Source: a virus
Lineage: Duplodnaviria > Caudoviricetes
Virus record (IMG/VR): IMGVR_UViG_3300042196_000046
Location: 1-51,088 of that record
Length of the DNA stretch: 51,088 nucleotides
Direction: 5' to 3' (one strand)
Shown here: in pieces, positions 1 to 51,088 of the stretch
Layout of the letters: every line of letters starts with the position of its first letter
How positions within the stretch are numbered: position 1 is the stretch's first letter
Made by a program: the position numbers and the translations under genes
Notes under the pieces: model-generated
What the model saw: only the letters and a program-made list of their open reading frames with translations
What the model was told of the DNA's origin: nothing
The model's database searches: none

Positions 1-175
1 GGAGGAGGCGATCGCCGAGGGCATGCCCAGCATGATCGCCATGAACTCCATGGCTGGCGGCGCGAGCGGCCCCGCTCCTGGCTCGCCCGGCCAGGGCGAA
101 GGCCCCGACAGCGACCCCAACGCCCAAAGCGGCCAGGGCGCTCAGAACGCGCCGCGGCCCGACCGCAACGAGCCT
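1..175. repeat. Terminal direct repeat, copy 1 (circular assembly overlap)
   Basis: Matches 50914-51088 except position 128 (A) vs 51041 (G). It lies inside the portal CDS. Confidence 0.97.
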
Positions 176-220
176 GGGCCGCAACCGGCGTTCCCGGCGA
201 TGGGCGGAATGGTGGCGTGA
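2..220 (+). CDS. Portal protein, C-terminal tail (3' part)
   Basis: Same frame as 49052-51088 via the terminal overlap. Low-complexity P/G/Q/A tail, as often seen on podovirus portals. Confidence 0.85.
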   Translation, partial: EEAIAEGMPSMIAMNSMAGGASGPAPGSPGQGEGPDSDPNAQSGQGAQNAPRPDRNEPGPQPAFPAMGGMVA

Positions 221-573
221 GGCCGGCCTTCCGGTGGACTGAATGGCGAGGGTCGTTTGACGGGCGCCCAGCGCTCCTGATCAAGAAACTGATCCAAGTA
301 TTCGGCTGCGTGGTTCAAGTTCACAAGTTTGTTCGAGCCGACGATATAGGCTGCTTCCATACTCATCCCGCTTGGGCGGTGCGGATTATACTATGGGGAG
401 GTTACATTGAAGAAATGGGAGATGGGCGGCGAGTGATTTGGCCTCCATTTCGCCTTGGCGTAGTTCCGCCATCCCTTGAGCATAGAATTGACTACTTGCT
501 AAATGGGAAGTCTTCGTGGTCGCTTTGGCTCCGCGGGCCAAAGGTGTCGCGCATCAAAATTCGAGGCTGCTGA
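217..573 (+). CDS. Hypothetical protein, cupin-like (H-x-H-P motif)
   Basis: FHTHPAW...ILWGGYIEE...HRI pattern; GTGA overlap with the portal stop; more AT-rich than neighbours. Confidence 0.6.
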   Translation: MRPAFRWTEWRGSFDGRPALLIKKLIQVFGCVVQVHKFVRADDIGCFHTHPAWAVRIILWGGYIEEMGDGRRVIWPPFRLGVVPPSLEHRIDYLLNGKSSWSLWLRGPKVSRIKIRGC

Positions 574-649
574 AAAAATTTGTCGAGCCTGTAGATAGTA
601 CGGTAGTCTGTCCTCTGCGACAGTTTCAACAACGCATTGGGGCGCTATC

Positions 650-1636
650 GTGGCATCGCCTACCACGGACCCGAAGCCGGGTGAAGACGGCTACCTCGCC
701 AAAGTGGGCAAGGAAGTCACGGACGCAAACGCAGCGATCTCGTCCGACGCTGATGGTGGCGAACAGCCGAAGTCCATGCTCGAGGCGGTCCAAGCGGCCC
801 TCGCGAGCGATGAGACCAAGGACGGGGAGTCGCCGACCCCAGAGGATGCCGGGCAGGCAGACGACGCCGACGCGCCCACGGAAGCGGACGCCGATCCCGT
901 TGAAGGGGCGGACGAAGCGGCCGAGGGCGCAGAGGATGGCGAGGAACCGCCTTTCCACAAGCATCCGCGCTGGCAGGAGCTGAAGCGCGAGCGCGACGGG
1001 CTCAAGGGCGAGGCCGAGGCGTTCCGTGGACTTCAGGGGTTCATGCAGCGGGCCAATCTGACGACCGACGATGTGAATGTCGGTTTCGACATGATGGCCG
1101 CGATCCGCAACAACCCCGAGAAGGCCGTTCCGCTCCTCGAGAACTTGCTGGCGACCCTCAAGGTGGAGACCGGGCTGGCGTTGCCGGCCGACCTCCAGGC
1201 GAAGGTCGAGAGCGGGCATATCGACGAGGACACGGCGAGGGAGTTCGCCCAGGTCCGCCGACAGGCCGCTGCCGCTGCGAATGCGAGCACGCGCGTCGAG
1301 TCGGACGGGACCGCGGCGAAGCAGGCCCGAGCGCGTGAAGCCGGCCAGGCGGTGAGCGGGTGGGAAGCGGCGAAGGCCACGTCGGACCCTGACTGGCGCG
1401 TGAAGCGCCAGCGTGTGCAGGACAAGATCGAGCTGCACTTCCACAAGCACGGCGCCCCCGCCGACGCGGTCGCCGCGGTCAAGCTGGCTCAAGACAGCTA
1501 CGACGCGGTGACCAAGGAGATGGTGGCGCTCAGGCCCAGGAAGAAGCCGATCGTGCCGGCGCAGGCGGGCGGGACGATACCCGCGACGTCCAAGCCGAAG
1601 ACCATGCTCGAAGTCGTCGAGGCGGCGTTGCGGTAG
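650..1636 (+). CDS. Capsid scaffolding protein
   Basis: Acidic disordered N-terminus, PFHKHPRWQE then a coiled coil, immediately upstream of the major capsid gene. Confidence 0.8.
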   Translation: MASPTTDPKPGEDGYLAKVGKEVTDANAAISSDADGGEQPKSMLEAVQAALASDETKDGESPTPEDAGQADDADAPTEADADPVEGADEAAEGAEDGEEPPFHKHPRWQELKRERDGLKGEAEAFRGLQGFMQRANLTTDDVNVGFDMMAAIRNNPEKAVPLLENLLATLKVETGLALPADLQAKVESGHIDEDTAREFAQVRRQAAAAANASTRVESDGTAAKQARAREAGQAVSGWEAAKATSDPDWRVKRQRVQDKIELHFHKHGAPADAVAAVKLAQDSYDAVTKEMVALRPRKKPIVPAQAGGTIPATSKPKTMLEVVEAALR

Positions 1637-1666
1637 GCCCAACCATCAGCTCAGGTCTGAACTCCC

Positions 1667-2725
1667 ATGGCTTTCACCGCCGCGCAACTCGACCACATCT
1701 TCAATTCCGCCCTCGATCTGCACCTGGAGCGTGGCCGCGTCTACGCCCAGGATCAGCAGTCCATGCCGCTCCTGCAGAAGTTCGCCAAGGGCAAGCTCAA
1801 GAGCTTTCCCGGCGGCAAGGGCGAGATCACCATCCGGGTCAAGGCCGGTCGCACCTTCGAGCTCGAGGGCTTTTCGGGTGACGATCAGGTGTCCTTCCAG
1901 AACGCCGCCAACATCAAGATGGCGAGCTACCCCTGGAAGGAAATCCACCAGGGCATGGAAATCACCGAGACCCAGCTCAAGATCGACGGCATCTCCGTGG
2001 TCGACGGCGCCAACGGCGGCGGCAAGACCGTGACCCATGACGGTCGCGAGAAGACCATGCTCGCCAACATGCTCGACGAGCAGTGGGCCGATTTCGGCTA
2101 CGATTGGGACTACAACTTCAACCTCATGCTGTGGGGCGATGGTACCAGCGATCCCTCACTGGTCCCGGGCATCACCTCGCTGATCGTGGACGATCCCACC
2201 GATGGTGTCGTGGTTGGCTCCATCGACCAGAGCGCCAACACCTGGTGGCGGAACCGCGCCAGCCTCGGCGTCGCGGCCAACCTGTCGAACGCCGACGACC
2301 AGGTGCTGGTCAAGCTGCTCAAGACCGAGACCCGCCAGCTGCGCCGGTACGGCGGCAAGCCGGACTGCTACCTCGCCGGCGCCGACTTCCTTGACCAGCT
2401 CGAGAACGAGCGCCGGGCCAAGGGCACCTATACCCAGGTCGGCTGGGCCAAGTCGGGCCGCGGCGTTGAACTCAGCTCGGATGAACCCGAGTTCGAGGGG
2501 ATCAAGTTCGAGTACGATCCGACCCTGGACGACCTCGGCTTCGCCAAGCGCTGCTATGTCATCGACAGCAAGGCGTTCGACGTGATGCCGATGGAAGGCG
2601 AGGACATGAAGGCGCGCGCGCCGGTTCGGCCGCACGATCAGTATGTCTACTTCCGCGCCGTCACCTGGACGGGCGGCCTCGTCTGCAAGCGGCGCAACTC
2701 CAGCGCCGTGTACTCGATCGCATAG
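1667..2725 (+). CDS. Major capsid protein
   Basis: 352 aa, strong codon bias, follows scaffold; GGKGEI, LWGDG...GITSLI, SIDQSANTWWRN motifs of HK97-fold podovirus capsids. Confidence 0.88.
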   Translation: MAFTAAQLDHIFNSALDLHLERGRVYAQDQQSMPLLQKFAKGKLKSFPGGKGEITIRVKAGRTFELEGFSGDDQVSFQNAANIKMASYPWKEIHQGMEITETQLKIDGISVVDGANGGGKTVTHDGREKTMLANMLDEQWADFGYDWDYNFNLMLWGDGTSDPSLVPGITSLIVDDPTDGVVVGSIDQSANTWWRNRASLGVAANLSNADDQVLVKLLKTETRQLRRYGGKPDCYLAGADFLDQLENERRAKGTYTQVGWAKSGRGVELSSDEPEFEGIKFEYDPTLDDLGFAKRCYVIDSKAFDVMPMEGEDMKARAPVRPHDQYVYFRAVTWTGGLVCKRRNSSAVYSIA

Positions 2726-2752
2726 CGACCGGCTCCCGGGAAGGAACAACCC

Positions 2753-4000
2753 ATGGCTTTCGACGTCATCGAATACACCCTGTCGGCAGCGGTCGCGACC
2801 AGCGGCACCTTCGCCGTCGCCTACCCTGCCGGCCGCAGCGCCGGTAACTACAGCGGTGGCCACAAGCACAAGCTGATGGCCATGAACGCGCAGTTCAGCG
2901 CGCCCAACGACTTCACCCTGACCTTCGGCGCGACGACCGTCACGGTCACCTACCTGCGGACGACCACGATCCCGGCGGGCTCGCGGGTGGTGCTGCAGCT
3001 CGATCGGTTCGGCACGGACAGCAAGATCCCCAACAGCGTCGTGCTGCCCGACAACATCATCAAGGCCTCGACGTTCCTGATCGACCTCGGCAGCCCGGAC
3101 ACCGCGGACCCGGACGGCATCTGCGCCTCGCAGGACTTGGACGAAGGTGATGAGGCGCTCATCAATGGCGCCTACGCCGAGGACGGCGTGGCCTACCTGG
3201 ACGTGCCGCGCAACGTCGTGGCTGATTGGACCACGACTGCGATCCTCACCATCACGGGCACCGACCAGTTCGGAGCGCCCATGGTCGAGGTTTCGGCCAG
3301 TGGCGGCGACCATACCGGCAAGAAGGCCTTCAAGACCATCACCTCGATCACGTCCAGCGAGGACATCACCAGCTGCACGGTCGGCACCGGCGACGTGCTG
3401 GGCCTGCCCACCTTCATTCCGAATGCCAGCTGGATCATGGCCGAGCTCGAGGACGGCGCGGTCCTGCCGCGGCGCCCGGGCGTCGTCTACATCACGAGCC
3501 ACGCACTCGAGGCGGCGGCCGACGCCGGCACCTCCCTGTGGGTCACCTCTCCGGTCGCCGGCAACATCCGCAAGCTGACGGTGACCAACCGAGCCGTCGT
3601 GACGACCGGCGGCGCGATCACCGTGGAGGTGAACACCACGGCGGTGGACGGCCTCAGCGTCACCCTGGTTGGCGCTGCGGCCGGCGACACCGTGAGCGAT
3701 ATGGCGACCGCCGGGCATGCGAGCACGGCGGTAGCGGTCGGCGACGAGATCGCGATCGTCCCAGCCTCGGCGATCGACGGGAGCGCCGATCTGTACTACG
3801 TCCTCGAGATCGACACCACCGCCGCCGGCATGCTCGACGGCGCGTTGGTCGCGGCCGTCACCGCCGCCGCCACCGGCACCACCGGCGACGTGCGGGGCAC
3901 CTACGACCCGACCACCGCCTGCGACGCTGCCACCGCCTTCGCGCTGCTCGCGGTCCTCCCTGACCCGGGCAACCGCGGCGTGGCGCAGTACGCCGGCTAG
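2753..4000 (+). CDS. Capsid decoration / head-associated structural protein
   Basis: Directly after MCP with AAGGA SD; T/A/G/V-rich beta protein; N-terminal domain shared with 4084 and 24331 proteins. Confidence 0.65.
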   Translation: MAFDVIEYTLSAAVATSGTFAVAYPAGRSAGNYSGGHKHKLMAMNAQFSAPNDFTLTFGATTVTVTYLRTTTIPAGSRVVLQLDRFGTDSKIPNSVVLPDNIIKASTFLIDLGSPDTADPDGICASQDLDEGDEALINGAYAEDGVAYLDVPRNVVADWTTTAILTITGTDQFGAPMVEVSASGGDHTGKKAFKTITSITSSEDITSCTVGTGDVLGLPTFIPNASWIMAELEDGAVLPRRPGVVYITSHALEAAADAGTSLWVTSPVAGNIRKLTVTNRAVVTTGGAITVEVNTTAVDGLSVTLVGAAAGDTVSDMATAGHASTAVAVGDEIAIVPASAIDGSADLYYVLEIDTTAAGMLDGALVAAVTAAATGTTGDVRGTYDPTTACDAATAFALLAVLPDPGNRGVAQYAG

Positions 4001-4021
4001 CAGTTCCCGCTCCAGGGAAGG

Positions 4022-4057
4022 CCCCGGGGAGGGTTCTTCGCCGTCCCCTCCCCGGGG
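4022..4057 (+). terminator. 12-bp GC stem-loop after decoration gene (no U-tract; attenuator or mRNA stabiliser)
   Basis: CCCCGGGGAGGG (4022-4033) pairs perfectly with CCCTCCCCGGGG (4046-4057). Confidence 0.6.
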
Positions 4058-4083
4058 TAGCTGCTTCACCAGGGAATCCGTAG

Positions 4084-5310
4084 TTGCCCTACCACGATAT
4101 CATCGACCACACCCTATCGGCCGATGTGTCTCGTGGCGAGCACTTCACGGTCCCGTTCCCGACCGGGCGCGTGCCCGAGTCGTACATCTACTACAGCCAC
4201 AAGCTGTCCCTTCGCGACAGCGGCGCGGTCCTGCCCTACACGCTAGACCCCTACGAGACCGCCGCCGACAACACTTTCTTCGTCAATCAGCATGTCGTCG
4301 CCAACAGCATCCAGGTCACCTACTACGGCGTGACCAAGTTGCGAGCTGGCGCGCGCGTGAGGCTAGAGCTGGCCCTAGCCGAGAACATCGTGCAGTGGGG
4401 GCCGCTGCCGGCCCCCGTCGCCGGCGTGGCCACGCTGGACCTGGAAGCCGCCTTCCCGCACGTGACCGAGTTCTACTGCCAGGCATCGAACGCCAGCACG
4501 ACCTCAATCAAGGTGGTCAACACCAACCGGCTCAAGAAGCGGATCATGCGCTTCTACAACGTGACCGGCAACTCGGTCACCCTGACGGATGGCAACATTG
4601 ACGCGACGATCCGGGCAGGCATTCCCAACCGCCACGAGGCGGTGATTGTCTGGAACAACGTCGACTGGACCTTCCATCGCGAGAGCATGACCCGGCAGGC
4701 TCCGGGCTCGCAGCGCATGTTCGGCGTGCCCGCCAGCGCTACCGACCTCACCGGCATCACGATGGTGAACGGTTACTGGAACTCCACCAACTTCCATTGC
4801 GGCGGGCTGGCGACCACTGGCGCCGCCGTCGGCGGGACGCTGACGCTCAACCTGACGACGGCCAACGTCTGGCGTTACACGCTGGCCTCGGCCATTACAG
4901 TCGCGATCAGCAACCCGCAGAGCGCAACCGGCTTCAACGAGTGCTGGCTGCGCACCGTCCAGGACAGCACGCCGCGCGCCATCGTCTGGCCGGCGGAAGT
5001 CGATTGGGGTTTCCGCGGCCCGCCCGTGCTCAGCCAGGGCGCCGCAGAGCACGACGTGTTCTACCTCTGGACCGAGAACGGCGGCGCGAAGTGGTACGGC
5101 GTGGTCCTGTTCCAGGACAGCTGGGCGACCGCAAGCGCCAGCTCGACTTCGATCGGCTCGCCCGTCACCTCCATCAACACGGTCGGCAAGTATCGCGGCA
5201 AGTTGGTGTGGGACACCGATAACAGCAAGTTCTTGATCGCGTCTGGGCCGGGCACCACGGACCCGTGGTATCAGCTGGCCGACGCCACCGGCGCGGTCAC
5301 TCCCGCTTAA
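4084..5310 (+). CDS. Fibre-like virion protein
   Basis: TTG start. N-terminus resembles the 2753/24331 proteins; the segment TLTLNL...VQDSTPRAIVWPA.V.W...P.LS...DVF...WYG is shared with the C-terminus of the 24331 fibre. Confidence 0.7.
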   Translation: MPYHDIIDHTLSADVSRGEHFTVPFPTGRVPESYIYYSHKLSLRDSGAVLPYTLDPYETAADNTFFVNQHVVANSIQVTYYGVTKLRAGARVRLELALAENIVQWGPLPAPVAGVATLDLEAAFPHVTEFYCQASNASTTSIKVVNTNRLKKRIMRFYNVTGNSVTLTDGNIDATIRAGIPNRHEAVIVWNNVDWTFHRESMTRQAPGSQRMFGVPASATDLTGITMVNGYWNSTNFHCGGLATTGAAVGGTLTLNLTTANVWRYTLASAITVAISNPQSATGFNECWLRTVQDSTPRAIVWPAEVDWGFRGPPVLSQGAAEHDVFYLWTENGGAKWYGVVLFQDSWATASASSTSIGSPVTSINTVGKYRGKLVWDTDNSKFLIASGPGTTDPWYQLADATGAVTPA

Positions 5311-5320
5311 CAACCAACAG

Positions 5321-5704
5321 GTGAATGCAATGCGTGTCTACGACGTGAAGGTCCGGCTCGCCTCGCAGGGCAACGGCAACATCATCCTGACCGAGGTTGC
5401 CCGCAAGGACGTCTCGGCCCCCGAGGTGCTGATCCTGCGGCGCAAGCACGGCGACGACAAGGTGCTGGTGCGGCGCGAGGGCAAGATGGACAAGCGCCCC
5501 CACGCCGCCGAGCGCGACCGCCTGACCGAGAAGTACGGCAAGGCCATGGTCGAAGCCATGTTTGGCCCGTCGCACAACAAGCTGCCGGTCGAGCTCGAGC
5601 TGCTGCCGGCCTCGGACGACCCGACCGACGAGGACGACGGCGCGCCGATCATGCCCGCCCACAGCGCGCGCGTCGCGATCGACGACGTGGGCCTGACGGC
5701 ATGA
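5321..5704 (+). CDS. Hypothetical protein
   Basis: Good codon usage, coupled to the next gene (ATGA); start could be ATG 5330. Confidence 0.7.
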   Translation: MNAMRVYDVKVRLASQGNGNIILTEVARKDVSAPEVLILRRKHGDDKVLVRREGKMDKRPHAAERDRLTEKYGKAMVEAMFGPSHNKLPVELELLPASDDPTDEDDGAPIMPAHSARVAIDDVGLTA

Positions 5705-6159
5705 TGCAGATTCATGACATCGCTCGAGTGACCCACGAGGCCAATCGGGCATGGTGCGTCGCGCTCGGCGACCTGTCGCAAGTCCCCTGGGATGAGGCGC
5801 CGGACTGGCAGCGGCAGAGCGCGCTAGACGGCGTGCAGTTCCATCTCGCAAATCCTGGCGCTGGGCCGGACAACAGCCACAACTGTTGGCTCGCTGAGAA
5901 GGAACGGGACGGGTGGGTCTATGGCGAGGTGAAGGACCCAACCGCCAAGACGCATCCCTGCATCGTGCCGTTCGAGCAGCTGCCGCCTGAGCAGCAGGCC
6001 AAGGACCGGCTGTTCTCAGCGATTGTCCGCGCCTTGGCTCCAACGCCGCCGGCGGACGACTTCGAGGACACCGCCCCTCAGCCGCGCGGGCAAGTCTATG
6101 CGCGGACGTCGACCGGCGCCGCCATGCCCGCGCAACCCATTTCGACCACGGAGAAATGA
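5701..6159 (+). CDS. RyR-domain protein
   Basis: IARVTHEANRAW...SHNCWLAEKERDGWVYGEVKD...KTHPCIVPFEQLPPEQQAKD is the ryanodine-receptor repeat signature. Confidence 0.85.
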   Translation: MMQIHDIARVTHEANRAWCVALGDLSQVPWDEAPDWQRQSALDGVQFHLANPGAGPDNSHNCWLAEKERDGWVYGEVKDPTAKTHPCIVPFEQLPPEQQAKDRLFSAIVRALAPTPPADDFEDTAPQPRGQVYARTSTGAAMPAQPISTTEK

Positions 6160-6162
6160 GCG

Positions 6163-6528
6163 ATGCGAGCAATCATTCTGGGCGTCAAGATCGAGCTGGC
6201 CACGTTCGCCCTCGTCGTCATCGTGCTGGCCGGGCTCGGCCTGGCCGGCTGCGCCAGCCCCAGCGACCCGAGCGCGCAAGCCGACGTCCGCCAGGAGCAC
6301 TTGCAGGCCTGCAACGCCTACACCAGCGCGCTCGAGCGGGTCGTGGTCTGGAAGGATCTCGGCAAGTTCAACGACAAGCAGCTGGCCGCCCTGCGCACGG
6401 CCGAGGCCGCCACGACCCCGCTGTGTATGACCGCCGAGCCCAGCGCCAGCGGCACAGCCCTGGTACATGCCGCCACGGACAGCCTCGAGGCCCTGCTGCT
6501 GCAATTCGTGATCGAGGAGAACAGCTGA
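6163..6528 (+). CDS. Putative lipoprotein (lysis-region accessory)
   Basis: Hydrophobic N-terminus ending in lipobox LAGC. Confidence 0.7.
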   Translation: MRAIILGVKIELATFALVVIVLAGLGLAGCASPSDPSAQADVRQEHLQACNAYTSALERVVVWKDLGKFNDKQLAALRTAEAATTPLCMTAEPSASGTALVHAATDSLEALLLQFVIEENS

Positions 6529-6692
6529 TGGCTACCGCAGAGATCCTTCTGGCCCTGGTGCAGCTCGGTCGCCTGGGCATGGACGTCTACGAGGACTACC
6601 AGAGCGGCGCCCTCACGGATGACGACTTGATGGCCGCGTGGAAGGCCATGCAGACCCGCCTCGGCGCCGTCTCTCAGCGCATCCAGGACTGA
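6528..6692 (+). CDS. Small hypothetical protein (54 aa)
   Basis: MATAEILLALVQLGRLGMDVYEDYQSG...; TGATG overlap with the upstream gene and GAGGAG SD. Confidence 0.65.
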   Translation: MATAEILLALVQLGRLGMDVYEDYQSGALTDDDLMAAWKAMQTRLGAVSQRIQD

Positions 6693-6697
6693 CGGCG

Positions 6698-6934
6698 ATG
6701 GACAATCAGCATCGCAAGATCGCCGGCTACCGCGAACTCGACGAGGGCGAGGTCGCCAGCATGAACCTCCTGAAGGATCTCGAGGAGCGGGTCAAGGAGG
6801 CGTTGGCGGAAGTCAACGTCTCGGATGCCTCATCGGCGCGCTGGGCAGCCATCGCACGCACCCACCTCGAGACGGGCTTCATGTTCGCGCTCAAGGCGGT
6901 GGCGCGCCCCACCAATGGGCTCGGGCGGGTCTGA
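6698..6934 (+). CDS. acb2: Anti-CBASS protein Acb2 homologue (cyclic-oligonucleotide sponge)
   Basis: MDNQHRKIAGYRELDEGEVASMNLLK...RWAAIARTHLETGFMFALKAVARP closely follows Pseudomonas phage Acb2 as I recall it (MDNQHKKIKGYRDL...[24 protein letters not shown]); Y11 and K26 are retained. Confidence 0.88.
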   Translation: MDNQHRKIAGYRELDEGEVASMNLLKDLEERVKEALAEVNVSDASSARWAAIARTHLETGFMFALKAVARPTNGLGRV

Positions 6935-7140
6935 TGGGCAGCCTGAGCGAGTTCAACACCAGCGAGGGGCGCGCCATGCTGGGCGCGGTCCTCGCCTTCC
7001 TCTCCGAGGGGCATGTCCTGCCGGAGCTTTCCATCAACCAGACGGTCGTGATTTGCGTTGCGGTCGGCGCCTACATCATTAGCCGGGGCATCGCCAAGTC
7101 GGGCTGGGTCACGCAGCAGCCGAGCGAGCCGAAGGCGTGA
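6934..7140 (+). CDS. Putative holin
   Basis: 68 aa with two hydrophobic segments, AYIISRGIAK end, immediately upstream of the endolysin. Confidence 0.7.
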   Translation: MGSLSEFNTSEGRAMLGAVLAFLSEGHVLPELSINQTVVICVAVGAYIISRGIAKSGWVTQQPSEPKA

Positions 7141-7661
7141 ACGTCGCCCGGCTCATCGACGACTTGCTGTTCCGCGAGGGCGGCTACGTCAATCACCCGA
7201 ACGACAAGGGGGGGCCGACCAATTACGGCATCACCCAGGCGACGCTGGAGCGCCACCGCGGCCACATGGTGACCGTCGCCGCTGTCCAGGATTTGTCCGA
7301 GGCCGAGGCGCGCGAGATCTACCTTGCGCGCTACTACGAGCGGCCCCGCATCAATCAGCTGCCAGAGCTGTGGCAGGCGGTCGTCTTTGATTGGGGCGTG
7401 AACAGCGGCCCGGCTACTGCCGTGCGGCACCTCCAGCAGCTCCTGGCGGAGATGGGGCTGGAGCCCGGCCCCATCGACGGCATCATTGGCCCGCGCACCA
7501 TCCGGGCCGCCCAGGAGACGATCATCGGGCCGATGCGAGAGTACCTGCAGCGCCGGCGGGAGTTCGTTGAGACGCTTGTCTGGCGCGAGCCACCGCAAGC
7601 GGTGTTCCTGGACGGCTGGCGGGCCAGGATCGACGGCCTCGAGGCCGATTTGAGGGTGTAG
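7137..7661 (+). CDS. Endolysin, glycoside hydrolase family 108 with peptidoglycan-binding domain
   Basis: REGGYVNHPNDKGGPTNYGIT, FDWGVNSG, DGIIGPRT, FLDGWRARI motifs. Confidence 0.93.
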   Translation: MNVARLIDDLLFREGGYVNHPNDKGGPTNYGITQATLERHRGHMVTVAAVQDLSEAEAREIYLARYYERPRINQLPELWQAVVFDWGVNSGPATAVRHLQQLLAEMGLEPGPIDGIIGPRTIRAAQETIIGPMREYLQRRREFVETLVWREPPQAVFLDGWRARIDGLEADLRV

Positions 7662-7664
7662 GCC

Positions 7665-8375
7665 ATGACTCGCGGCGCGACGCTACTCACCCTGATGCAG
7701 CAGCTGCGGGCCGAGGTTCGGTTCGCGGCCGACGCCGCGAGCACGGTCTCCGAGGACCACATCCTGAAACAGCTCCTGCAGCGCACGCAGGAGACGCTGT
7801 ATGACGGCTACGACTGGCCGCACCTACGCATCAAGCCAGAAATCTCCACCTTGGTTGGGGCGGCCAACCGTCTGTATTCCGTGCCGGCCGCCATTAATTT
7901 CGAGCGCGTCGAGAGCGTCGTCGCGTGGTGGAATGGCAATCCTTACCCCATGGAGCGCGGCATCGGGTGGGAGCACTACAGCGCCTATGACAGCGAGCAG
8001 GCCGATGAGCGCCTTGACCCGCCACGGCGCTGGGACGTTCGCTGGGATGAGTCGGCCACGGTCGAGAAGATCGAGCTCTGGCCGGCATCGATCACGGCCG
8101 CCATCGTGGTGCAGTTCAGCGCCATCCGCAAGCTGCGCTCGCTGACGGCGGACACGCACGTCGCCGACCTGGACGACCACCTGATCGTGCTGCACGCCGC
8201 GGCCGACATCCTGGGCGGCGAGGACACGTCGGCCGGCAAGAAGAAGCTCCGGGCCGCCGTTGCGCGCGAGTCGATCCTCAAGGGGCGGACCAAGGGCGGC
8301 TCGGAGCCCTTCATCCTGGGAGGCGGCCCAGAGCGTGCGCGCGACGACCGCTTCTTCGTGACGCGCACGAGCTGA
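7665..8375 (+). CDS. Head-tail adaptor protein
   Basis: TLLTLMQQLRAE...YDWPHL...LDDHLIVLHAAA; size and position before the nozzle gene. Confidence 0.7.
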   Translation: MTRGATLLTLMQQLRAEVRFAADAASTVSEDHILKQLLQRTQETLYDGYDWPHLRIKPEISTLVGAANRLYSVPAAINFERVESVVAWWNGNPYPMERGIGWEHYSAYDSEQADERLDPPRRWDVRWDESATVEKIELWPASITAAIVVQFSAIRKLRSLTADTHVADLDDHLIVLHAAADILGGEDTSAGKKKLRAAVARESILKGRTKGGSEPFILGGGPERARDDRFFVTRTS

Positions 8376-8376
8376 C

Positions 8377-10485
8377 ATGGCCTACCTGACCGTCTCGGAC
8401 TTCAAGGCTGGGCTCGACGCGCGCCGCCCGGACTATGCCACCGACGAGGGCAGCCTGGTCGAGCTCGAGAACGCGCACGTCACCGCTGGCGGCGACATCG
8501 AGGGCCGCAAGGAGTTCGTGCTGCGCTTCCCGGCCGTCACCGGCATGGTTGGGCTGCACGCCAAGGGCGACTCGATCCAGACCTTCGGCACCACCGCGAT
8601 CGCCTCCGGCAGCGTCCCCGCCGGCCAGTATTACGCTCAGCTCACGCACCCGGACGCCGCTGCGATGAGCCGCGTTCTGGACACTGAGAACTTCGGCAAG
8701 AACGTCTATGTCATTGCTGAGTTCGATGATGGGTCGCTCTGGCACTACTATGCCGGGGCGCTCACAGACCACGACTTGGCCGTGCGAGAGAGCGCGGACA
8801 ATACCACCGTAGCGGAGTGGCTGTCACGGAAGATTAACACCAACCCCCATCTTAAGTCATACTCGCGCGCCGGATCGCGCTTCTATATCCAAGGCACGCC
8901 TGGGCTTAACTTCACCGCCACGCCGTCTGTCGTGACCTACGCCGGCGGAACCAGCAACCCCACGCTGACCGCTACAGTCTTGCGGAGCGCGGTCGCTGCT
9001 GGCGCCGGCGCTGTGGCGAAGTGCAGCTTTCGCGTCACCGCCGGCTCTGAGGGGCACGCCCATCTAATCACGGGCGTCACTCTCAATGGCGTCGACATCC
9101 TTGGGGCTCATGTTCCGTATCAAGTGGATGATGAAACCACGGCACAGGCTGTTGCGGATCAGATCACTCGCTTTACTTCGTCCTCCGAGTACGGAGCCGG
9201 CGCTATTCTCGACACCGTGATTATCACTTCTCCGGTTAATAGCACCGTATATAATGGGCATGCTCTCGTCGTCACGACTTCAGGCAGTGTTGCTGTCTCA
9301 TATCTTATTAATCCAATGGCAGACGGCGCCAATCCAACACCGGCCGTGTCCAAGATTTACGCAATTGACGTTGGGGTGCGGTCAATTGGCGGGGCTAATA
9401 CGTGGGACATCATCGGCCACGATCAGTTTATCGTGGCCATTACTGGCACGTCCGATAACGATACATACCGCTCAACGATGCAGGCTTCGGTCACTGGTCG
9501 ATTTGTTCGCGCTCACCTTGGCAAGATGTACACGATCAATGGTCGTGAGCTGTGGTTCTCTGAAACGGACGACGTGACCGACTGGACTACCGGGACATCT
9601 TCTGGTTTCATTGCGGCTTCTAACCAGACCTCGGCTGTGGAGGAGTTGACCGGGCTGGGCATCTATCAGAACAGCTTGGTAATCTTCGGTTCGCAGAACA
9701 TTCAGATATGGCGAGTGGACCCCGACCCTGCCGAGTACGCTTTGCTGCACATCCTGCCCAATACAGGCACCCTTGCTCGTAGGGCTGTGGTCGCTTACGG
9801 CAACAACGACGTTCTGTATCTTGCGCCCAGCGGCATCAGGTCGATCCGGTCAAGGGAGGTGTCCGGAACTCCATACGCCAACGACATTGGCAATCCCATC
9901 GACTCGCTGATCCGGGGCAAGCTGGATGAGGCCGGCGGGCGCGAATACTACAACGCCTTCTCCGTCGTGAACCCGCTGGACGGGCGTTTCTGGTGCGCCG
10001 TCTATGACACCATTTACGTTCTGAGCCACTACCCGGATAAGCGCATCGTGGCTTGGTCGGTCTATCCGATGTCGGCAAAGATCCTGGGCATGGTGGCCAC
10101 CAGCGAAAGCGTCTTCGTCCAGCTGGCCGGCGGCGACATCTACCAGTACGGCGGGGAGTGGGGAGACACCTACCCGGCGGCGGGCGCTGCCGACGTGACG
10201 GTGCGGCTGCCGTTCTTGACGGCCGGCAAGCCGGCTCACGAGAAGGCCCTGAATGGCCTGGATATTATGGCCGAGGGCGTCTGGAGCGCCGAGGTCCGCC
10301 TCAACCCGGAGGACGACAGCGTTGTGACCGGGCCGCTGCGCACGCAGCGCCTGTTCACCGGCTTGACGCGCATCCCCCTGGCCGGGCGCACGACGCACTT
10401 CGCGCCGGTCCTGACAGCCTCCCGTGGCGGCCAGGTCACGCTCTCGAGCCTGACGATCCACTATACGATGGGCGAAGCCGAGTGA
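8377..10485 (+). CDS. Tail nozzle / DNA-stabilisation protein with internal insertion
   Basis: DFKAGLDARR start, beta-propeller-like repeats (LWFSE, GTLARRAVVAYGNNDVLYLAPSGIRS, AWSVY); follows the adaptor. Confidence 0.75.
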   Translation: MAYLTVSDFKAGLDARRPDYATDEGSLVELENAHVTAGGDIEGRKEFVLRFPAVTGMVGLHAKGDSIQTFGTTAIASGSVPAGQYYAQLTHPDAAAMSRVLDTENFGKNVYVIAEFDDGSLWHYYAGALTDHDLAVRESADNTTVAEWLSRKINTNPHLKSYSRAGSRFYIQGTPGLNFTATPSVVTYAGGTSNPTLTATVLRSAVAAGAGAVAKCSFRVTAGSEGHAHLITGVTLNGVDILGAHVPYQVDDETTAQAVADQITRFTSSSEYGAGAILDTVIITSPVNSTVYNGHALVVTTSGSVAVSYLINPMADGANPTPAVSKIYAIDVGVRSIGGANTWDIIGHDQFIVAITGTSDNDTYRSTMQASVTGRFVRAHLGKMYTINGRELWFSETDDVTDWTTGTSSGFIAASNQTSAVEELTGLGIYQNSLVIFGSQNIQIWRVDPDPAEYALLHILPNTGTLARRAVVAYGNNDVLYLAPSGIRSIRSREVSGTPYANDIGNPIDSLIRGKLDEAGGREYYNAFSVVNPLDGRFWCAVYDTIYVLSHYPDKRIVAWSVYPMSAKILGMVATSESVFVQLAGGDIYQYGGEWGDTYPAAGAADVTVRLPFLTAGKPAHEKALNGLDIMAEGVWSAEVRLNPEDDSVVTGPLRTQRLFTGLTRIPLAGRTTHFAPVLTASRGGQVTLSSLTIHYTMGEAE

Positions 10486-10931
10486 TCATCAAGCCGTACA
10501 GCTTGAACGATGCGGTCTATGTCGCTGAATGCATGCGGGAATGGAACCGGCAGGAATGGTTGGCGCTGTCCTGGTCCGGCAACCCGTTCGACATGGCCCG
10601 GCTGGTTGCCGGCCCGATGGCGCGCGTGGTCCTGGACGGAGCGTTGCCCGTCGCGGTGTTCGGCGCCAGCGCCGTCCATCCAGGCGTGTGGCAGGCATGG
10701 GCCTTCTCGACCGACGAGTTCCCGCGCGTCGTGCGGTCTCTGACAAAGGCCTTCCGGCGTGATATGCTGCCGGCCCTGAAGCACATTGGCGCGCACCGGA
10801 TCGAGGTCCGGTCGCTGGCCGGCTCTGATGTTGTCGACCGATGGCTGCGCTGGCTCGGTGCCGAGCGCGAATGCACGTTGCGCCGATACGGGCGGAACGG
10901 CGAGGACTTCCACCTCTACGCTTGGACCTGA
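10482..10931 (+). CDS. GNAT-like acetyltransferase / tail assembly protein
   Basis: GTG start overlapping the nozzle stop; MREWNRQE, GVWQAWAF, RWLRWLGA...YGRNGEDF; typical position before ejection proteins. Confidence 0.7.
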   Translation: MIIKPYSLNDAVYVAECMREWNRQEWLALSWSGNPFDMARLVAGPMARVVLDGALPVAVFGASAVHPGVWQAWAFSTDEFPRVVRSLTKAFRRDMLPALKHIGAHRIEVRSLAGSDVVDRWLRWLGAERECTLRRYGRNGEDFHLYAWT

Positions 10932-10934
10932 TGG

Positions 10935-11546
10935 ATGGGCACGCCCAGCTTTGAGGCGAAAAAGGCTCGCGAGAACGAGGCAGAGCGCCAGCAACGCATC
11001 CGCGACAGCCGGACGGCGGTCGATGAGGCGTTGTCGCAATTCGCTCCCGGGTCCGGCTTTTTCAACGACGTCCGTCAGGACTACCTGCAGTATTACCGCC
11101 CCCAGGTCAAGCAGCAGTTCGGGCGTGCCACCGACCAGCAGCAATTCGCGCTCCAGCGTCGCGGACTCGGCAACTCGTCGACCGGCGTCGAACAGTACGG
11201 TCGTCTGCTGGAGGACTACAACAAGCGCTTGGTCGACATCTCCAATGCCGCCAAGGACTTCGCCGGCAACAAGCGGCAGGAAGTCGAAGGCACGCGCCAG
11301 GATCTCTACAATCTGGCGCAAGGCGCGGCCGACCCCTCTGCTGCCGCGGCGTCCGCCGCGACCCGCGCCGCCGCCCTGACGGCGCCGCCGGCTTACAACC
11401 AGCTGGGCGACTTGTTCGCGCGCTTCGTCAACACCGGCGCCGCCGGCGTCCAGGGGTATGGACAGGCCGGCGGCTTCTACCCGCAGCAGCCGAATTATGC
11501 GCAATACGCTCGACCCCAGAGCAATAGCGTAAGGTACAGCAACTGA
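10935..11546 (+). CDS. Internal virion / ejection protein
   Basis: Q/A-rich helical protein with ALQRRGLGNSS motif; position. Confidence 0.65.
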   Translation: MGTPSFEAKKARENEAERQQRIRDSRTAVDEALSQFAPGSGFFNDVRQDYLQYYRPQVKQQFGRATDQQQFALQRRGLGNSSTGVEQYGRLLEDYNKRLVDISNAAKDFAGNKRQEVEGTRQDLYNLAQGAADPSAAAASAATRAAALTAPPAYNQLGDLFARFVNTGAAGVQGYGQAGGFYPQQPNYAQYARPQSNSVRYSN

Positions 11547-12211
11547 TGGGCGCGATGGCTCTTGCGGGGATTGGTGCGGCGGCTTCGATCGGGAGCGTGC
11601 TCGCGAAGCAGAAGCAGCAGTCCGAGATCAAACAGGCTCAGGGCCAGGCTTTGGGCTCCGAGCGCCGCCGTCAGGGCGAATATGAGGAGGAGGCGGGCGC
11701 CGAGTTCGCGAAGGCGCTCGCCGGCTTCCAAGGCACGCGGCAGGCTGACTTGCAGACTGGCGCCGTCCAGCAACGATCGAACCAGCTGCAGGGCGCGCTC
11801 ACCACGCCGACCGCAGCGCCTTCGCCCAACGCGCCGCGAGTCGTGCAGACCGCGCTCGCCCGGCGCATCCAGGAAGCTATCGGCGAGGGCCGCGACCACG
11901 CCAAGCGCACCGCCCGCCTGGGCGCCTACGGCGATCGGTCGCTCGAGAACTCGATCAACCTTGCGCGCTCCGGCTCGATCCTGGGCATGCTCGGCAATTT
12001 CTCGGCCGGCAGTTCCGGCGTCCTGCCGTGGGAGCTCCAGGCGGCCCTCGGCGAGGGGCAGCAGTGGGGCACCTTCGGGGACATCCTGGGGGCGATCGCG
12101 CCAGTGGCTGGCGCCGCTGGCGGCGCTGCTGCGGCCGGGAGTGGCGGCGCTGCCGCGGGCGGAACCCCGGCCACGATCCGCGGGCCGGGCGGCGTGGCCC
12201 GACCGTACTGA
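11546..12211 (+). CDS. Internal virion / ejection protein
   Basis: G/A-rich hydrophobic N- and C-termini flanking a coiled coil. Confidence 0.65.
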   Translation: MGAMALAGIGAAASIGSVLAKQKQQSEIKQAQGQALGSERRRQGEYEEEAGAEFAKALAGFQGTRQADLQTGAVQQRSNQLQGALTTPTAAPSPNAPRVVQTALARRIQEAIGEGRDHAKRTARLGAYGDRSLENSINLARSGSILGMLGNFSAGSSGVLPWELQAALGEGQQWGTFGDILGAIAPVAGAAGGAAAAGSGGAAAGGTPATIRGPGGVARPY

Positions 12212-12223
12212 GGAGCGACAGCC

Positions 12224-13798
12224 ATGCCCATGGCGAACCCCTACGGCGCTTCGACGCCGATCGGCCAGTCCATCTACAACCTGGGCATGGCGTTCCTGAA
12301 CAATCGGCCCAGCCCGATGCAGATTCGGGAGAAGCAAGCCGATGCGGCCTATCGGGAGGCCATGACGCAGAAGGCGCTGGCGGACACGCGGGCCACGCAG
12401 CAGGAAGCCGCCGGCCCCGGGGCCTTGGCCGAGGTAGTGCGGCGCGCGATGGCGCCGCGGGAGCTGCCGCGCCCGGACCCCGGCTTCGCCGGCCCCATGC
12501 CAATGGGTAACGTCCCGATCGAGCAAGGCTTAACCGCCGAGGCGCCCGCGCTGCTCGAGGCGCTGTCGTCCATGGGCGACACGGGCCAGCTGGGCGACGT
12601 GATGCTGGCGCTGATCGCCAACTCTGGCGGGGGCGACGAGGCCAAGGCCAATGCGCTGCTCGGGTCCGGTAAGGCGCTTGGCGTGAACCAGTCGGTCGGC
12701 ATCGGGGACCGCGAGGCAGTGCGCGGCGCCAACGCGGAGAACTCGCTGGCCAAGGCCATGGGCGTCGTTGGCGCCCAGCAGGCCGGCGCGCTCGACCGGA
12801 CCAACGCCCAGCAGGCTGGCACCATGGACCGGCTGATCTACACCACCGAGCGCAAGCCGGTCTCGGTCAGTGCGGGCGCGACCGCGTTCCTGCCGCCGGC
12901 ACACCCGCTGGCCGGCGAAGGCCCGCTGCGCGGCGCGCCCACGAAGGCGACGGTGCAGGGCGGCCTGCTGGGCGAGCACTTCGGGGACTTGATGGGTCTC
13001 GAGCCCGAGCAACAGAAGGCCTTGGGGGCGTACATCGATCCATCGTCCGCGGGCACGCCGCGCAATTACCTCACGGCCGAGGGGCAGCAGGGCATCACCC
13101 TGGACGGCATGAGCGACGCGGCGACGGGCGAGCCGATCCCCCAGGGCAGCACGGTGTTCACCGGCCAGGTGCAGCCGGATGACGTCAGCGGGCTCACCAC
13201 CGCGACGAAGACCGGCGTCCAGCAGCAGGGCATCGCGCTCAACGAGTTCAGCGACATGCTGGGCGAACTGCGCGAGGTGGCGGGTAGCGATCCCACGTTG
13301 TTCGGCGTGGCGGGCAACGTGCGCCGCGGCGCCCAAGCGCTCGGCCAGCAAGCCCAGAACCTCGGCCTGTTGCTCGGCCGCGACTTCGACCAGGAGCTGG
13401 GGGAGGCGGCGGCGGCGTTCGGCGGCACGGTCGATCCGAACGCTTTCGACCCGAACCTGACGGACATCCAGAAGCTCGCCACGCTTACGGCGTACCGCGC
13501 CGCCGCCGCGCTCGCGGCGCAGTCGGGCCGTGGTCTGTCTGACAAGGACTTCCAGAACTTCCGCCAGGTGATCGGTGATCCGACGTCCTGGACGGCCTCG
13601 CAGCCGGCCTTCATGGCGGGGCTCAACCGGGTTGAGCGCATGGTCGCCCAGAGCTTGACGCGCAACCAGGCGCTCCAGTCTGGCCAGCCCGCGCCGACTC
13701 CGGCTGCCGCAGAGACGCCCGCCCAGGCGCCGCCAGCGGCAGCCCCGCCGCCACCGCCCGGCGACGTCGAAGAGATCCTGAAGCGATACGGCCTGTGA
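12224..13798 (+). CDS. Internal virion / ejection protein
   Basis: 524 aa, A/G/Q-rich, GRGLSDKD motif; AGGAG SD. Confidence 0.65.
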   Translation: MPMANPYGASTPIGQSIYNLGMAFLNNRPSPMQIREKQADAAYREAMTQKALADTRATQQEAAGPGALAEVVRRAMAPRELPRPDPGFAGPMPMGNVPIEQGLTAEAPALLEALSSMGDTGQLGDVMLALIANSGGGDEAKANALLGSGKALGVNQSVGIGDREAVRGANAENSLAKAMGVVGAQQAGALDRTNAQQAGTMDRLIYTTERKPVSVSAGATAFLPPAHPLAGEGPLRGAPTKATVQGGLLGEHFGDLMGLEPEQQKALGAYIDPSSAGTPRNYLTAEGQQGITLDGMSDAATGEPIPQGSTVFTGQVQPDDVSGLTTATKTGVQQQGIALNEFSDMLGELREVAGSDPTLFGVAGNVRRGAQALGQQAQNLGLLLGRDFDQELGEAAAAFGGTVDPNAFDPNLTDIQKLATLTAYRAAAALAAQSGRGLSDKDFQNFRQVIGDPTSWTASQPAFMAGLNRVERMVAQSLTRNQALQSGQPAPTPAAAETPAQAPPAAAPPPPPGDVEEILKRYGL

Positions 13799-16584
13799 CC
13801 GAGATCGAACGTCTGTCCGAAGGCATCCGCCGGGCCGACGCGGCCGGCGACGCCGACGCTGTGCGCGCGCTCGGGACGCGGCTGCGGGCACTGCAGGCAG
13901 AGCCGGCTGCCCCGCCGCCCGCCGACTCCGGCACGATCCGGCCCGACGCTCCCGCCCAGCCTGCCCAGCCCTCTTTGCTCGCCCAGGCCGGTCGCAAGCT
14001 GATGCTAGGCACGCAGTCGGTCGGGCGCGGCCTCGCCGGCTTGGTGGGCATGCCTGTCGATCTGGCGTCCATCCCGGTCAACGCTGCCCTGTCGGCCTTC
14101 GGCCGCGAGCCGGTGCAGCCCGTGGGCGGCAAGGAATCGATCGCCCGCATGTTTGAGTACGGCGCGGAGCAAGGCATCGGTGCCGGCCAGCTCCCCGAGC
14201 CAGAGACCGCTGGCGAGCGCATTACCGGGCTGATGGGTGAGCTGGGCACCGAGGCCCTGGGCGGCGGCGGACTGTTGGCGCGGCTGGCGCAGACAGGTCG
14301 GATCAACGACGCCACGCGCGTGGTTGGCCCGATTGCTGAGGCTTACAAGACCGAGCCCGGCATGGCTCTGACGCGCGATCTGGCGGCGGGTGTCGGCGCC
14401 GGCGGCGCTATGGGCGCCGAGCGAGAGGTTGTTCCGCAAGATCAGTGGTACAGCCCGATTGCCGACATGCTCGCCGGCCTGTTCGGCGGCGTGGCTGGGA
14501 CGGCGACCGCTGCCGGTCCACGCGCCACGGCGGACGCCGGCAAGCGAGCCTTCGATCGCTTCGCGCACGACCCCAATATCTCGCCGGACCCGGAGACGCA
14601 TCTGCGCCCGCACCGTGCAGCGTCGCGATCGGCCGCCGAAGTCTCCCAGAACCGAGCAGTCGACCCCGAAGCGGCGGCCCAGCGTATCGATGAAGCGGCG
14701 GACTTCTCGCGGGCCGAAGGCCTGCCCATGCCCACGTCCGGCCTGGTGTCGGACGATGAGGGGCTGATCGCGCTTGAGCGCCGCCAGCGCCTGAGCGACC
14801 CCGTGCCGTTCCACCGGCGCGATCGCGAGGTGAGGACGGCCGCCGGCGAGCAGCTACGCTCTGTGCGCCCGGAAGGCCCGGTCGATCCAGGGCTGCCCGG
14901 ACAAGAGGCGCGGCGCCAGGTCGATGTGAAGCGCGGCGCTGCCGAGCAGCAAGTGGCCGGGGCCAAGACCGCTGTGGCTGGGGCGGAGCGTGCCGAGCAA
15001 GACATCGGCATCGCAGCCCGGTCCAGGGGCGAGCTCGCCGACGACGCCAGCAAGCGGCTTGACGAAGCCGTGGTCGAGAAGACCATGCGGCCGACGCAGT
15101 CCGAACAGCGCCGGCTCTACGAGGAGATCCCGGACGACCTGGAGCTAGACGCCACGCCTCTGGTCGACGCGGCCCGCAAGGTGCGCGAAGGCGCCCCCCA
15201 GGGGCTCAAGGGGCCATCGCTCGATCCGTTCGACGAGGGCGCCTTCGTGCGGACGGCCGAGGACGGCACGGAGCAGATCGGCTCCATCTCGTCGAAGTCC
15301 CTCAAGGCTTACCGCTACACCTTGCAGGACGCGATCGACTCGGCGCACGCCAAGGGCGACATCGACCGCGAGCGCGCCCTGAAGGAGATCAAGCGCGTCG
15401 CGACCGGCATGCTGGATGATCTGCCGGAGTCGCAGACGGCGGTCCAGTTCACCCGCGAGCAGATCGGGCCGAAGTTCGGCCAGGGCGAGGGCGGCCGCCT
15501 GCGCGACGAGATCAACCGGGACGACCTGGCGCGCAGCAAGACGCCGCCCACCAAGACCGCTGGGCGCTTCCTGAAGCCGGGAGCCGGCGGCGAAGAAGTG
15601 GCGACCGATCTGCGGCGCATCCTGGGCGGGTCCGAGGCCGAGGGTGGCGGCAAGGCGGCGGCACGCGACTATGTGCTGTCGGATCTGGCCAAGGTGGTCG
15701 GCCGTGATGGCGTGGTGGACCCGCGCGCGCTGCGGACATGGGCCGCCAACCGACAGGGGATGTTCAAGGCATTCCCAGAGATCAAGGCTGAGGTCGACGT
15801 GATGCTGCGCGATGTCGTGGCGAAGCGCGCGACCAAGGAGCGCCTGCAGCAGGAGCTCGAGGCTCGGGTTGGCGACATGCATCGCACCGAGCGCGAGATC
15901 CGCGACTCGGCCCTGAGTCTAATTCTGGACAAAGACCCTGGCAAGGCTGTGGGCTCCGTGTTCGCCTCGGGCAATCCCGACAAGGCCATGGCTGAGATCG
16001 CGGCCAAGCTGGGCGGCAACAAGCAGGCGGCCAAGGGGTGGAAGGCGGCGGTCGCCGACTACCTGGAGCACAAGGTCACCAACACCACGACCGGCCAGAC
16101 CCTGGACGCCTCCGATCCGGTGTCCTGGGCCAAGGCGCATCGGTTCTTCAAGGACCATCAGAAGACGCTGGCGCGCGTCTTCGACCCCGAGGAGATGCAG
16201 GCCTTGATGCGGGTCAACCGCCTGCTGGAGCCCTACACGCGCGCCGGCATCCAGGCAACGCCGGGCTCCCCCACCGCCGAGAACCTTAACGCGTTGCTGA
16301 AGCCGATCGAGGTGGTGGCGCGCTGGAGCGTGGGCCATCTGCGCGCCGGCGGCATCATGCGGTCGGTGCGCCTGACCCTGGCGTCCATCCCGGGCCTGAG
16401 CGAGCGCGCCGGCGCCGAGCGCCTGCTGCACCGCATGCAGCTCGAGCCGGACTTGGCCGCTCACCTCTTGCGCGCGCCGACCAACCTCAAGGGGCGGCCT
16501 GCCTGGAATGCCAAGCTACGCCGGTATCTGGTCGCATCCGAAGCCGCCCAGGTCAAGGGCGAGGAAGACGCCGAGAACGAATAG
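13795..16584 (+). CDS. Large internal virion / DNA-transfer protein
   Basis: 929 aa helical protein with RRADAAGDADAVRALG N-terminus and GSPTA near the C-terminus; last of the ejection cluster. Confidence 0.7.
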   Translation: MTEIERLSEGIRRADAAGDADAVRALGTRLRALQAEPAAPPPADSGTIRPDAPAQPAQPSLLAQAGRKLMLGTQSVGRGLAGLVGMPVDLASIPVNAALSAFGREPVQPVGGKESIARMFEYGAEQGIGAGQLPEPETAGERITGLMGELGTEALGGGGLLARLAQTGRINDATRVVGPIAEAYKTEPGMALTRDLAAGVGAGGAMGAEREVVPQDQWYSPIADMLAGLFGGVAGTATAAGPRATADAGKRAFDRFAHDPNISPDPETHLRPHRAASRSAAEVSQNRAVDPEAAAQRIDEAADFSRAEGLPMPTSGLVSDDEGLIALERRQRLSDPVPFHRRDREVRTAAGEQLRSVRPEGPVDPGLPGQEARRQVDVKRGAAEQQVAGAKTAVAGAERAEQDIGIAARSRGELADDASKRLDEAVVEKTMRPTQSEQRRLYEEIPDDLELDATPLVDAARKVREGAPQGLKGPSLDPFDEGAFVRTAEDGTEQIGSISSKSLKAYRYTLQDAIDSAHAKGDIDRERALKEIKRVATGMLDDLPESQTAVQFTREQIGPKFGQGEGGRLRDEINRDDLARSKTPPTKTAGRFLKPGAGGEEVATDLRRILGGSEAEGGGKAAARDYVLSDLAKVVGRDGVVDPRALRTWAANRQGMFKAFPEIKAEVDVMLRDVVAKRATKERLQQELEARVGDMHRTEREIRDSALSLILDKDPGKAVGSVFASGNPDKAMAEIAAKLGGNKQAAKGWKAAVADYLEHKVTNTTTGQTLDASDPVSWAKAHRFFKDHQKTLARVFDPEEMQALMRVNRLLEPYTRAGIQATPGSPTAENLNALLKPIEVVARWSVGHLRAGGIMRSVRLTLASIPGLSERAGAERLLHRMQLEPDLAAHLLRAPTNLKGRPAWNAKLRRYLVASEAAQVKGEEDAENE

Positions 16585-16585
16585 C

Positions 16586-16614
16586 TTGCAATCCGCCTGT
16601 GGATAATGTAGGTT
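16586..16614 (+). promoter_or_regulatory. Putative sigma70 promoter of accessory cassette
   Basis: TTGCAA-N17-TAGGTT, followed by CGACA-N4-CGACA (16626-16639). Confidence 0.5.
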
Positions 16615-16656
16615 TCGCCAGCGTTCGACACTCTCGACAACCGCGAGGAGAGCAAG

Positions 16657-17043
16657 ATGCGTCACATGACAATCGCAGTCCTGGCCCTCCTCGCGGTGTT
16701 GATGGTCACCTGTTCGCCGGCATATGCCCAGGACGCTCCGCCCGACCCACCCAAGACGCCCTGCATGGTGGGCGTGGCGCCGGACTCGATCGAAGCGCGC
16801 TTTCCGCCCAACACGCCGCGGCACAGTTTCGACCTGGACGAGCTGGCACCGTTGTCCGCCCTGTGGGCCAGTCGGAACCGTCCGACCCTGCCTTTCTCAC
16901 TCGACGCCGTGACGGTGTACGAGGTGCCGGGTCGGCCCTACATCCTCGGCTACCAGCACGCCGGCTGCATCGTCGCCCTTCTCGCCATGGACCGCGAGAA
17001 CTTCTTCCAGCTGTTGCGGCCTGTCATCGGTTGGCAGGCGTGA
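16657..17043 (+). CDS. Secreted hypothetical protein
   Basis: GAGGAG SD; signal peptide ending AYA-Q. Confidence 0.7.
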   Translation: MRHMTIAVLALLAVLMVTCSPAYAQDAPPDPPKTPCMVGVAPDSIEARFPPNTPRHSFDLDELAPLSALWASRNRPTLPFSLDAVTVYEVPGRPYILGYQHAGCIVALLAMDRENFFQLLRPVIGWQA

Positions 17044-17086
17044 ACGGCGGCCACTTCCACTTGCGATCGTGCGCTGGGGCGATCTG

Positions 17087-17533
17087 ATGGCGCCCGGCTA
17101 CGTCGCGAGCGACGACTACCAGGGGCCGGATCGGCGCGCGCGCGAGCGCGGCGTCGCCGCAGCTGTGCGCTCAGCATACGACGTCGGCTCCATCTTCCGC
17201 GGCGCCGTCCAGATCATCGTCGTGCTGGCGGCCGGGCTGTGGGCCTGGAACTCGCTCGAGAACACCGTGGCAAACAGCCGTGATCGCATCGTGGCGCTCG
17301 AGGCTGTCAGCAGGGAACGCACCACGCTGCTCGTGCAGTTGCCGCTGCTCTCGCAGACCGTGGAGAGCCTGAAGAAATCGACTGAGGAACTCGGCTCCAA
17401 GTTGGCGGTGACTGACGATCTGAGCAAGGCGCTCGCGACGCTCACCGAGCGGATCGAATGGCTCCGCGCCACGGTCGCTCGGCTCGACCAGAGCCTGAGC
17501 CGGCAGGAACGCCAGGAACCAGGTGGGCAGTGA
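17087..17533 (+). CDS. Membrane-anchored coiled-coil protein (holin/spanin-like?)
   Basis: YQGPDRR motif, one TM helix (IIVVLAAGLWAW), long coiled coil. Confidence 0.6.
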   Translation: MAPGYVASDDYQGPDRRARERGVAAAVRSAYDVGSIFRGAVQIIVVLAAGLWAWNSLENTVANSRDRIVALEAVSRERTTLLVQLPLLSQTVESLKKSTEELGSKLAVTDDLSKALATLTERIEWLRATVARLDQSLSRQERQEPGGQ

Positions 17534-17603
17534 TGAGCCCGCCCGCAGCGCAGTCCGTCGCGCCCAACCGATAAACCCCGTCAACTGCCACGGAGCCTAC
17601 ATC

Positions 17604-18641
17604 GTGCCAACGCCCCCGCTTGGCGACGAGGCGATCAACGCTGCCCTACGGGCGCTCAAGGCATGTGGCGGCAACGCGACTGCCGCCGCAGCCCAGCTCG
17701 GCATCGCCCGCTCGACCTTCCAGAACCGCATCCGCCGGGCCGCCAACCCGCCAGCAGAGCCCGAGGCGCCAGAGCCCACCCTGGCCGACCGGTACGGCGC
17801 CCCTCCCCCGCCAGCCTTCGTGCACGGCCCCTGTCTCGAGTACGTCAGCAGGCCGGACAACACCTTCCTGTTCGGCGCCGTGGGCGACAACCACGCCGGC
17901 AGCAAGTACGAGCGCCAGGACGTCATCGAAGACCTCTACACGCGCTTCGAGCGCGCGCGGGTCGATCGGGTGTTCCACACCGGCAACTGGATCGAGGGCG
18001 AGAGCCGCTTCAACAAGCACGAGATCACCGTCCGCGGCCTGGACGCCCAGGTGCGCCATCTGGTCGACACCTACCCCCGCCGCGGCGGGATCGTGACCTA
18101 CGCCGTCCATGGCGACGACCACGAGGGTTGGTATGGCCAGCGCGAAGGCGTCGACATGGGCCGGTACTGCGAGCACCGGATGCGCGATGCCGGCCGGCAT
18201 GATTGGGTCGACCTGGGATTCATGGAGGCCTTCGTCCGGCTCCGCAACGCCAACACCGGCAAGAGCTCGGTCTTGGCGATCGTCCACCCTGGCGGAGGCA
18301 GCGCCTACGCGCTCAGCTACGCAATCCAGAAGATCGTCGAGTCCCTGGACGGTGGCGAGAAGCCAGCGGTGGGGCTCTATGGCCACTATCACAAGCTGTG
18401 GGCGGGAAACATCCGCAATGTCTGGTGTGTCCAGACCGGGTGCTCTCAAGATCAGACCACCTTCATGCGTAAGAAGCGACTGGAGGCTCACGTCGGCGGT
18501 GTCTTGGTCGGCCTCGAGCAAGACCCGGAGACGGGCGCGATCATCTCCATGACGCCTCAGCTGATCCGCTACTTCAACCGTGGCTACTACAACAACCGAT
18601 GGTCGATGGCGGGCGACGTGTCCCTGCCTCGCCGGAGCTGA
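17604..18641 (+). CDS. Calcineurin-like metallophosphoesterase with N-terminal Fis-type HTH
   Basis: GNATAAAAQLGIARSTFQNRIRR HTH; GDNH, HTGNWIEG, GDDH, HPG, GHYH metal motifs; GTG start after GGAG. Confidence 0.85.
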   Translation: MPTPPLGDEAINAALRALKACGGNATAAAAQLGIARSTFQNRIRRAANPPAEPEAPEPTLADRYGAPPPPAFVHGPCLEYVSRPDNTFLFGAVGDNHAGSKYERQDVIEDLYTRFERARVDRVFHTGNWIEGESRFNKHEITVRGLDAQVRHLVDTYPRRGGIVTYAVHGDDHEGWYGQREGVDMGRYCEHRMRDAGRHDWVDLGFMEAFVRLRNANTGKSSVLAIVHPGGGSAYALSYAIQKIVESLDGGEKPAVGLYGHYHKLWAGNIRNVWCVQTGCSQDQTTFMRKKRLEAHVGGVLVGLEQDPETGAIISMTPQLIRYFNRGYYNNRWSMAGDVSLPRRS

Positions 18642-18647
18642 AGGCTT

Positions 18648-18986
18648 ATGAGCTACACCTTGCTACAGCATCACCATGAAGCGCTGGCGGTATCCACCCA
18701 TCCCTGGGAGCCTCCGCTGGAGTACGCCGCCCTGGCCCTCGCCGGCGAGGCGGGCGAGTTCGCCAACATGGTCAAGAAGAACTGGCGCCATTGGGGAGAG
18801 GTGGATCAGGGCGTCACCAATCGAGCGGCCAAGGCCATGGTCGAGGAGCTCGGCGACTGCCTCTGGTACATCGTGCTCGCCGCCGAGCGGTTGGGCGTGA
18901 CACTCGAGGACGTGGCGCAGCGCAACATCGACAAGCTGGTGGCGCGCAACGAGGCCAACCGGCAGGCTGATGGAATGGCAGAATGA
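18648..18986 (+). CDS. MazG-like nucleotide pyrophosphohydrolase
   Basis: LAGEAGEFANMVKK...EELGDCLWY...LEDVAQRNIDKL. Confidence 0.9.
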   Translation: MSYTLLQHHHEALAVSTHPWEPPLEYAALALAGEAGEFANMVKKNWRHWGEVDQGVTNRAAKAMVEELGDCLWYIVLAAERLGVTLEDVAQRNIDKLVARNEANRQADGMAE

Positions 18987-19495
18987 CCACCGTCCGCACG
19001 GTCTACCTGGCCGGCCCTATCTCCGGCAAGTCCTACGACGGCGCTACCGAATGGCGCCAGGGGTTCGACGTGATGCTGGGCGATCTGGTTGCGTCCATGC
19101 CCAGCAACGTCACGGTCGAGTGCCTGTCGCCGATGCGCGGCAAGGCATTCCTGGCGGGCCTGGAGAATCTGGGCCACTCGCCGGAGGAGATGGCTGGCTA
19201 CCAGAACGCCATGGCCTCCATGGAGGGCATTCTCAGCCGCGACAGCCACGACGTCGAGACGTGCGACGCGATGCTGGTGAACGTCCTGGACGCCGACACC
19301 GTGTCTCAAGGCACCGTCTTCGAGCTCGGCATGGCCTACGCCTGGCGGAAGCCTGTGGTCATGGTCGTGCCCCACGGGGAGCACCCTCACCGGCACGGCA
19401 TGACCATGGCGGCTGTGCTGTCGCGGGGCTACATCGCCCACTCGCTCGATGAAGCGGCGGCGCTGCTGGTTCACCTGTTGGTGCCGGGGGCCTGA
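18983..19495 (+). CDS. Nucleoside 2-deoxyribosyltransferase family protein
   Basis: VYLAGPI...RD...CDAMLVN...SQGTVFELGMAYAWRKPV. Confidence 0.88.
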   Translation: MTTVRTVYLAGPISGKSYDGATEWRQGFDVMLGDLVASMPSNVTVECLSPMRGKAFLAGLENLGHSPEEMAGYQNAMASMEGILSRDSHDVETCDAMLVNVLDADTVSQGTVFELGMAYAWRKPVVMVVPHGEHPHRHGMTMAAVLSRGYIAHSLDEAAALLVHLLVPGA

Positions 19496-19497
19496 CG

Positions 19498-20046
19498 ATG
19501 GCGACCGAAGTTCCAGACTGCGGCGACTGCGGCCAACGTGCCGCCGCCGGCCATTATTGCGTCCAGCGTCGCCCGCCCCAGAAGTGCGACGTCTTTATCT
19601 CCCGGAGCGGGACCGCAGAATGGAAAGAAACCAACCCCAAAGACGCTGAGGCACGCCAGGACAGCCGTGTCAGCCTGTCCCTGTTCCCCGACACTGCGGT
19701 TGTCGCCGGCGCGCTGGCCTTCACCGAGGGCGATGCCAAGTACGGCGGTCACAACTACCGCGTAGCCGGGGTGCGCGCGAGCGTCTATTACGACGCCGAA
19801 GAGCGCCACATGAAAGCGTGGCGCAACGGCGAGGACATCGACCCGGACAGCGGGCTGCCGCATCTGTGGAAGGCGCTCGCCTGCATCGCGGTACTGATCG
19901 ACGCGCAGGAGTGCGGGAAGCTCACCGACGATCGTCCGCCCCCGGCGCCGGTCGGCGATATGTTGACACGGCTGAAGATCGACGTGCGGCGCCTTTACGA
20001 GACGCACGTCGACCGCAAGACCCGAAGGTATACCGCCAAGACCTGA
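19498..20046 (+). CDS. dATP/dGTP diphosphohydrolase-domain protein (DUF5664-like) with Cys-rich N-terminus
   Basis: TNPKD...EGDAKYGGHNYR...YYDAEERHMKAWRNGEDIDPDSGLPHLWKALAC. Confidence 0.85.
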   Translation: MATEVPDCGDCGQRAAAGHYCVQRRPPQKCDVFISRSGTAEWKETNPKDAEARQDSRVSLSLFPDTAVVAGALAFTEGDAKYGGHNYRVAGVRASVYYDAEERHMKAWRNGEDIDPDSGLPHLWKALACIAVLIDAQECGKLTDDRPPPAPVGDMLTRLKIDVRRLYETHVDRKTRRYTAKT

Positions 20047-20112
20047 GAATTCGACGCGCTTCCGGGTGGTGTGGTAGGTTGGGACTGCCTGCCCATCACC
20101 CGGAATCACGTC

Positions 20113-20457
20113 ATGACTCTGCGCCTCGCCCGTGACGATCATGGGACGCCGGTCCCGCTCATGGCCTTGAAGCAGGCCGGCGGTCAGAAGATCTCCGTCA
20201 CCGCTACCTCGGCTCGCTCGACCGCCCTGGGCATCGGCGCCAACGGCGCCGGGTCATTCGTGCGCCTCTACTCCACCGAGGACTGCTACGTCAACCCGGG
20301 CGGCAGCGCGGTGGTCGCCCTGACAACGACCAGCCACTTTCTGCCGGCGGCGACCTACCTCGACATCTACGTCAAGGCCTCCCACCGCTACATCTCGGCG
20401 ATCCGCGCGACCGCGGACGGCACGCTGTACGTCAGCGAGCTCGAAGGCGAGGATTGA
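20113..20457 (+). CDS. Small virion / tail-associated protein
   Basis: Beta-rich 114 aa ending GTLYVSELE; opens the adsorption region. Confidence 0.6.
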   Translation: MTLRLARDDHGTPVPLMALKQAGGQKISVTATSARSTALGIGANGAGSFVRLYSTEDCYVNPGGSAVVALTTTSHFLPAATYLDIYVKASHRYISAIRATADGTLYVSELEGED

Positions 20458-21053
20458 TGCAGCGCCTCGGCCTGGGCGTGCGGAGCGTCGGGGCTCCGAC
20501 CAGGCCGCCCTCCCTGAGGATCACCGAGCTGCCTGTCTCCGTCGCGGCCAGCGACGATGATGCGCGCGAGGTGATCAGTTCTACAAACGTCTCCATCACG
20601 GTGTCGGCGCCGGTTTTTAACACTACCGATTTACACGGACTACGGTTCCAAAATATTACGATCCCAGCTGGGGCGGTGATTATAGACGCTTTCGTGCAAT
20701 TCACTGCGGCAGCGACAAACGCCGGGGCTCACACAAACACGATTTCTGGCGAGGCCGCTGACAACGCGGCAGCGTTCGTGGCGTCTAACACCAATGTCAG
20801 CGCACGGGCCGATACCACAGCCACAGTCTCGTGGAGCATCCCCGACTGGACATCTGACGATCGAACGGCCGCGCAGAAAAGCCCGGACATCAAGACGATC
20901 ATAAAGGCGATTGTGGATCGTGCGGGCTGGGTAAGTGGCAACTCCCTGGTGATCTTTATGCAGCGGACTGGCGGCGCGTCCAACCGATCATATGCCGCAT
21001 GGGATCATGCCACCTTAGAGGAGCCAACACTCACTGTGAGGTATCTTCAATGA
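20457..21053 (+). CDS. Adhesin-like beta-sandwich domain protein
   Basis: DDARE...GLRFQNITIPAGAVIIDAFVQFT...SPDIKTIIKAIVDRAGWVSGNSLVI...PTLTVRY, a module recalled from extracellular/pilus adhesins. Confidence 0.6.
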   Translation: MQRLGLGVRSVGAPTRPPSLRITELPVSVAASDDDAREVISSTNVSITVSAPVFNTTDLHGLRFQNITIPAGAVIIDAFVQFTAAATNAGAHTNTISGEAADNAAAFVASNTNVSARADTTATVSWSIPDWTSDDRTAAQKSPDIKTIIKAIVDRAGWVSGNSLVIFMQRTGGASNRSYAAWDHATLEEPTLTVRYLQ

Positions 21054-21237
21054 CAGTCTCTCGGACAGCGCACTCGCTGCGCTCTTTGCCGCGGTCCCGG
21101 TTCCACAGGGCCCCGTCAGCATGCTCGCATTATCGACGAGCGATCCAGCAACTCAGCAGGAAATGCAGTCACTTGCCGATAAAATCGACAATCTCATGAC
21201 CCACATCGATCTATCACATCTGTTGAATGTGGAGTAG
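21050..21237 (+). pseudogene. Frame-disrupted paralogue of the downstream small fibre protein
   Basis: Frame from 21061 reads SDSALAALFAAVPVPQGPVSMLALSTSDPATQQEMQSLADKIDNLM..., aligning with 21244-21462, but the coupled ATG at 21050 is in another frame. Confidence 0.6.
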
Positions 21238-21243
21238 GCCAGC

Positions 21244-21462
21244 ATGGCTACTGTGACTGATCCAACGACCGGACTTCCGGCGTCGCCATCGACTGCTTTG
21301 GCGAACATCTATGCTCTGATCGTGACGGAAACGCCGGAAACTACAATCAGCGTCTTGTCGTTAACGGTGAGCGATCCGCCGACTCAGGCGGAGTGCCAAG
21401 CAATAGCCGACAAGCTCGACGAGCTGATCTTGCTTCTGAAAGAAAGCGGGTTGATCCTATGA
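21244..21462 (+). CDS. Small head-fibre-like protein
   Basis: SDPPTQAECQAIADKLDELILLLKESGLI trimerisation-like end typical of head-fibre proteins. Confidence 0.6.
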   Translation: MATVTDPTTGLPASPSTALANIYALIVTETPETTISVLSLTVSDPPTQAECQAIADKLDELILLLKESGLIL

Positions 21463-22904
21463 AGTGGCCAATCTTCTCGATCGCCTGCGTGTTGGTGGCA
21501 AGCCAAGCGCAAGCCCAACAGCTCGCCTTTCCTGGCGCTGAGGGCTTTGGGCGGTTTGCTGCCGGTGGCCGCGGCGGGACCGTCTACCGCGTGACGAATC
21601 TAAACGACACCGGGGCCGGCAGCTTGCGAGATTGCATCGAAGCAACGGGCGCTCGGACGTGCGTGTTTGACGTGGGGGGGGATTGGGTCAGCGAAACGGC
21701 GCTTACCGTAACGAATTCGAACCTTACGATTGCCGGAGAAACCGCCCCACCGCCCGGCGTCACGTTGAAGCTCATACCGGCGCCCGATACCGATCCTCTG
21801 ATCATCACTGCCTCTGATGTGATCGTGAGGTTCATCGCTGTTGAGAACGGCCGGCGCAGCCCTGGTTCGTCAGCCACGCGAGACGGGCTTTCAGTCACTA
21901 AGGATGCGGCTGATGTAATTCTCGACCACGTAAGCGTCAGATATGGTATTGACGAGACCCTGGAACTTGAAGGCTGCAACGTCACGGTGCAGAACAGCAT
22001 CGTGGCTTGGGGCTTGGAGGACGCGGGGCACGACGACGGCAACCACTCCAAGGGAGTTCTGGCCCAAGGCGGCGGCACACAAGGGCCTCATCCAGTAGAT
22101 TGCAGCGTTACGTTGTTCCGGGTTTTGGTGGCTCACGCCAACGACCGGCTTCCAGAGATCTGGGGGAGCTACGATTTTGTGCAGGTATCTAATCTGCTTG
22201 CCTATAACCCAGATCAAAGCTTCTTTGAACTGAAGCAATCTGATGACGATGATGATTTCTTTCTCGACATCATCAGTTCGGCCTGCATCGCAGGGCCGGA
22301 TACGATTGGCACAATCCCGACCTGTCTGGATTTGCGCGGGTCAACCGAAGTCTTGGACCCCTGCCCGCCGATTTCGCTATACTATTCCGATCTGCTCTTA
22401 TCCTCTGGCGTTTCGGAGTATGACAGTACGGACGGCGCGCCGACCGAAGCAAATCCATGTCGAATAAATGGCGTCGTGCCGTCCGAATGGATACGGGCCA
22501 CGCCGGACGGTAGCATGCCGACGATCTCTAGCGTTATTCCGGCCGCCGACATGTACACCGAAATGCTTCCGTACATCGGGCGCACCTTGCCTCTGCGGCC
22601 AATTGTCGATCAGCTAGTGGTTAATAACGTCTTGGAAGGAACCGGAAGCATCATTAACAGCGCCGCTCCAATTGTGCCGACGGTCCTTTTCAACAATGCA
22701 CTAAACGCCCTCCTGGCTTCCTGCCCCTGCGACTGGCGCAGCGTTGACACCGATGGTGACGGGATGCCGAATACTTATGAGCGCGCGAACGGCTTCGATC
22801 CGTTTGATGATGCAGACGGCGTAGAAGACGAGGACGCCGATGGCTATGACAACTTCGAGGAGTATCTGCACTACCGTGCGTCTCTGGCGCCTTCGGCGAG
22901 TTGA
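21459..22904 (+). CDS. Pectate lyase-like (PL1) beta-helix protein with Sec signal peptide, copy 1
   Basis: MKWPIFSIACVLVASQAQA-QQLAFPGAEGFG...GGRGG...VTNLNDTGAGSLR, ILDH...DET, HSKG, NDRLP, C-terminal DTDGDGMPN...NFEEYL. Confidence 0.88.
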   Translation: MKWPIFSIACVLVASQAQAQQLAFPGAEGFGRFAAGGRGGTVYRVTNLNDTGAGSLRDCIEATGARTCVFDVGGDWVSETALTVTNSNLTIAGETAPPPGVTLKLIPAPDTDPLIITASDVIVRFIAVENGRRSPGSSATRDGLSVTKDAADVILDHVSVRYGIDETLELEGCNVTVQNSIVAWGLEDAGHDDGNHSKGVLAQGGGTQGPHPVDCSVTLFRVLVAHANDRLPEIWGSYDFVQVSNLLAYNPDQSFFELKQSDDDDDFFLDIISSACIAGPDTIGTIPTCLDLRGSTEVLDPCPPISLYYSDLLLSSGVSEYDSTDGAPTEANPCRINGVVPSEWIRATPDGSMPTISSVIPAADMYTEMLPYIGRTLPLRPIVDQLVVNNVLEGTGSIINSAAPIVPTVLFNNALNALLASCPCDWRSVDTDGDGMPNTYERANGFDPFDDADGVEDEDADGYDNFEEYLHYRASLAPSAS

Positions 22905-22911
22905 GGGGGGA

Positions 22912-24324
22912 ATGGCAATGGTGAAAGCCCTCTTGACCGTGGCCGCTCTGCTGCTAGTCGCTGGCAGCGCTTCCGCTCAGCAGCTGGCGTTCCCTGGTGC
23001 TGAGGGATATGGCCGGTTCTCAGTCGGCGGACGGGGTGGCGTCGCATATCTGGTGACGAACACCAACGACAGCGGACCGGGAAGTCTCCGCGCTTGCATC
23101 GAGGCCACGGTCCCGCGAACCTGCGTCTTCAGGGTTGGTGGGATCTGGACCAGTGCAACGGCGCTTACCGTGACCAGTCCATTCCTGACTATCGCTGGCG
23201 AGACGGCGCCACCGCCTGGGGTCACTCTGCGGATCAACGACGCGGTTGACACCGACCCGCTAATCATCGCTGCGGACGATGTAATTGTGCGGTTCATCGC
23301 CGCTGAGAACTCGCCCAGGGTAGGCAGCACCTCCAACACTCGGGACGGCCTCTCGGTCACGACAGCGGCCGACCGCATAATTCTCGACCATGTGAGCGTG
23401 CGGTTCGGGATCGACGAGACACTTGACCCAAGCGGATGCGACATGACGGTGCAGAACAGCATCGTGGCTTGGGGGCTCGAGAACGCCGGCCATGCGGAGG
23501 GCGTCCACTCCAAGGGACTGTTGGCTCAGAACGCCATCGACGGCTGCGACCTCAGTCTGATCAGGGTGCTGCTTGCCAACAGCAATGACCGGATGCCGGA
23601 CATCGAGCGCTACGACAACGTGCAGATTGTCAACATGTTGTCCTACAACGCAGATGGCGACTTCGGCGAGTTCCGCACGCCAGACGGCTCTACTATGAAC
23701 TTGGACGTGATCGGGTCGGAGTGCCGCGCCGGTCCTGCCACCATTGGCACCATTCCGCCGTGCATCAGGATCGCCGAGGCGGGCGGAGCCTCGGAGGTAT
23801 ATGAGGTCTACATCGACGATGTGATCCCCGCGACCGGCTCAGTTGGAGTGCTCGGCACCGGCGACGACGTGTGGCAGGTGCTTGAAGATCATGGCATGCC
23901 TACAATCGACACGATCCTGGCCGCGGGAGACCTCAACGACATGCTCCCGCTCATCGGGCGCACCCTTCCTATGCGGGACATCTTCGATTTGACCGTTACG
24001 GAAAACGCAATCGAGGCGGGCACAAACGACAGCATCGCGCGTGGCGGCAAAATCATCGACGCTGTGCCTGTGAGCGTTCCCACTGTTGAGGCTGGCCTGG
24101 TTATCTCGAGCCTGGCGGCTTCCTGCCCATGCGACTGGAGAGTGGTCGATACGGACGGGGATGGGATGCCGAACTACTACGAAGCGATCAACGGCTTCAA
24201 CCCCTATTCTGCCACGGACGGCGCCGAAGAGGCCGTCAGCGGGTACACCAACCTAGAGGAATACCTGCACCAGATGGCTGCGCGCACCCCGGGGACGTGG
24301 CCCGCCGCTGGGTCGCCGGAGTAA
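22912..24324 (+). CDS. Pectate lyase-like (PL1) beta-helix protein with Sec signal peptide, copy 2
   Basis: MVKALLTVAALLLVAGSASA-QQLAFPGAEGYG...GGRGG...NDSGPGSLR, ILDH...DET, HSKG, NDRMP, DTDGDGMPN...TNLEEYL. Confidence 0.88.
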   Translation: MAMVKALLTVAALLLVAGSASAQQLAFPGAEGYGRFSVGGRGGVAYLVTNTNDSGPGSLRACIEATVPRTCVFRVGGIWTSATALTVTSPFLTIAGETAPPPGVTLRINDAVDTDPLIIAADDVIVRFIAAENSPRVGSTSNTRDGLSVTTAADRIILDHVSVRFGIDETLDPSGCDMTVQNSIVAWGLENAGHAEGVHSKGLLAQNAIDGCDLSLIRVLLANSNDRMPDIERYDNVQIVNMLSYNADGDFGEFRTPDGSTMNLDVIGSECRAGPATIGTIPPCIRIAEAGGASEVYEVYIDDVIPATGSVGVLGTGDDVWQVLEDHGMPTIDTILAAGDLNDMLPLIGRTLPMRDIFDLTVTENAIEAGTNDSIARGGKIIDAVPVSVPTVEAGLVISSLAASCPCDWRVVDTDGDGMPNYYEAINGFNPYSATDGAEEAVSGYTNLEEYLHQMAARTPGTWPAAGSPE

Positions 24325-24330
24325 CCTAGA

Positions 24331-27063
24331 ATGGCCTTCGACATCATCAACGCGACCCTGCTGAGTAAGCTGGACGACGGCAGCAATGACCAGTTCTCCG
24401 TCGCCTATCCGGCCGAGCGGTCTGCCGACAGCTATGCCAGCGTCGGTCACTTCATGGTTGCGCCCTACCTGCAAGCCATCCTGACGGTCGGCGTCGGGTT
24501 CCTGGTCTCCTTCGAGGCCAGTACGATCGACATCACCTATCTGAACGATACGCCGATCCCAGGCGGCCAGGTGGTCACGCTGCAGCTCGAGCTTGCCGCC
24601 GGGCTGTCCTTGGTTACGGACGGGTCGATCTCAACCTCCAAGCTGGCCGACACCGCCGTCACCGCGGCGAAGATCGGGGCCGGGGCGGTCACCACCGCCA
24701 AGATCCTCGACGGCAACGTCACCGACGCTAAGCTCGCCAGCACGTTCCTCAAGCCCGCCCAGATCGCCACAGGCGCCATCACGCCCTACGACGGCGCCCT
24801 GGACCTCTCGGGCGGCCTGGGGAGCGGCGGGGCCTGGGGCGGGATCACAGGCACCCTGACCGAACAGAGCGATCTGGTGACCGCTCTGGACGGCAAGGCG
24901 GACACGAGCCACAACCAGACGCTGAGCACCATCACGGACGCCGGCTCTCTGGCCGCCAAGAACACGGTGGCCGCCGGCGACATCGACGCTGGAGCCGTGA
25001 CGGCGACCGAGCTCGAGGACGGGGCGGTCACCGAGGACAAGCTAGACGACGCCGTGGTGAGCGCCGGCAAGCTGGCCTCACTCTCGGTGCTCGAGGAGAA
25101 GCTGGCAGACGGCGCTGTCACGGTGAGCAAGCTGGGAGACAGGGCTGTCACCGCAGCGAAGATGTCCGGCACCGCCTACCGCACGCTCTACCTCGACAGC
25201 GCTGGCGATGCCCAGGAGCTGGCGCACGGCACCTCGGGCTTGCCGCTGGTCAGCGCAGGAGCCTCGGCCAATCCGGCGTGGGGGCAGATCGCGGCGGCGG
25301 GTATCGCGTCGGACGCGGTGACCACCGCGAAGATCCTCGACGGAAATGTCACCACAGACAAAATTCTCGACGACAATATCACCACCGCGAAGATCCTCGA
25401 CGCGAATGTCACCACGGCGAAGCTAGACGCTGACGCTTTGGCCTTGACCTCCAATCACGCTCCGGGCCTGACCACGCTCGAAGGCTTCACTCTCGTCAAC
25501 GACTTTACCCCGCCCTACGGAATGACTTCGCAGGTAAGCGGAGAAGATATTACAGCCTTGGTCGGGGGCGGGAGCGGGGCTAATACACTGGCCCCCTCTA
25601 GTGCATCCGCCGGCGAAATCACCGCTCACTCCACCGGAGGCATCCGCTTCAACACCAGCTCCTCGAGCGCGCTCCTCACTCTAGGCACTCAATCGATCGC
25701 ATCTGACTACGTGACAATTGTGGTGGCTTTCTGGCCGATCACTGTTGCGGGCACGTGCCACCTGTTTACGAAGCACGATCACGGCGGCGGATATGGCATA
25801 GACGTAACTCTTAGCTCAACGAACATCAGTGTTGCTGTTTATACTGCTGCCTCTACCGTAACCAATGTTTTCTCGACGCCCTGGGAAGCGAACAAGCTAA
25901 ATGTCTTTGCCGTCACCTATCGTCGAGACACCGGCGCCTTCGCGTGGGCGAAGAACGTTACGACTACGCGTTACGGCTCCGGTACGGACGACATAGGAGC
26001 TGACTGGTCGGGTCAGACGTCTCTTGCCATCTTTGTTGGTCAAGGTAGCAGCAGTACCTGTGAGTACGTCTGGTTTGGCGCGCAGGAATACACCAGCAGT
26101 GTTGCAGCGTCTCGCGCTCAACTTGAGGCGCTAGTCCGGTTCGGTGCGACGCGTTTCCTGCCGAGCGCCAAGGTCGGCCCCGGCCACCTCGCCCCGGACG
26201 CCGCCGCAGGGCTCCGCGCCGCCTCCACCTCCGCCACAGGCGTGCTACGGATCGCCACCCAGACCGAGACAACCGACCTGACCTCGGCCACGCTCGCGGT
26301 CTGCCCTTTGTACCTGTCAGACGCGATGGACGCCGCTCTTGGCGCGGCGGTCGTTGGCGCCCTGCCGATCGACGATCGCACCGGCACAGGCAGCGCCATC
26401 ACGCTCGACAGGACGAAGTCGGGCTATAACCACTTAATCGACGAAAATGCCACCATTGATGAAAATTGGGCCGGCGAGAAAGTCGTACGCATTACGAACG
26501 TCGATAGCTCTGATCATACGCTGTCCGCCGGCGGCACCGGCACGATCAACGGGGCGTCCTCAATTACCATCGTTGCCGGCGGGTCGGTCACGGTCGAGGT
26601 CCGCAGCAACGCCGCCACCGCGCCGATCTGCTTTGCCGAGGGCGACACCACTGAAGATCATACGGTCTACGGGGCTACAGACTTCAACGATGAAGTTGTC
26701 AGTCAAGCCGAGCTGAAGGACTACTCAGAGACCAGCACCACGCCGACCAGTTCATCCGGCACGCTGGCCCTGGATCTCGAGAGCGGCAACGTCTTTGAGG
26801 TGGCGTTGAGCGAGAACGTCAGCACTCTCACTTTCGATAACCCGCCAGCCACCGGCAAAGCTGGGTCGTTCTTGCTGATCGTTGTGCAGGATAGCACTGC
26901 CCGCACCATAGCCTGGCCGGCGAGCGTCCATTGGGCCGGCGGCACCGCGCCGACCCTAAGCACGGGCAGCGGTGACATCGACATCTTTAGCTTCGTCACC
27001 CGCAACGCCGGTACCGCTTGGTACGGCTTCGTTGGCGGACAAGCCTTCGCGGTGCCGGCATGA
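24331..27063 (+). CDS. Long fibre protein (910 aa)
   Basis: Shared N-terminal module, VTTAKILDGN decapeptide repeats, central lectin/LamG-like segment, C-terminal module shared with the 4084 protein. Confidence 0.8.
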   Translation: MAFDIINATLLSKLDDGSNDQFSVAYPAERSADSYASVGHFMVAPYLQAILTVGVGFLVSFEASTIDITYLNDTPIPGGQVVTLQLELAAGLSLVTDGSISTSKLADTAVTAAKIGAGAVTTAKILDGNVTDAKLASTFLKPAQIATGAITPYDGALDLSGGLGSGGAWGGITGTLTEQSDLVTALDGKADTSHNQTLSTITDAGSLAAKNTVAAGDIDAGAVTATELEDGAVTEDKLDDAVVSAGKLASLSVLEEKLADGAVTVSKLGDRAVTAAKMSGTAYRTLYLDSAGDAQELAHGTSGLPLVSAGASANPAWGQIAAAGIASDAVTTAKILDGNVTTDKILDDNITTAKILDANVTTAKLDADALALTSNHAPGLTTLEGFTLVNDFTPPYGMTSQVSGEDITALVGGGSGANTLAPSSASAGEITAHSTGGIRFNTSSSSALLTLGTQSIASDYVTIVVAFWPITVAGTCHLFTKHDHGGGYGIDVTLSSTNISVAVYTAASTVTNVFSTPWEANKLNVFAVTYRRDTGAFAWAKNVTTTRYGSGTDDIGADWSGQTSLAIFVGQGSSSTCEYVWFGAQEYTSSVAASRAQLEALVRFGATRFLPSAKVGPGHLAPDAAAGLRAASTSATGVLRIATQTETTDLTSATLAVCPLYLSDAMDAALGAAVVGALPIDDRTGTGSAITLDRTKSGYNHLIDENATIDENWAGEKVVRITNVDSSDHTLSAGGTGTINGASSITIVAGGSVTVEVRSNAATAPICFAEGDTTEDHTVYGATDFNDEVVSQAELKDYSETSTTPTSSSGTLALDLESGNVFEVALSENVSTLTFDNPPATGKAGSFLLIVVQDSTARTIAWPASVHWAGGTAPTLSTGSGDIDIFSFVTRNAGTAWYGFVGGQAFAVPA
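25318..25428 (+). repeat. 30-bp coding tandem repeats (VTTAKILDGN)
   Basis: About four degenerate units of accaccgcgaagatcctcgacg(g/c)...; another unit near 24688-24720. Confidence 0.8.
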
Positions 27064-27806
27064 TCGGTGCGGCGCGCGCCTGCGTGATCGCCGAGAAAGG
27101 CGCAGCGCCGACTCCCGGCGCGGCCCCGGCCTACTCCTCGAGTGGCACTGGCGCGGCGGTTTCTCTCGGCGCTCTCAGCCCAACCCAGCCGGCGACGATC
27201 GCTGCTGGCGATTTGCTGATCATGCACGCGCTCGCCTACAGCGGGGACAACGACACCACCTTTGCGATCGACACGCCGACCGGATGGACCGCGTTCGCCG
27301 GCAACCCGTACAACGCCGCGGGCAAGGTTCGCGTGTGGGCGTTCTCGCGGCCGGCGGTCGGCGATGAAGACGGCGCGTCCGTGGCTTGCACAAGCGCCGG
27401 GCAAAATGCGCCCACCGGCACCTACGCCCAGATCCACCGCTTTACCGCCGCAGACGGCTTCCACCCGACAACCCCCATCAGAGGCATTGCCTTCGTCGCC
27501 GGGTCCGGCACCAGCCTCAGCATGCCAACCGTCACGCCGGACGGTGGGGGGCAACTGGCGGTCGCCCTGGCCGCCCTGTGCGATGGCACCAATGGCGGGG
27601 ACATTCTCGGAAATTCCACCGGGGAGAGCGGCGGGGACTGGACCCAGGCGGCGGAGTTCAGCTCTGCGGCGGCCAGCGACGGCACCCTCCAGGTCCAGAC
27701 CAGCGACCAGTCTGGGGGCGGCGCTGTCTCAGGAGGTACCACGACTTCCAGCCTGAGCGAGGCTTGGGGCATTCTCAGCTTCCGCCTCGCGCCCGCCAAT
27801 GTGTAG
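27060..27806 (+). CDS. Fibre-associated structural protein
   Basis: ATGA-coupled to the fibre; PATIAAGDLLI...TPTGWT pattern; G/A/S/T-rich. Confidence 0.65.
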   Translation: MIGAARACVIAEKGAAPTPGAAPAYSSSGTGAAVSLGALSPTQPATIAAGDLLIMHALAYSGDNDTTFAIDTPTGWTAFAGNPYNAAGKVRVWAFSRPAVGDEDGASVACTSAGQNAPTGTYAQIHRFTAADGFHPTTPIRGIAFVAGSGTSLSMPTVTPDGGGQLAVALAALCDGTNGGDILGNSTGESGGDWTQAAEFSSAAASDGTLQVQTSDQSGGGAVSGGTTTSSLSEAWGILSFRLAPANV

Positions 27807-27815
27807 GCACTGGCC

Positions 27816-29981
27816 ATGAGCATCCTATTCACCGGCACGCAGGAAGGCAGGCTCGGCGCCTCGCTGCCCGTCCTCCCCGCAGCGACCTATGCGAGCGCGC
27901 TGCTCGATCTCAATCCGCTCATCTACTACAAGATGGACGAGACTAGCGGCACGACCCTCGCAGACAGCTCAGGCAACGCCCATGATGCAGACATCAGCGG
28001 CACGGTTGGATACAGTTTGGACTCTCTCGTGCGAGGGGAGACGACTGGCACCAGTTTCGACTATGCGGGCGCGGGCTACTCTGAGCTGGCTCACGAGGCA
28101 GCCCTGGATCTGAGCGCGCTCACTATTTCACTGTGGTTCCAACTCAACGACTTGCCGGATGTCGAGACAGCCGATCAATACATCTTCCTCAGCAAGGATG
28201 CTTCAGGTCTGTCGAACGGCGACTTCGTCGTGGGCTGCGATAACGACGGGATTTTGTACGCCCATTTTCAGGACACTTCGGGCTCCTACCGGGTCGAAAG
28301 CCCGTTCGTGCTCGATGGCAGCGCGCAGCACCACGTCGCGGTGACCGCGGACGGATCCGGCTTCGCCCTTTGGCACAACGGCCAGAAGGTCGACACGAGC
28401 GCATCGTATCTCGGCGCGTGGTCGGAGAACACTCGAGATCTGCAGATCGGCCACGTCGCCTGGCAGACCGGGGTCTATGCCAACGCCCGCATCGACGAGG
28501 TGGCGATTTTCGACAGCGTGCTGAGCGATGCAAATATCCTGGTCCTGGCGCGGCAGTCCGACCCGCCGATCGCCGGCGCGGCATCTGGCTCGGTGCTAGA
28601 ACAGGAGACGGTCGAGATTGACGTGCTGGCCAAGTGCAAATTCGTCGGTGACCCAGACAATGTGACAATCGCGATTGCCTCGCAGGGGTCGGACGGAACC
28701 TATGCGGTGACGGTAGACAACACGGTCGAGTACACGGCAGACGACATCAGCGCCTCCCTGACCGATACGGATGGATCCTACCGGATCACTGACGTCAACG
28801 GCACGAGCACGCCGGCCGGGCTATCGGTGGCTGTCACGGCGGCCGGTAGTGGTGGTGGAGGCGATGACGGCTTCGGCGGGACGCTGGTGTTCGACTGGCA
28901 GCCGAGCGCGAGCTGGATTGACGGCGTGTCGCTGGCGAACCGGCACTATAACCAGAACCCAGGCGGCGTGGCCGACATCGATCGCTGGACCGGCGGGGCC
29001 TCGGTCGGCTCCAGTCTCATCAAGGGCATCACGCCGGATGTGTCGACCGGCAACGGTGACGTGTGCTGGAACCGAGCGCCGACCGGCGATCCCTCCTTAG
29101 AGGTGTGGGCCAAGTCGGGGACAGGTGGTGGGTCGAACGTCCTCGGCTTTTACATCCATCTGTTCGACGCCTTTCAAGGAACGCCGAAGCACTGCCGAGT
29201 AGTGGTGGAGGTGATGAACTGCCTCAGCAGCAACCCGACGACATATAAGAGCGCTGGGGTGGGCACGACATCTGGCTCGTACCCCGATTTCGAGGACAGC
29301 TTCTATCGAGCGCCGCCGGACACGGGGTCGACGTGCAAGTATCCCTGCGGGATGCATTTCGGCAACTACGGCGGAGCACATGGCGGATGCCGGGCCAACT
29401 GGTGGCAAGGAGCGCCGTGCAATTCCTCGCCATCGCCGTCATACTGCGGCACCGAGGTCTTCAATTTCAATTCTGATAGAGGATCGGTGCGGATGCAGGC
29501 CGGCAGCTCCGGTCGCATGAACAGCTACAACTATCGGTACGACCGGCCGGGCCGCTGTGGACAAGCAGGGGGCGGAGACAACAACTTCAAGCTACTAAGC
29601 CCCGGCATCACCGGGGTCTTCCATCGGCTGGAGATTGAGGCACAGCTGACGTCTGAAGCGGCCTGTCCTAGCAATGCTGTCTACAACAACCCTCCGATTT
29701 CCCCTAGCCTGGTAGGCGACGGCTTCGCGAGGTACTACATGACGAAGAGTATTGATGCCGGAACGCCTGGAACCCGCACGCTTATTCGCAATGACGCCGG
29801 CATCCTATGGTTCTGCAAGCAGGACAATGTGAAGAGCGGGCGGAACGAATTACACAAGGACAGCGCGCCCGGCGCCAACATCAACGGTATCTGGCTCAAC
29901 TACTACTATGGCGGCAGCCAGGGCTCGCTGGGCGAGGCATGGCTTTGGATCAGGCGGTTGCAGTTCTATGTTTACCCGTGA
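27816..29981 (+). CDS. Receptor-binding protein: LamG/ConA-like + Ig-like + PL14-like polysaccharide lyase domain
   Basis: YYKMDETSGTTLADSSGN...TISLWF...HHVAVT...IDEVAIFDSVLS (LamG); C-terminal KYPCG...SVRM...FHRLEIEAQL...DGFARYY...INGIWLNYYYGG resembles the PL14 fold. Confidence 0.7.
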   Translation: MSILFTGTQEGRLGASLPVLPAATYASALLDLNPLIYYKMDETSGTTLADSSGNAHDADISGTVGYSLDSLVRGETTGTSFDYAGAGYSELAHEAALDLSALTISLWFQLNDLPDVETADQYIFLSKDASGLSNGDFVVGCDNDGILYAHFQDTSGSYRVESPFVLDGSAQHHVAVTADGSGFALWHNGQKVDTSASYLGAWSENTRDLQIGHVAWQTGVYANARIDEVAIFDSVLSDANILVLARQSDPPIAGAASGSVLEQETVEIDVLAKCKFVGDPDNVTIAIASQGSDGTYAVTVDNTVEYTADDISASLTDTDGSYRITDVNGTSTPAGLSVAVTAAGSGGGGDDGFGGTLVFDWQPSASWIDGVSLANRHYNQNPGGVADIDRWTGGASVGSSLIKGITPDVSTGNGDVCWNRAPTGDPSLEVWAKSGTGGGSNVLGFYIHLFDAFQGTPKHCRVVVEVMNCLSSNPTTYKSAGVGTTSGSYPDFEDSFYRAPPDTGSTCKYPCGMHFGNYGGAHGGCRANWWQGAPCNSSPSPSYCGTEVFNFNSDRGSVRMQAGSSGRMNSYNYRYDRPGRCGQAGGGDNNFKLLSPGITGVFHRLEIEAQLTSEAACPSNAVYNNPPISPSLVGDGFARYYMTKSIDAGTPGTRTLIRNDAGILWFCKQDNVKSGRNELHKDSAPGANINGIWLNYYYGGSQGSLGEAWLWIRRLQFYVYP

Positions 29982-30256
29982 AGCTCGGCAGCCATCAGGC
30001 GGAACATGCGGGCATACTCCGGGCCGGGGCAGTCGTCGGCTTTGGCCCGCAGGTAGGCGGCGATGGCGGCGCGGGTCTGCGGCGTAATCGGCTTCCACGT
30101 GCAGTCGATAAAAGCCTGCCGCTCGCTTTTGTCGTGCCACGCTCCCCCGATGTCGTCGAAGATTGCCTCGGCAGCCGCGCGGCACGCAGCCTCGAGCGCG
30201 GCCTGCGGCGGTGACTCCGCTATCTTTTGCACGCCAGTTGCACGCCAGTTGCTCAT
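29972..30256 (-). CDS. Hypothetical protein
   Basis: GGAGG SD upstream of ATG 30256; last gene of the leftward operon. Confidence 0.6.
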   Translation of the reverse strand: MSNWRATGVQKIAESPPQAALEAACRAAAEAIFDDIGGAWHDKSERQAFIDCTWKPITPQTRAAIAAYLRAKADDCPGPEYARMFRLMAAELHG

Positions 30257-30468
30257 CCGTTCTCACCTCCGACAGACATACGACACCACGAAAAATCGTG
30301 GCCGGTAAATAGCTTATTGACCAACGCATGTCAACCTTGCGACTCTACCGCTAGCAAGGTGATCGGGTCTGTCGTATTGGCTGAAACCCTGGATTTTTGC
30401 CTGCCCGCCCGCTATGTAGGGCGACAAAATACGACAGACCCCGACATTTTTGCACGCCAATGGCGCGT

Positions 30469-30933
30469 TTACGCGCCAACGAACGCGCCAACATCCTCGC
30501 CGTCTTCTTCCTCGAGTAGCCCATCCGCCGGCTCATAGTCGATCTCGATCACCGTGCCCGCCGTAGACGCCCAGAGCTTAGCCTTGTGGACCCGGGCGAC
30601 CCGGCTGTCATTGGTCAGCAGGCCGGCCGCCTGGGCGGCGTCCAGGACCATCTTCTCCAGGTTGTCGACGTCGGGCGTGGGCGTGTGCAGCCGGCCCCAG
30701 CGCGCGCGGTCCCTGGTCGCAAAGAACCACTCGACCTTGATCCCCACCCCACCAGCCGGCAGGGGCGCCTCAGAGGCCTCCTGGGCGGCCAGGCGCATGG
30801 CCGTGACGAGCTGGGCGCGGTAGGCCTTGGCGTGCGGCGACGCCGTGCTGACGGTGAAGCGCGCGCGGCCCTTCTGGACGTGCCGAGCTCGCGGTTGCGG
30901 CCGCGGCGTGCCGGCCAGGTAAATGGTGATCAT
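30469..30933 (-). CDS. rusA: RusA-family Holliday junction resolvase
   Basis: PRPQPRAR...PDVDNLEKMVLDAAQAAGLLTNDSRV. Confidence 0.88.
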   Translation of the reverse strand: MITIYLAGTPRPQPRARHVQKGRARFTVSTASPHAKAYRAQLVTAMRLAAQEASEAPLPAGGVGIKVEWFFATRDRARWGRLHTPTPDVDNLEKMVLDAAQAAGLLTNDSRVARVHKAKLWASTAGTVIEIDYEPADGLLEEEDGEDVGAFVGA

Positions 30934-31796
30934 AGCCAGCTCGGCCGCGGGACCACCGGGGCCTCCGGCGCCGTCCAGCAGCGTTCCTTGAAGTCGCAGA
31001 ACTTACAGCGCCAGTCGGTTCGCTCCTTGGCGATGCGCGGCAGATCCTCGGGGCGCTCGGACTCCAGCACTCGCACGGCGCGGTCGGTGAGCGCCTGTGC
31101 GGCTTGGCCGTCGAACTTGACCACCTCCCAATAAGGGATCATGGTATCGAGATTGAGTATGGAAAACAGCGTGTGCTCAATTTCCATATAAGCCATATTG
31201 GTTTGCAGCTGCCCATAATAAACCGGGTCTGCGCCAGCCACTCCATTCTTGGAGAATTTGGCCCACTTGTTGGCCGTTGCTTTCTTGCTCTCCCAGATGC
31301 ACGGGACGGGTAGCCGGTCGCCTATGCCGACAGGCACGGCCACAATCACGCCGTCCACCTGGCCGGCGATGCGTGACTGTCCGGTGGCCGGATCGCGCGC
31401 GGACTTGAAGCCGATCTGCTCCGGCTTGCCTTCGGCGTCGAAAATCGGCATGCCTTGAAAGTCGGCGCGGTGCGTCAAGAGCTGGAACCCGGCCAATTTC
31501 AGCCAGTGCGCCATGTTGGCCTCGGTCCAGTCGCCCGCTGCCGCGTGGCGCGCGAGCTCGCCAGCAGACACGTATTCCTCGCGGGGCTCCTTCTCGACCT
31601 TGTGGTAGCGGTAGGCTAGCTCACGCACACACTCGAGGCCGATGTAGCCAGACCCGATGCGCTTCTTTGCCACGTCGCCCTGGCCGGAGCCGCGCGTGGC
31701 GTCGTAAAGGGCGCGCTTGTGCTCGACCAAGGCTTGATCGATGGCGGCCGTCAGAAGGTCCGGCAGATCACCCTTCGGGCGCGGCGCGAAATTCAT
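30930..31796 (-). CDS. PD-(D/E)xK Cas4-like exonuclease
   Basis: SGYIGLECVRELAY, GQVDG, WESK, QLQTNM, CKFCDFKERC (four-Cys cluster). Confidence 0.85.
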   Translation of the reverse strand: MNFAPRPKGDLPDLLTAAIDQALVEHKRALYDATRGSGQGDVAKKRIGSGYIGLECVRELAYRYHKVEKEPREEYVSAGELARHAAAGDWTEANMAHWLKLAGFQLLTHRADFQGMPIFDAEGKPEQIGFKSARDPATGQSRIAGQVDGVIVAVPVGIGDRLPVPCIWESKKATANKWAKFSKNGVAGADPVYYGQLQTNMAYMEIEHTLFSILNLDTMIPYWEVVKFDGQAAQALTDRAVRVLESERPEDLPRIAKERTDWRCKFCDFKERCWTAPEAPVVPRPSWL

Positions 31797-31803
31797 CTTG
31801 CCG

Positions 31804-32058
31804 TCACCCGTCAGGCAGCCGCGGTGCGCATGGGCTGTCATCATCCTCGTCCTGGTAGCCGCTGGCGTCCTGGAGACGCCGAGCGATCATTGCCTGGCCC
31901 TTCGGCGTCAGCGCGTAGCAGGCGCAGCACAGCGCCTCGATCGGCGGAAGGCCTGATCGGATAACCCGCGACCCGGGCCGGCAGGTGATCCAGTTGGCGG
32001 CGCGGGAGCATTGTTGGCACCTGTAGGGCGGCTCAGTAACTAAGCGGGCTGTCGGCAT
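31804..32058 (-). CDS. Small Cys-rich hypothetical protein
   Basis: CQQC...CCAC putative zinc finger; fills the gap in the operon. Confidence 0.5.
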   Translation of the reverse strand: MPTARLVTEPPYRCQQCSRAANWITCRPGSRVIRSGLPPIEALCCACYALTPKGQAMIARRLQDASGYQDEDDDSPCAPRLPDG

Positions 32059-32449
32059 CGGACTGCCCCATCTTCATGGCCAGCACGGCGGCGGCCTGGG
32101 CGCGAATCATTTCGACGTGACTCGCGCCAGCCATCGACATGGCCACGTCGGAGACCTCGCTGGGGTTGATGAAGCCGGCGTTCTCGCAGACCTCGATAAA
32201 GTCGAGCCGATTCAGATGCCGCCCCTGCATTGTCAGCCACCGCCGCGCCTCAGCGCGCAGCCGCGAGCACTCGGCCGAGCGCTTCTGACTGGTGTCGCTA
32301 TGGCCCAGGCGGCGCGCGTAGTGGCCGTTGGGCGCCCAGCGGGCATCGATGATGGCCTGGGCGAGGACGTGACGCCACAACGCCACCACGGCGACGCTGT
32401 CGAGCTGCGCCGGATCCAGCGGCTCCAGGGGGGTGTCCCACAGCTTCAT
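32033..32449 (-). CDS. Conserved phage hypothetical protein
   Basis: LWRHVLAQAIIDA...ARRWL...DFIEVCENAG; coupled to the helicase stop. Confidence 0.7.
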   Translation of the reverse strand: MKLWDTPLEPLDPAQLDSVAVVALWRHVLAQAIIDARWAPNGHYARRLGHSDTSQKRSAECSRLRAEARRWLTMQGRHLNRLDFIEVCENAGFINPSEVSDVAMSMAGASHVEMIRAQAAAVLAMKMGQSDADSPLSY

Positions 32450-34131
32450 GCCGCCACCGCCGCGCCGACGCTTTCGAGTTTCTTGCGCATGCCATTGGAA
32501 TTGAACTTCCATGTCAGGAAGCAGGCCGCCTCGTAGCGCGTAAGCGCGACCGATCGCGGGTCCATACCGAGCAGCTGGAGCTGCTTCTCGGTGGCAGGCA
32601 GATGCAGCCAGCGCTTGCTCTTGGCCGCCCCTTGCTTGTCGCCGTGCTCGCGCATCCAGTCGTCGCCGGCCGCGAGGCAGAGCATCTTTTCGCCAGCGAG
32701 CAGGTAGTGGACGCCGCGCTCGACGTGCCCGCCGAAGACGTGCCACGTACCCTGGTAGAAGACCGCGGCGGCCCAGGCGTCGAACGCCGTGGCGAGGTAG
32801 ACTGCGCCGTCCCACAGCGTTTCCCATCGGAACGGCGACTGCGCGAAGATGTCGATCTCGGTCAGGATGAACTCGATCGGCTGCCCGTCCTGGCCGACCG
32901 CCGATCCGCCGGCGCCGCGGTCGCTCTCCTCGCGCGGCATGACGTGGCCGCAGATGGCGCACTCGCGCGAGCTCGCCGGGATCTCGGCGCCGCACTCCGG
33001 GCAGTCGACCATCTTGGGCTCGGCCTTGTAGGGCTCGAGGTCGATGTCCTGCTCGAGGGAGCCGTGCGTGATGACCGACGTCCCGAAGTCCAGGACGATG
33101 CAGTCCAACTTGGGCGCGCGGCCAGGGTAGCGCTCGGGATCCAGGCGGCGCAGCCCGCGCCCGATCATCTGGATCATCGTGCTCTGGTAGGAGCTGGGGC
33201 GCAGCAGGACGACACAGGAAACCGCCTGGCAGTCCCAGCCCTCGGTCAGCACAGCGACGTTGACGACCACCTGGAACTCGGCGCGGTCGAAGCTGCGGAT
33301 CAGGGCGCGCCGCTCGCCGTCCGGCATCTCGCCCGTCACCATGCGGGCCGTGATGCCCGCCTCGGCGAACGCCTCGGTGACGTGCGTAGCATGCTCGACC
33401 GTCGAGCAGAAAGCGGCCGTCTGGCGATCGCCCGCCACCTCGCGCCACTTCTCGACCACCTGTCGGTTGAGAACCTGATGATCGAGGATTCGGGCCACCG
33501 CAGTCATGTCGAAGTCGGCCACGGTGCGGCGCACCTTGGCCAGCTCCTCGTTGACACCCAGGTCGATCACGAACGTCCGCGGGCGCACCAGGTGGCCGGA
33601 GCGAATCAGCTCGGCAAGCGTGATCTGGTCGGCCACGTTGTCGTAGATGCCCCGCAGGGCCTTCTTGTCGCCGCGATTGGGGGTCGCCGTGACGCCCAGC
33701 TGAGCGACGTCGGGGTTGAGCTCGCGGGCGCGCTCGTAGATCTTGAGGTAGGAGGCGGCGGCGCTGTGGTGGGCCTCGTCGGTCACGATCAGGTCGACCG
33801 GCTGCATGGCGCCCAGGTTGCGCGCCAGCGTCGGGACCATCGCGAACTGGACGGGGCGCTGCCAGTCCTTGCGCTCGGCGTTGATCACCCCGCTCGAGAC
33901 CGACATGCCCGCCAGGGCGTGGAAGGTCCGTCGGTTCTGCTCGACCAGCTCGTCGCGGTGCTGCAGGATCGCCACGCGCTCGGCGCCGCGCTCCATCGCC
34001 GCCACCACCACGGCCGAGAGCATGACCGTCTTGCCGGCGCCAGTCGGCGCGACCCCTAACGTGTTGTTATGCTTGCCGAGCGCGTCCATGCATCGCTGGA
34101 CGAATTGCTCCTGGCGCGGCCTGAGAAGCAG
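32446..34131 (-). CDS. SF2 DEAD/DEAH-box helicase with C-terminal zinc ribbon (probable CTG start)
   Basis: LRPRQ Q-motif, APTGAGKT, DEAHH, TATP, TEGWD, QMIGRGLR, CPECG..CAICG; AGGAG SD 7 nt before CTG at 34131. Confidence 0.92.
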   Translation of the reverse strand: MLLRPRQEQFVQRCMDALGKHNNTLGVAPTGAGKTVMLSAVVVAAMERGAERVAILQHRDELVEQNRRTFHALAGMSVSSGVINAERKDWQRPVQFAMVPTLARNLGAMQPVDLIVTDEAHHSAAASYLKIYERARELNPDVAQLGVTATPNRGDKKALRGIYDNVADQITLAELIRSGHLVRPRTFVIDLGVNEELAKVRRTVADFDMTAVARILDHQVLNRQVVEKWREVAGDRQTAAFCSTVEHATHVTEAFAEAGITARMVTGEMPDGERRALIRSFDRAEFQVVVNVAVLTEGWDCQAVSCVVLLRPSSYQSTMIQMIGRGLRRLDPERYPGRAPKLDCIVLDFGTSVITHGSLEQDIDLEPYKAEPKMVDCPECGAEIPASSRECAICGHVMPREESDRGAGGSAVGQDGQPIEFILTEIDIFAQSPFRWETLWDGAVYLATAFDAWAAAVFYQGTWHVFGGHVERGVHYLLAGEKMLCLAAGDDWMREHGDKQGAAKSKRWLHLPATEKQLQLLGMDPRSVALTRYEAACFLTWKFNSNGMRKKLESVGAAVAA

Positions 34132-34219
34132 CGGGGATCTCCTGTTTTGGGAAGGGGTGGCGGCGACGCTCGACTGCTCGGGAGACTCGCGAGCGCCGCC
34201 ACGGCAGAGAAAGGAAAGA

Positions 34220-34471
34220 TCAGCCTGGTGTTAGGACAGTGACCGTGACCAAGCCCTGGCCGTTGGCAATGTGAGGCACTTGAGAGGCGTCAGAAGTAAC
34301 GTGACTTTTCCCACATCCTGTGTTCTCGACGTGGTAAAGCACGGTGTCGAAGATGGACGTTGCCGGGAGTGAGGCGATCACGCACTTGACCAGATGTTCT
34401 CCCATGGCTGTCGCCTTCTCTAGCGATCTGTAATATTTGCCGGATTCCAAACACAGGACCACTGACCCCAC
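34220..34471 (-). CDS. Hypothetical protein in AT-richer insert
   Basis: AAGGA SD before GTG; atypical codon usage. Confidence 0.3.
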   Translation of the reverse strand: MGSVVLCLESGKYYRSLEKATAMGEHLVKCVIASLPATSIFDTVLYHVENTGCGKSHVTSDASQVPHIANGQGLVTVTVLTPG

Positions 34472-34575
34472 GGGCGATTTCCTTTTTTGTTGTCCATTGG
34501 AAAGTTTGTGGTTTACACCTCTAGATTGTTACCACGGCTTCGACTTTCGCGCAATTAAAGGCTTTTGCGCTAAAT

Positions 34576-35205
34576 CTATGCCAGCCAGCTGGGCTTACTT
34601 GGTGGCGTCTGCTGGGGTGACGCGGTGGCGGGAGCGGCCGGCCGCTGCCACGCCGGAGCGGCGGCCTGCGCCGGGGCTCCGCCCGATGCCACCGGCGCCC
34701 GCACGTTCTTGGGCGCCGTGTCGCCCGCCAGCAGGCGCTCGAAGTCCTTGGACGTCGCCGGGTCCACCGGACTCAGCCAGACCGCGATCTCGTTCTTGGC
34801 GGGGTAACCGTTCTTCTCGGGGTCCTCCTTGACCTTGATGGCGACCTTGAGGCCGTCAAGCTCGTGGTAGCCCTCGATCGCGTAGGCGCCCATGGCGTTG
34901 GGGCCGGCGCCGCGGCCGACCTCGAGGATGGCGCGGATCGCCGAGCGGCCCATGTTGACGTAGGCCTCGGAGCCCTCGACGCCGATCCGGGTGAAGATCT
35001 TGCGCCTGTTGAACTCGCCGCCCTCGACCGTCACCTCGCAGTCGAGATATTTGGCGGCGCTCGACTTGCTGGGCGTCTCGACCATGCCACGATCGAGGTT
35101 GTAGTAATTGATGGACAGCACGCCGAACGCCAGCATCCCATGGGGGATCAGGACGGTGAAGTCCTTCTGGCTGGGGGCATCCGCGAAGTTCAGCTTTCCG
35201 GTCAT
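34576..35205 (-). CDS. Single-stranded DNA-binding protein (phage type)
   Basis: YLDCEVTVEGGEFNRRKIF...KNEI, P/A-rich tail ending KPSWLA; next to Sak4-like ATPase. Confidence 0.7.
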   Translation of the reverse strand: MTGKLNFADAPSQKDFTVLIPHGMLAFGVLSINYYNLDRGMVETPSKSSAAKYLDCEVTVEGGEFNRRKIFTRIGVEGSEAYVNMGRSAIRAILEVGRGAGPNAMGAYAIEGYHELDGLKVAIKVKEDPEKNGYPAKNEIAVWLSPVDPATSKDFERLLAGDTAPKNVRAPVASGGAPAQAAAPAWQRPAAPATASPQQTPPSKPSWLA

Positions 35206-35218
35206 GTTGGGGGTCCGA

Positions 35219-36145
35219 TCAGAAGGGGATGTCGTCGTGAGTGTCGGAGGCAGGCGCCTTCGGTTCTGGCGATGCCGCCTGAGCGGCCGGCAGGCCATAG
35301 ACCATCTGGTCGCCGCGCTTGGCGCCCTTGATCTTGGCAATCAGCTTGCCGAGATGGGGCTCCTCGATCACGTCCAAGCGGCCGGAGCGATCCTTGGCCG
35401 GGTAGCCCCACGGGTTAATGGTGTGGCAGACGAAGGCACGGTAGGACGTGCCGTCGTCGGTCTTGAGCTCGACCATGCTCACCACCTGGTCGACGATGCC
35501 CGGCAGCTCGAGCTGCGTCTTGCCGCCGTCGACCTGGAGCTGCCAGGACGAGCGCCCGAAGTCGTCGGTCTTCTTCTCGAGGATGCCGACGAACACGACG
35601 TTCTTGTCCGGGCAGTGCTTGAGCTGGTTCAGCAACCCGCCGCCGCCCACCATCTCCTGGCCGAGCAGCCCGTAGGCGCCGCGGTTGTCCGGCTTGCCCT
35701 CCTTGTTGAAGGCCTCCGGTTGCGCCTTGGCCCACGAGAAGGCGAGGCGCGCGGCCTCGGTGATCGAGTCGAAGAACAGGGTGTCGTACTTGCCCAGCAC
35801 CTCCGAGCGCGCGCCGAGGGTCTTCTGTGCCCAGGCGAAGTGCTCGGCTGAGTAGGGCCGGCTGGCGTCGGCGGCCGGGTTGGGCCCGGACACCAGGGCG
35901 CCGAGGGCGCGCAGGAAGTCCCACGGGTGCAGGTTGAGGGCGATGGACGCTGCCCGGACGTCCAGGCTGTCGCCCGGCCAGTCGTCCAGGGCGAGCATCC
36001 CCGCCTCCATGTCGACCAGCAGCGTCTTGCCGGGGTCGAGCGTGCGGGCGAGGCTGGTCTTGCCGATCCCGGAGGGACCGGCAATCACCAGGTCGACCGC
36101 GCTCTGCTGGGCGAGACGCTGATCCGCCGTGACGATGAGGGCCAT
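35219..36145 (-). CDS. AAA ATPase, Sak4-like single-strand annealing protein
   Basis: GPSGIGKTS Walker A, DMEAG, FDSIT, PAKDRSGRL, acidic DDIPF end. Confidence 0.85.
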   Translation of the reverse strand: MALIVTADQRLAQQSAVDLVIAGPSGIGKTSLARTLDPGKTLLVDMEAGMLALDDWPGDSLDVRAASIALNLHPWDFLRALGALVSGPNPAADASRPYSAEHFAWAQKTLGARSEVLGKYDTLFFDSITEAARLAFSWAKAQPEAFNKEGKPDNRGAYGLLGQEMVGGGGLLNQLKHCPDKNVVFVGILEKKTDDFGRSSWQLQVDGGKTQLELPGIVDQVVSMVELKTDDGTSYRAFVCHTINPWGYPAKDRSGRLDVIEEPHLGKLIAKIKGAKRGDQMVYGLPAAQAASPEPKAPASDTHDDIPF

Positions 36146-36567
36146 CAGGCGTCCTTCTTCTTGCCCTTGGCCTTGGCCGCGGCCTGGTTGCCGTAGCCGC
36201 CGGCGAACTCGTCGCTGACTTCGGCGACGGCGGTGGGCGCGTTGAAGTCATGGTCGAAGGCGAGCGAGGTGACCGCCTCGCCCTGGGCATGGTCGGGCTG
36301 AGGGTCGGGGCCTCCGGCAATCGGCTCCGCCGCGGCCTCGGCCTTGGGCTTGCGCGGGCGCTTGACCGGCGCGAACACGCGCAGGGCGGCGATGACCTCA
36401 AGGGCGTTCTCGATCGCCAGTGTGACCGGGGATCCGAGGTCGCTCGGGTCCGAGGAGCACAGGAGGCCTCGGAGCGACTGTCGCGCCTCGTACTCGGCCA
36501 CCGCTTGCTTGCTGTTGTGCTCGGAGCCGTCCGCCGCACGCCAGCGCTTGATCAGTTCTGCCGCCAT
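36145..36567 (-). CDS. Hypothetical protein
   Basis: Coupled to the ATPase start; GAGG SD. Confidence 0.65.
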   Translation of the reverse strand: MAAELIKRWRAADGSEHNSKQAVAEYEARQSLRGLLCSSDPSDLGSPVTLAIENALEVIAALRVFAPVKRPRKPKAEAAAEPIAGGPDPQPDHAQGEAVTSLAFDHDFNAPTAVAEVSDEFAGGYGNQAAAKAKGKKKDA

Positions 36568-36601
36568 GGATTGCTTGACCTCTGTGGGTTGGGGGAGTCG
36601 T

Positions 36602-37072
36602 TCAGCCCTCGCGGGCGTCCTCGAGATCGATCTGCAGCGCGCCGTACTTTACGGTGCGCGCAGCGTCGATCTTGTCCTTGAGCGGCCCCGGGGGAAGCGC
36701 CTTGTAGATGCTCTCGGGGATCGAGAAGTCGATCTTGAACAGATGGTTGATCTCTGCGATGGAGAGGCTGGTGGCGAGCTTGCGCAGCGCCTCGCCATCC
36801 CACTTGACCGCCTTGGAACGCGAGCCTTTGAGCTTGGCGATGCCGTCCAGGGGCACGGTCACGTCGCCGCTGGCGCGGTTGCCGTAGGCGTCGACCACGC
36901 GATGGGTGTAGCGTGCCTCGACGGCGGCGCGGATGGCGTCAAGCTCAGCATTGAGCGGGGCAACGGCTAGTTCGTGCGCCTCTACCTCGCTCAGCCAGTT
37001 GTTGAAAGCGTCGCGCCGGTAGTCGAGCAGATCGGCTAGCGGGCACGTTAGGAAGTCGGGAACGTTGCTCAT
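36602..37072 (-). CDS. Conserved phage hypothetical protein
   Basis: KAVKWDGEAL...FSIPESIYKALP...ARTVK family usually upstream of Sak4-like ATPases. Confidence 0.7.
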   Translation of the reverse strand: MSNVPDFLTCPLADLLDYRRDAFNNWLSEVEAHELAVAPLNAELDAIRAAVEARYTHRVVDAYGNRASGDVTVPLDGIAKLKGSRSKAVKWDGEALRKLATSLSIAEINHLFKIDFSIPESIYKALPPGPLKDKIDAARTVKYGALQIDLEDAREG

Positions 37073-37350
37073 GCCGCCGGCGCCATCAGACGCAAGCGCT
37101 CGATCTCGTAGATGCGGGCGAACTGTTCCGCGGTCACGCCGGCGGCGTCGCCGAGTTTGGCGAGGGTGTCCATCTTGGGCCAACTCTCCCGGTGGGGGCG
37201 GGCTCCGCGCCGTGTATGACAAAGAGAAGACGCCTCGAGACCGGCCCGTACACCAAGCCCGGACAACGAGCAGCCCGCCATCTCAGCCATACGTTCGATC
37301 GATGCCCACATGGCGCGATGGGAGAGGTCGAGAGCGTGAGCAGTTCTCAT
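37069..37350 (-). CDS. HTH transcriptional regulator (Cro-like, first gene of early operon)
   Basis: SHRAMWASIERMAE...SLSGLGVRAGL...WPKMDTLAKL resembles alphaproteobacterial HTH regulators. Confidence 0.75.
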   Translation of the reverse strand: MRTAHALDLSHRAMWASIERMAEMAGCSLSGLGVRAGLEASSLCHTRRGARPHRESWPKMDTLAKLGDAAGVTAEQFARIYEIERLRLMAPAA

Positions 37351-37387
37351 CAGCTGCAACCACCTTGTAGAATTTGTCGATTGGCGG

Positions 37388-37416
37388 GTTATACGACAGC
37401 AATCCAGAAAGCACAA
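37388..37416 (-). promoter_or_regulatory. Leftward early promoter overlapped by operator-like palindrome
   Basis: TTGTGC-N17-TATAAC on the - strand; TGTCG-N14-CGACA at 37375-37398. Confidence 0.6.
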
Positions 37417-37448
37417 GGAATTTTCGAGCCATGCCGTTCAAAAGACGC

Positions 37449-37477
37449 TTGCAAATTTCTGGCACGCAATATAAGAT
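37449..37477 (+). promoter_or_regulatory. Repressor-operon promoter
   Basis: TTGCAA-N17-TAAGAT upstream of 37522. Confidence 0.65.
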
Positions 37478-37521
37478 TGAGGGAATAAAACGACAAAACC
37501 GACGAGGAAGGCCGCAGGAAT

Positions 37522-37956
37522 ATGGCGAGAACCAGATGGCGGAATGAGCCGCCGAACCCTAGTTTCGACTCGGCTGGAGCGACGGCGGAAGAAATCAGGG
37601 CAGAGTTCGCCAGCAGATTACAAGCACGGCTCATAGAGTTGCACTGGTCGCAGTCGGAGCTGGCCCGCAAGGCGAGCGACAGCCGCGACAACATCTCTAA
37701 CTACGTGCGCCGGCGGGCATTACCCGAACCGCAACGCCTAGCAAAGCTGGCGGCAGTGCTCGGCGTGGAACCGGACTGGCTGATCCCGCCGGGGACGCCA
37801 GCAAGCCACCGAGACGTTGAAGCGTTCGACGCCAAGCAGCTATCCAGCAACCGCGTGCGGCTGCGGATCAATCAGGTGGTGTCGTGGGATACCTTCGTGG
37901 CGATCGCCGCGGCTCTCAAAGAGGATGAGAACATGGGCAATGCTGACAAAAACTGA
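37522..37956 (+). CDS. XRE-family HTH repressor (CI-like)
   Basis: RLQARLIELHWSQSELARK...ISNYVRRRALP...LAAVLGVEPDWL; divergent from the Cro-like gene. Confidence 0.85.
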   Translation: MARTRWRNEPPNPSFDSAGATAEEIRAEFASRLQARLIELHWSQSELARKASDSRDNISNYVRRRALPEPQRLAKLAAVLGVEPDWLIPPGTPASHRDVEAFDAKQLSSNRVRLRINQVVSWDTFVAIAAALKEDENMGNADKN

Positions 37957-38233
37957 GTTCGCCAAGCTCGCCCGGCGCTCGACACGCACCATAGAGCGCT
38001 GGACTCAGCGCGGCCTGTTGCGGCCGATCGAGACGCCGGGCGGCCCTCTGTTCACCGAGGAGATGCTGACGTGCCCAAGCCCAAGCGACAAGTGCCCTGG
38101 CTCGAGCAACGGGCAACGGGCGGCAACTACTACGCCTTCTGGTACGACGCCGCCCGACGACGGGTCCAGCGCCAGAGCATGGGCACAACGGATGCGCCAG
38201 AAGCGGGCCGCCGCTTCTCGCATTGGCTGGTAG
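37940..38233 (+). CDS. Excisionase / HTH DNA-binding protein
   Basis: MLTKTEFAKLARRSTRTIERWTQRGLL; 3' end overlaps the integrase start. Confidence 0.75.
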   Translation: MLTKTEFAKLARRSTRTIERWTQRGLLRPIETPGGPLFTEEMLTCPSPSDKCPGSSNGQRAATTTPSGTTPPDDGSSARAWAQRMRQKRAAASRIGW

Positions 38234-39153
38234 AGCACTATCGCGGCCAGGGCATAACCCCGCCGAACGCGGTGGGCCTGCTGACCGTCCGCGACTTGCT
38301 GGCGCTCTATCAGGAGGAGCACATAGACAAGAAGGTGGTCGAGGTCGAGACCTACACCACCATCTGCCGCCACCTGGATAGCCACTTCGGCCCTCTCCTG
38401 CCCCTGCAGATCGAGGGGGCGGTCGACGGATATTGCCAGCGGCGCCGCATGGGCGACATCGGGCGGTCATGCTCGAGCAGCGGCACGCTGCGCACCGAGC
38501 TGTCGATCCTGCTGGCCGCCCTGAATCACGCCGTGCGCAAGCGGCGCCTGACGACGGCCGACGTGCCCTACATAGAGCTGCCAGCCCACGCCGAGCCTCG
38601 CGACGCATGGTGGACGGCAGACCAGATCCGGGCCATCCTCGAGAGCGCCCAGGGCGAGGCCCCTCGCCTCACCCGCGCCTACCGCTTCGCCGCGCTCGGC
38701 TACTACCTGGGCGCGCGGCGCCGGGCGATCGAAGATCTGACGTGGTTCCAGGTGGACCTCGACCACCGGCTAGTGACGCTGCAGCCCAAGGGGCGCGAGC
38801 GCACTAAGAAGCGCCGGCCCGTGGTCCCGATCCATCGCGAGCTGCTGCCGATCATGCAGCGCGCCTACAGCGAGCGCAGCAGCGAATACGTCCTGGACCA
38901 CAAGCGGCCGGTCTATCACGTGTTTGTGCAGGCGCTGAAGCGCGCCGGCTTGACCGGGCATCCGCACATGCTGCGCCACAGTCGCGCCGTGCATCTTGCA
39001 CAACGGGGGGTTGATCTGTATGCCATAGCTGGACTTCTGGGCGACACGCTGGCGACCGTGGAGCGAAACTACCTGCACCACGCGCCAGAGCATTTGAGGC
39101 TGAGGCTTGATCCCCACGGCATGGCCGATGGGATGGGAAGGGAAACAGGATGA
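38071..39153 (+). CDS. int: Tyrosine recombinase / integrase
   Basis: LGARRRAI (R), TKKRRP (K), HMLRH, LLGDT...NYLH (Y); N-terminal arm-binding-like domain. Confidence 0.93.
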   Translation: MPKPKRQVPWLEQRATGGNYYAFWYDAARRRVQRQSMGTTDAPEAGRRFSHWLVEHYRGQGITPPNAVGLLTVRDLLALYQEEHIDKKVVEVETYTTICRHLDSHFGPLLPLQIEGAVDGYCQRRRMGDIGRSCSSSGTLRTELSILLAALNHAVRKRRLTTADVPYIELPAHAEPRDAWWTADQIRAILESAQGEAPRLTRAYRFAALGYYLGARRRAIEDLTWFQVDLDHRLVTLQPKGRERTKKRRPVVPIHRELLPIMQRAYSERSSEYVLDHKRPVYHVFVQALKRAGLTGHPHMLRHSRAVHLAQRGVDLYAIAGLLGDTLATVERNYLHHAPEHLRLRLDPHGMADGMGRETG

Positions 39154-39569
39154 TAGATGAGCTGGATGCATTGCGCGGCATCGTGGCCGAGTTGATCGGC
39201 GTCGCTTGGGATGGCGGCGCTTTCGATGGCGGTGAGCTGCAAGACATGCTCGTCAAGCATGGCGCGCTCTATGAGGTGCCCGCCACCCCCGAAGACTGTG
39301 CGAAGGAGTGGGCGGTCGACCTTGGAATCGAACCGGGAGACACGATCTACAGGGCGACGAAATGGGATCAACTGTCGGCTCGGGATGCGACGTTGGGCGA
39401 GCAAGATTGGATCAATCAACTAGGCGCGGTGGTCGATGCCCAAGCCGAAGACGACGGCTTGTGGTTCCTCGCTCAGACGGCGCCAGAGGCATATCTGCAG
39501 CAAGAGCTGCGCAAGCTGCACGCTATGGTTGAGCAAGCGCGCGAAGCGACTCGGGAGGGCGCACAATGA
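39150..39569 (+). CDS. Hypothetical protein
   Basis: ATGA-coupled to integrase. Confidence 0.65.
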   Translation: MIDELDALRGIVAELIGVAWDGGAFDGGELQDMLVKHGALYEVPATPEDCAKEWAVDLGIEPGDTIYRATKWDQLSARDATLGEQDWINQLGAVVDAQAEDDGLWFLAQTAPEAYLQQELRKLHAMVEQAREATREGAQ

Positions 39570-39931
39570 ACCCCAGGGCAGACGAGACTTCTATTGCCAC
39601 GTCCCTGCCCGCCCTCTTGATGCTGCTCCTGGTCGGATGCGCAAGCGAGCCCACCGCTGGCCAGTGGGTCGACGTCTCCGGCCAGGGCCGCAGCGACGAG
39701 CAGCTGGGGATGGACAAGGCAGCGTGCCACTACCAAGTGCAGACGACCGCCAGCTCGCGCCAAGCGCTCCCGATGGGGCCGGGCAACACCATCGCCGGCG
39801 CGGGGGCGAACATGACCAACGCGCTGATGGGGGCGATCTTCCCCTACGATCGGCTGTATGGCAGCTGCATGGCCGCGGGCGGGTGGAGGTGGCAGGAGTC
39901 TCCACTCGTCTGGACGGCGGATCTCGATTGA
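39566..39931 (+). CDS. Lipoprotein (lysogenic operon; possible superinfection exclusion)
   Basis: Lipobox LVGC; Cys pair DKAAC...SCMAAGGW. Confidence 0.7.
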   Translation: MNPRADETSIATSLPALLMLLLVGCASEPTAGQWVDVSGQGRSDEQLGMDKAACHYQVQTTASSRQALPMGPGNTIAGAGANMTNALMGAIFPYDRLYGSCMAAGGWRWQESPLVWTADLD

Positions 39932-39956
39932 CATTCTGAGCGACGCGCAGTAAGGT
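39928..39956 (+). promoter_or_regulatory. sigma70 promoter of putative sRNA
   Basis: TTGACA-N17-TAAGGT with no downstream ORF before the terminator. Confidence 0.7.
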
Positions 39957-39962
39957 GCGCTT

Positions 39963-40031
39963 CTAGTGTCTGAAGTTGTCAGCTCCAGACCGAACGGCCC
40001 CGGGCCTGACACCCGGGGCCGTTTTCTTTTT
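39963..40031 (+). ncRNA. Putative trans-acting antisense sRNA (about 65 nt, two hairpins)
   Basis: GTCTG/CAGAC hairpin exposing TTGTCAGCTCC, then a 12-bp terminator stem and U-tract; complementary to RBSs at 43983-43995, 44225-44238 and 45440-45450. Confidence 0.7.
39993..40031 (+). terminator. Rho-independent terminator
   Basis: AACGGCCCCGGG-cctgaca-CCCGGGGCCGTT then TTCTTTTT. Confidence 0.85.
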
Positions 40032-42049
40032 CAGACCTTCGGGGGCTCGATCATCCAGGCGACGGGCGAGCTGTCCACCTGGTAAGCCTTGAGCTCGGGA
40101 GCGCTTTTGCCGCGCTGGACGTTGCTGAGCCAGCTTTGATAGGAGCGTTTGGCGGCGGAGCCATCTTCGCCGTCGCCTGGGTCCAGTCCGAGCGCTCGCG
40201 TCATGTCCTCGGCGATCGCCATCGATCCGGCTGGATTCTTGGACACCACCCGCTTGAACAGCTCGATCCGCTGCTTGAGGGCTTCTTCGTGCTCGGCGCG
40301 CTCGATCGACGTCGCCTTGCTGCGCGCATCGCGCGGCCCGGGGGCGAAGTTCATCGCCGCGTTGGCGTCATGGTCGAAGGCAAGCGAGGTGATCGCCTCG
40401 CCGTCCAGGTCCGTGCCCACCTCGATGGCCGTGGACCGGAACACCAGCGGAGCCGGCTTGATGCCGTCGCGTAGCTTACTAGTTGCCCAGATGGTGCCCG
40501 CGCTTCCCTTGGTGGATTGCTCGACCTCAAAGACGCCATCAGCCGCGCCGTTAATGCCGGACCACCCGCGCATGCCGCGGGACTTGTCCTTGCCCATGTG
40601 GTGGACTACGACTACGGCTGCCGCGTAGTCCTGGGCGATCGCGATCAGCGAGCCGATGACAGGCCCCATGTCGCGCCCGCTCGACTCGTCGAGCCCTGCC
40701 GACGTGGCTGCCAGCGTGTCGATGTAGAGCGCGCCGGGGTGGAAGCCGCGCCCGGCGAGCTCGTCCAGGGTGATCCGCAGGCGTTCTGCGCCCTGGTGGG
40801 CGAATTGCGGCGTCTCGGTGATGACCACCAGCCGCGGCGCGCTCTCGGGCATGTGGTGCCGGTTCCAGGCGCGCAGGCGATGCTTGAGGCCAGTAGCGCC
40901 CTCGGCGGCGATGTAGAGCACGTCGACGGGCTCGCGCACCTTGCAGCCGGCCCACCGGCGCCCAAGGGCGAGGTGCATGGCCTGGTCGATCGCGAGGAAG
41001 CTCTTGTGCTGGCCTGGCTCGCCAGTGATGAAGTTGAGGGTGCCGCGGTACAGGATGTTCTTGATCAGCGGCTCGCGATCGGGTAGCGCGTCCAGCTCGA
41101 GCGGCGACAGGCAGCGCAGCGCGCCAGTGGGCTCGACCATGGGCATGGCGACGCGCTCGGCCGTCTCGATCAGCTGTTCGCGCTCGCCGCGCTCGGCATC
41201 GGCCGCGTCCCACTTGGGGGGCTTGCCGGCAGGGATCCGCACCGCGTGGACCGCGGCCGGGCGCACCGTGGCCAGCGCCTCGAGGACGCGCTCGCGCCAC
41301 TTGGCGCCCGCGGCGTCGCCGTCCTGCCAGAGTATCACCGTGCGGCCAGCGAGCGGCGTCAGGTCAGCCTGGCCGATGGCCTGGGCGCCGCCGGCGACTG
41401 TGGTCGCCAGGTAGCCGAGCTCGCGCACCGCGTCGGCGCACTTCTCGCCCTCAACCAGGATCACGCGCTCTGCGCGGCGCGCCAGCAACTCCGGCAAATA
41501 GAGCAGTGGGCGCACGCCATCGGGCCACTCGTAGAGCCGAGTGGCGTCGTTCCATGGGCGGATGGCCTTGACGTTGGGCTGCGTGGGGTGGCGGTAGCGG
41601 GCGACCTCGACATAGAGCGAGCCATCGGCGCGCACGTACTGCCAGCGCGCTTCTGGCTTGACTCGGCGATACCACAGATGGTCGGGCTCGGCGCGCTCGC
41701 TATGGGGGGTCGAGGCCGCGAGGCCAAGCCAGCTCTCCGCCTCGTGCTTGGCGTCGACCTGGGACAGGCCGCGCGTGGCCGCCCAGAGGTTGATCAGGTC
41801 CGCGCCGGCCTCGCCGCCGGCAAAGTCCTGCCAGACACCCTCAGCGAGGTTGACCGACATGGAGCGGCCGCGCCCGCCGCCCAGGTCGCCGCAGACGTAC
41901 TCGCCGCCCATGCGCCGCCCGCCGGGCAGCAGATGCCGGCAGACGGCCTCGGCTTGGCCGAGCAGCCAGTCGTTGACCTCGCTGAAGGAGCGCTTCGGCG
42001 CCGCGGACAACGCGCGGGGCTCGGGGGCGAAGTTGAGGAGCTTGCCCAG
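40031..42049 (-). CDS. Primase-helicase (TOPRIM + RecA-like AAA helicase)
   Basis: WQDFAGGEAGADLI N-domain, VEGEKCADA and QDGDAAG TOPRIM motifs, GEPGQHKS Walker A, IDTLA, VHHMGKD..GMRGWS; start is CTG 42049 or TTG 42010. Confidence 0.9.
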   Translation of the reverse strand: MGKLLNFAPEPRALSAAPKRSFSEVNDWLLGQAEAVCRHLLPGGRRMGGEYVCGDLGGGRGRSMSVNLAEGVWQDFAGGEAGADLINLWAATRGLSQVDAKHEAESWLGLAASTPHSERAEPDHLWYRRVKPEARWQYVRADGSLYVEVARYRHPTQPNVKAIRPWNDATRLYEWPDGVRPLLYLPELLARRAERVILVEGEKCADAVRELGYLATTVAGGAQAIGQADLTPLAGRTVILWQDGDAAGAKWRERVLEALATVRPAAVHAVRIPAGKPPKWDAADAERGEREQLIETAERVAMPMVEPTGALRCLSPLELDALPDREPLIKNILYRGTLNFITGEPGQHKSFLAIDQAMHLALGRRWAGCKVREPVDVLYIAAEGATGLKHRLRAWNRHHMPESAPRLVVITETPQFAHQGAERLRITLDELAGRGFHPGALYIDTLAATSAGLDESSGRDMGPVIGSLIAIAQDYAAAVVVVHHMGKDKSRGMRGWSGINGAADGVFEVEQSTKGSAGTIWATSKLRDGIKPAPLVFRSTAIEVGTDLDGEAITSLAFDHDANAAMNFAPGPRDARSKATSIERAEHEEALKQRIELFKRVVSKNPAGSMAIAEDMTRALGLDPGDGEDGSAAKRSYQSWLSNVQRGKSAPELKAYQVDSSPVAWMIEPPKV

Positions 42050-42079
42050 ATGACGGCCTTTCCGATTGGGAAGGGCTTC

Positions 42080-42301
42080 CTATAACTCAGGTGGGCGGCT
42101 CGGGTCAATGGCCAGCATGGCCGGGTTCAGCTCCTCGATCAGCTCCGGGCGCTGGCGGACCAGCAGCTCGAGCGCTTGGCGCCACGGGTTGCGGCGCAGT
42201 GGGCGGTACATGGTGCCCTTGTCGATGCGCTCGCCGGTGATGGCCTCGACCCAGCGTCGGAGCTGGGCCGGGGTCACGCGGCGCGGGGCGGGGTCAGGCA
42301 T
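42080..42301 (-). CDS. Small hypothetical protein (possible DNA-binding)
   Basis: MPDPAPRRVTPAQLRRWVEAITGERIDKGTMYR...; overlaps the upstream gene. Confidence 0.55.
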   Translation of the reverse strand: MPDPAPRRVTPAQLRRWVEAITGERIDKGTMYRPLRRNPWRQALELLVRQRPELIEELNPAMLAIDPSRPPEL

Positions 42302-42482
42302 CGGAAGCCTCACGCAGGGCTTCCTCGAACTCGTCTTGCGTGAAGTCGGCCAGCCCATCAAGAGCCTCGATCTCATCGCAGATGTCCATGTAGGCGGCGC
42401 CTATGTTGGTCAGCTCGCCAGTGAAATCTACGTGGCTGGCGCGCAGCATGTCGATTGCGTCAGCGGCGGTCCAGGTCGTCAT
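42294..42482 (-). CDS. Small acidic hypothetical protein
   Basis: AGGAG SD before ATG 42482; a TTGACA -35 element lies at 42538-42533. Confidence 0.6.
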   Translation of the reverse strand: MTTWTAADAIDMLRASHVDFTGELTNIGAAYMDICDEIEALDGLADFTQDEFEEALREASDA

Positions 42483-42600
42483 CGCTCGTCTCCTGCTGTT
42501 GATGCTCCCAATATCTATGGCGGAACGCCACATGTCAAGAGGACATATCCAGTTTCGGCATCTTTTTTCTGTCGTCCCCTCTGTTGCTCGCATAGGTTGC

Positions 42601-42955
42601 GCTCGTACCTAAGGCTGTACTCGCGTGGCGAGTACAGCTTATTCACATCAATCGGGCTGTTGATGGTTGGCTGAAAGCCGCAGAAACGGCTGGGCTTCAA
42701 GTTGTATTCCACATTACGGATCATGTGACTCGTACCTCGCTCGTACCTTCACTCGTACCTGTACGAGTCACACAGGGTGGTGTGTGGTTCTGAGAATGTA
42801 ATGGTTTCATAGAGTTATGGGCCGTTCTTAAAGCGCTCGTACCCACTCGTACATGTACGAGTCGTACCTGCCGTACTGGTCACTCGTACCTCCGCTCGTA
42901 CCCTGCCCCCCGTAAGGGGGGGGCGGGGGAGTACGAGCGGGGACGAGTACGACGG
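42601..42955. repeat. Iteron-like CTCGTAC array, putative replication origin
   Basis: CTCGTAC at 42602, 42729, 42740, 42752, 42836, 42846, 42883, 42895; inverted GTACGAG at 42761, 42855, 42931; adjacent to the primase-helicase operon. Confidence 0.75.
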
Positions 42956-43352
42956 GGCTATCGGCTACGAACGGAGGGGCTGTACGCGGGACCTGGGGTC
43001 GCCCAGGCAACGGCTTGGATCAAACGATAGCCTGGTGAACCGGACTACGCCGTCCGATTGCCTTCGCCAATCAATGGACGGCCGCATTTCGCCTAACTTG
43101 TCCTCGTATTGCCCGATCGCGACGACGGTCCATGTGCTCGAGCCCCTGGTCAGGGAGGTTCCGATCGGTGGGGGCGCGACGAAGGTGATGTTGCTGACTG
43201 GCTTCGCGCGTACATTCACCACCAGATCACTCCCATCATGAACAGGATAGCCCCTAGGGCTGCCGTGGGCACGCCTAGGAGCGCGGGGAAGGCGGAGCCG
43301 CACCAGACGGCCACCAGGCCGGCGCCGCTCGCTAGCAGGGCTTGGCGGGGCG

Positions 43353-43583
43353 TCATGGGGCTATGCCTGCGGGTACGACTCGCGCTGGGATCGGGTCTGG
43401 CATGGTGGCTTGGTACCGGACGGCCAGCAGGCGCGCCATCATGCGTCCCAGCTCGGCGGTTGGTGTCTTGCGGCCGGGCGAGCTATGGCGGGAGGTGATC
43501 GGCCAGCCATTCGAGCCTACGACGGTCACGACCGCCGTCCAGCCAGTGGCGCCAGGATGTAGGGCAACATCGATGGTGGTCAT
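43353..43583 (-). CDS. Hypothetical protein
   Basis: AGGAG upstream; follows 43606-43980 in the same orientation. Confidence 0.55.
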   Translation of the reverse strand: MTTIDVALHPGATGWTAVVTVVGSNGWPITSRHSSPGRKTPTAELGRMMARLLAVRYQATMPDPIPARVVPAGIAP

Positions 43584-43605
43584 GGGGCTGGGTCACTCCT
43601 GGGGG

Positions 43606-43980
43606 TTATCGGTGGCTGGCCATCTGGACGACCATGCCGCTGGGCGCAGTGGGGCCGCAGGCGCCCCACTTCCTCCAGCAATTCCGGCAAGCATGCTCGG
43701 GATCGCCGGCGTGATCGATGGCGCGCTCAAGGTATTCGGCTGCGTCGCGCAGCAGATCCAGCCTCGAGGGGCGGTGCTTGGAAATGCTCGCCCATGCGAG
43801 TGAGTCATGGACGACGTGCAGCGTCATGGACAGGTCACCACTGGCTGCCTCGTAGAGCTCGTGCAGGGCGTCGAGCATCGTGGCATAGCTGAGCCGTCGC
43901 GCGGGGCGCGGCTCATGGTCGGGCATGAGCTCGCGGATGAAGGGATAAAGCAGGCTGTCGGCATGGGTGTATCGGGTCAT
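43606..43980 (-). CDS. Hypothetical protein with C-terminal Cys motif
   Basis: GGAG SD within the repeated leader; HACRNC...C. Confidence 0.65.
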   Translation of the reverse strand: MTRYTHADSLLYPFIRELMPDHEPRPARRLSYATMLDALHELYEAASGDLSMTLHVVHDSLAWASISKHRPSRLDLLRDAAEYLERAIDHAGDPEHACRNCWRKWGACGPTAPSGMVVQMASHR

Positions 43981-43982
43981 GG

Positions 43983-44248
43983 TGTCAGCTCCAGAGGTTG
44001 AGGTTTGATTGGCACAATTGAGCGTCGCCTTGTGGGCGGCGCTCTATGTGGCAATCTTTAGGCTTGGTGCGGAGTGGGATAGATTCCGCCGTTACCATGC
44101 CGCCTACTGAACTTGACATGGCGAATGTACAAATCTCCGCCGAGATCTTGTTGCAGACACTTTGCCCAGCTGAGGGTAAAGGCCTCTGCGACCACGAAGT
44201 TGCCGCCATCGATGAGTTGATACATTGTCAGCTCCAGAGGTTGAGGTT
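43983..44248 (-). repeat. 23-bp duplicated translation leader
   Basis: TGTCAGCTCCAGAGGTTGAGGTT at 43983-44005 and 44226-44248, each directly upstream of a - strand ATG. Confidence 0.9.
44058..44225 (-). CDS. Small hypothetical protein (55 aa)
   Basis: MYQLIDGGNFVVAEAFTLSWAK...; GGAG SD in the repeated leader; TTGACA at 44299-44294 upstream. Confidence 0.55.
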   Translation of the reverse strand: MYQLIDGGNFVVAEAFTLSWAKCLQQDLGGDLYIRHVKFSRRHGNGGIYPTPHQA

Positions 44249-44340
44249 GGTTATTGGGTATCTGCGATCTGGCGTAGGACCGTCGATCGATCATGTCAAC
44301 AATAATCGACAAGGCGTGGAAAAAAAGCTAAGAGGCTGGC

Positions 44341-44880
44341 ATGGCTATGCCCAAGGGACACAACGTGCGTGGTCGCGATGGCCGTCTACTCGGCAGCAGC
44401 GGGCTCACGGAAAAACAACAGGAATATGCATATCTACGCTCGAAGGGGATTGCCAAAGGCGAGGCAGCAAGGCGTGCTGGTTATTCGCAGCCAGACCAGG
44501 AAGCGCAGCGCCTAGAGGCCCATCCAGCGGTCGCCGCGGCCATCCACAAGGCCCAATCCAGCGAGATACGCGACCTCGCCACGCTTGGCCTGCAGCGCCT
44601 CCGCAAGATCCTCGAGGAAGACGTCGAGACCGCCAGCGGGAAAGACCTTCAGGCCCGCGTCGCGGTGCAACTCCTCGACCGTGCCGGCCACGTGGCGCCC
44701 AAGGCGGGCGCAGACGCCACGCCAGGCGCTGAGAAGCCGCTGCACGAGATGACGCTAGCCGAGCTCGAGGACGTGGCCAGAGAGGCGCGCGGGCGCCTCG
44801 CTGGCCTGCTGCAGTTGGGCGAGCGCAAGCCTGCGATCGAAGGCGTTGTCGTGGAGGTTGGCGCGCAGGATCGAGCGTAA
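44341..44880 (+). CDS. terS: Terminase small subunit
   Basis: LTEKQQEYA...EAARRAGYS...AQRL...HPAV, ARVAVQLLDRAG. Confidence 0.82.
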   Translation: MAMPKGHNVRGRDGRLLGSSGLTEKQQEYAYLRSKGIAKGEAARRAGYSQPDQEAQRLEAHPAVAAAIHKAQSSEIRDLATLGLQRLRKILEEDVETASGKDLQARVAVQLLDRAGHVAPKAGADATPGAEKPLHEMTLAELEDVAREARGRLAGLLQLGERKPAIEGVVVEVGAQDRA

Positions 44881-45033
44881 GCCGCAGAAACCCTAGGGTT
44901 AGCCGTTGTGAGGTGCAAGATTGAGGGAGGCTGGGCAGGCCATACCCCGCCCCCGGGCGGGGGGCCGGAAGGAAGATTGAGAAAAACGTTCGGCCCCCTC
45001 TACCAAGCCGGGCAAAACGGGAAAACCTTTTAG

Positions 45034-45062
45034 TCGACAAATACGACAACAACCACTATAAC
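45034..45062 (+). promoter_or_regulatory. Putative promoter overlapped by CGACA repeats
   Basis: TCGACA-N17-TATAAC upstream of 45103. Confidence 0.55.
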
Positions 45063-45102
45063 CCCACCCATCCGAAGACCCGCCAACAACGAGGAACGAT
45101 CC

Positions 45103-45291
45103 ATGTCCGAGTTCATTCTCACCCCCGGCATCGCCGTCAAAGGCTACACCCCCGGTCGCTACGCGAAGCGCTTCACCGGCACGCTCATCACGATCAACGG
45201 CGAGGGCGTGAACCGCTTCGCCATCGTCAAGCGCGACGACGGCAAGATCATCAAGATCCGCCCGGCCGTCCTGGAGGCGATCGCGGCCTAG
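45103..45291 (+). CDS. Small basic beta-barrel-like protein
   Basis: GAGGA SD, strongly biased codons. Confidence 0.7.
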   Translation: MSEFILTPGIAVKGYTPGRYAKRFTGTLITINGEGVNRFAIVKRDDGKIIKIRPAVLEAIAA

Positions 45292-45385
45292 CTCTCCCCG
45301 CCGGCCAACTTTCCCCTTGCGCCATTTGTCGGAATGCGATACTTTCGACAGTGACGCTAGTCGATACGGCCTCTTCGCCTTAACT

Positions 45386-45431
45386 CCCCGCCCCGCCGGT
45401 CACTTCAAACCTAGCCGGGGCGGGGTTTTTT
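45386..45431 (+). terminator. Rho-independent terminator / attenuator before the MTase-terL-portal operon
   Basis: CCCCGCCCCG...CGGGGCGGGG followed by TTTTTT. Confidence 0.75.
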
Positions 45432-45449
45432 CTTCGCAAGGAGCTGACA

Positions 45450-45677
45450 ATGGCCGCCATCGAGATCCCCGTCTACATCAACGACCGCGAGGCCTTGGTC
45501 GACCTGGCTGACCCGCGGCTGCCATATCCCCACGCGGACCCGGTGGCCTCCCTGTTCCGCCTGCGCGAGGCTGGCTTCATCAACCCCGACAACAGCCTCA
45601 CTCCCAAGGGCGAAGCCGCCCTGCCCCACTGCCGCCGGAAGCAGGACACCTGCCCCTTCTCGGGGAAGGCCCGATGA
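45450..45677 (+). CDS. Hypothetical protein (leader gene of packaging operon)
   Basis: AAGGAG SD; ATGA-coupled to the methyltransferase. Confidence 0.65.
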   Translation: MAAIEIPVYINDREALVDLADPRLPYPHADPVASLFRLREAGFINPDNSLTPKGEAALPHCRRKQDTCPFSGKAR

Positions 45678-46372
45678 TCACTCTGGACGCCCTGCGGGGC
45701 GCGAGCTACGGCGCCATCCTGGCGGACCCGCCGTGGCGCTTCGCTACCTGGAGCGACAAGGGACGCGGGCGCTGCCCGGACGGTATGTCGAGCGGGCAGT
45801 TCCGCCACTACGAGACCATGACCCTGGACGCCATCAAGGCCTTGCCGGTGGCCGATGTCGCAGCGCAGGACTGCGCCCTGTTCTTATGGGTGACGGAGCC
45901 GATGCTGGAGCACGGCCTTGCGGTCGGCAAGGCCTGGGGCTTCACCTACAAGACCAAGGCGTTCTGCTGGGCGAAGCGCACCAAGCACGGGAAGTGGCAC
46001 ATCGGGACCGGCCACTGGACACGCGCCAATCCCGAGGACTGCCTGCTGTTCACTCGCGGCAAGCCCAAGCGTCTCTCGTGCGCGGTGCGCGAGCTGATCG
46101 AGGCTCCTGTCCGCGAGCACTCCCGCAAGCCGGACGAGATCTACGACCGCATCGAAGCCCTGGTCGCCGGACCGTATCTCGAGCTGTTCGCGCGCACGCG
46201 CCGCGATGGCTGGGCTCAGTGGGGGAACCAGGCCGACAAGTTCTCTCCCGCCTCGCCTCCCACCCCGCCCAAGCCGACCGCGGCTGAGCTCTCCCGCCGC
46301 TACCTTGGCGCGGACGTCAAGCACATCCCGCCCCTGCCGGGGCAGCTGGACATGCTGGCGGCAGATGGCTGA
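45674..46372 (+). CDS. MT-A70 family adenine methyltransferase
   Basis: ILADPPW, HYETM, LFLWVT, WGFTYKT, HSRKP, YLELFAR..GWAQWGNQ. Confidence 0.93.
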   Translation: MITLDALRGASYGAILADPPWRFATWSDKGRGRCPDGMSSGQFRHYETMTLDAIKALPVADVAAQDCALFLWVTEPMLEHGLAVGKAWGFTYKTKAFCWAKRTKHGKWHIGTGHWTRANPEDCLLFTRGKPKRLSCAVRELIEAPVREHSRKPDEIYDRIEALVAGPYLELFARTRRDGWAQWGNQADKFSPASPPTPPKPTAAELSRRYLGADVKHIPPLPGQLDMLAADG

Positions 46373-48881
46373 CCCCAAGCCCTCACAGGAGGAACAGCTT
46401 CGCGCACAGCTGCGCGTGGTCGAGCGCACGTTGCGCGTGAAGCGCGCACGCGACAGCCTGATGGACTTCACTTGCCTGACGATGCCTGACCCGGCGGACA
46501 TCGAGGACGCCACGCTCTCGCGCTACCGTCCGGCCACGCACCACTATGCGATCGTCGAAGCGCTCGAGATGCTGGAGCGCGGCGAGATCCTGCGGCTGAT
46601 CATTTGCCTGCCCCCGCGGCACGGCAAGGCGCTCGAGGTTGACACGCCAATCCCAACCCCGGATGGATGGCGCGAGATCGGTCAGCTAAAGATCGGAGAT
46701 TTGGTCTTCAACGAGACGGGGGAGGCGGCCCGAGTATTGGCGACCAGTCGCGTCATGCGCAAGAGGCCGGTCTACAGGGTCACGACTGACGATGGCCATT
46801 GCGTGGTGGCGGATGCTGAGCATGAGTGGTTTGTTCGTCTTTGTCGTAAGTACAAGACTTTCAGCGTCAAAACCACCAAATACCTCGCCGAGCGCACTTG
46901 CGATCGACGCCCGCTTGTAGCGCCGCACGGCGCTCTGCGCCTGCCTGAAGCAGACGTGCCGATCGACCCCTACGTCTTGGGTGTGTGGCTGGGCGATGGC
47001 TGCACGCATCACGCCACGATCACCGCGGACGATGGCGATGCCGCTTTCATCCGGGCGGAAATCGAGCGCCGCGGCTTTCGTACGTCCGATCGCGCCACAG
47101 ACAAGACCTTCGGCGTCCTTGGGTTGCAAGCTCCACTCCGCCAGGCTGGGCTGTTGGGGCGCAAGTTCGTCCCACCCGCCTATCTGCGCGCGTCCGAGGG
47201 GCAGCGCCGAGACCTCCTGCGCGGCCTGATCGACACGGATGGTCATGTTGCTCCAGACGGCCAGGTTGAGTTCTGCAACACCAACCATGAACTCGCGCAA
47301 GCTGTGCGTGAGCTGGTTCACAGCCTGGGGCATAAGGCCAGCCTGATCGAGGGGCGCGCCATGCTGGGCGGGCGCGACTGTGGCGCGAAGTGGCGTGTCA
47401 TGTTCTACGCCGCCGATGTCGCGCTCTTGCCCCGCAAGGCAGCCAAATGCAGGGACGGCACTCGTTCTCCGGGGCGCTTCCTGTCGTTTGAGCCGTGCGG
47501 GCTGGCAGATACTGTCTGTATCCAAGTCGAAGGTGGGATGTTTTTGGCCGGCGCTGGCATGGTGCCGACGCACAACAGCGAATTATCCAGCCGTCGGCTG
47601 ATCCCCTGGTTCGCCGGGCGCGACCCGTACCGCGAGATCATCTTCTCGACCTACTCCCAGGAGTTCGCCGACGACTTCGGCCGCTCATGGCGCGGGATCA
47701 TCGACCAGGCGGTGTTCCGGCAGATCTTCCCCGGCCTCGCCCTCCGCAAGGACTCCCGCGCGGTCGACCGGATGGAGCTCGCCATCAACGGCAACCCGAG
47801 CGGCGGGGCCTTGGTGGCGGTCGGCGCGGGAGGCGCGGTGACCGGCCGCGGCGCCGATCTACTCGCCCTGGACGACATCTTCAAGAACTTCCAGGAAGCC
47901 GATAGCCCGACGATCCGCGAGCAGCGCTGGAAGTGGTTCATCGAGGACGCGATGACCCGCCTGATGCCTGGCGGGCGCGTGGTCATCACCATGACGCGCC
48001 GCCACGAGGACGACATCGTGGGCCGCCTGGTCGACCCAGCCAACGAACACTATGACGCGGACGAGGCCGCTTCATGGACGGTCCTCGAGCTGCCCGCCAT
48101 CAAGGACGGCAAGGCGCTCTGGCCGGAGCGCTATCCGATGGAGACGCTGCTCCCGATCCAGCGCCGCGACCCGCGCAGCTTCGCCGCGCTCTACCAGCAG
48201 AAGCCGGCGCCCGACGACGGCATGTACTTCAAGCGCGAGCAGATCCTGGGCTACCGGCCCGACGAGCTGCCGAAGAACCTCCGCAAGTACGCCGCCAGCG
48301 ACCACGCGCTGACCACCAAGCAGGAGAACGACGCCACCTGCATGGGCGCCTTCGGGGTCGACCAGGGCGACCACATCTGGATCTTGCCGGACCTGGTGTG
48401 GGAGCGGATGGAGACAGACAAGACGCTCGAGGAAATGATAGCTTTGATGGTGCGCCATCGCCCCCTGGTGTGGTGGGCGGAAGACGAGCATATCAACAAG
48501 TCCCTCGGCCCGTTCCGCCGCAAGCGGATGCAGGAAGAGAAGGTTTACACGACGGTCGACGGCATCCCGTCGGTCCGTGATCTTCGTGCCCGCGCCCGCT
48601 CGATCCAGGGCCGCATGGCCATGAAGATGGTTCACTTCCCCACGTTCGCGCCGTGGTGGCCGGATGCCCAGCATGAGCTGCTGCGCTTCCCGGCAGGCAC
48701 GCACGACGATTTCGTGTCCTTCATGGCCCTGGTCGGACTGGGGATGGACATGGAGGTTGCCGCCCCCCTCCCCAAAGCCGAGGGCAACGTGATCCGCCCG
48801 CGCTCCTGGGCGTGGCTCAAGGCATCCGACGAGGAGCGTCGTCGCCAGGAACAGCAGAGAAAGGCCGCAGCAGGATGGTAA
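46365..48881 (+). CDS. terL: Terminase large subunit, intein-containing
   Basis: PPRHGK|S Walker A split by the intein, TGRGADLLALDD Walker B, ALYQQKP, FPAGTHDDFV nuclease end. Confidence 0.93.
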   Translation: MADPKPSQEEQLRAQLRVVERTLRVKRARDSLMDFTCLTMPDPADIEDATLSRYRPATHHYAIVEALEMLERGEILRLIICLPPRHGKALEVDTPIPTPDGWREIGQLKIGDLVFNETGEAARVLATSRVMRKRPVYRVTTDDGHCVVADAEHEWFVRLCRKYKTFSVKTTKYLAERTCDRRPLVAPHGALRLPEADVPIDPYVLGVWLGDGCTHHATITADDGDAAFIRAEIERRGFRTSDRATDKTFGVLGLQAPLRQAGLLGRKFVPPAYLRASEGQRRDLLRGLIDTDGHVAPDGQVEFCNTNHELAQAVRELVHSLGHKASLIEGRAMLGGRDCGAKWRVMFYAADVALLPRKAAKCRDGTRSPGRFLSFEPCGLADTVCIQVEGGMFLAGAGMVPTHNSELSSRRLIPWFAGRDPYREIIFSTYSQEFADDFGRSWRGIIDQAVFRQIFPGLALRKDSRAVDRMELAINGNPSGGALVAVGAGGAVTGRGADLLALDDIFKNFQEADSPTIREQRWKWFIEDAMTRLMPGGRVVITMTRRHEDDIVGRLVDPANEHYDADEAASWTVLELPAIKDGKALWPERYPMETLLPIQRRDPRSFAALYQQKPAPDDGMYFKREQILGYRPDELPKNLRKYAASDHALTTKQENDATCMGAFGVDQGDHIWILPDLVWERMETDKTLEEMIALMVRHRPLVWWAEDEHINKSLGPFRRKRMQEEKVYTTVDGIPSVRDLRARARSIQGRMAMKMVHFPTFAPWWPDAQHELLRFPAGTHDDFVSFMALVGLGMDMEVAAPLPKAEGNVIRPRSWAWLKASDEERRRQEQQRKAAAGW
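46629..47576 (+). mobile_element. Intein (316 aa, class-3-type) with LAGLIDADG homing endonuclease
   Basis: Starts ALEVDTPIPTPDGW, ends VPTHN|S; PYVLGVWLGDG and DLLRGLIDTDG motifs. Confidence 0.92.
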
Positions 48882-49045
48882 CCTTGGCCCAGCTCCGCAA
48901 GGCTTTGGCCGTCTTCTTCTTCGGCCAGGACATGGTTGCGCGCGAGGACTATGACAGCCTCGAGATGCGGCTCGCCATCGCTGAGGTTCGCGCCCTCAAG
49001 GCCGCGCAGAAGATCGAGGAAGCCGTCGCCCTACTGGACGAGTAA
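48875..49045 (+). CDS. Small hypothetical protein
   Basis: 56 aa ORF between terL and portal, overlapping the terL stop. Confidence 0.5.
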   Translation: MVTLAQLRKALAVFFFGQDMVAREDYDSLEMRLAIAEVRALKAAQKIEEAVALLDE

Positions 49046-49051
49046 ACCGCC

Positions 49052-51088
49052 GTGGAAGACACCGCCGCCCAAGACTCCGTCATCCCCCGCGAGGTTCCCA
49101 AGCCGGAGCCTGGCCGGGCTGAGCTGATCAGCCTGTGGCAGAAGCGCATTGAAGCCGCGAAGAAGCACTTCAAGGACGACTTCGAGGCCATGCGCGCGGA
49201 CATGGAGTTCGCCCGCCTGGGCGCCGACAAGACGTGGGCCAAGGCTGGCAAGTACGTGGCCAACCTTGCCCTGCGGGTGGCGAGCCGCAAGGTGGCCGAT
49301 CTCTACGCGCGCAACCCGCGGGCCGTGGCGCGCCGCGCAGAGCGCGTCGAGCACCAGATCTGGGACGGCACGCCCGAGTCGCTGATGATGGCGCAGCAGG
49401 CCCTGACGATGGGCGTCATGGACCCCGCAGCGATGGCTGTCGTCCAGGAGGTCCAGGAAGTCAAGCTGCGGCGGGCCATGCTCGATCGGGTCGGCAAGAC
49501 TCTCGAGATCATGTTCCACTACTACCTCAACGAGCAGGAGCCCAGCTTCAAGATCCAGGCCAAGCAGCTGGTGCGGCGCGTCGTGACGTGCGGCGTGGGC
49601 TACGTCGAGCTCGGCGTGATGCGGACGATGGAACCGCGGCCGGAAGTCGAGGCCCAGCTGAACGACGTGGCCCGCCAGCTGGCCGAGATCGAGGCCATCA
49701 CCGCCGACTTGGCGGACGGCGAGATCCAGCAGGACACCGCTCGCGCCGAGGAGTTGCGTGTCACCCTGGAAGCCCTGCAGGCGCAGGCCGAGGTGATCAC
49801 GCACGAGGGCCTGTTGTTCATGTTCCCGCGGGCAACCGAAATCATCGTGGACCCGAAGTGCCGGCAGCTCAAGGGCTTCATCGGGGCCGACTGGATCGCC
49901 GGCGAGATGATGATGCACCCGGATAGGGTCAAGGCGCTCTACAAGATCGACCTCGGCAAGAGCGTGACGCGTTACCAGCCGGACAACCCCGCCTTGCGCG
50001 TGTCGAACGCCAACCACGAGGCGGCCGAGGCTGAGGCCGGGCTGGTTCGGCTCTACAAGGTCCAGGACAAGCTGACCGGCTCCATGTTCACGATCGCTGA
50101 GGGGCATCCGGACTACATCTTGCCGCCGGCGCCGCCGGACATCCAACTCGAGCGCTTTTTCAGCGTGTTCTCGCTGACCTTCAACGACATCGAGGACGAC
50201 TGCAAGCTGTACCCGCCGAGCGACATCCGGCTGATGATGGACCCGCAGCTCGAGCACAACCGCGCCCGCCAGGGGCTGCGCGAGCACCGGGTCGCCAACC
50301 GGCCCAAGTACCTCACCGCGCGCGGGCAGCTCGAGGAAACCGACAAGAAGGCCCTGCAGTCGACGGAAGCGCATGTCGTGATCGAGCTGAACGCGCTGCA
50401 GCCGGGCCAGCCGGCCGACAGCCTGCTGCAGGCGCTCAAGATGCATGGCATCGACCCGGCGATGTACGACACCACGCCGGCGATCGACGACATCATGCGG
50501 ACCACCGGCGCCCAGGACGCCAACCTGGGCGGCCTGCAGGGCACCACGGCGACCGAGAGCAGCATCGCCGAGCAGAGCCGGGTGTCGAGCATCGCGTCCA
50601 ACGTCGACGACCTGGACGACCTTCTGACCGAGCTGGCGCGCGCCGCAGGGCAGGCGATGCTGCAGCACCTCGGCCCGGATCAGGTCAAGCAGATCGCCGG
50701 CCCCGGCGCCATCTGGCCGGAATGGACCTCGGCCGAGATCGCCAACGAGATCTACCTGACGGTGCGCGCCGGCAGCGCCGGCCGCCCGAACCGCGCCCAG
50801 GAGCTCGCCAACATCGAGCGCGTTGGGCCGCTCATCGTCCAGGTGCCGGGCGTCAACCCGACGTGGTTCGCCCGCAAGCTGCTCGAGCGCATGGACGACA
50901 GCGACCTGGACCTGGAGGAGGCGATCGCCGAGGGCATGCCCAGCATGATCGCCATGAACTCCATGGCTGGCGGCGCGAGCGGCCCCGCTCCTGGCTCGCC
51001 CGGCCAGGGCGAAGGCCCCGACAGCGACCCCAACGCCCAAGGCGGCCAGGGCGCTCAGAACGCGCCGCGGCCCGACCGCAACGAGCCT
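49052..51088 (+). CDS. Portal protein, 5' part (continues across the join to stop at 220; about 693 aa total)
   Basis: Open frame from GTG 49052 (VEDTAAQDSVIPREVPKPEPGRAELISLWQKRIEAAKKHFKDDF...) to the window end, in frame with ORF 23..220. It sits between terL and scaffold, and is absent from the ORF track because it runs off the end. Confidence 0.85.
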   Translation, partial: MEDTAAQDSVIPREVPKPEPGRAELISLWQKRIEAAKKHFKDDFEAMRADMEFARLGADKTWAKAGKYVANLALRVASRKVADLYARNPRAVARRAERVEHQIWDGTPESLMMAQQALTMGVMDPAAMAVVQEVQEVKLRRAMLDRVGKTLEIMFHYYLNEQEPSFKIQAKQLVRRVVTCGVGYVELGVMRTMEPRPEVEAQLNDVARQLAEIEAITADLADGEIQQDTARAEELRVTLEALQAQAEVITHEGLLFMFPRATEIIVDPKCRQLKGFIGADWIAGEMMMHPDRVKALYKIDLGKSVTRYQPDNPALRVSNANHEAAEAEAGLVRLYKVQDKLTGSMFTIAEGHPDYILPPAPPDIQLERFFSVFSLTFNDIEDDCKLYPPSDIRLMMDPQLEHNRARQGLREHRVANRPKYLTARGQLEETDKKALQSTEAHVVIELNALQPGQPADSLLQALKMHGIDPAMYDTTPAIDDIMRTTGAQDANLGGLQGTTATESSIAEQSRVSSIASNVDDLDDLLTELARAAGQAMLQHLGPDQVKQIAGPGAIWPEWTSAEIANEIYLTVRAGSAGRPNRAQELANIERVGPLIVQVPGVNPTWFARKLLERMDDSDLDLEEAIAEGMPSMIAMNSMAGGASGPAPGSPGQGEGPDSDPNAQGGQGAQNAPRPDRNEP
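50914..51088. repeat. Terminal direct repeat, copy 2 (circular assembly overlap)
   Basis: 175-bp copy of bases 1-175 with one mismatch. Confidence 0.97.

Follow-up and report, generated by a model that had tools for sequence, protein, structure and literature searches.

A candidate antisense RNA at the end of a phage lysogeny block, complementary to the start sites of two early genes

The DNA analysed here, referred to below as the window, is an entire IMG/VR record of 51088 bp with a GC content of 65.5%. Its first ~175 bases are repeated at 50914-51088, so that the record is either circular or terminally redundant. Judged by its genes the phage is temperate, as an HTH_3 repressor-like gene and a tyrosine integrase lie in a single + strand block, which runs head to tail from the HTH_3 repressor gene through the integrase gene and a 139-aa ORF to a 121-aa ORF for a lipoprotein. 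A first-pass annotation of the sequence had described this block as a repressor-xis-int operon; the repressor and the integrase are borne out, but no xis was recognised in the repressor-integrase-ORF-lipoprotein operon. The lipoprotein ORF belongs to no Pfam or PHROG family, and its GC content by codon position is 0.61/0.55/0.86. The unit of interest, a putative small RNA gene, occupies the 99-nt gap between this ORF and a primase gene arriving from the opposite direction. The features of this part of the window are as follows.

37522-37956, + strand: HTH_3 (Cro/C1-type) repressor-like gene, heading the same-strand lysogeny block
38071-39153, + strand: tyrosine integrase
39566-39931, + strand: 121-aa lipoprotein ORF with a signal peptide (lipobox LLVGC), closing the gene block ahead of the RNA unit
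39928-39956, + strand: promoter-like TTGACA-N17-TAAGGT, the -35 overlapping the TGA stop of the lipoprotein ORF
39963-40030, + strand: predicted RNA of ~68 nt in which a weak 5' hairpin is followed by an intrinsic terminator; its 5' end is placed by reference to the -10
39976-39989, + strand: seed TTGTCAGCTCCAGA, antisense of a shared SD-to-start cassette
39992-40034, + strand: intrinsic terminator with a 13-bp GC-rich stem, a 7-nt loop and the tail TTTTCTTTTT, abutting the convergent primase stop
40031-42010 (stop codon included), - strand: primase/helicase (AAA_25), which ends the leftward block and is convergent with the RNA unit

The promoter-like element lies ~35 nt upstream of the seed. 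It had been described as near-consensus, which holds for the perfect -35 but not for the -10 (TAAGGT), where 3/6 positions agree; the spacing is 17 nt. Because of this -10 the element was missed by a consensus scan. The hexamer TTGACA alone is not enriched in the genome (11 copies, against roughly 10 expected in an estimate from base composition). The combined pattern TTGACA-N16-18-TANNNT is present once on the two strands of the 51-kb genome, at this unit, where 0.12 copies are expected, and 11 of 100 shuffled sequences contain at least one.

The predicted 68-nt RNA folds with -35.4 kcal/mol (z -4.57). Its terminator (39992-40024 plus the T run) is strong, with -27.1 kcal/mol, z -5.37 and none of 200 shuffles equally good; its U tail reads UUUUCUUUUU. 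The sole frame open across the unit begins with a GTG that lacks an SD, and it continues in antisense orientation into the primase gene. The description of ~65 nt devoid of an ORF and followed by a terminator thus stands, there being no convincing ORF. The first-pass annotation had further placed the seed in a first hairpin. Its location at 39976-39989 is correct, but the hairpin itself is not significant: it has -7.8 kcal/mol and z -1.05, and 28 of 200 shuffles fold equally well. This hairpin buries 9-10 of the 14 seed bases at an opening cost of 8.5 kcal/mol and leaves the loop GUC free. The terminator is common to the RNA unit and the upstream repressor-lipoprotein operon, so the RNA may simply be the 3' UTR of that operon. 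The predicted RNA would end at ~40030, short of the primase stop codon (40031-40033), and would therefore have no coding sequence within it.

The RNA had been assigned to no known family, and a search of the whole window against Rfam agrees with this, giving 0 matches at gathering score. When the E-value limit was raised to 10 for positions 39880-40080, 22 sub-threshold matches were obtained, none of them to a phage antisense family. They mostly centre on the terminator hairpin, and those at the top are CC1840 (28.9 bits against a threshold of 50) and BjrC68 (19.1 against 39). A tRNA fragment or attP at the hairpin was also considered and dropped, as no tRNA was found.

The seed TTGTCAGCTCCAGA is found again, exactly, at 44225-44238 and with 13/14 positions at 43982-43995. 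Read on the - strand, both sites give TCTGGAGCTGACA(A/C) right before a start codon, ATG 44225 and ATG 43980, respectively. These codons open the first and second genes of a leftward operon, which encode 55 and 124 aa. A further, shorter match precedes a 75-aa ORF at 45450, whose start reads GGAGCTGACAATG and has 13 nt in common with the 44225 start. This ORF overlaps the start of an MT-A70 methylase gene, with terL next, and its own start lies a few bases past a strong hairpin with a T run. The features concerned are these.

44225-44238, - strand: target 1, TCTGGAGCTGACAA, a 14-nt perfect complement of the seed that ends in the A of ATG 44225-44223
43983-43995, - strand: target 2, TCTGGAGCTGACA, a 13-nt perfect complement, 2 nt before ATG 43980
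45440-45450, + strand: possible target 3, GGAGCTGACAA, an 11-nt complement running into ATG 45450 (75-aa ORF)
43983-44005, - strand: 23-nt cassette AACCTCAACCTCTGGAGCTGACA, one copy of an exact repeat
44226-44248, - strand: second copy of the same 23-nt cassette, an exact repeat
44271-44299, - strand: promoter-like TTGACA-N17-TACGCC, the putative promoter of the leftward operon with targets 1 and 2

A check of the sequence agrees with the complements first reported at these SD/start regions, namely 14 nt (44225), 13 nt (43980) and 11 nt (45450). Likewise, the placing of the 45450 gene at the head of an MTase-terL chain is upheld by the identification of the MT-A70 methylase and terL downstream. 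The notion of three distant targets fares less well: the sites are real, but they represent one cassette used three times, and the 45450 site is weak. The exact 23-mer common to the 44225 and 43980 starts points to a single duplicated start-site cassette. Since one cassette is common to all three targets, these are not independent and count as one event.

Four copies can be aligned, the one opposite the seed included, and they share the invariant core GGAGCTGACA. At a tolerance of at most one mismatch the 13-mer has only 3 copies in the genome, to which the 10-nt core at 45440 is added. In 4/4 copies the orientation agrees with that of local transcription. The identity of the seed to its targets is limited to the SD-to-start segment, and the 10 nt upstream match at 2/10 positions; an identity that ends at these borders fits selection for occlusion of the ribosome-binding site (RBS) better than it fits a decaying copy of the cassette. 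A - strand gene following the orphan copy was considered and rejected, as a start codon is absent at usable distance. This copy is therefore not an active start site.

Further left than targets 1 and 2, in the same direction, there are two small ORFs and then an array of GGTACGAG repeats, of which 7 of the 8 exact genome copies fall within 42602-42902. The region 42602-42947 holds palindromic and iterated GGTACGAG sites, including two 18-bp palindromes, and looks like an operator or origin region. The array is followed by another promoter-like site (42538), after which two small ORFs lead up to the primase. Several HTH proteins are encoded by the phage. Atlas look-up of the 124-aa and 75-aa target proteins was uninformative.

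The anatomy of the sequence and the complementarity, together with its statistics, are matters of direct observation. When the 68-nt RNA was subjected to dinucleotide shuffling, a perfect complement of at least 14 nt to any of 213 liberally defined start regions arose in 20 of 20000 shuffles. In the same test a complement of at least 11 nt arose in 1246 of 20000 (6%), so that the 45450 match taken alone means little. In the converse scan, both strands of 30 noncoding segments (4757 nt) were compared with 69 start regions. Outside the cassette family itself, only this locus gave antisense matches of at least 13 nt. The next best match was 12 nt, and the background consisted of 22 matches at 10 nt, 5 at 11 and 1 at 12, from which we extrapolate to roughly 0.1 expected matches of at least 14 nt genome-wide. 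Exact repeats of at least 14 nt are common across the genome (62 direct and 52 inverted), so match length alone is unconvincing and it is position that counts.

Interaction energies were calculated in two ways. By net cofolding energy, that is, the cofold minus the own structure of both partners, the 44225 and 43980 starts are 1 and 2 among 64 start regions, with -16.7 kcal/mol each. The packaging-operon target at 45450 is weak: it has rank 3/64 at -12.0 kcal/mol, and the best unrelated start, at rank 4, reaches -11.0. The three sites named in the first-pass annotation, which had expected them at the top of such a ranking, thus hold places 1-3/64. On plain duplex energy, calculated for every 30-nt window of both genome strands, the two main sites reach only places 8 and 9 of the collapsed list. 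The list is headed by the perfect self-antisense site, and six imperfect duplexes rich in GC also stand above the two main targets. The target start regions are unstructured (z +0.25 to +1.66).

Comparison with other genomes revealed no related phage in the collections searched. Megablast and blastn detected no similar DNA in isolated phages, and the primase relatives in viral, genome and metagenome contigs have identities of only 28-36%. The 124-aa target, the lipoprotein and the integrase had no relatives in viral contigs, from which 23-mers identical to the RNA or to the cassette were also absent. A set of 22 methylase relatives (42-60% identity) had no other tested gene in common with the phage, and tblastn with terL gave distant matches only, all <60% identity. 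Among the public runs listed, the region occurs in a single DNA run, which may be the source sample, and in no RNA run; the DNA run contained the identical source contig and short unrelated fragments, and no strain variants.

Shared start sites also occur elsewhere. In a distant relative (G001), GGAGAACGACATGA is matched with at most 2 mismatches by 8 starts of one strand, of which 3 are exact, and by a single site of the opposite strand, which has 2 mismatches. Start sites are thus shared there without an exact antisense copy, and the sharing of a cassette by itself implies no RNA regulator. The loci of distant primase relatives yielded start-site sharing (L004, L009) and att repeats carried on tRNAs (L021); antisense-to-start repeats analogous to the one described here were not found at these loci. 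A 19-nt cassette pattern was present in 3 viral contigs, against ~1.7 expected by a rough estimate. These come from unrelated phages and carry one copy each without an antisense copy. Being from non-homologous phages, they are counted neither for nor against the proposal. In one of them the match is at the junction of two tail-cluster ORFs, which we take to be tail X and D, and the motif encodes ...NLWS-stop.

The reading that we favour, with confidence that is about evenly balanced, is that the locus encodes an antisense RNA that would block translation of the first two leftward early genes. An RNA of ~68 nt would start at a promoter of its own (39928-39956) or else form the 3' end of the transcript of the repressor, integrase and lipoprotein genes; in both versions it would stop at the terminator (39992-40034). 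First contact would probably involve the GUC loop, which the weak 5' hairpin leaves exposed. The seed would then pair over 14 and 13 bases with the SD-to-AUG segments at ATG 44225 and 43980, and the pairing would occlude the RBS, leaving less of the two small proteins. The gene at 45450 that heads the methylase-terminase group has 11 nt in common with the cassette and may be targeted as well, though more weakly. The first-pass reading, in which a leftward early operon and the packaging operon are silenced in trans, is supported in part. What we infer from the sequence is transcription, the position of the 5' end, repression, timing and expression in lysogens. Given that the unit is placed at the end of the lysogeny block, an RNA with the seed would be expected in lysogens even if the internal promoter were inactive. 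The candidate is sound and well formed, not a demonstrated system.

Several other explanations have to be set against this one. Phage mosaic joints usually fall at gene boundaries, and TCTGGAGCTGACAA on the - strand of the locus could be the remnant start of a downstream gene, lost when the lysogeny block was joined; the hairpin would then merely end two convergent transcripts, and the repeat would have no part in regulation by RNA. The cassette is indeed a repeated element at three gene starts, the orientation of the orphan agrees with leftward transcription, and the 45450 copy, like the - strand orphan, lies just past a terminator hairpin. In addition, the presence of one start site at 8 genes of the distant relative suggests that cassettes spread within such genomes. 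However, since 14 nt survive next to 10 unrelated upstream positions, such a remnant must have been trimmed on both sides, and 14/14 identity is not expected under decay. It would also leave as coincidence that the genome's only TTGACA-N16-18-TANNNT stands exactly upstream on the other strand. We consider this origin unlikely, although it has to be reckoned with. A further suggestion is that the cassette copies are oriented binding sites of a phage protein. The four GGAGCTGACA copies would then serve in DNA like stoperators, which stop elongation in lysogens, or in RNA as a translational operator common to genes regulated together. The promoter-like element on the opposite strand is not accounted for in this way. 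The 4/4 orientation with local transcription and the several HTH proteins of the phage favour such sites. The repressors of cluster A mycobacteriophages bind asymmetric 13-bp sites that are oriented with transcription and in many cases lie away from promoters (PMC6550527). The copies described here resemble these stoperators, being short and asymmetric, placed at gene boundaries and aligned with transcription. Unlike the cluster A genomes, which by the same source have 20-30 sites each (PMC6550527), this phage has 4, and the separate GGTACGAG array at 42602-42947 is an obvious alternative set of sites. Of the explanations weighed, this one appears to us the least probable.

The RNA could be real and yet have another role, for instance as an OOP-like antisense to read-through primase transcripts, as a regulator of host mRNAs or as a 3' UTR that merely stabilises or terminates the lipoprotein mRNA, the start-site match then being functionless. 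The evidence of promoter and terminator applies here just as well. The hairpin has no U tract on the - strand, so that leftward read-through may be fully complementary to the RNA, and among the known phage RNAs the cis-antisense type, with OOP, sar and aQ as examples, is the commonest in the portion of the review at hand (PMC12197685). However, the predicted RNA stops short of the primase coding sequence, and the 14-nt match, at 20/20000 shuffles, would be left without an explanation; we find these roles improbable. An explanation of the match by chance, as a 14-nt coincidence beside an ordinary terminator in a GC-rich, repeat-prone genome, could draw on the many exact repeats of this length, on the ~0.1 matches expected genome-wide and on the single event to which the three targets reduce. 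Yet the local probability is ~0.001, and a second, independent coincidence would be needed, a unique promoter-like element rightly placed and oriented. Moreover, the GC content of the 14-mer is 50%, and in this it differs from the repeat list of the genome, which consists predominantly of GC-rich coding repeats. Chance is, on this evidence, very improbable.

The proposed antisense RNA has partial counterparts among known regulators. The well-described phage regulatory RNAs are mostly cis-antisense or cut from their target transcript, and derive mainly from enterobacterial phages. In phage P4, the seqB element of the CI RNA pairs with seqA and seqC, repeated sites in one early transcript; the RNA is cut from the transcript that it controls and causes premature termination, not RBS occlusion. 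Similarly, a single RNA would here face two repeated sites, the 23-nt cassettes 243 nt apart, but at these sites two genes start, and the RNA would be read from the opposite strand. Like CI, c4 acts on repeated sites within the transcript of its own operon, from which it is processed; its pairing covers a ribosome-binding site. Like the P1/P7 c4 RNA (immI), which keeps the lytic-promoting ant off via icd, the candidate would be a short base-pairing phage RNA that adds an RNA layer to a protein repressor. Unlike c4, its gene is 4 kb off on the opposite strand, has its own promoter-like element and is without an Rfam match. An excerpt of the source on this system names C4, which is an antisense RNA, together with Icd as regulating Ant (PMC8201110). 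Unlike c4 and CI, the RNA described here would not derive from the transcript of its targets, since it would be read from the + strand and targets 1 and 2 from the - strand, 4.0-4.2 kb away.

The portion of PMC12197685 available describes sar as blocking translation initiation of ant, classes sar, OOP, aQ, sas and STnc6030 as cis-antisense and has 24B_1, VpdS and PreS acting on phage or host mRNAs; as that portion gives no target coordinates for the last three, they are not classed here as cis or trans. The candidate resembles P22 sar, lambda OOP and aQ in being a small phage RNA with its own promoter (putative here) and terminator, and OOP in particular in being a short convergent transcript that ends a regulatory gene block. 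However, sar, OOP and aQ, which adjust the decision between lysis and lysogeny, overlap their targets and are fully complementary to them, whereas here a 14-nt seed is directed at sites 4.0-5.5 kb away; any overlap of the unit with a gene is at most with the primase stop and its 3' flank.

Trans-encoded bacterial sRNAs with a terminator tail, including those derived from 3' UTRs with an internal promoter, are ~70 nt long, end in a U tail and direct a short seed at the SD-AUG regions of several mRNAs. The locus has a U-tailed intrinsic terminator, no coding capacity and a seed match beyond chance. It shares with trans-encoded sRNAs a putative promoter at the end of a CDS, a length of ~70 nt, a Rho-independent terminator and several putative SD-AUG targets. 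In contrast to those of bacteria, its seed is partly buried in a weak hairpin and its putative targets are the phage's own genes. By its sequence, the candidate fits the general class of trans-encoded, terminator-tailed sRNAs, and by analogy the perfect RBS pairing predicted at two early genes fits the known style of RNA control in phages.

A wider version of the proposal, which we put forward as a tentative possibility and hold to be less probable than the block on the two early genes, is an RNA regulon of duplicated ribosome-binding sites, in which one trans-acting immunity RNA would govern the first two early-left genes and the methylase-terminase head, in a phage lineage to which no relatives are known. 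In such a regulon, the RNA from the 3' end of the repressor block may act alongside the protein repressor. If true, the repertoire of phage regulatory RNAs would gain an anti-RBS RNA with several targets that is encoded separately from them, where a lysogeny operon ends, in an uncultivated phage of high GC content. The twist would be that a duplicated start-site cassette sets the target set, and the copying of such a cassette would then be shown to recruit genes into an RNA regulon.

Several further features of the window stand out. Those around the leftward operon are as follows.

37373-37381 (+): TTGTCGATT, upstream of the repressor gene.
44303-44311 (-): second copy of TTGTCGATT, adjoining the -35 element of the leftward promoter-like site.
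44341-44880: 179-aa ORF, divergent from the leftward operon.
42602-42947: dense array of GGTACGAG repeats.
42751-42768 and 42845-42862: two 18-bp palindromes, ACTCGTAC(C/A)TGTACGAGT, within the array.

TTGTCGATT is a candidate operator for the repressor; the TTGACA of the leftward promoter-like site is also flanked by GTCGAT and ATCGAC. When the divergent 179-aa ORF was compared with small-terminase families, its N-terminal HTH alone matched, and weakly (Pfam E-value 4e-4, below the cut-off); instead of TerS, the ORF may encode a regulator. Directly downstream of the GGTACGAG array are a promoter-like site (42538) and the operon of the primase. The array holds 13 of the 31 genome matches to the repeat (at most one mismatch) and seven of the eight exact copies, and is probably a replication origin, with the repeats acting as iterons, or an operator array.

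Three other contigs gave related observations. In a distant relative (L004 / G001; primase identity 31%), the start-site motif GGAGAACGACATGA has eight matches on one strand with up to two mismatches, three of them exact, between 31455 and 46964. The start site of the window's gene at 43980 shares 24 identical nt with an unrelated viral contig (L060, 1293-1316). There, the motif lies where a 72-aa ORF meets a 330-aa ORF, which probably encode tail proteins X and D and which lie downstream of a 756-aa tape-measure-like ORF, and it codes for a C-terminal ...NLWS-stop. The same frame in the window reads ...NLNLWS-stop ahead of both targets (44225 and 43980). In a third contig (L021), a direct repeat of ~47 nt (5650-5697 and 16673-16720), resembling by eye a tRNA gene's 3' portion, flanks ~11 kb containing a primase relative; this arrangement suggests the att sites of a prophage integrated in a metagenome contig. 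As for the window itself, positions 1-175 and 50914-51088 repeat each other (127 and 47 nt exact, with one mismatch between), so the record is circular or terminally redundant, although the topology class of IMGVR_UViG_3300042196_000046 is linear.

Two further features concern the lysogeny block and the late genes.

39566-39931: 121-aa lipoprotein ORF (lipobox LLVGC), the last of the lysogeny block.
45386-45434: strong GC-rich hairpin and T run, immediately upstream of the ATG 45450 start site.

A search for a family match to the lipoprotein found none; it is a plausible candidate for a lysogenic-conversion or superinfection-exclusion gene. The hairpin is preceded, at ~80 nt, by a weak promoter-like site, and the ATG at 45450 heads a chain of a 75-aa ORF, a methylase and terL. 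In the style of lambda pR'-tR', this layout is reminiscent of a short leader transcript that stops at a terminator, so that antitermination would be needed for the late genes.
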